Of a stretch of DNA of 32,000 nucleotides, positions 1 to 32,000 are shown piece after piece. Positions within the stretch are counted from its first letter, which is position 1. Each line of letters begins with the position of its first letter. The notes under the pieces are model-generated. The model saw only the letters and a list, made by a program, of their open reading frames with translations, was not told the origin of the DNA and searched no databases. Source of the DNA: Horticoccus luteus (GTDB lineage: Bacteria > Verrucomicrobiota > Verrucomicrobiia > Opitutales > Opitutaceae); contig NZ_CP080507.1 in NCBI RefSeq assembly GCF_019464535.1, forward strand, positions 2,430,001 through 2,462,000, given 5' to 3'. A program made the translations under genes and the position numbers.

Positions 1-1
1 G

Positions 2-511
2 TTCAACACCAAGTCCTACGACAACTCGTGGTCCGCGGGCGTCACCGGCAAACTCTTGCCCAAACTCAACGGGTCCTTCCGCGCCGGCTATCAAGTTCGC
101 ACGACCCCCGGAGTGCCTGACTCCGACACCCACGGCCTCTTCCTCACGGGTTCAAGCTCATGGAACTTCGATGCCAAGACGAGTCTCACCGGACAGGTGA
201 CAAAGGATTTTTCGACGACGGCCACCGCGGTAAACATCGACTCCTTCGTCACCTCGCTGGATCTGCAACACACCTTCAACGCCCGACTATCCGCCGGACT
301 CAACCTCGGCTACGGCCACACCCGCTTTCTGGGATCCTTGGGCGGAGGACGGCGCGACGATTACCTCACGTGGGGCGGAAATTTAAACTACACGATGCGC
401 GACTATCTCAAGTTTTCGGTCACCTATACGTGGTTTGAAAACTGGTCCACCTTGAGCTTTTCCGATTTTATCCGGCAATCCGTGACCTTTACCGTTAGCA
501 CCCGTTTCTGA
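2..511 (+). CDS. Outer-membrane beta-barrel protein, C-terminal fragment (gene begins upstream of the window)
   Basis: The frame is open from the window edge. It shows an alternating polar/hydrophobic beta-strand pattern rich in G/T/S/N. It ends in ...FTVSTRF, with the C-terminal Phe typical of BAM-inserted OMPs. It lies directly upstream of polysaccharide export genes, the position of an EpsL-like OMP in PEP-CTERM/EPS loci. Confidence 0.55.
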   Translation, partial: FNTKSYDNSWSAGVTGKLLPKLNGSFRAGYQVRTTPGVPDSDTHGLFLTGSSSWNFDAKTSLTGQVTKDFSTTATAVNIDSFVTSLDLQHTFNARLSAGLNLGYGHTRFLGSLGGGRRDDYLTWGGNLNYTMRDYLKFSVTYTWFENWSTLSFSDFIRQSVTFTVSTRF

Positions 512-516
512 TCTCG

Positions 517-1158
517 ATGCGCTTTATCTTCTCTCGCTCCTTGGTCGCATTCCTCGCCGTCTTACTCTCGAGCTTCGTGCTGCGTTCGGTCGCCACCGCC
601 CAGCCGACCGAGACGAAGAATTACGACTACAAACTCACGCCCACCGATCGCGTTCGGATCGCGATCTTTCAGGAGGAAGATCTTTCCACCATCGCGCGCA
701 TCGATGCGAAGGGCTGTGTGAATCTACCCTTGGTCGGCGAAGTCCGTCTCGCCGGCATGACCCGCACCGACGCGCAGCTCGCGATCGAGAAAGCATATCA
801 CGACGGGCGTTTTTTGCGCACCCCGCAGGTGACGATCACGGTCGAGGATTACGCCCCTCGTGAGGTCTCCATTTCCGGCGCGGTGAACTCCCCCGGTCGT
901 TATCCGCTCCCGATCGAATCATCGATGAGTGTATTGGAACTCATCACCCGAGCTGGCGGATTCCGCGACACGGCCAAAGGCACGGCGGTCCGGGTCACAC
1001 GTATCTCTCCTGGCGATAATAACACCGACCAGAAATCCCAAACCTTCATCATCGACGTCGAAAGCCTCATCAAAGGCAAAGACCGTTCCAAACTGAAGGA
1101 AAACGCCCTCATGCTCGAGGCGGGCGACGTTGTCTACGTTCCTGAACGCATCATTTAA
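517..1158 (+). CDS. Polysaccharide export protein (Wza/Poly_export plus SLBB-like), periplasmic/outer-membrane
   Basis: There is an N-terminal signal peptide (MRFIFSRSLVAFLAVLLSSFVLRSVATA). The motif YKLTPTDRVRIAIFQEEDLS...DAKGCVNLPLVGEVRLAGMTRTDAQLAIEKAY is typical of the Poly_export domain and is followed by an SLBB-like segment. Codon usage is GC3-rich like neighbouring genes. Confidence 0.85.
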   Translation: MRFIFSRSLVAFLAVLLSSFVLRSVATAQPTETKNYDYKLTPTDRVRIAIFQEEDLSTIARIDAKGCVNLPLVGEVRLAGMTRTDAQLAIEKAYHDGRFLRTPQVTITVEDYAPREVSISGAVNSPGRYPLPIESSMSVLELITRAGGFRDTAKGTAVRVTRISPGDNNTDQKSQTFIIDVESLIKGKDRSKLKENALMLEAGDVVYVPERII

Positions 1159-3319
1159 TTCGATGTCCGAGTCCCCCGTCAAACCACCGTCAGGCGTGCA
1201 ACACGCTGCCGAAGAGGAAGCGATCGAGCGCCGCACGCTGCGTGATTACATCATCACGCTCCGCGAACGTTTGTGGATCGCCCTCCCCCTCGCGCTGATC
1301 GTTTCGCTCACGATGGCGTATCAACAAATGAAGCAGACGCCGATGTATTCCAGCTCGGCGACGCTGCAATTCGAACGCCCGGAAAAAGTCGTGCTCAATG
1401 AGCAGGTGGTCGACGAATCCGTGCGCAGCGACGTCGATCTTAATACCAATATTCAGGTCCTCAACAGCGGCCAGTTGCGGTCCCGCGTCATCGAGTCAAT
1501 CACCCCCGAGGAAGCGAAGGTCCTGCAAGCACCTTATCTGGCGTCCCTCAAACCTGGCGAATCGCCTCCCTCTGTCGGCGCGGCGCTCGGCTCGATCAGC
1601 GTCGAGCCCCTGCGCAACAGTCTCCTGCTGCGAATCAGCGTCAGCCACCGCAGCCCCACGGCCGCCGCGTTGATTGCCAACCGCTATGTCGACGAATTCA
1701 TGCAGTATCTCGTGGATTCGAAAGGCGGCAAAAACGACTTTGCCGTCAGCTACCTGCGCACGCGCGCCGAGCAGCTGCGGCACGAGTCCGAAACCGCTGA
1801 ACAGCGGCTGCAGCAATACATGCAGCAGCAGAATCTCGTCTCGCTCGACAACAGTATCAACATCGTCACCGACCGCCTCAAAAGCGTGAACGGCGCCCTG
1901 ACCTCTGCGCGCCTCGAGCGTCTGCAACTCGAAACGCTCTACAACCAGATCACCAGCTTCCAAAAGGACGGCAAGAACCTCCTCGATATCACTTATATCG
2001 CCACGCATGGCCCCATCCCGAGTCTCAAGGGACAACTGACCGATTTGCAGCGCTCTCAGTCGGTCCTCGCCGATCGTTATCTTGAGCGGCATCCGAAAAT
2101 GATCGAATTGGCGAACGCGATCAGCGTCGCCCAAAATCAGCTGTCCGCCGCCGTCAACGATGCCATCGCCGACCTCTCCGCCAGCCTCTCCAAGGCGCGC
2201 ACGACCGAGGCGAACATGCAAAAGGAATACGCGGCGCACGAACAAGAAGCCTTTCGCCTCCGTGAACTCTCGGTGGACTTCAAGAGCCTCGAAAACCAGG
2301 CCAACGTCGCGAAAAACAACTACGTCGAAATTCTGAATCGGCTCAACCAAGCCACCACCAGCAAGAATCTCGACAATATCCCCGTGCGCCCGCTGGACCG
2401 CGCGGTGCCGGCCGGCGCTCCCTTCTCGCCGAACATCCAGCGCATCCTCAAGTCCTGCATCGGCACGGGCATCATTGTATTTCTCGCGGTCGCGATCGGC
2501 ATCAGCTTCATCGACGATCGCATCAAGAGCGCTTGGGACGTCGAGTCCTTCATCGGCGCCAACCTTCTGGGCATCATTCCTGATCTCAGTTCGGTCAAGG
2601 ACGATGAAAAATATCGCCTCGTCCTCAACAGCAACGCCCACGGCGCGGAGGCGTTTCTCGGCATCTACAGCGCCGCTAAAATTTATTCCAAACTCGATTT
2701 CCCGAAATCGATTCTGGTGACCAGCACGATTCCCGGCGAAGGCAAAACCCTCGTCTCCTGCAATCTCGCCGGCTGCTTCGCCCGCCATGGCAAAAAGACG
2801 CTGCTGATCGATTGCGATCTCCGTCGCCCAATGCTCCACCGGCATTTCAACCAGCAGAACGACGCCGGTCTCATGCTCTGGTATGAAAACGGCGCCAAAC
2901 TCGACGGCGATCTCATGACGGATGCCCACCTCGGGCTCACTCAGGTCGGCGACAATCTTTGGCTCCTTTGCTCCGGCGGCCGCTCGAAGACGCCCACCGA
3001 ACTCCTCGAAAACGCCGCTTTCGGCCAGCTCCTCGAACGCTTCAAACGCCTCTTTGATGTGGTGCTCGTGGATTCGCCGCCGCTCGGCGCCGTCACCGAC
3101 AGTCTGCTGATCGCTGAACGCACCGACGAGGTCATCTACGTCTGCCGCTTCAATCGCGCCTACCGAAAACACATCCGCCTTTACATGCGCGCGCTGCGCG
3201 GCGGCAAAAACGAAGTGCTCGGGGTCGTCCTCAACGGTCTCTCGCCCCGGCGCATCGAATATTATTCCAACTACCGGTATTACCGGAGCTACAAGAAATA
3301 TTACGGCTCGCAGACCTAG
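1130..3319 (+). CDS. Polysaccharide chain-length determinant fused to a BY-type tyrosine autokinase (Wzc/GumC/EpsF-EpsG-like)
   Basis: The N-terminal Wzz-like region has a TM segment, a long coiled-coil periplasmic part and a second TM segment. The C-terminal P-loop ATPase carries Walker A (SFPGEGKT-like: TIPGEGKTLVS) and a VLVDSPP Walker B-like motif. A terminal Tyr cluster is present (RRIEYYSNYRYYRSYKKYYGSQT). An alternative in-frame ATG at 1163 would avoid the overlap with the upstream gene. Confidence 0.9.
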   Translation: MSTFLNASFNSMSESPVKPPSGVQHAAEEEAIERRTLRDYIITLRERLWIALPLALIVSLTMAYQQMKQTPMYSSSATLQFERPEKVVLNEQVVDESVRSDVDLNTNIQVLNSGQLRSRVIESITPEEAKVLQAPYLASLKPGESPPSVGAALGSISVEPLRNSLLLRISVSHRSPTAAALIANRYVDEFMQYLVDSKGGKNDFAVSYLRTRAEQLRHESETAEQRLQQYMQQQNLVSLDNSINIVTDRLKSVNGALTSARLERLQLETLYNQITSFQKDGKNLLDITYIATHGPIPSLKGQLTDLQRSQSVLADRYLERHPKMIELANAISVAQNQLSAAVNDAIADLSASLSKARTTEANMQKEYAAHEQEAFRLRELSVDFKSLENQANVAKNNYVEILNRLNQATTSKNLDNIPVRPLDRAVPAGAPFSPNIQRILKSCIGTGIIVFLAVAIGISFIDDRIKSAWDVESFIGANLLGIIPDLSSVKDDEKYRLVLNSNAHGAEAFLGIYSAAKIYSKLDFPKSILVTSTIPGEGKTLVSCNLAGCFARHGKKTLLIDCDLRRPMLHRHFNQQNDAGLMLWYENGAKLDGDLMTDAHLGLTQVGDNLWLLCSGGRSKTPTELLENAAFGQLLERFKRLFDVVLVDSPPLGAVTDSLLIAERTDEVIYVCRFNRAYRKHIRLYMRALRGGKNEVLGVVLNGLSPRRIEYYSNYRYYRSYKKYYGSQT

Positions 3320-3373
3320 TCGTCGCCCGCAATTCCGGGTCGACGCCCCGCCCCTCTTCGCCAGCTTGGCCCT

Positions 3374-4216
3374 GTGCTCTCCGCGTTTCTTCCCGCTGAT
3401 TTCGACGCCCGGCGCCCTCTTGCGCTGATTGCGGGTCAAGGCGTCTATCCTCAGCTCGTGGCCGCCGCCGCGCGCGAAGCAGGTGTGCCGGTGCGGTTGA
3501 TCGCCTTCGAAGAAGAAACCCGCACGGAGTTGGTGGACGCGTTTCCCGAGAGCGAGCGCGCCCTGCTGCGCGTCGGGCAACTCGGCCGCATGCTCAAGGC
3601 GCTGGAGCGATTCGGTGTCGGTTCCGCCCTGATGGCCGGCCAAATTACGCCGCGCCGGCTTTTTCGCGGACTTCATCCTGATCTTAAAGCAACCCGCATC
3701 CTCCTCTCGCTGAAGCGCCGTAATGCCGAGACGATCTTCGGCGCCATCGCCGCGGAGATGGAGCAGATCGGCGTGCAACTGCTCGACGCCCGCTCCTTTC
3801 TCGACGCCCATCTGGCCTCGCCCGGGTGCATGACCGGACGCACCTTCCCCGTGTCTGCTGACTACGTCGAGCATGGCATTCACATTGCTCGCGAATGTGC
3901 ACGCCTCGATATCGGCCAGGGCTGCGTCGTGCGCAAAGGCACCGTGCTTGCCGTCGAGGCGTTTGAGGGCACCGATGACATGCTGCGCCGCGCCGGCACT
4001 TTCAAAACCGATGGCTCCTTGTTCGTGAAGACCGTGAAAAGCCACCAGGATTATCGCTTCGACGTTCCGTGCTTCGGGCTGCGCACGCTTGAGGTCATGC
4101 GCGAAGCCGGTCTCGCCGCGGCCGCGCTGGAGTCCGGCCGCGTCCTCGTGCTCGAGAAACCCGCCGTGCTGACGCAAGCCAAGGCGTGGGGCATCAGCCT
4201 GCTCGGCTTCGAGTGA
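3374..4216 (+). CDS. lpxI: UDP-2,3-diacylglucosamine pyrophosphatase LpxI (DUF1009 family)
   Basis: It uses a GTG start. The N-terminus LALIAGQGVYP and the C-terminal IGQGCVVRKGTVLAVEAFEGTDDMLRRAG are the characteristic LpxI motifs. The length is ~280 aa. Confidence 0.8.
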   Translation: MLSAFLPADFDARRPLALIAGQGVYPQLVAAAAREAGVPVRLIAFEEETRTELVDAFPESERALLRVGQLGRMLKALERFGVGSALMAGQITPRRLFRGLHPDLKATRILLSLKRRNAETIFGAIAAEMEQIGVQLLDARSFLDAHLASPGCMTGRTFPVSADYVEHGIHIARECARLDIGQGCVVRKGTVLAVEAFEGTDDMLRRAGTFKTDGSLFVKTVKSHQDYRFDVPCFGLRTLEVMREAGLAAAALESGRVLVLEKPAVLTQAKAWGISLLGFE

Positions 4217-4263
4217 GTCGCCCCCACTTGCGCTTTCCCACCGGGACGCGCAAATTCTTCCCC

Positions 4264-4740
4264 ATGCCAAATCAAGCCGTCGTTGTCACAGTGAAGGGAG
4301 TCATGCCCACCGCCAACGGCTGCGCGGTCTTTCTGGGTAATGAGGATAAAACCTTTGTCATTTACGTCGACCAGTCGGTCGGCAACGCGATTCAAATGAC
4401 GCTCAACGGCGTTAAAAAGGAGCGTCCGCTGACACACGATCTGATCAGCCACATCCTCACCGGTCTCAATGCGCGCATCGATCATGTCGTCGTCAACGAT
4501 GCCCAGGAGGGCACGTTTTTCGCCCGCATCCTGTTGCGCATGGAAAACGAACTTGGCCTGAAAATCGTGGAAATCGACGCCCGACCAAGCGACTCCATCG
4601 TGCTCGCGCTGCAACAGAAGCGTCCCATCCTCGTCGCCCCGGCGGTTTTCTCGGCCGTTGAAGACATGACCGAAATCCTCGAGCGCGTGCTCCAGCAACA
4701 GTCAGAGCAGGACGACGAGCCTGACGAAGAATCGCTCTAG
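4264..4740 (+). CDS. Bifunctional nuclease family protein (BFN/DUF151)
   Basis: The sequence VVVTVKGVMPTANGCAVFLGNEDKTFVIYVDQSVGNAIQMTLNGVKKERPLTHDL...IDARPSDSIVLAL matches the DUF151 pattern, and the tail is acidic. I prefer the ATG at 4264 over the tracked upstream start at 4186. Confidence 0.8.
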   Translation: MPNQAVVVTVKGVMPTANGCAVFLGNEDKTFVIYVDQSVGNAIQMTLNGVKKERPLTHDLISHILTGLNARIDHVVVNDAQEGTFFARILLRMENELGLKIVEIDARPSDSIVLALQQKRPILVAPAVFSAVEDMTEILERVLQQQSEQDDEPDEESL

Positions 4741-4746
4741 GCCGGC

Positions 4747-5826
4747 ATGACCGCTCTCGCTCCTCTCCCGGCCCCCCTCGTCGCCGGTGCGCCGCTGACG
4801 GCGCTCGCGCCGATGCAGGATGTGACTGACCTCGCCTTCATGCGGGTCATCGCGCACTACGGCGCACCCGATTATTTCTTCACCGAGTTTTTCCGCGTCC
4901 ATGCGCAATCCCGTCCGGAAAAACACATTCTTCGCTCGATCGACGAAAACACGACCGGACGTCCCGTCTTCGCCCAACTGATTGGCGAAAACATCACCGA
5001 TCTCCAGCGCACGGCGGAGGAACTGTTAACGCACCGCGTCGCTGGCATCGATCTCAACCTCGGTTGTCCCGCCCCCAAGGTTTACAAAAAGAACGTCGGC
5101 GGCGGCCTGCTGCGCGAACCCGATAAGATCGCTGAAATTTTCGGAGCGCTCCGCGCCTGCGTGCCGGGACTTTTTACCGTCAAGATGCGCCTCGGCTTCG
5201 ATGACATGTCGCCCTTCGAACGCATTCTCGACCTGGTCAACGAACATCGTGTCGACCTTCTGAGCGTGCATGGTCGCACCGTGAAGGAAATGTATCGCGG
5301 CGAAGTGCATTACGACTTCATCGCTCGCGCCGTCAGTCGGGTCGCATGCCCCGTTCTCGCCAACGGCAACATCACCTCCGCCGCCCGCGCCGCTGCCGTC
5401 CTTGCGCACACCAAGGCAGCCGGCGTCATGCTCGGCCGCCACGCCATCCGTAATCCCTGGCTCTTCCGCCAGTGCCGCGAGCTTTTCGCCGGGCAACCGG
5501 TCACGCGGGTTTCACTCGGCGACGTGCGCGATTACATCGAACGACTTTACCGCGCGACGCAGGCGCCCGGCATTCCAGAGCGCGCCCACGTGAATCGCAT
5601 GAAAAAATACCTGAACTTCGTCGGGCAAAGCGTGGACGCCGGCGGCGCGTTTCTGCACGACATGCGGCGGGCCGAAAGCGAAGCGGAACTTTTTCACGTT
5701 TGCGACCGGCACCTCCTCGCTGATCCTTCGCGTCTCTTTGCCGATGAACCTTACCCCGGCGTGATTGCGCGTCCGAATTGCGAGACCGCACTGACCCCGT
5801 GTTCGCTCGACAGCGTCAGCGCCTAG
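4747..5826 (+). CDS. tRNA-dihydrouridine synthase (Dus family, subtype not assigned)
   Basis: The motifs LAPMQDVTDLAFMRV, IDLNLGCPAPKVYKKNVGGGLL and LSVHGRT are hallmark Dus/FMN TIM-barrel motifs. Confidence 0.9.
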   Translation: MTALAPLPAPLVAGAPLTALAPMQDVTDLAFMRVIAHYGAPDYFFTEFFRVHAQSRPEKHILRSIDENTTGRPVFAQLIGENITDLQRTAEELLTHRVAGIDLNLGCPAPKVYKKNVGGGLLREPDKIAEIFGALRACVPGLFTVKMRLGFDDMSPFERILDLVNEHRVDLLSVHGRTVKEMYRGEVHYDFIARAVSRVACPVLANGNITSAARAAAVLAHTKAAGVMLGRHAIRNPWLFRQCRELFAGQPVTRVSLGDVRDYIERLYRATQAPGIPERAHVNRMKKYLNFVGQSVDAGGAFLHDMRRAESEAELFHVCDRHLLADPSRLFADEPYPGVIARPNCETALTPCSLDSVSA

Positions 5827-5839
5827 GCCGCGCCGGGCG

Positions 5840-6400
5840 TCATTGCGGCGGCAGTCCGAGCTTTTCGCGTCCGGCGGCAGAGATCATGTGCGGCGTCCAA
5901 ATCGGATCCCACACGATATGCACCTTGGCCGTGACCACCGTCGGCAAGGCCGCGATTTTTTGTCGCGCATCCTCCGCGATGACCGGCCCCATGCCGCAAC
6001 CCGGTGCCGTCAAGGTCATCTTCACATCGACGTGTCGTCCTCCTGCCACCGGTTCGATCGCTAAATCGTAAACCAAGCCGAGATCGACGATGTTGACCGG
6101 AATCTCCGGGTCGAAGCAGGTCTTCAACGCCTCCCACACCGCCGTCTCGCTGAACTCGCCGCTTCCCTCCACCGGTGTCTCGGAAGGCAGCTCGAAGCCC
6201 TCAATTGCACTCACGTCTTCCCGGGCGATGCGCGCCAGTCCGGCATCAATGCGCACCGTGATGTTGCCGCCCAGCGTCTGCATTACGCTCACCTCGCTCC
6301 CGGCGGCCAAGGTAATGGCGTCACCCGCGGGAATTCGCGTCGCGCTGCAGTCGCGGTTCAATCGATACGTTGTGGAATCCATGAATCGTTCATTTGACAC
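5840..6400 (-). CDS. sufT: Fe-S cluster assembly protein SufT-like (long DUF59/MIP18 form)
   Basis: The C-terminal DUF59 core is VWEALKTCFDPEIPVNIVDLGLVY...MTLTAPGCGMG...VWDPIWTPHMIS, preceded by the N-terminal extension typical of the long SufT form. The tracked start overlaps the sppA stop by 11 nt. An alternative ATG at 6382 removes the overlap. Confidence 0.75.
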   Translation of the reverse strand: MSNERFMDSTTYRLNRDCSATRIPAGDAITLAAGSEVSVMQTLGGNITVRIDAGLARIAREDVSAIEGFELPSETPVEGSGEFSETAVWEALKTCFDPEIPVNIVDLGLVYDLAIEPVAGGRHVDVKMTLTAPGCGMGPVIAEDARQKIAALPTVVTAKVHIVWDPIWTPHMISAAGREKLGLPPQ

Positions 6401-8189
6401 TCAACTCCAACGGCAGGCGCGCATAAAGCCCCGCCGGATCGTTGAAACTATGGAGCGTCTTGATCTGCGTTTTGACGCGCGTGGTGATCTCACGCAGCAC
6501 GCCTTCCCCGGTGTCCATTCCCGGCCGGTCATGTCCCAGCCAGTCGCTAATGGCTTCGCCCAAATCCTTTTTCCGGGGAAACTCTTCCACCCGATAGTCG
6601 CGCCCCAAATGCCCTTCCTTCGCCGCGTATTGCAGCGCGATTTCGAGGCCGCCGATCTCATCAACCAACCCGAGCTTCTTGGCTTCGCTGCCTGACCACA
6701 CGCGGCCTTGCGCGATTTCCTCCACGGCGGCCGGATCGAGGTGACGCGACTCGGCCACTTTCCGGACAAACTCGCCATAAATCCAGTCCACCATCCGTTG
6801 GAAGATTGCCAATTCCTCCGGCGTCTTGGGCCGCGAAATTGTGATCGCATCGGCGAATTTTCCCGTCTTCACGCTGTCAAACGTGATGCCAAAATCGTTC
6901 GCGAGCCGCTTCACATCAAACTGGATCCCGAACACGCCGATCGATCCCGTGATCGTCGTCGGCTCCGCGAAAATCCTGTTGCCGTAGGTGGAAATCCAAT
7001 AGCCGCCCGACGCCGCGTAACTGCCCATCGAAATCACCACCGGCTTTTTTTCGCGCGCCAGCCGCACTTCGCGTTGAATCGCTTCCGACGCCGAGACCGA
7101 GCCGCCGGGACTGTTGACGCGGATCACGATCGCCTTGATCGCGTCATCCTCTCGGAAATCGCGTAAGGCGCGGGCGAACTTCGTCCCGCCGACTTCGCCG
7201 CGATCCCCTTCGCCATCGACGATGGACCCCTCCGCGTAAACGAGGCCGATCTTCCCGCGATTTTGGGCGAGGTTGGGCCGCGCATCGAGTCCGACCGCTT
7301 TGATGTATTCATCCAACGCGATCTGTTTGAACGACTGTTTGGAGCCGCGCCGCCCGGTCTGCGTCTTCAATTCGTCGATCAATTCGTCGCGATAGACCAC
7401 GCGATCAACGAGCTTGGCGTCGCGCGCCGCTTCCGGGCGGATCAGCCCTTCGGCATCGACCACGCGCTGCACCTCGCCTGCGCTGATCCCGCGGCTGCGG
7501 CCGACCTCGGCGCGCAATTGTCCCCAGATGTCGCTGAGCAGCCGCTGCGTCTCCTCGCGGTTTTCCGGGCTCATTTCCTTGCGCGTGAATGGCTCCACGT
7601 AGCTCTTGTATTTGCCCACGCGAGTGACCTGCACGCCAATGCCGTATTTCTCAAATGCGCCCGCAAAAAACACCGGCTCCGAGGCCAGACCAGGCATCAC
7701 GATCATGCCGTAGGGATCGAGCGCGATATCGGAAGCGACCGAGGCGAGGTAGTAGTCCCGCGTGGTCGCATAAGTCAGATACGCGTGCACGGGCTTTCCC
7801 GCCTTGCGCACCGCCATCAGCGCTCCGCGCACTTCCCGCAACGCCGCATAACCCGAGCCGAGTTCCGCTGGCGAAATTGAGCCGATCAGCACCACACCCT
7901 TGATCCTGTCATCGTGGGCCGCGCGCTGCAGCGCCCGCGTCACATTTCGCACTTGCAACGTTTTCCGCCGCCCGCCCGTGATCTCGCTCAGGTCGAATTC
8001 CGGCGGGCCATCCACGATGTTCGTCGAAAGGTTAAAGACCAGAAAAGATCCGTTTTCCACCGGCGCCACGTGCTTTTGGCCCAGCGCGGCCAGCGCCCCG
8101 ATCAGCAACACCATCACCACCACGGCGCCACCGGCAAAAATCACGAGCGCCACCAGCGAGCCGAGCATCGACGTGATGAAGTTTCTCAT
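6390..8189 (-). CDS. sppA: Signal peptide peptidase SppA, 67K (two-domain S49) type
   Basis: There is an N-terminal TM anchor (MRNFITSMLGSLVALVIFAGGAVVVMVLLIGALA). Two S49 repeats are present, including RVNSPGGSVSASE and SMGSYAASGGYWIS. I chose the ATG at 8189; the tracked ORF extends to 8264. Confidence 0.9.
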   Translation of the reverse strand: MRNFITSMLGSLVALVIFAGGAVVVMVLLIGALAALGQKHVAPVENGSFLVFNLSTNIVDGPPEFDLSEITGGRRKTLQVRNVTRALQRAAHDDRIKGVVLIGSISPAELGSGYAALREVRGALMAVRKAGKPVHAYLTYATTRDYYLASVASDIALDPYGMIVMPGLASEPVFFAGAFEKYGIGVQVTRVGKYKSYVEPFTRKEMSPENREETQRLLSDIWGQLRAEVGRSRGISAGEVQRVVDAEGLIRPEAARDAKLVDRVVYRDELIDELKTQTGRRGSKQSFKQIALDEYIKAVGLDARPNLAQNRGKIGLVYAEGSIVDGEGDRGEVGGTKFARALRDFREDDAIKAIVIRVNSPGGSVSASEAIQREVRLAREKKPVVISMGSYAASGGYWISTYGNRIFAEPTTITGSIGVFGIQFDVKRLANDFGITFDSVKTGKFADAITISRPKTPEELAIFQRMVDWIYGEFVRKVAESRHLDPAAVEEIAQGRVWSGSEAKKLGLVDEIGGLEIALQYAAKEGHLGRDYRVEEFPRKKDLGEAISDWLGHDRPGMDTGEGVLREITTRVKTQIKTLHSFNDPAGLYARLPLELSVK

Positions 8190-8296
8190 GGCCGCACAGG
8201 CTAGAAGGTTTCCCCGCGTCAGCCAGTCGAAAGCACATCGCCGGTTTCGCGGGATGCTTTCCAAGCCACACGATTCCTGCTTGCGTCCCGGTTCCG

Positions 8297-9793
8297 ATGT
8301 CTGCCCACCACGAACTGCTCACCACGAATCGGAAGGCGCTCACGATCAATCTCGATGACGCGAAATACGGCACCTTCGCCGAGATCGGTGCCGGCCAGGA
8401 AGTGGCCCGCGTCTTCTTCCAAGCCGGCGGCGCGTCCGGCACCATCGCCAAGACCATTTCGGCCTACGACATGGTCTTCAGCGACTCCATCTACGGCAAG
8501 GCTGCGCGCTACGTTTCCCGCGAGCGACTCAGCCTCATGCTCGATCATGAATTCGATTTGCTGCGCGAACGCCTGGCGCAACATCGGGGCGATCGCACCA
8601 CGTTCTTTGTTTTCGCCGACACCGTCGCCACCACCAGTTTCCGTGGTAACAACGAAGCTCACGGCTGGCTCGGCGTGCGGTTCCAAACCGAGCCGCTCGG
8701 TCCGGCCAGCGAAATCGTCGTGCACGTTCACATGTGGGACAAGGAGAGCGTGCTGCAGCAGCAGGCGCTCGGTATCATCGGCGTCAATCTGATCTACGCG
8801 GCGTTCTACCACCGCGCCGCGCCGCTCGCGTTCATCGAATCCCTCGTCGACCACCTCGGCGCCGAACGCATCGAAATCGACATGCTGCGCTTCTCGGGCC
8901 CGGCATTTCCGCAAGTTGATCACCGGCTCATGGCGCTGCACCTGGTGCAAACCGGGCTGACCAACGCCGTCATGTTCGGTCCCCACGGCGATGTCTTGCA
9001 ACCCTCCGAAGTGCTTCATCGCAAACCCGTCCTCGTCGAACGCGGTGGGTTTCATCCCGTCACTCACGCGCAAATCGACCTGCTCCGCTGCGCCACCGCT
9101 CAATTTGTCGCGGACCCGCTCGTGGCGGGTAAAGACGTGGTCGTGCTCGCGGAACTGACCTTGAGCACCCTCGCCGCGCGCGGCGCGCTCGATTCGGCGG
9201 ATTGCCTCGCGCGGGTCGATCTCCTCGCAGCACTCGGCTACACGGTTTTGATTTCCAACTACGCCGAATTCTTCCGGCTCACTTCCTACTTCCGCCGCTA
9301 CACCAAGGAAATGATCGGCGTCGCCCTCGGCATCCGCAGCCTGCTCGAGGTGTTCAACGAAGAACGCTATGAGCCTCTCGAGGGCGGTTTGCTGGAATCC
9401 TTTGGCCGCATGTTTCGCCATGCCGTGAAACTTTACGTGTATCCGATGCTGCCCACCGCCTACGCGGCGTATTTGGCCAGCGACCGCGCGAGCGCCGCCG
9501 CGACTCGCCTTCCCCCGCCCCTCCCCGACGGTGCGCTCGTCACCGCCGAAAATCTCCCCATCACTCCGCATCTGCGCCACCTCTACGCCCACTTGCTGCA
9601 AAACGGCTATCTCACCTGCATCAACGGTTTTTCGCCCGACGCTCTCCCTATCTTCCCGTCCGATGTTCGCCGGCAAATCGTCGCGGGCGATGCGGCATGG
9701 GAGCGCGCGGTGCCAGCGGTGACCGCCGACGCGATCAAGCGCCGGCAACTCTTTGGTTACACCCCCACGGCCGGCGCCTCGCCGGCGACGTGA
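8297..9793 (+). CDS. Protein of unknown function (498 aa, cytoplasmic, no family name assigned)
   Basis: It is a long ORF with native GC3-rich codon usage. It has a distinctive N-terminal block, INLDDAKYGTFAEIGAGQEVARVFFQAGGASGTIAKTISAYDMVFSDSIYG. No TM segment or signal peptide is evident. I cannot tie it to a named enzyme family from sequence alone. Confidence 0.8.
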   Translation: MSAHHELLTTNRKALTINLDDAKYGTFAEIGAGQEVARVFFQAGGASGTIAKTISAYDMVFSDSIYGKAARYVSRERLSLMLDHEFDLLRERLAQHRGDRTTFFVFADTVATTSFRGNNEAHGWLGVRFQTEPLGPASEIVVHVHMWDKESVLQQQALGIIGVNLIYAAFYHRAAPLAFIESLVDHLGAERIEIDMLRFSGPAFPQVDHRLMALHLVQTGLTNAVMFGPHGDVLQPSEVLHRKPVLVERGGFHPVTHAQIDLLRCATAQFVADPLVAGKDVVVLAELTLSTLAARGALDSADCLARVDLLAALGYTVLISNYAEFFRLTSYFRRYTKEMIGVALGIRSLLEVFNEERYEPLEGGLLESFGRMFRHAVKLYVYPMLPTAYAAYLASDRASAAATRLPPPLPDGALVTAENLPITPHLRHLYAHLLQNGYLTCINGFSPDALPIFPSDVRRQIVAGDAAWERAVPAVTADAIKRRQLFGYTPTAGASPAT

Positions 9794-9844
9794 TCGCGCC
9801 GAATCGACCTCCCTCGCTCCGCCCTCTCCCCCACCTTGCTCGCC

Positions 9845-10696
9845 ATGCGCTTTTTTAAATATCACGCCTTGGGTAACGACTATCTCGTGCTCGATCCTCG
9901 CGATTTTCCCACGTGGCGGGAGCCCTCTGTCGCGCAGATTCGCGTCATCTGCCACCGCAACTTTGGCGTCGGTTCCGACGGCATTCTCTGGGGCCCTCTG
10001 CCCTCGCGAGACAGCGAATTCGGCCTGCGTATTTTTAATCCCGACGGCTCCGAAGCCGAGAAGTCGGGCAACGGCCTGCGCATCTTTTCCCGGTTCCTCT
10101 GGGATCAACGCCTGGTTTTAACGCCTTCGTTTAGTATCGAAACCCCCGGCGGCCCGGTCAGGTCCGTGATCAAAGAAAACGGCCACCTCATCACTGTGGC
10201 CATGGGCCGCGTGAGTTTTGCCAGCGACAAAATCCCTGTCGCCGGACCGCCGCGCGAGGTGCTGAACGAGCGCCTCATGATTCTCGATCGCGAATTCACC
10301 TTCTGCGCCGCGACGATCGGCAATCCACACTGCGTGATTCCCTTGAGCGAGATTTCGCCGGAGCTCGCGCACCGCTACGGTCCCCACTTCGAGACGCATC
10401 CGAATTTTCCGCGCAAGACCAACGTGCAGTTCCTGCAGGTGATCGATCGCGCCAACATTCGCATCGAGATCTGGGAACGCGGCGCCGGCTACACGCTTGC
10501 GTCCGGCAGCAGTTCCAGCGCCGCCGCTGCCGTTGCCCATCGCCTCGGCCTTGTCGATCGCGCCCTCACCGTGCACATGCCCGGCGGCGAGATCGGCATC
10601 GAGATCGGCGACGACTTTTCGATCATGATGACCGGCACCGTCAACAAAGTCGCCGAGGGCGAGATGCACCCGGACTTGTTTGCCGTGAACGTCTGA
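9845..10696 (+). CDS. dapF: Diaminopimelate epimerase
   Basis: The sequence has MRFFKYHALGNDYLVLD, the first active-site context NPDGSEAEKSGNGLR, and the second catalytic Cys context GNPHCV plus ERGAGYTLASGS. The length is ~283 aa. Confidence 0.9.
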   Translation: MRFFKYHALGNDYLVLDPRDFPTWREPSVAQIRVICHRNFGVGSDGILWGPLPSRDSEFGLRIFNPDGSEAEKSGNGLRIFSRFLWDQRLVLTPSFSIETPGGPVRSVIKENGHLITVAMGRVSFASDKIPVAGPPREVLNERLMILDREFTFCAATIGNPHCVIPLSEISPELAHRYGPHFETHPNFPRKTNVQFLQVIDRANIRIEIWERGAGYTLASGSSSSAAAAVAHRLGLVDRALTVHMPGGEIGIEIGDDFSIMMTGTVNKVAEGEMHPDLFAVNV

Positions 10697-10769
10697 GGCC
10701 GTCGTCTCCCGCCCAAAAAATCGGCCCTCTTCGCTGCGCGGTGCTTCCGCCGCCGCGCGCGTTACGCTC

Positions 10770-11393
10770 TTAGTATTTCACCGCGCAGCCGTAGGGCTGT
10801 GTGTTCGCCTTCGCGATCGGCTCGCCCGCCTTCAACTCCCGCAGCGCCGACGTAACGTAGTTTTCCGCCTTTGGAATATCGGCCTTGCTGGCTGAACGAA
10901 TGCTGTCGATCGCCCCTTGGTAAACGAGCTCCCCTTGGGGCGTGATGATGAACATGTGCGGCGTGGTCTTCGCTCCATACAGGCGCCCAACGCTCCCGTC
11001 TTCGTCGCGCATATACGCCGTCGGCGTGGCGTCGTGCGTCTTGAGCCAATCTCGCACCTCCTGCGCATTGTAGCTGCCCTGAGCGCCCGGATGGCCGGAG
11101 TTGATCGTCAACCAAACGACGCCGTCGGCCATCGCCCCCTTCTGCGTGCGCGGGAGGTTGCCGCTCTCATAATGCTTCTTCACGAATGGACACTCCGGGT
11201 TGAACCATTCCAGCACCACGGTTTTGCCGCGATAATCGGAAAGCCGGTGTGACTGACCATTGATGTCCGCCAACGTGAAGTCAGGTGCCGCCTCGCCCAC
11301 CTTTGCCGACGCCGCCTTCACTCCTGACGCGCCACCCGCGATCAATGCGACCAACGCCGTCAAAACAACCAGCCGGGAAATCATGTTTTTCAT
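10770..11393 (-). CDS. Secreted thioredoxin-fold redoxin (AhpC/TSA-like family)
   Basis: It has a signal peptide (MKNMISRLVVLTALVALIAGGASGVKA). The motifs APDFTLADINGQSHRLSDYRGKTVVLEWFNPECPFVKKHY are typical of the redoxin fold. I prefer the start at 11393 to the tracked 11453. Confidence 0.8.
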   Translation of the reverse strand: MKNMISRLVVLTALVALIAGGASGVKAASAKVGEAAPDFTLADINGQSHRLSDYRGKTVVLEWFNPECPFVKKHYESGNLPRTQKGAMADGVVWLTINSGHPGAQGSYNAQEVRDWLKTHDATPTAYMRDEDGSVGRLYGAKTTPHMFIITPQGELVYQGAIDSIRSASKADIPKAENYVTSALRELKAGEPIAKANTQPYGCAVKY

Positions 11394-11526
11394 AAAAAAG
11401 AAGATCCGGCAGCGTGTCCGGCCTTTCAGATTTGGCCAGCCGCGTTTGCGCATTCCGGGCGCCCCCGCCGTCCGTTAACGCTGTTGCGCGCGCCCACCAA
11501 GCCGCCACACTGAGCGCCCGCCGTTC

Positions 11527-13134
11527 ATGTCTCACACGATTTCCACCAGCGCTCTCCCGCCCGCGCCACGCGTCGGGGTGCTGGTGTGGGCCAACAGTAT
11601 CGTGCTCGCCGTGCTGACGGTCGCATTTTGCGTCTACGTTTTTCCCCAATGGTGGAATAATCCCGACCTCTCCCACGGTCTCGCCATGCCCGTGGTGGTC
11701 GTCCTGCTGGGAGCCGATGTCATTGGACGCCGCCCCGGCTGGCATCCCCGCGTGAACGGTTTGCTTTGGCTCGCCTGCGGCGCCCTCGCGCTGCTCGGCT
11801 TCGCTGCGCTCGGCGTCGCCGGAATTTACGCCGCCTCCATGGAGTGGACGCATCCGTTTGTGTATTTCACACTCGCGATCGCGTTGGTATCGTTGTCCGC
11901 GGCAGTCGCGCTGGTGCTGGCCAGCCGCCCCATCGGCGCAGTCACTTTTAACTGGGCCGCGGTGACGATTCTCGCGCTCTGGTTGCTCAGCGTGCCGCTG
12001 CCCCCAGGCTCGCTCGCGCGCCTCACCATCAACCTTCAGCTCTGGATCACCGACCACGTGCTGGGCGCGCTGCATCTTCTCGGCATCCCCGCGAACCAGC
12101 ATGGCAACGTCATCGTGTTGGCCCAGGCCACTGTCGGCGTGGAAGAAGCCTGTAGCGGCGTCCGCAGCCTCGTATCCTGTGTGTTCGCCGGGCTCTTTTT
12201 TTCGGCGACACTCGTCCGCCGCCCATGGCCGCGCGTTCTGCTGATCGCCCTCGCCGCGCCGCTCGCGTTGACGATGAACTTTCTGCGCTCGTTAACGCTG
12301 ACCCTGCTCGCCAACGCCGGAGTCGATATTTCCGGTTTCTGGCACGATGCCACCGGGTATTCCGTGCTCGGTATCACGGCACTGATCCTCGGCGGTTTGG
12401 CCCTCCTCCTCGGTCGCGTCTCCGCTCCTCCCACGACGCCAACGCCGCCTCCCGCCGTCCCGCGCTCCCGGCCGCGCGGGTTGCTCTGGTCGCTTCTCGG
12501 TGTGCAATGCGCCGTCGTCGCTCTAATCCTCTTTTTCCTCTCCGGCGCGCGCCCCCCCGATCACAACAATTTACCCCGGCCGGATCTCGCCGCACTCCTT
12601 CCCGCCACTCCTCGCGGCTGGCTGGTCAAAACGGAAACGGATCTCCAACGCTACAGTCCTATCCTGCGCACCGATGCCATGGAGCAACGCACCTACGTCC
12701 GGCCCGACGGCGACAAGACCATCCAGCTCACCGTTTACCTCGCTTATTGGGCGCCCGGCCAAGTGCCCGTCAGTCTCGTCGCCTCGCATACGCCCGACCT
12801 CTGCTGGCCAGGCGCCGGCTGGGAGGCCCTCGATCGCGCCCGCGTGACGCTTCACCTCCGCGATCAACCGCTCCCTCCCGCCGAATTCCGTCGCTTTCGC
12901 AACGGCGACTTCCCGCAAAACGTCTGGTTCTGGCATCTCTACGATGGCCAACCGATCAACTACGACCCGCCGACCGACCCCCAGTCGCTGCTTAAACTCG
13001 CGTTGCACTACCGCTTTCGGCACGGCGGTAGTCAGTTTTTCGTGCGCTTCTCCAGTAATCAACCGTGGGCGGTTCTCGCGCGCGAACCCCTCGTGCAGGA
13101 AATCATCCACGGCCTTCAACCCCTCGGCCTATAA
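11527..13134 (+). CDS. Exosortase (EpsH-like) fused to a C-terminal EpsI-family domain
   Basis: The N-terminal half is polytopic and carries the exosortase catalytic signatures VGVEEACSGVRSL (Cys), NFLRS (Arg) and FWHDATGY (His). After a Pro-rich linker and a final TM segment, the C-terminal ~200 aa resembles EpsI/DUF3485 (YVRPDGDKTIQLTVYLAYW...SHTPDLCWPGAGWE). Confidence 0.9.
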   Translation: MSHTISTSALPPAPRVGVLVWANSIVLAVLTVAFCVYVFPQWWNNPDLSHGLAMPVVVVLLGADVIGRRPGWHPRVNGLLWLACGALALLGFAALGVAGIYAASMEWTHPFVYFTLAIALVSLSAAVALVLASRPIGAVTFNWAAVTILALWLLSVPLPPGSLARLTINLQLWITDHVLGALHLLGIPANQHGNVIVLAQATVGVEEACSGVRSLVSCVFAGLFFSATLVRRPWPRVLLIALAAPLALTMNFLRSLTLTLLANAGVDISGFWHDATGYSVLGITALILGGLALLLGRVSAPPTTPTPPPAVPRSRPRGLLWSLLGVQCAVVALILFFLSGARPPDHNNLPRPDLAALLPATPRGWLVKTETDLQRYSPILRTDAMEQRTYVRPDGDKTIQLTVYLAYWAPGQVPVSLVASHTPDLCWPGAGWEALDRARVTLHLRDQPLPPAEFRRFRNGDFPQNVWFWHLYDGQPINYDPPTDPQSLLKLALHYRFRHGGSQFFVRFSSNQPWAVLAREPLVQEIIHGLQPLGL

Positions 13135-13138
13135 ACTC

Positions 13139-13231
13139 ATGCCACTTCGCGTCACCCGCAGCGAACGGATCGCGCTCACCCTCCTCGCTTTTCTGATCGT
13201 CCTCGGGCTCTTCGGATTCTGGGTGCTATGA
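13139..13231 (+). CDS. Candidate 30-aa single-pass membrane micro-protein
   Basis: The product is MPLRVTRSERIALTLLAFLIVLGLFGFWVL, a basic N-terminus followed by one hydrophobic helix. It starts 4 nt after the exosortase stop. Its stop overlaps the next start (ATGA at 13228-13231), which suggests translational coupling. Short length limits certainty. Confidence 0.45.
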   Translation: MPLRVTRSERIALTLLAFLIVLGLFGFWVL

Positions 13232-13776
13232 ACGTCCGCCGCATCCCGCGCGTGCTCGCGCTCCTCCTCCTCGCCCTCGCCGCCCTGATCGCCGCCGTTG
13301 GGTGGGTCCAGCGTGATTTGGACGCGCGGCGCCGCGCCCTCAGCCTCACCGCCGAACGCGATCTCGCCCGCCTCGAACTCCGCAGCCTGCACAACGAACT
13401 CGCCGCGGAACACCTCCTGGCCGAACACGCGCGCAACTCCGACACTCCGTTCCACCGTCTTGTTTTCCTGCGGTCCGCCGACGCCGCCGCCCCATGCGCC
13501 ATCGTCGCGTGGAATGCGGCCGGCAGGTCGGCATTTTTCGCCGCGGACTTTCTCGGTCCTCTGCCCGACGGAGAAAGCTACGTGCTACTCGCCCGCTTCG
13601 GCACCTCGACTCGCGTCTGCTTGGCGATCTCGTCGGCCAAGCTCTCGCCTCACCTTCGCACGGCGTTTCCGTGGCCGGTCGACGCGCCGGATGCGACACC
13701 TGTTTTCAGTCTCGTCCGACGCTCGGACGCGGGCACCGACACCGATCGTGCCTTTCTTGTGGAAACCCAGCCGTGA
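13228..13776 (+). CDS. Membrane-anchored protein of unknown function (weak resemblance to the anti-sigma-K RskA C-terminal domain)
   Basis: Codon usage is native GC3-rich. It has an N-terminal TM anchor (IPRVLALLLLALAALIAAVGWV), a coiled Arg/Leu/Glu segment, then a domain with IVAWNAAGRSAFFAADFLGPLPDGESYVLLA that is reminiscent of RskA-type extracytoplasmic domains. The function call is low confidence. Confidence 0.7.
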   Translation: MNVRRIPRVLALLLLALAALIAAVGWVQRDLDARRRALSLTAERDLARLELRSLHNELAAEHLLAEHARNSDTPFHRLVFLRSADAAAPCAIVAWNAAGRSAFFAADFLGPLPDGESYVLLARFGTSTRVCLAISSAKLSPHLRTAFPWPVDAPDATPVFSLVRRSDAGTDTDRAFLVETQP

Positions 13777-13864
13777 GGGTCGCCGTCCGCGCTTCGCCCC
13801 AACCCGCGCTCCTCCAAACTTGAATCTTGTCACCGCCGCACTGCGTTCGGAGTCTCGCTCGCTT

Positions 13865-15049
13865 ATGATCATCAAGCCCAAGGTCCGCGGTTTCGTTTGC
13901 GTCACCGCCCATCCCACCGGTTGCGCCGCGCACGTGCAGGAATGGATCGATTACGTGAAGCGGAAGGGCCCCATCGCGAACGGACCGAAGAAGGTCTTGG
14001 TCATCGGCTCGTCCACCGGCTACGGCCTCGCCTCGCGCATCACCGCGGCTTTCGGCAGCGGCGCCGCGACCCTCGGCATATTTTTTGAGCGCCCCTCTGA
14101 AGAAGGCCGCACCGCCACGCCCGGTTGGTATAACACCATCGCGTTTACCAAAGCCGCCCACGCCGCCGGCCTCTACGCCAAGAACATCAATGGCGACGCG
14201 TTTTCCACCGACATCAAACGCCAGGCTCTCGACCTCATTCGCGCCGACCTCGGCCAGATCGATCTCGTTGTCTACTCCCTCGCCTCTCCGCGGCGCACGC
14301 ATCCCGCCACCGGCGTCGTCCATAAATCCGTTCTGAAACCGGTCGGCGCGTCCTACACCAACAAAACCGTCGATACCGACAAAGGCATCGTCAGCTCCGT
14401 CACGATCGAACCCGCCAACGAAGCCGAGATCGCCGACACCACCGCCGTCATGGGCGGCGAAGACTGGGAGCTCTGGCTCGGCGCCTTGCGCGATGCCAAC
14501 CTCCTCGCCCCCGGCGCGCAAACGGTCGCCTACTCCTACATCGGCCCCGAAGTCACCTGGCCGATCTACAAAAACGGCACCATTGGCCTCGCCAAAAACG
14601 ATCTCGAACGCGCCGCCCGCGCCATCGACGCCCAACTCAAAACCACCGGCGGCCGCGCCTTCATCTCCGTCAACAAAGCCCTCGTCACGCAGGCCAGCTC
14701 CGCGATCCCGGTCGTGCCGCTCTATATTTCCATCCTCTACAAAGTCATGAAGGCGGCGGGCACCCACGAAGGCTGCATCGAGCAAATGCAACGCCTCTTC
14801 GCCACGCAGATGTATAACGGCCACTCGCCCTCCTTCGACGACGCCGGCCGCGCCCGCGTCGACGACTGGGAAATGCGCCCCGAAATCCAATCCGCCGTCG
14901 CCCGCATCTGGCCCGACGTCACCACGGAAAATCTCGCCGACCTCACCGACATCGCCGGCTATCGCAGCGAGTTCCTCAAGCTTTTCGGCTTCGGCCTGCC
15001 CAACGTGAATTACGAGGCGGACGTCGAGCCGCACGTGCCGATGGTCTGA
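13865..15049 (+). CDS. fabV: Enoyl-[acyl-carrier-protein] reductase FabV (trans-2-enoyl-CoA reductase family)
   Basis: The N-terminus MIIKPKVRGFVCVTAHPTGCAAHVQEWIDYVK is the FabV signature. GSSTGYGLASRI is the NADH-binding loop. The length is ~394 aa. The tracked ORF start at 13298 is an upstream in-frame artefact. Confidence 0.9.
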   Translation: MIIKPKVRGFVCVTAHPTGCAAHVQEWIDYVKRKGPIANGPKKVLVIGSSTGYGLASRITAAFGSGAATLGIFFERPSEEGRTATPGWYNTIAFTKAAHAAGLYAKNINGDAFSTDIKRQALDLIRADLGQIDLVVYSLASPRRTHPATGVVHKSVLKPVGASYTNKTVDTDKGIVSSVTIEPANEAEIADTTAVMGGEDWELWLGALRDANLLAPGAQTVAYSYIGPEVTWPIYKNGTIGLAKNDLERAARAIDAQLKTTGGRAFISVNKALVTQASSAIPVVPLYISILYKVMKAAGTHEGCIEQMQRLFATQMYNGHSPSFDDAGRARVDDWEMRPEIQSAVARIWPDVTTENLADLTDIAGYRSEFLKLFGFGLPNVNYEADVEPHVPMV

Positions 15050-15062
15050 CGGCTCTGCTCCG

Positions 15063-15515
15063 GTGCGCGTCGTTCTTCAACGCGTCAGTCAGGCGCACGT
15101 CACCATCGCCGGGCGCGTCGTTGGCCGCATCGATCGCGGCCTCCTCATCCTCCTCGGCATCGCCGCCGGCGACACGTTGTCCGACGCCGAATGGCTCGTC
15201 CGCAAGATCGTCGGCCTGCGTATTTTTCCCGACGACGCCGGCGCGCTCAATCGCTCCGTGCAGGACGTCGCTGGAGATCTCCTCGTGATCAGTCAGTTCA
15301 CCTTGATCGCGAGCACTCGCAAAGGCACGCGCCCGTCGTTCAACGACGCGGCGCGTCTCGATGCTGCGCGCCCGCTCTACGAACAATTTCTTGATCTCGC
15401 CGCCACCGCCCTCGGCCGCCCTGTCGCTGCCGGCGAGTTCGGCGCCGACATGCAGGTTGCCCTCGTGAACGACGGCCCGGTCACGATCGTCATCGACTCC
15501 CGGCAACGCGAATAA
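15063..15515 (+). CDS. dtd: D-aminoacyl-tRNA deacylase
   Basis: It uses a GTG start. The motifs are MRVVLQRVSQAHV, GLLILLGI, SQFTL and GTRPSF. The length is 150 aa. Confidence 0.9.
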   Translation: MRVVLQRVSQAHVTIAGRVVGRIDRGLLILLGIAAGDTLSDAEWLVRKIVGLRIFPDDAGALNRSVQDVAGDLLVISQFTLIASTRKGTRPSFNDAARLDAARPLYEQFLDLAATALGRPVAAGEFGADMQVALVNDGPVTIVIDSRQRE

Positions 15516-15533
15516 CTCTCGCGTCCGCACTCG

Positions 15534-18080
15534 TCACCGCCACTCGTGCCGCGGATAACGCCGCGACAACTCCGCCTTCACTTTCGGATACATGTCGCGC
15601 CAGAACGCCGTGAGGTCGTCCGTCACCTGAATCGGCCGCTGGTTCGGCGCGAGCACCTCGATCTTCACCGGCACGCGTCCGTTGCCGACGGTGAATTTTC
15701 CCTCGATCCCGTAAAGCTCCTGAATCCGCGCGCTCAACACCGGCGACCCTTCGTCATGGTAAGTGATTTTTGACCGCCGCCCATTCGCCATCGTCAAACG
15801 CTCCGGCAGATACAGATCGATCACCGCGAGTTGCTCCGCCGTCAGCCAGTCCCGCAGCACCGGCATCACCGGCTTGTCCTTGATGTCGCGGTAACCGAGT
15901 TCGCCATAACACACCTGCTCGATCAACGTCGCCCGATCAGCCGGCGTCACCGGATTAACCTCCAGCTCGGGAAACCATTCCGCCAGCCGGTTCACCCGCG
16001 TGATCCACTGCTCCACCGCCTCGTCCCACGCTTCGAGTTTCAGCCGCCCGGCCAGCACTTCCTTCGTCAGCAACGCCGCCGCCGCATCCAGCGGCGCCTC
16101 GTCGCTGCTCACCTTGGTCTCCAGCACGAGATCGCGAAACCGCCGCTCGCGCCGCGACACCACGCGGCGGATCGATTCGTCGTAACTCACGCCGCGCGTG
16201 TCCTTGAAATCGTCCGGGAAAATCTCCTTCAACCACGCCTCCTCGACCGCCGTGGCGAGGGCGAGCAACACATTCACCTCTCCGCCGCGCCCGCCCACTT
16301 CGTTGATCTCCGCCGCGACCAACAACGGTGCCTTTTGCACCGCGCTTTCGCGCGCCAGCACGCCGCGCCGCTGGTGCACGAGTTCGCAGCGCAGCGTCCC
16401 GCCATCGAGGCGTTTCGCCAGTTGATCCGAAAACCCGGCGAGCACGCACTTCCGCACCTCCACGCCATCGATCCGACCTTCTGCGATGTCGAGGCCTTCA
16501 TCGCCCGCGATCTGCAAAAATTGCTCGAACAACGGCCCCACCTGCCGCGCCGCTTGTGCGTGGATGCCGAGCCGGCGGCACGCGTCCAAACTGAAATTGT
16601 TTTTCTCCGCGAAGCGCCACGCGCGCATCAGCAGGAAAAAATCGCTCTCGTGTTCTTCGCCGAGCAGATCCTCGCGTGCACGCTCCACGTCCTTGCCCAC
16701 GCCGCGCAGCAGAAAATTCCGCCCCTGGGTCAGCGCCGCCATCAACGCCACCGGCCGCACGCAGCCCCGCTCCTGTGCCGCGAGGAACATTCGTGCATAG
16801 CGCGGATGCATGGGAAAACGCAGCATCTTCCGCCCCAGCTCCGAAATCGCCCGCCGCTCGCCCGCCAACGCCCCCAGATCCGCGAGCAGCTCCTCCGCGC
16901 GGTCCAACCCCTTCGCTTCCGGCTTTTCCAGCCACGGAAAATTCGCCACGTCGTCGACGCCGCTCGCCTTCAGCGTCAGCACCACTTCCGCCAGGTCGAG
17001 CCGCTTCACCTCCGGCAATTCCTGCAACGCCCGCTGCCCATGTTCGCGCTCCGTCCAAAGCCGCACCGCGATGCCGGGCGCCGTGCGCCCCGCGCGGCCC
17101 GCCCGCTGGTCCGCGCTCGCGGCGGAGATTTTTTCGACCAAGAGCGTGTTGATCCCGCGATGCGGATCGAAACGCGCGATCCGCGCCAGTCCGCTGTCGA
17201 TCACCGCCGTCACGCCATCGATCGTGAGCGACGTTTCCGCGACGTTCGTCGAGACGATGATCTTGCGCGCCTCGTAGCGCGCCACCGCGCGGTCCTGCTG
17301 CTCCGGCGGCAACTCGCCATGCAGCGGAAAACACACGAATCCGCGCAAGCCCCGCGCGCCCTGAATCGCCTGCACCGTCCGCGCGATTTCGTAACCGCCC
17401 GGCATGAACACCAGCATGTCCCCCGTCGTGGACTCCGCGACACGTTCACACGCCTCCGCCGCGACCTCCCACACCGGCTCGTGTTCGAAGTTCACCGGCT
17501 TCGACCAATACTCGATCGCCACGGGAAAACTGCGGCCTTGCGACGTGAGCACCTCGCACGGTGCGAGATAATTTTTCAACGCGCCGGCATCGAGCGTCGC
17601 CGACATCACGATGATTTTGAGATCGGGCCGCGTGCTTTGCTGCAACTGCAACGCCCGCGCGAGCGAGATGTCGCCATACAAATGCCGCTCGTGAAACTCG
17701 TCGAAGACGATCGCGCTCACGCCCGGCAAGCCGGGATCGAACGACATCTGCCGCAGCAAAATCCCCTCCGTCACGAACCGGATGCGCGTGCGCTCGCTGA
17801 TGCGCGACTCCAGCCGGATTTGATAGCCCACGCCTTCGCCAAGATTCGTGCCCGCCTCCTCCGCCACGCGCTTCGCGAGGAGTCGCGCCGCCAGCCGGCG
17901 CGGTTGCAACACCACCACCTCGCCCTTTTCGCCCAACACGCCATGGCGCCAGAGCATCTGCGGAATCTGCGTCGACTTGCCCGATCCTGTTGGCGCCTGC
18001 ACGATCAGCCGGCCGCACCCGCGCACCGTCTCGATGACGGCGCCTTCGAGTTCATAGATCGGGAGTTCGCGCGGAGACAT
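15534..18080 (-). CDS. hrpB: ATP-dependent DEAH-box RNA helicase HrpB
   Basis: The helicase motifs are APTGSGKSTQIPQ (motif I), FDEFHER (DEFH box), SATL, TNVAETSLTIDG and QRAGRAGR. It also has the HrpB-specific C-terminal domain ending ...RYPRHEWR. The length is 848 aa. Confidence 0.92.
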   Translation of the reverse strand: MSPRELPIYELEGAVIETVRGCGRLIVQAPTGSGKSTQIPQMLWRHGVLGEKGEVVVLQPRRLAARLLAKRVAEEAGTNLGEGVGYQIRLESRISERTRIRFVTEGILLRQMSFDPGLPGVSAIVFDEFHERHLYGDISLARALQLQQSTRPDLKIIVMSATLDAGALKNYLAPCEVLTSQGRSFPVAIEYWSKPVNFEHEPVWEVAAEACERVAESTTGDMLVFMPGGYEIARTVQAIQGARGLRGFVCFPLHGELPPEQQDRAVARYEARKIIVSTNVAETSLTIDGVTAVIDSGLARIARFDPHRGINTLLVEKISAASADQRAGRAGRTAPGIAVRLWTEREHGQRALQELPEVKRLDLAEVVLTLKASGVDDVANFPWLEKPEAKGLDRAEELLADLGALAGERRAISELGRKMLRFPMHPRYARMFLAAQERGCVRPVALMAALTQGRNFLLRGVGKDVERAREDLLGEEHESDFFLLMRAWRFAEKNNFSLDACRRLGIHAQAARQVGPLFEQFLQIAGDEGLDIAEGRIDGVEVRKCVLAGFSDQLAKRLDGGTLRCELVHQRRGVLARESAVQKAPLLVAAEINEVGGRGGEVNVLLALATAVEEAWLKEIFPDDFKDTRGVSYDESIRRVVSRRERRFRDLVLETKVSSDEAPLDAAAALLTKEVLAGRLKLEAWDEAVEQWITRVNRLAEWFPELEVNPVTPADRATLIEQVCYGELGYRDIKDKPVMPVLRDWLTAEQLAVIDLYLPERLTMANGRRSKITYHDEGSPVLSARIQELYGIEGKFTVGNGRVPVKIEVLAPNQRPIQVTDDLTAFWRDMYPKVKAELSRRYPRHEWR

Positions 18081-18203
18081 GGACCATCAAGCGTTCGCGA
18101 CCCCGCGCAGCGTGGCAAGCGAGGTTTCCAACTCGCCGCACGCTCGTCACGTGGCGGCAAAAACTCTTCGTGTCCCTCCCCCTCTCTTCACGCCTCGCCG
18201 TCA

Positions 18204-18259
18204 GTGAATAACCCGTGAGCCACTTTACCCCCAAGTTATTCACCGTTTTCAACCGTGAG
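18204..18259. promoter_or_regulatory. Inverted and direct repeats in the relatively AT-rich control region between hrpB (-) and the + strand structured RNA locus
   Basis: GTGAATAAC (18204-18212) and GTTATTCAC (18235-18243) form a perfect 9-bp inverted repeat with a 22-nt spacer. CCGTGAG recurs at 18213-18219 and 18253-18259. The function as promoter or operator is inferred only. Confidence 0.3.
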
Positions 18260-18319
18260 AAAGTTGTGAAGAACAAAGACTTCTCAAATCGAACACGGCC
18301 GCGCAACCTCGTCCTCGTT

Positions 18320-18665
18320 CCTTGATAGAACAGTCGCCGCTCGCTCCGCTGAAAGGCGGGCCGAAAGCACGACTGGGATAATCCCGGGCGACCGGGGAAA
18401 GGTCGGTGGCAACTGGTGCCGCCCTCCCCTTCCGCTGTGGCGCAAGCCGCAACGGCCAAGGCATATGTCACCAGTTCCTCTGGCCGGAGTCGTGTCCGGT
18501 CAGTTCAGCACGAATCAGGAACTGTGCGGTCAGGCGTGATCAGAAACCACGCTGAGCCGAGTCAGGCCCACGGGACGTTTCGACCCGTGCGCCGAGGCAG
18601 TTACCCAGAGGGTTATGGTTGCTACTGCGCAGACCAGAACGCCATCGCGTTTCCCGGCGGGCCCA
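18320..18665 (+). ncRNA. rnpB: Candidate RNase P RNA-like module (atypical; boundaries approximate)
   Basis: Its motifs are collinear with E. coli M1 RNA as I recall it. These are ACAGTCGCCGC (18330-18340, identical 11-mer), GGGGAAAGGTCGG (18394-18406, compare GAGGAAAGUCCGG) and GGTGCC. Further along are a GCAA-capped hairpin (18437-18450, P12-like), GTGCGGTCAGGCG and GAAACCACGCTGAGCC (compare GUAAACUCCACCCGGAGC). CAGAAC (18635-18640) is followed by GCCATCG (18641-18647), which pairs with CGGTGGC (18404-18410) in a P4-like way. CAGTCGC (18331-18337) against GCTACTG (18621-18627) gives the P2/P4 pseudoknot order. No clear P1 or P15-P18 equivalents were found. Confidence 0.4.
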
Positions 18666-19186
18666 CCCCGCCAGAAGGCCCGGCTCGAAAGAGCCAGGCG
18701 CGCAACGGAAATACGGCGGCGGGGAGAGAGCGAACCTGGCAAAGTTCGCCCAACCTCCTCCACCGGGGCGGCGTGAAAAACCGCGTCACCCCACTGCAAA
18801 AATGAAACGCAACCTGAGAGTTAAGAGGTCAGACCCGTAGCACGGGGCCAACGCCCGGCCAAAAGCCGGGGCCGTCCTCGTGATCAAGGTGCCGACGCGA
18901 AATTGAAAGATTGCAGGCGTGTCTGCACCACGTCCGGCGCGATGCTTCCGGCAGGAAACATCCGAACCGGGCGAAGAGGCCTCACTCGAAAGATCCCGAC
19001 CGGCAACGGTCAGGACGGTCCCGCCATGAGACCGAAACATCCGCATGCCGCGGAGAGTGGCGTCGGGAAACACACAGCCCGCGAAAGCGAGGGCGCCCAA
19101 TGTGTGTGGATGGGAAAGAGCGCGTGGCGAGCGCCCAACCCCGAATTTGGCCCGTAGAGCTTCGGCTCTGCGGGCCTTTTTTGTGC
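18666..19186 (+). ncRNA. Unclassified highly structured RNA segment ending at an intrinsic terminator
   Basis: There is no credible ORF. The segment holds a dense series of GC stems with purine-rich or GNRA-type loops in + orientation. Examples are GGCTC-GAAA-GAGCC (18682-18695), GCGAAC/GTTCGC (18730-18749) and CCCGGC-CAAAA-GCCGGG (18854-18870). Others are ATGCTTCC-GGCA-GGAAACAT (18942-18961), GACCG-GCAA-CGGTC (18998-19011), and ACACACA/TGTGTGT (19070-19076 / 19101-19107) enclosing a GAAA hairpin. A 10-bp long-range helix joins 18868-18877 with 19013-19022. The segment ends at the terminator at 19149-19182. Confidence 0.45.
19149..19182 (+). terminator. Rho-independent terminator (+ strand)
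   Basis: GGCCCGTAGAGC-TTCG-GCTCTGCGGGCC forms a 12-bp stem with one G-U pair and a UUCG loop, followed by TTTTTT (19177-19182). On the - strand the hairpin is not followed by a T-tract (CAAATTCGGGG). The stop codon of the convergent gene lies 4 nt beyond the T-tract. Confidence 0.85.
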
Positions 19187-20746
19187 CTATTGCTTTCGCG
19201 TCACCGCCTTGCCGTTGCGCGTGTTGCCTTCGATCTCAGTCTCAGACGAAAACCCCAGTCCGAAAATCCGCACTTTCGCCGCACTCTCGATCTGGTTGCC
19301 GCGAATGATCGTCGGCCCTTCCCCGCCATGGCGCTGCGAGTGGATGTCCGTGATCGCATCGAAGACCGCCTTCACCGGCGCGTGCAGCACGATCCGGTTG
19401 TTCAACACGCGAAGATCGCCGCCTGAATTTCCGACCACGATCACGTGGTCCAACCCCCGGCTCTCCACGTCAAACGCACACTGCTCCACCGCGCAGTCGA
19501 AATTGAACTCAGTGAACACCACGGATGCGTCAACGAAATGGCAGTCGCGAAACGTGACGCCGCCAAACGAACGCGCGAACTGCATCGTCGCCGCCGGTGT
19601 CGCCCGCACGGTGCACCGCTCGAAAACCGCAAACCGCCCATCGTCGCCATCAATCGTTACGCCGCCGCGATGATCTCCCGCGCTGGCGTCGCGCACGAAC
19701 ACGCAATCCGTGAACCGCATCCGGTAACTATTGGAAAGGTTCAGCACTTTTCGCCGGCCGACGATTTGCAGTCCCTCCGCGGCGAAATCCCGCGTGGACT
19801 GCGTGAGCCGGATCACCGCCCGCGATTTCGCGATCCGCGCCCCCGCCGGCACCACCGTCCCTGCAGGAGAATTGCCCCGCCCGGGATTGCGCAAAGTCAG
19901 CCACCCTTCCTTCGCTTTCAGCACCCGGAAAATTTCCTCGCCGATCGTGATGCTCGTGTAATGCGACGGCTGATGAAAGCCCTCGCCGCGCCGGATCTTC
20001 ACTTCGACCGCTTCATTCACCTTTGGCATCGTGAACGCGTCCGCCGTCTCGCCTGCCCAATTGACCTGCGGCAAAGTGTAATCGCGCGCGAACGGATACT
20101 TGAACTGCAACTCGCCCGCCGCGCCCACCGCCGCCACTTCGTTAAACTCGCCATAATCCTGGTCGAATTTTGCCGCACCGTTCCGGATGAACACCAGTTC
20201 GCCCGGCTCAAATTCGCGCGCCCATTCCGCCAGGTTCAGCCGCACGACATCGCTCCCACGTGCCCCGCTCTCCGCGGAAAACGGATACGCCTGCTCCGCC
20301 GACTCCAGCCAGCCCACGTGGCGATACCCCGCCAGCACCAGTCCATCCGGCACCTTGGGCACGGTGGACAAAATCGTCTTGTCGGCACCGTCCCCGCGCA
20401 ACGTCACCCGGTCGCGTTTGATCGTCCACGCCTGTCGCGCCGCCACATAGTGCCCCGCCGGAAAGTAGATCGTCCCGCCGATCAGAGGGAGCCGGCTCTT
20501 CGCCCGCTCGAACGCCGCTTCATCAACGCTCCAGTCCAAACTATCCACGGCGGAGTAATCGCGGCGCAACGCGTCGAGATTCCGATACCGCCCCGCTTCG
20601 ACCCACTCGCGCACGAGATGCACCTGCCCATCGCCGACGGCACCGAAATCGCGCACATTGAGCACCGCGTCACCGTTTTTTTCTCCTGCGCTCATGGGCG
20701 CCGCCATCAGCCCCAACGTGGCCAGAATCAGAATCGAAAATCGCAT
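19187..20746 (-). CDS. Secreted right-handed parallel beta-helix protein (pectate-lyase-superfamily / GH28-related fold)
   Basis: It has a signal peptide (MRFSILILATLGLMAAPMSA). The N-terminal VLNVRDFGAVGDGQ motif is typical of the Pectate_lyase_3 / tailspike-like N-terminus. The C-terminal half contains repetitive beta-helix-like segments (FTDCVFV, FERCTVR, FRDCHFV, VEQCAFD). Confidence 0.85.
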   Translation of the reverse strand: MRFSILILATLGLMAAPMSAGEKNGDAVLNVRDFGAVGDGQVHLVREWVEAGRYRNLDALRRDYSAVDSLDWSVDEAAFERAKSRLPLIGGTIYFPAGHYVAARQAWTIKRDRVTLRGDGADKTILSTVPKVPDGLVLAGYRHVGWLESAEQAYPFSAESGARGSDVVRLNLAEWAREFEPGELVFIRNGAAKFDQDYGEFNEVAAVGAAGELQFKYPFARDYTLPQVNWAGETADAFTMPKVNEAVEVKIRRGEGFHQPSHYTSITIGEEIFRVLKAKEGWLTLRNPGRGNSPAGTVVPAGARIAKSRAVIRLTQSTRDFAAEGLQIVGRRKVLNLSNSYRMRFTDCVFVRDASAGDHRGGVTIDGDDGRFAVFERCTVRATPAATMQFARSFGGVTFRDCHFVDASVVFTEFNFDCAVEQCAFDVESRGLDHVIVVGNSGGDLRVLNNRIVLHAPVKAVFDAITDIHSQRHGGEGPTIIRGNQIESAAKVRIFGLGFSSETEIEGNTRNGKAVTRKQ

Positions 20747-20899
20747 AAGTTACTACGGCGACGAGGGCCGACCGCCTATCGGCCGACAGCCTTCCGCCCT
20801 CTTGGTTGCGCCCAAAATGCCATCCGACCTTCCTCCTTGCATTCGAAGGCACCGGTCCGCACTTTGATCCTTTTTTCAACGTCAGCCCGCCTTCGCGCA

Positions 20900-22720
20900 A
20901 TGAATCAGAACATCCGCAACATCGCCATTATCGCCCACGTCGACCACGGCAAAACCACCCTGGTCGACAAGCTCCTGAAGGAAGGCGGCGTGTTTCGCGC
21001 CAACCAGCAGGTCGAAGAACGCGCCATGGATTCCATGGATCTCGAACGCGAGAAAGGCATCACCATCAAGGCGAAAAACACCTCGGTGCACTGGGCCGAT
21101 AAAATCATCAACATCGTCGACACTCCGGGCCACGCTGATTTCGGCGGTGAAGTGGAGCGCGCGTTGCGCATGGTCGACGGCGTTTTGCTCGTCGTCGATG
21201 CCTACGACGGGCCGCAGGCGCAAACGCGTTTCGTGCTGCGCAAGGCCCTTCAGCACGGCCTCAAGGTCATTATCGTCATCAACAAGATCGACCGCGATAA
21301 CGCCGATCCCGCGAAAATGTATGACCGCGTCCTCGAGCTCCTCATGGAGCTCAACGCCACCGAGGAGCAGTTCGACGCCCCGGTCGTTTACGGCTCCGGC
21401 CGCGACGGCTACATGATGAAAAACCTCGGCGACAAGCGCGAGAACATGACGCCGCTGTTCCAGACCATTCTCGACCACATCCCGCCGCCGTTCGCCAAGC
21501 CCGATGAGGCGTTTCACATGCTCGTGTCCAACATCGATTGGAGCGATTACGTCGGCCGTATCGCCATCGGCAAAATCCTCGGCGGCAAAATCAACGTCGG
21601 CGAAACCGTTTTCACCGTCCGCCACTCCGACGGCAAACGCCTCCGCTCCAAAGTCACCAAGGTTTTCGAATACTCCGGGCTCGGCACACAGGAAACCGAC
21701 GCCGGCGTCGCGGGAAATATCGTCGGCCTCTCCGGTTTCGAAGACATCGATATCGGCGACACGCTCACCGTCGACGAAGCCGGTCACGCGTTGCCGTTTA
21801 CCGAGATCGACCCGCCGACCCTCGAGATGCAGTTCGCCGTCAACGACGGCCCGCTCGTCGGCCAGGAAGGCAAACTCGTCACCTCCCGCCAGCTCCGCGA
21901 ACGCCTCTTCCGCGAGCTGAAGACCAACGTCTCCATCAGCGTCGACGATTCCGACCGCGCCGGCGTTTTCAACGTCAAGGCCCGCGGCGCCATGCAAGTC
22001 GCCGTGCTCGCCGAAACCATGCGCCGCGAAGGTTTTGAGTTTCTCGTCTCCCGGCCGACCGTCATCGAAAAGGTCATCGATGGAAAACGCATGGAGCCTT
22101 ACGAGACCGTCTGGATCGAAGTGCCCGACGAATGCGTCGGCTCGATCATGCAGAATCTCGCCAACCGCAAGGGTCAGCTCACCAACATGGAAAAGCTGCC
22201 GCACTCCACCATGCTCGAGGCCACGATCACCACGCGCGGCCTCATCGGTCTGGAAATCGACGTCGTCAACGCCACCAGCGGCCGCGGCGTGACCAATCAC
22301 CTCTTCAAGGAATACGGCCCCTACGCCGGCGAAGTCCTCACGCGCCTCACCGGCACGCTGATCGCCACCGAAGGCGGCGAAACCACCGCCTACGCCCTCA
22401 TCATGTGTCAGGAGCGTGGCAAACTGTTCGTCAGCCCTGGCGAACAAGTTTACGAAGGCATGATCGTCGGCGAAAACCCGCGCAACGAAGACATCAGCAT
22501 CAACGCGGTCCGCGAAAAAAAGCTCACCAACTTCCGCTCCCAAGGCGAAGGCGTCGGCGCCGGCCTCACGCCCGCGACCAAGCTCTCCCTCGAGCGCTCC
22601 ATCGAATACATCGCGGCCGATGAATTCGTCGAGGTCACGCCCCAGAGCCTCCGCCTGCGCAAACGCATTCTGCGCGCTACCGAGCGCCGCAAGGCCGAGC
22701 GCTCCGGCAAATCCGAATAA
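20900..22720 (+). CDS. typA: Translational GTPase TypA/BipA
   Basis: The motifs are [37 protein letters not shown] and NKIDR, and the layout resembles EF-G domains II/III/V. The length is 606 aa. The tracked ORF start at 19445 is an artefactual upstream extension antisense to the beta-helix gene. Confidence 0.95.
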
Positions 22721-22801
22721 CCCCCGCGCGTCGGAGCCGGAAGCGATCCCCACGATCCTTCCGGCTGCGGCTCGTCTGCCTCCCGCGGCGCTTCGCGCCA
22801 T

Positions 22802-22835
22802 AAAAAAAACCCGCCGGACATCCGGCGGGTTTTTG
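22802..22835. terminator. Bidirectional intrinsic terminator shared by typA (+) and rpmE2 (-)
   Basis: AAAAAAAA-CCCGCCGG-ACAT-CCGGCGGG-TTTTT is a perfect 8-bp GC stem flanked by an A-tract and a T-tract, so each strand reads hairpin plus U-run. An additional 9-bp inverted repeat, AGCCGGAAG / CTTCCGGCT, lies at 22735-22766. Confidence 0.85.
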
Positions 22836-22859
22836 GTAAATCGAGCGTTCGAACGTCGC

Positions 22860-23108
22860 TTACTTGCGCGTGCGCTTGAACTTCGTGGTGAACTTTTCGA
22901 CGCGGCCCGCCGTGTCGACGAGGCGCTTCTCACCGGTGTAAGCCGGATGGGAGTCCATCGTCACGTCGCGCACCACCACGAAGAATTCTTCACCGTCGAT
23001 GGTTTCCTTGCGGGCCGACTTCATCGTCGACTTCGTCAGGAAGCGCTTGCCGGTGGCAACGTCCAGAAAACAGACGTTGTTGAGAGAGGGATGAACTTCG
23101 GCTTTCAC
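22860..23108 (-). CDS. rpmE2: 50S ribosomal protein L31, type B (non-zinc form)
   Basis: The sequence is MKAEVHPSLNNVCFLDV...DSHPAYTGEKRLVDTAGRVEKFTTKF. It lacks the CxxC zinc motif and has the longer type-B length of 82 aa. Confidence 0.9.
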   Translation of the reverse strand: MKAEVHPSLNNVCFLDVATGKRFLTKSTMKSARKETIDGEEFFVVVRDVTMDSHPAYTGEKRLVDTAGRVEKFTTKFKRTRK

Positions 23109-23125
23109 GAAAAATAATTTAAGTT

Positions 23126-23251
23126 TTAGCCCTGCCGCGCTTTGTAACGCGGGTCGGTCTTGTTAATGACGTAGATTTTGCCGCGACGACGGACGACTTG
23201 GCAGTCGGGGTGACGCTTCTTCGCGGATTTGATGGACGAAACTACTTTCAT
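23126..23251 (-). CDS. rpmJ: 50S ribosomal protein L36, YkgO-like (non-zinc) form; not in the supplied ORF track
   Basis: My manual translation of the reverse strand gives [41 protein letters not shown] (41 aa). It closely resembles the YkgO-type L36 pattern (MKV..S.K..K.RH.DCQ.V.R.G..YVI.K..PR.KA.QG). It sits 17 nt upstream of rpmE2. Confidence 0.9.
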
Positions 23252-23315
23252 AAAAGATCCAGAAAACAGAGAGCGCAGCTGGGTGTGTCAACTGAAATGT
23301 CCCCTCGGGCCTCGC

Positions 23316-23870
23316 TCAATTCAACGTCGTGTCATCGGGCTCGTTCGCCAGCAGTTTCCACCGGGCGTCCACCTCCCCAAGCACCACACTCCAGAGGCTG
23401 TCATCTGGAGCATGTTGCAGCAAATCCGGCGGCGCCGCAGACACGATCCACGTCTTGCGCTCCATCTCTCCCTCCAGCTGTCCCGCCGACCATCCCGCGT
23501 AACCCAAAAAGCCGCGCACCTGCGTCCCTTCTTCACCCGCCAGCAGCATCGCCTTTTCGGGGTCCAAACCGAAATGCAGCCGAAACCCATCCGGTTGCGG
23601 CTGCCAGGCCACGAGGATCAGTTGCTCATCCTGCACCGGCCCCCCGCGATAAATCGGCACCGACGCCAGATCGGTCAGCGCAAACCCTCCATCCAATTCC
23701 GCCAGCGATTTTCCCGCCGGCCGGTTGAGCACCACGCCCATCGCCCCTTCCGCATTGTGCGCCGACATCAGAATCACCGCGCGCCGAAAGTTCGGGTCGC
23801 GCAGCACCGGATGCGCCAGTAACAGCGAACCCGCGAGCGTTTCAGGAGTGCTTCTCGGCCGGTCCGTCAT
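23316..23870 (-). CDS. YqgE/AlgH family protein (UPF0301)
   Basis: The motifs LLLAHPVLRDPNFRRAVILMSAHNAEGAMGVVLNRP, GGPV and GYAGWSAGQLEGEM are the AlgH-family hallmarks. The ATG at 23870 gives 184 aa. The tracked upstream extension to 24278 overlaps the neighbouring gene. Confidence 0.85.
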   Translation of the reverse strand: MTDRPRSTPETLAGSLLLAHPVLRDPNFRRAVILMSAHNAEGAMGVVLNRPAGKSLAELDGGFALTDLASVPIYRGGPVQDEQLILVAWQPQPDGFRLHFGLDPEKAMLLAGEEGTQVRGFLGYAGWSAGQLEGEMERKTWIVSAAPPDLLQHAPDDSLWSVVLGEVDARWKLLANEPDDTTLN

Positions 23871-23872
23871 CG

Positions 23873-24346
23873 TTAGAGTTTCGTCAGCTTGACCCCGGCG
23901 CCGTCCAGCAACGGCGCCACCAAGGGATCGTTGTTGTAATCCGTATGGTAACGAATTTCCGCGATGCCCGCACCCGCCAGGATCTTCACGCAATTCAAGC
24001 ACGGGAAATGCGTCACATACGCCACGCACCCTTCGACGGAACTCCCCCGCCGCGCTGCGTCGGCCACGGCATTTTGCTCCGCGTGCACCGTCGCCTGCTC
24101 GTGCCCGTCGCGGATCCGCGACACATGCGGCGAACCCGGCAGGTAGCCGTTGTAGCCCGCGGCCACCACGCGGTTCTTCCGCGCTCCGCCCGTCACCAGC
24201 ACGCACCCCACGTGCAACCGCTCGCAATTCGACCGCGAGGCGATCAACGCCGCCGTCGCCATGAAATACTCGTCCCACGACGGCCGGTGCGGGAAATCCG
24301 CCGTCGCTTGAATGATGAGATCGATCGGTGACGCGTCGTCCGCCAT
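23873..24346 (-). CDS. dCMP deaminase (cytidine/deoxycytidylate deaminase zinc-binding family)
   Basis: The sequence has PSWDEYFMATAALIASRSNC, the zinc and catalytic motif HAEQNA, and PCLNC. The ATG at 24346 gives 157 aa. Confidence 0.88.
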   Translation of the reverse strand: MADDASPIDLIIQATADFPHRPSWDEYFMATAALIASRSNCERLHVGCVLVTGGARKNRVVAAGYNGYLPGSPHVSRIRDGHEQATVHAEQNAVADAARRGSSVEGCVAYVTHFPCLNCVKILAGAGIAEIRYHTDYNNDPLVAPLLDGAGVKLTKL

Positions 24347-24449
24347 GCCGGAGTAAATGCCACCCTCAATGCTTCGCGCAAGGCGGGTTTCACGATTTGA
24401 CGCGCCTCGCCGCTCGCCTCGCGCACTTTTCCCACCTATTCGTTTCCCC

Positions 24450-25202
24450 ATGGCCAAGCTCCCCGATCTCGTCGCGTATTGCGACCGCCGCACCCGCCGC
24501 GCCGCGTTCAAGGACGCGCCTGGCGCCTTCAACGGCCTCCAACTCGCCAACGCCGGCCGCGTGACCAAAATCGGCGCCGCGGTCGACGCCGGCGTCGAGC
24601 CCTTCCGCCTCGCCGTCGCCGCCGGCGTCGACTTTCTCATCGTGCACCACGGCATGTATTGGGACATGCCGCGCCCGCTCACCGGTCCCGTTTACGACCG
24701 CGTCGCGACGTTGATTCAGGGCAACTGCGCGCTCTATTCGAATCATCTCCCGCTCGATGCGCATCCGGAAATCGGCAACAATGCCCTCCTCGCCGCCCAG
24801 CTTGGTTTGCGCCGCGATCGCGGTTTCCTGCCCAACGAGGGCGGCGACATCGGCCTCATCGCCCGCAACCGCCATTCCCGCGCCGAACTGCGTGCCCGCC
24901 TGGAAAAACTTTACCCCCGCGTAATCGCCATCGAATACGGCGCCCCGAAACCGCGGGCGGTCGCCTTCTGCAGCGGCAGCGGCAACAGCGCTCTCGGCGG
25001 GCTCGCTGGGACCGGCGTTGACACGCTCATCACCGGCGAACTCCGCGAAGAACATTTCAACCGCGCCCAAGAGGAAAAATTGAACCTCTACCTCTGCGGC
25101 CACTACGCCACGGAAGTCCACGCGGTGCGCGCCCTCGCCGCCGAACTCGCCGCCAAGTTTGAGTTGCCGTGGGAGTTCATCGCCACGGATAATCCGCTCT
25201 GA
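24450..25202 (+). CDS. Nif3-like dinuclear metal centre protein (YbgI / GTP cyclohydrolase 1 type 2 family)
   Basis: The sequence has DFLIVHHGMYW, the His/Asp metal ligand context SNHLPLDAH, and the C-terminal GHYATE. I prefer the start at 24450 (MAKLPDL). Confidence 0.85.
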   Translation: MAKLPDLVAYCDRRTRRAAFKDAPGAFNGLQLANAGRVTKIGAAVDAGVEPFRLAVAAGVDFLIVHHGMYWDMPRPLTGPVYDRVATLIQGNCALYSNHLPLDAHPEIGNNALLAAQLGLRRDRGFLPNEGGDIGLIARNRHSRAELRARLEKLYPRVIAIEYGAPKPRAVAFCSGSGNSALGGLAGTGVDTLITGELREEHFNRAQEEKLNLYLCGHYATEVHAVRALAAELAAKFELPWEFIATDNPL

Positions 25203-25206
25203 CGGC

Positions 25207-25635
25207 ATGAAAAAAATCGCGCTCCTGCACGGCCCCAACCTCGACCGCCTCGGTAAACGCGAGCCGGAGATCTACGGCCGCGCCACCCTCGCCGACCTCG
25301 AAACCGCCCTGCGCGCCGAATTCGGCACCGCCGCCGAGCTCCACTTTTTCCAGTCCAACCACGAAGGCGCGCTCATCGACGAAATCGCACGGCTCGCCGA
25401 GGCGAAATTCGACGCCCTCGTCCTCAACGCCGGCGCCCTCACTCACACCAGTGTCGCCTTGCGCGATGCCGTGGCGGGCTCCGGCCTCAAGACCGTCGAG
25501 GTGCATATTTCCAACGTCTATCGCCGCGAAGAATTCCGCCACCACTCCTACCTCTCCGGCGTTTCCGTCGGGGTCGTTGCCGGTCTCGGTTTCGAAGGCT
25601 ACCACGCCGCGCTTCGTTTTCTTCTTCCAGCCTGA
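25207..25635 (+). CDS. aroQ: 3-dehydroquinate dehydratase, type II
   Basis: The motifs are LLHGPNLDRLGKREPEIYG, FQSNHEGALID, NAGALTHTSVALRDA and VEVHISNVYRREEFRHHS. Confidence 0.92.
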   Translation: MKKIALLHGPNLDRLGKREPEIYGRATLADLETALRAEFGTAAELHFFQSNHEGALIDEIARLAEAKFDALVLNAGALTHTSVALRDAVAGSGLKTVEVHISNVYRREEFRHHSYLSGVSVGVVAGLGFEGYHAALRFLLPA

Positions 25636-25638
25636 CAC

Positions 25639-26130
25639 ATGAGCGAGACGCGCTGGTTCGTGTGTCACACCCGTCCGCGGTGTGAGAAAAAATTCGCCGC
25701 TCTCATGGCGGCCGAGAAGTTCGAGCACTACCTCGCGCTCGTGAACAGCGAGCGGCGCTATGGCAAGCAGACCAAGCGCTTCACCAAGCCGCTCTTCCCC
25801 GGCTACGTCTTCGCGAAAATCCCCCTCGAACTTAAGGCGCGCATCTACCAAATGGAGCTCCTCGCCCGCGCGATTCCTGTGGACGACGAAACGCGTTTCC
25901 TCGCTCAGCTCGAAGGCGTGAAAGCGATCGTCGCCTCCGGCTTCGAACTCACGGTGATGCCGCTGCTCACCAAAGGCCGGCGCGTTAAAGTCACCGGCGG
26001 CCCGCTCTGGGGCCTCGAAGGTTTCGTCGACAACCCTCTCGACCCGCACGGCGTCGTCATCTCCGTCGACGTTCTGCAGCAAGGCCTCCTCGTCCGCGTG
26101 CCCGCGGAAAATCTCCAAGTTCTGCCTTAA
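25639..26130 (+). CDS. Specialised NusG paralogue (NGN domain plus KOW; RfaH/UpxY/LoaP-like)
   Basis: WFVCHTRPRCEKKFAALM...KPLFPGYVFAKI is an NGN-domain pattern. The C-terminal GRRVKVTGGPLWGLEGFV is a KOW motif. At 163 aa it lacks the surrounding secE-nusG-rplK context of housekeeping NusG. Confidence 0.75.
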   Translation: MSETRWFVCHTRPRCEKKFAALMAAEKFEHYLALVNSERRYGKQTKRFTKPLFPGYVFAKIPLELKARIYQMELLARAIPVDDETRFLAQLEGVKAIVASGFELTVMPLLTKGRRVKVTGGPLWGLEGFVDNPLDPHGVVISVDVLQQGLLVRVPAENLQVLP

Positions 26131-26271
26131 CGGCCCCGCCGCCCGTCCAAGCGCGCCCGCGCCTCTTATCGTTCACGAGCCCGCACTCGTGCTCGTAACC
26201 TTGCTCATGCTAGCGAACGCGCTCCGCCTCCTACTCGCGCCCGCGGCCGCCCCAACGCCGGCCCGCCGCCC

Positions 26272-27108
26272 TTACGGCAACCACGGAAACTTCCGCGCAT
26301 CCGGCTTCCGCTTCTCGCGTTGCGCGCGGTGAAATTCCTTCGCCTCGTCGCTCATGTAGTAGAGCAGCGTCGCGTTGCCCGCGAGCTCCTGGATGCCCGA
26401 CTGCCCGTCGACGTCCGCATTGAATCCACTTTTCAGGCACCGTATCGCCAGCGGACTATTCTGCATGATTTCGCCGGCCCATTTCAGGCCTTCCGCTTCG
26501 AGATCCGCCACCGGCACAACCGTGTTGATCAACCCCATGTCGAGCGCCTGTTGCGCGGAATACTGCCGGCAAAGATACCAGATCTCCCGCGCCTTTTTCT
26601 GCCCCACGATGCGCGCGAGATAGCTCGATCCAAAGCCGCCGTCGAAACTCCCCATCTTCGGCCCGATCTGCCCGAAGATGCCGTTGTCCGCCGCGATCGT
26701 CAGATCGCACACGAGCTGCAGCACATGGCCGCCGCCGATCGCGTAACCCGCTACGAGCGCGATCACGACTTTCGGCATCGAGCGAATCAGCTTCTGCAAA
26801 TCCAGCACGTTGAGCCGCGGCACGCCGTCGCCGCCCACATAGCCCATCGGCCCGCGCACGCTCTGATCGCCGCCCGCGCAAAACGCATACTTGCCGTCCG
26901 TGTGCGGCCCCGCGCCCGTCAAAAGCACCACGCCGATCGACTGATCTTCGCGCGCATCGCAAAACGCCTCGAACATCTGCGACACCGTCTCCGGTCGGAA
27001 CGCGTTGCGCTTCTCCGGCCGGTTGATCGTCACCTTCGCGACGCCGTCGGCCTTGTGATACAGAATATCGGAGTAAGTTTTAACCTCTTGCCAGTTCGTA
27101 AAACTCAT
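26272..27108 (-). CDS. menB: 1,4-dihydroxy-2-naphthoyl-CoA synthase
   Basis: The sequence has [23 protein letters not shown], the crotonase fold, and VLLTGAG...[11 protein letters not shown]. The ATG at 27108 gives 278 aa. The tracked ORF start at 27822 is an artefactual extension antisense to kup. Confidence 0.92.
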
Positions 27109-27119
27109 AAGGGGAATAT

Positions 27120-27149
27120 CTGACACGCATTTCGTCCGCCTGACACGCA
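27120..27149. repeat. Direct repeat CTGACACGCA x2 with 20-bp period in the menB-kup divergent intergenic region
   Basis: Exact 10-mers sit at 27120-27129 and 27140-27149. A second direct repeat, GTTCCATGA, sits at 27204-27212 and 27221-27229, and its second copy contains the kup ATG. A regulatory role is inferred only. Confidence 0.3.
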
Positions 27150-27225
27150 CGGATTCAAGCTGTTTTCGTCTCCCCCGCGAATACTGCTTGGAGCCCGCAC
27201 GACGTTCCATGACACTGCCCGTTCC

Positions 27226-29115
27226 ATGAGCACGACCGCCCCGACTCCCGCTCGCTCCCCGGCGAAGGCGGCCCTGACCATCGGTGCCCTCGGCGTCGTC
27301 TTCGGCGACATCGGAACCAGTCCCCTCTATTCCATGCGCGAGTGTCTCGCGCAAATCGATCCGACTGCTCGCGCCGCCGGCGTGATCGGCATCCTCTCCT
27401 TGATGCTGTGGGCCCTGATCATCGTCGTATGCATCAAATACATCGGGTTGGTCACCCGCGCCGACAACCGCGGCGAAGGCGGTATTTTCACCCTCCTGGC
27501 CCTCAGCCATACGCGCAACGATCCCCGCCGGAATTCGCTCAACTTCACCGTCCTCATCATCCTCGCCGGCGCTGCGCTCCTTTACGGCGACAGCGTGATC
27601 ACGCCGGCCATCTCCGTGTTGAGCGCCGCCGAGGGTTTGAAAACGGTCAGTCCCGCCTTCGACCACTATATTCCCCTCATTGCCTGCGTGATTCTTGCGG
27701 GCCTCTTTTGGATGCAACGCCACGGCACCCACGCCATCGGCCGCATTTTCGGTCCCGTGATGCTCACTTGGTTCACCGTCCTCGGCCTGCTCGGGCTGTG
27801 GCACATCCACGAATCGCCCCAAGTGCTCGCCGCGCTCAATCCACTCGCCGGCGTCCGCCTCCTGCTCAACTCACCCGGCACGGCGTTTATCCTTCTCGGC
27901 TCCGTCGTCCTCACCATCACCGGCGCCGAGGCGCTTTACGCCGATATGGGCCACTTCGGGCGCCCCGCGATCATGCGCGCCTGGTTCCTCTTCGCGTTCC
28001 CCGGCCTCCTGCTCAACTATTTCGGCCAGGGTGCTCACGTTCTGCAAAACCCCGCGTCCGTCGACAACCCATTCTTCGCGCTCGCGCCCGCCGGCTGGCC
28101 GCAGCTTGCCCTCACCCTCCTCTCGGTCGTCGCCGCGGTCATCGCCAGCCAGGCGGTGATCTCCGGCGCCTATTCGCTCACCCGCTCCGCGATCCAGCTC
28201 GGCTATTTTCCCCGCCTGAAAATCACGCACACCAACGCCGCGCAAGAAGGCCAGATTTTCGTTCCGCTGATTAACTCCGCGCTCGCCATCGTCTCCATCC
28301 TCGTCGTCGCCACCTTCAAGTCCAGCGACCGGCTCGCCTCCGCGTATGGCATCGCCGTCACCGGCACCATGGTCGTCACGACCTACGCCTTCTTCCACGT
28401 CGCCCGCCGCCACTGGCATTGGCCGCTCTGGCGCGCGGTCACCGTCTGCTCTCTTTTCATGGCGGTCGATCTGACCTTCTTCATCGCCACGTTGCACAAG
28501 TTCGCCGACGGCGGCTGGCTGCCCATCGCCATCGCCCTCGCCGTCATCGTGATCATGCACACGTGGAAACGTGGCAAAAACGAGATTCAGGAAAAGGTTT
28601 ACAGCCGCGCCCTCGCCGAACTCGAGCTCTCCCAGATTTCTCAGAGCAAATCCATCGTCCGCGTGCCCGGCTCCGCCGTCTTCATGGCCGGCTCGCCGCG
28701 CGGCGTGCCCCTCGCGTTGCTGCACCATCTCAAGGCCAACAAATGCCTCCAGCAAACCGTCGTATTGATGACCATCATCAACGAGGAATTGCCGCACGTC
28801 GCCGACGACGAACGCCTCACGATCGAAGATCATGGCAACGGCGTCTGGCGCGCGATCTGCCGCTACGGCTACATGGAAACGCCCGACGTCAGCAGCATCA
28901 TGCAACGCGTGCGCGAGCGCGATGTGCCGCTGAATCCCCAGGGCGCCACCTTCTATTTCAATCGCGAAATGATCATCTCCGGCGGCAGCGCCAAAATGTG
29001 GGAATGGCAGAAATCCTTCTACGCCTTCCTCAGCCGCAACGCCCGCCCCGTGAAAGATTACTACCAGATCGTGCCCACGCAGATCATCGAAATCGGTCTG
29101 CCGATCCAGTTGTAA
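27226..29115 (+). CDS. kup: KUP/HAK/KT family potassium transporter
   Basis: The sequence has [16 protein letters not shown] and [13 protein letters not shown], about 12 TM segments, and a cytoplasmic C-terminal domain. The length is 629 aa. Confidence 0.95.
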
Positions 29116-29123
29116 ACACCGCC

Positions 29124-29561
29124 ATGCCCCCCGCGACCGTCTGCCGCTTGCGCGAGTTGACGCCCGCTGACTACGCCGCCGTCATCACCCTCTGGCGCAG
29201 TTGCCCGGGCATCGGTTTGACCGAGGCGGACAGCTACGCCGGCACCGTCGCTTACCTCGCGCGCAATCCCGGCCTGAGCGTCGTCGCGACCGACCTGACC
29301 GGCGCCATTGTCGGTGCCGTGCTTTGCGGACACGACGGCCGCCGCGGCTACCTGCATCATCTCGCCGTCGCACCTGCCTCGCGACGCCAGGGCATCGGCC
29401 GTCAACTCGTCGAGGAATGCCTCGCGCGCCTGCGCACTGCCGGCATCGCGAAGTGCAATCTGTTTCTCTTCGCCGATAACGCCGCAGGCCGCGCCTTCTG
29501 GTTGCGTTGCGGTTGGCACACACGCCTCGACCTCATGCTCGTGCAACGCGCCACGACCTGA
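29124..29561 (+). CDS. GNAT family N-acetyltransferase
   Basis: The acetyl-CoA binding motif A is HLAVAPASRRQGIGRQLV. The length is ~145 aa, and the start lies 8 nt after the kup stop. The substrate is unknown. Confidence 0.8.
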   Translation: MPPATVCRLRELTPADYAAVITLWRSCPGIGLTEADSYAGTVAYLARNPGLSVVATDLTGAIVGAVLCGHDGRRGYLHHLAVAPASRRQGIGRQLVEECLARLRTAGIAKCNLFLFADNAAGRAFWLRCGWHTRLDLMLVQRATT

Positions 29562-29614
29562 CGCGACGCTGGCGTCGGCGTCACCGCCAGCCGCCGCGCT
29601 TGAGGTTGAGCTAT

Positions 29615-31375
29615 TCAGGCCGGGCCCGATCGCCCCTTCGCCGCCGCTTCCGCCGCGACAAACAGCGCCTTGCGCCGCGCAGCGTCCGCCTTCCGATCCG
29701 TGCGCACTTCCAACACCCGCACGCCGCTCGCCGGCAGTTTCTCCAACGCCTGCCGCAGCTCCGCCCAATCGCGCACCTTCGCATGCACGATCCCATACGC
29801 GCCGACCAGCCGCGCGAAATCCACGCGCTGCGGCGTCGCAAAATATTCTTCAAACGGCGGATCGAATTGCGCGACCGGTAGATGACCGAAAATTCCGCCG
29901 CCGCCGTTGTTCACCAACACCACCGTCAAACTCCCGCGCAGTTTCGCCGCGAGGAGCAGTCCGTTCGTGTCGTGCAAAAACGCCAGATCGCCCGTGAGCA
30001 ACACCGCCGGCCGCTCCGCCCCATGCGCGATGCCCAGCGCGGTCGATAACGTGCCATCGATCCCGCTCGCGCCGCGGCTCGTGAACGTCTCGATCCGCGC
30101 GTCCGTCGCCGCCCAGAAATATTCCAGATCCCGCACCGGCATGCTGTTCGCCACGAAAAGCGGCGTTCCTTCCGGCAGCGTCTGCTGCAGCACGCGCGCG
30201 ATCTTCCCCTCGAACAACGTCTCCTCGCGATCCACCTCCGCCGCGATCGCCGTCGCCACGCGCGCATTCGCCTCATACCAACGCCCCGCATAATCGCTTT
30301 CGGCCGCCTCCGCCCGCTCCGGCAACGCCGCCGCCAGGGTCTCCGCGCTCACCTCCAGCGATCGCGCCGCCCCATGCACCGCATCGCGATTCACCACCCG
30401 CTCGCTCGCGAACCACAGCGGCACGCCGTCAAGACTCCGCAGCCATTCGCGCAACACCTTGCTCGTCGGCAACGCCTCCAGCACCAGCACCGCCTCGGGC
30501 CGCAGTTGCGCCGCGACGCTCTGGGCCCGCAACAGCGCATCGTAATGCGTCACCATCGGCCCGACCTCCGCCGCTCGATTGCGCAACGGCGACAGCGCAT
30601 CCGCCAACACCGGCCAGCCCAGCTTCCGTCCGATCCTCCCGACCGCCCGCGCATACGCCGCACCGCCCGGCCCTTGTCTTGACCCGCCAATCACCACGCC
30701 GTTCGCCGGCCACGCCGGCAACTCCGGCGCGGCGAAAACCGGCGTTCGCGACGGACTGAGATGCGCGAAAAAATCCTCCGTTACCAGCCCCGCCGCGCGT
30801 TGCTCCGTGCCATCCGGCAACGGTGGCAACGGATCGCGAAACGGCGCGTTCAAGTGCACCGGCCCGCGTTGCGGTGTGAGAGTGCGCCCGACCGCGTGCG
30901 CCACCATCTGCCGCGCATAACGCAGCATCGCCGCGTTCGCCTCGGGCACCGCCAGCTCATGATAGAAATTCACGTGCGCCCCGTAAAACTTCTGCTGGTC
31001 GATCGTCTGGCCCGACGAACAATCCCGCATCTCCGGCGGACGATCCGCCGTGAAAACCAGCAGCGGCGCACCGCTCTCCTCCGCCTCGATCACCGCCGGA
31101 AAGTAATTCGCACCCGCCGTGCCCGACGTGCAGACCAGCACCACCGGCCGGTCCTCGCGCCGCGCCAGCCCCAGCGCGAAAAACGCCGCCGAGCGCTCGT
31201 CGAGCACCGGCACCACCTCGATCTCTTCGTGTCGCACCAGCGCCATCGTGAGCGGCGTCGACCGCGACCCCGGCGAGATCACCGCACGCGTCACGCCGCA
31301 TCGCACCAGCGTTTCTGCGATCACGCTGCACCACAGCGCATTCACGTTTCGAAAATCGAGCGCCGTCGTTTTCAT
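29615..31375 (-). CDS. menD: 2-succinyl-5-enolpyruvyl-6-hydroxy-3-cyclohexene-1-carboxylate (SEPHCHC) synthase
   Basis: It has the ThDP-enzyme layout. The N-terminus is NALWCSVIAETLVRCGVTRAVISPGSRSTPL. The C-terminal ThDP motif is GASGIDG...GDLAFLHDTNGL...VVLVNNGGGGIF. I chose the ATG at 31375 (MKTTALD), which overlaps the menF stop in ATGA. Confidence 0.9.
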   Translation of the reverse strand: MKTTALDFRNVNALWCSVIAETLVRCGVTRAVISPGSRSTPLTMALVRHEEIEVVPVLDERSAAFFALGLARREDRPVVLVCTSGTAGANYFPAVIEAEESGAPLLVFTADRPPEMRDCSSGQTIDQQKFYGAHVNFYHELAVPEANAAMLRYARQMVAHAVGRTLTPQRGPVHLNAPFRDPLPPLPDGTEQRAAGLVTEDFFAHLSPSRTPVFAAPELPAWPANGVVIGGSRQGPGGAAYARAVGRIGRKLGWPVLADALSPLRNRAAEVGPMVTHYDALLRAQSVAAQLRPEAVLVLEALPTSKVLREWLRSLDGVPLWFASERVVNRDAVHGAARSLEVSAETLAAALPERAEAAESDYAGRWYEANARVATAIAAEVDREETLFEGKIARVLQQTLPEGTPLFVANSMPVRDLEYFWAATDARIETFTSRGASGIDGTLSTALGIAHGAERPAVLLTGDLAFLHDTNGLLLAAKLRGSLTVVLVNNGGGGIFGHLPVAQFDPPFEEYFATPQRVDFARLVGAYGIVHAKVRDWAELRQALEKLPASGVRVLEVRTDRKADAARRKALFVAAEAAAKGRSGPA

Positions 31376-32000
31376 GGCGCGAGCAACGCCTCCTGCATCG
31401 CGCGAAACTTCCACTCCGCCTCCGCGAATTCCTGTTCCGGCGACGATCCTGCCACGATGCCCGCACCCGCGTAGAGCCGCGCCGTCGCGCCCTCCACCAA
31501 CGCCGACCGCAGCCCGAGGAAAAACTCGCCGTCGCCCCGACCGTCGATCCAGCCGATCGCGCCCGCATACAGCCCGCGCGGAAACGCCTCGTGCTCGCGA
31601 ATCCGCGCCACCGCCGCCGCGCGCGGCGTGCCGCCCACCGCCGGCGTCGGATACAACCGGCTCAACACCTCGCCGACCCTCACGTCGTCCGGCAGCCGCG
31701 CACGCACCGGCGTATGCAGATGCTGCACATTCGCGAAACGCCGCAGCACGGGCCGCTGCGGATATTCCGGCACGAGGCTCAGTTCCCTCAGCCGCCGCAC
31801 GATCGAGCCCAGCACCGCCCGGTGCTCGCGCAGATCTTTTTCGCTGCGCAGCAGCGCCCCGCCCACCGCCGCATCTTCGCTCGCCGTCGCGCCGCGCGGC
31901 GCCGATCCCGCGAGCGCTTCCGTCGTCAACACCTGCGCCTGCACGCGCAGGAGCCGCTCCGGACTCGCGCCGATGAAGCTCTGCCCGCGCCCGTTCGCCA
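31372..32000 (-). CDS. menF: Isochorismate synthase, C-terminal part (gene continues beyond the window end)
   Basis: The frame stays open to the window edge, and manual translation upstream of the tracked GTG gives ...FIGASPERLL. Downstream are the chorismate-binding signatures LYPTPAVGGTP, RGLYAGAIGW and AGAGIVAGSSPEQEFAE. Confidence 0.85.
   Translation of the reverse strand, partial: ANGRGQSFIGASPERLLRVQAQVLTTEALAGSAPRGATASEDAAVGGALLRSEKDLREHRAVLGSIVRRLRELSLVPEYPQRPVLRRFANVQHLHTPVRARLPDDVRVGEVLSRLYPTPAVGGTPRAAAVARIREHEAFPRGLYAGAIGWIDGRGDGEFFLGLRSALVEGATARLYAGAGIVAGSSPEQEFAEAEWKFRAMQEALLAP

Follow-up and report, generated by a model that had tools for sequence, protein, structure and literature searches.

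A chromosomal MISL RNA (RF03079) from an Opitutaceae-like genome, with predicted transcript ends and pseudoknots beyond the nested Rfam structure line

RNase P, OLE, ROOL and GOLLD are RNAs for which each solved case has brought unexpected biology. OLE is a membrane-associated RNA-protein particle whose gene sits in an operon with that of a partner, and ROOL and GOLLD are often found in prophages and near tRNAs. ROOL (~580 nt) and GOLLD (~800 nt) assemble into multimeric cages made of RNA only (PMC12286853). MISL RNA (RF03079) is one of the few bacterial RNAs that match ribozymes and RNA-protein machines in size and conservation and for which no job is known. We take the family to originate in the comparative-genomics survey of Weinberg et al. 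from 2017. The 2017 survey of 224 candidate RNAs (PMC5737381) makes no mention of MISL in its main text. In the literature searched, no functional study of MISL was found, and the only mention of the RNA was an example figure of chemical probing in the Ribonanza paper.

The MISL locus described here lies in a gene-free gap of 1106 nt (18081-19186) with a minus-strand ORF on either side, within the window, by which we mean the whole 32 kb stretch of DNA that was analysed. The earlier note on this DNA had placed ~1.1 kb between hrpB and a beta-helix gene, both on the minus strand, and the ORF ends at 18080 and 19187 bear this out; HrpB is confirmed by Pfam, and the beta-helix assignment is weak, as its pectate-lyase-like Pfam match of 26 bits falls below the cut-off. 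The accompanying claim that spacers elsewhere in the window stay under ~160 nt stands for the first 18 kb, where a crude GC3-based gene call gives spacers of at most ~155 nt. The main features of the locus are as follows.

15534-18080, minus strand: hrpB ORF, start codon at 18080; by Pfam, HrpB, a DEAH-box RNA helicase with an HrpB_C domain
18376-19135, plus strand: MISL RNA core, RF03079 model positions 1-751 of 751, untruncated
19187-20746, minus strand: beta-helix ORF of 519 aa, stop at 19187, convergent to MISL
from ~20900, plus strand: typA (TypA/BipA, by Pfam), beyond the beta-helix gene

The HrpB and TypA proteins of the window are 78-91% identical to their counterparts at Opitutaceae loci, and by its sequence the carrier genome appears Opitutaceae-like, with a host in Verrucomicrobiota.

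The earlier note had read the gap as a dense plus-strand non-coding RNA of ~870 nt in the ornate giant class, to be checked with the Rfam covariance models, by a search of related genomes and by covariation. When the whole window was compared with Rfam 15, MISL RNA was the single match, and it was full length, with a score of 535.3 bits (E = 6e-162) against a gathering score of 274.6 bits. With the threshold relaxed to E <= 1, a scan of 17900-19400 added one chance match to a CRISPR repeat (E = 0.26); the OLE, ROOL, GOLLD, HEARO and raiA models had no match in that scan, and none of the Rfam models for RNase P RNA, tmRNA, SRP RNA and 6S RNA matches the region. We therefore regard it as practically certain that the gene in the gap is that of MISL RNA, a large non-coding RNA found in Verrucomicrobiota. 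Since the family is already catalogued in Rfam, the window brings no new family.

Homologues were retrieved by exact match to a 19-nt seed, GCAACCTGAGAGNTAAGAGG, the most conserved segment of the RNA, using one genome per species (GTDB). The seed retrieved a locus in the genomes of at least 120 species, a count that covers seed-bearing members and in which the invariance of the seed segment arises by construction. With nhmmer, a homologue of the window RNA was found at all 120 loci listed, 103 of them full length. Most homologues are ~745-790 nt long, and in at least 120 species the parts follow one another in the same order. When the RF03079 model was run on 16 further loci, 15 scored 339-611 bits, with an end-to-end alignment in each complete locus; a marine clade among these has MISL versions of 893-996 nt. 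Nearly all carriers among the matches listed are Verrucomicrobiota, with Opitutus, Horticoccus, Lacunisphaera and Cephaloticoccus in Opitutia, and Limisphaerales, Pedosphaera and others in Verrucomicrobiia. The nearest homologues of the window RNA, among the same matches, come from Opitutus- and Horticoccus-type genomes. Three of the contigs labelled Bifidobacteriaceae, Klebsiella or Saccharimonadales carry the Verrucomicrobiia gene order, and we read these labels as binning errors.

The Rfam structure was transferred onto a plain MAFFT alignment of the window copy and the 103 full-length homologues, which was not fitted to the structure. Across these 104 sequences, 87.5% of the cells in the Rfam helices hold standard pairs, as compared to 37-41% in controls in which the partners were slid by 1-3 columns. 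Changes on both sides of a pair, that is, compensatory changes, occur at 130 of the 172 Rfam pairs. The covariation score of 0.369 (0.06-0.10 when slid) was reached by none of 500 shuffles. In the window copy itself, 16 of the 172 Rfam pairs are non-canonical. Taken together, the full-length model match and the covariation over 104 sequences agree with the earlier assignment of the locus to the giant structured RNAs.

One helix of the Rfam structure behaves differently from the covarying ones:

18818-18820 and 18825-18828 / 18980-18983 and 18985-18987, plus strand: central long-range helix, flanked by GCAACCUGAGAGnUAAGAGGnnAGACCCGU, the most conserved segment

All seven pairs of this helix are invariant in the 104 sequences, in part by construction as the search seed covers its 5' strand, and because the pairs are invariant the helix is neither supported nor contradicted by covariation. 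Long invariant unpaired blocks stand at the junctions (GCAACCUGAGAG-UAAGAGG..AGACCCGU, CCUCACUCGA, GGUUGCUACUG and UGGCGUCGGGAA). Another nearly invariant element is the loop GUUUCGA (18577-18583), which by resemblance of sequence looks T-loop-like.

Folding energy proved useless for choosing the strand. Compared with dinucleotide shuffles, the plus strand gave z = -6.6 and the minus strand z = -6.3, and since both fold far better than shuffles, thermodynamics alone cannot pick between them. The plus strand is assigned on the basis of the covariance-model match, the G-U pairs, the A>T skew and the orientation of the terminator and promoter. The many conserved G-U pairs would become A-C mismatches on the minus strand, and the A>T skew is 0.33-0.45 across 18600-19100. 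The GNRA-like plus-strand loops that had been pointed out before are present, namely GCGA, GAAA, GCAA and GAAA of the GNRA type, plus GGCA.

The region could also be imagined as protein-coding, either with small ORFs of an unusual kind (one or several) or as the remains of a gene, as ORFs of 84-139 aa lie on both strands and stop-free stretches of ~120 aa are common in the homologues. Such stretches are expected at 64% G+C, however, and the internal ORFs (at most 139 aa) have a flat G+C content over the three codon positions (0.56-0.70), as opposed to the strong GC3 bias of the real genes (GC3 0.77-0.83, GC2 0.38-0.46). Moreover, no 3-nt substitution periodicity was detected across the 104 homologues, where the power at 1/3 is ~0.5 times the mean, and conservation tracks base pairs, not codons. 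The coding reading was dropped on the periodicity and the codon-position G+C, and we give it virtually no chance. The ORFs are thus as little protein-like as had been supposed from the window sequence, and the relatives show no protein-like pattern of third-position substitution.

Additional helices were sought by a mutual-information scan of a full-length L-INS-i alignment, which recovered the Rfam pairs, and the candidates were then tested on the MAFFT alignment. Four pairings were obtained in this way.

18490-18494 (UCGUG loop) / 18509-18513 (CACGA), plus strand: pseudoknot A, 96.3% paired, three pairs covary (CG/UA, GC/AU)
18794-18799 (CUGCAA joining strand) / 18911-18916 (UUGCAG), plus strand: pseudoknot B, 98.1% paired
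19022-19027 (CGCCAU loop) / 19057-19062 (GUGGCG), plus strand: pseudoknot C, 96.5% paired
18765-18768 / 18789-18792, plus strand: stem extension, 90% paired, covaries

In pseudoknot B, whose 3' strand falls within an 18-nt hairpin loop, both sides change at five of the six pairs, and in pseudoknot C two pairs covary (CG/UA/UG and AU/GC). Together, the three pseudoknots and the stem extension are 95.7% paired, as compared to 30-46% in slid controls. It should be noted that pseudoknots A-C are absent from the nested Rfam structure line, a format that is unable to show pseudoknots. Isolated pairs with high mutual information, such as 18524-18669 and 19022-19057, could not be extended to helices and were set aside as noise.

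Three long-range complementarities had been proposed in the earlier note. The first, 18411-18418/18469-18476, is kept: in the window its two strands match perfectly over 8 bp, and 93% of its cells are paired, with changes that are one-sided and compatible (A-U, G-U and G-C). At its variable position A-C never occurs, and one sequence is non-standard (an unaligned G/A). The complementarity competes with two covarying helices: it takes up the loop of a covarying hairpin together with the 5' strand of a second such helix. It could be a pseudoknot that forms in place of the outer pairs of this second helix, or else an alternative fold. The other two find no support; 18404-18410/18641-18647 is 58% paired, and 18868-18877/19013-19022 pairs at the shuffle mean and is broken in 36-47 sequences.

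Conservation extends beyond both ends of the Rfam model. At the 5' side, the following features precede the core.

18281-18309, plus strand: predicted sigma-70-type promoter, with -35 TTCTCA at 18281-18286, a 17-nt spacer and -10 CAACCT at 18304-18309
18317-18375, plus strand: 5' extension, conserved, outside the Rfam model
18317-18320 / 18328-18331, plus strand: terminal hairpin GUUC/GAAC, loop CUUGAUA, 98.5% paired
18332-18336 / 18370-18374, plus strand: closing helix of the second domain, 5 of 5 pairs covary

Overall, the 5' extension is 90.6% paired (23-49% in slid controls). Because the terminal hairpin shows 13 changes from U-A to U-G, it is read as RNA rather than as a DNA palindrome. 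The best match to a -35/-10 pair ends 6-7 nt ahead of this hairpin in 89 of 100 homologues, and the promoter-like motif of Verrucomicrobiia is TGnTAnnnT. As the -10 element sits at this conserved position 6-7 nt before the hairpin, we infer that transcription starts at ~18316/18317. By the E. coli consensus the match is weak, and a strict consensus promoter scan called no promoter. The TTGATA of the 5' hairpin loop was considered as a -35 element and rejected, since its -10 would have to lie in a variable helix that covaries.

Between hrpB and the MISL promoter lies a further conserved stretch.

18204-18274, no strand assigned: candidate upstream regulatory region with three exact GTGAAnAAC sites
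18204-18212 (plus strand), 18235-18243 (minus strand) and 18266-18274 (plus strand): the GTGAAnAAC sites, exact matches

The first two sites form a 9-bp inverted repeat and the third stands just upstream of the -35 element; three of the five exact GTGAAnAAC occurrences in the 32 kb window are in this stretch. A 41-bp palindromic element and a GTGnAGAACAAAG box are kept across the Opitutia loci. Because changes in the arms of the palindrome are mostly uncompensated, it is more likely a DNA site than an RNA hairpin. The stretch 18204-18274 may be a regulatory site.

At the 3' side, two features follow the core.

19136-19148, plus strand: 3' linker CAACCCCGAAUUU, consensus CAyCCCCnAAUUU in nearly all homologues
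19149-19182, plus strand: intrinsic terminator, with a 12-bp stem (19149-19176), a UUCG loop and T6 (19177-19182)

The UUCG-capped 12-bp hairpin with its T6 had been recognized as a terminator from the window alone, and a hairpin and T-rich tract now prove to be conserved, at the same distance, in nearly all of the 103 homologues, with covarying stem pairs. An automated flag that calls a T4 run after a stable hairpin marked 70 of 103, and most of the others have interrupted T-tracts. The predicted transcript, from ~18316/18317 to 19182, is ~867 nt long, in line with the ~870 nt counted earlier from ~18320 to the terminator. The predicted fold comprises ~30 helices, the 5' extension and at least three pseudoknots, along with several GNRA loops and the T-loop-like one.

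Whether this is one RNA had been left undecided in the earlier note, which allowed for two adjacent RNAs. A locus that yields two or more RNAs through internal promoters or processing, with the 5' third separate from the 3' two-thirds, would fit with the observation that no covarying helix encloses the whole of MISL and that its pairs are local except for pseudoknot B and the central helix; for lack of such an enclosing helix, the transcript may be processed into smaller RNAs. However, there is a single promoter-like site and a single terminator, neither an internal terminator nor a conserved internal promoter was seen, part order is constant and length nearly so (~745-790 nt in most), and a single Rfam model matches each complete locus end to end. 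Separate RNAs are thus improbable, and the alternative of two adjacent RNAs gives way to one RNA. The sequence evidence points to an independent transcript of ~0.87 kb, which we consider very likely. MISL would be transcribed from its own promoter on the plus strand, divergently from hrpB and independently of the convergent beta-helix gene, and would stop at the intrinsic terminator at 19149-19182.

The gene neighbourhood of MISL differs between the two classes. In Opitutia, a divergent hrpB lies 180-360 nt before the Rfam start and typA follows MISL on the same strand, with a spacer between MISL and typA that ranges from 205 nt to >4 kb and holds inserted genes that differ by species. No counterpart of the window's beta-helix gene occurs at the 120 loci listed. 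In Verrucomicrobiia, neither hrpB nor typA is near MISL. Among 45 loci with enough flanking sequence, a divergent small lipoprotein gene (27/45) and an M23 peptidase gene (28/45) lie upstream, and downstream cysK (14/41) and rho (9/41) occur. Which gene follows the terminator varies, and no neighbour common to Opitutia and Verrucomicrobiia was found among the loci listed, so that the neighbourhood offers neither a partner candidate nor a lead to function. It does favour vertical inheritance, and it speaks against a cis-regulatory role.

The Opitutia order raises the idea that MISL is a giant cis leader or attenuator of typA (BipA) in which the terminator acts as a regulated switch; typA is downstream on the same strand at most Opitutia loci, only 205-275 nt away in several species, and the terminator stands between the two. 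Against this, a convergent 519-aa gene separates MISL from typA in the window, the spacing and inserts vary in the relatives, typA is not near MISL in Verrucomicrobiia, and the terminator has a strong 12-bp GC stem for which no conserved alternative pairing was found. A cis leader would stand on the same strand, directly upstream of the regulated gene in all lineages, and MISL does not. The typA leader was dropped on synteny and is very improbable.

A second alternative is that MISL is carried by an inserted element and is a mobile-element or phage RNA of the ROOL or GOLLD kind. Its size and ornateness resemble theirs, and the seed occurs in three IMG/VR 'viral' contigs. These contigs are just 2.2-2.4 kb long; two of them gave a match to the Rfam model, and there the RNA makes up ~1/5 to 1/3 of the contig. 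We read these fragments as misclassified. Furthermore, synteny is stable within each class, MISL sequence groups track taxonomy, no tRNA or integrase signals surround MISL in the window, and the ROOL, GOLLD and OLE models remained without a match at E <= 1. With the contigs so short and the synteny stable, a phage or mobile origin was dropped and has a minimal likelihood.

Our current hypothesis, which we hold to be the very probable overall explanation, is that the locus encodes MISL as its own ~867-nt transcript with a trans-acting fold that may hold a partner. One MISL locus per assembly was found among the matches listed, and this, together with the class-differing synteny, the variable downstream gene and the invariant junction blocks, suggests that MISL acts in trans as a housekeeping RNA. 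As a compact folded RNA, MISL would use its invariant junction sequences to hold a conserved cellular partner and would be the scaffold of an RNA-protein particle, working neither by base-pairing with mRNAs nor in cis. By analogy with SRP, tmRNA, RNase P and OLE, a scaffold or partner-binding role is a serious candidate, with a likelihood slightly short of even. That MISL is a ribozyme is unlikely, that it is an RNA-only assembly like ROOL or GOLLD is more doubtful still, and a role in cis has only a very slight chance.

A bolder reading, which we consider tentative and unlikely, is that MISL is a new Verrucomicrobiota-specific ribozyme or self-assembling machine, in which the pseudoknotted core would be the active or assembly site and 18411-18418/18469-18476 a switch. 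The core in question would be the helix of GCAACCUGAGAG-UAAGAGG and CCUCACUC, around which pseudoknots B and C are placed. The importance of MISL would be high only if such catalytic or self-assembling activity were true. The likely 5' and 3' ends, the promoter position, the terminator, the three pseudoknots, the class synteny and the occurrence in at least 120 species are incremental additions for an orphan RNA, and are useful for the design of constructs for cryo-EM, probing, pull-down and knock-out experiments. Cultivable hosts are at hand in Opitutus, Horticoccus, Lacunisphaera and Limisphaera.

Among known systems, the locus is the same as the MISL of Rfam, with a full-length model match, the same helices with covariation and the same phylum. 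Compared with that model, the conserved RNA is longer by ~59 nt upstream and ~47 nt downstream, and it has three covarying pseudoknots beyond the nested structure line. OLE is the analogy that we favour for how MISL may work, as both are large, highly conserved, multi-helix RNAs that are vertically inherited and apparently housekeeping, with chemistry unknown. OLE differs in its size (~600 nt), in its hosts, which are extremophilic Firmicutes, in the absence of a sequence or structure match, and in its operon with a partner gene, whereas MISL has no neighbour conserved across classes. ROOL and GOLLD share with MISL the size class, the dense helices and the pseudoknots, but the MISL gene is a chromosomal one in a stable gene order, and the window holds no tRNA. 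RNase P RNA, tmRNA, SRP RNA and 6S RNA resemble MISL in being single copy, with their own terminator and promoter (a predicted one in MISL), invariant junctions and pseudoknots; unlike these universal housekeeping RNAs, MISL is confined, as far as seen, to one phylum.

The interval between hrpB and MISL, the large structured non-coding RNA of the window, carries a GTGAAnAAC element that is kept across Opitutia. Three of only five exact GTGAAnAAC matches in the whole window are clustered at 18204-18274.

Exact GTGAAnAAC sites upstream of MISL
18204-18212, + strand, site 1
18235-18243, - strand, site 2
18266-18274, + strand, site 3

The first two sites form a 9-bp inverted repeat with a conserved 22-nt core between them. 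A related box, GTGnAyAAsAA, is found in the second class, Verrucomicrobiia, upstream of the -35 element of the predicted MISL promoter. The 18204-18274 cluster is a candidate regulator-binding site, putatively acting on MISL, hrpB, or both.

Two long open reading frames on the + strand overlap the surroundings of MISL, and both were rejected as real full-length ORFs and attributed to the high G+C content.

Long shadow ORFs in the window
15831-18218, + strand, antisense to hrpB, 795 aa
19445-22720, + strand, ORF antisense to the beta-helix gene fused with typA

The true start of typA, at ~20900, lies inside the second of these. Across the Opitutia among the related MISL loci (L001-L120), the interval from the MISL terminator to typA is a variable insertion spot of 0 to ~4 kb that holds differing genes. 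No copy of the beta-helix gene that occupies it in the window (19187-20746) turned up in the 120 related loci listed.

Several contigs that carry MISL or its search seed are labelled as something other than Verrucomicrobiota. Verrucomicrobiia-type MISL occurs in L023, L044, and L106, which come from MAGs assigned to Saccharimonadales, Bifidobacteriaceae, and Klebsiella. When checked, the three also had the gene order of Verrucomicrobiia (lipoprotein, M23 peptidase, cysK, rho), which suggests that these public MAGs were binned or labelled wrongly. MISL is also present in L018, labelled Dongiaceae, and in L040 and L046, labelled Bifidobacterium/Bifidobacteriaceae; tblastn detected none of the same four marker genes in these contigs. 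The MISL seed is likewise present in three IMG/VR "viral" contigs (L121-L123), each 2.2-2.4 kb long; the Rfam MISL model matched one at full length and a second that is cut at the contig end, and gave no match on the third. All three appear to be short pieces of bacterial DNA that were wrongly classed as viral.

MISL itself varies in length, and some lineages (marine "Verrucomicrobiales" MAGs and one Lake Baikal Pedosphaera MAG) have versions of 847-996 nt that contain large insertions in the 5' half and still match the full Rfam model.

Long MISL versions, by locus
L002, 4676-5671
L027, 35-927
L075, 4045-4937
L081, 6014-6860

Within the RNA, 18411-18418 and 18469-18476 share a conserved 8-nt complementarity, through which the second hairpin's loop can pair with the 5' strand of a covarying helix; this pairing and the helix exclude each other. 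The loop mimics the 3' strand (AACUG) of the helix with which it competes, and the pairing could represent a pseudoknot, a folding intermediate, or a switch. A further hairpin loop, GUUUCGA at 18577-18583, is nearly invariant and contains the T-loop sequence UUCGA, which hints at a tertiary docking site.
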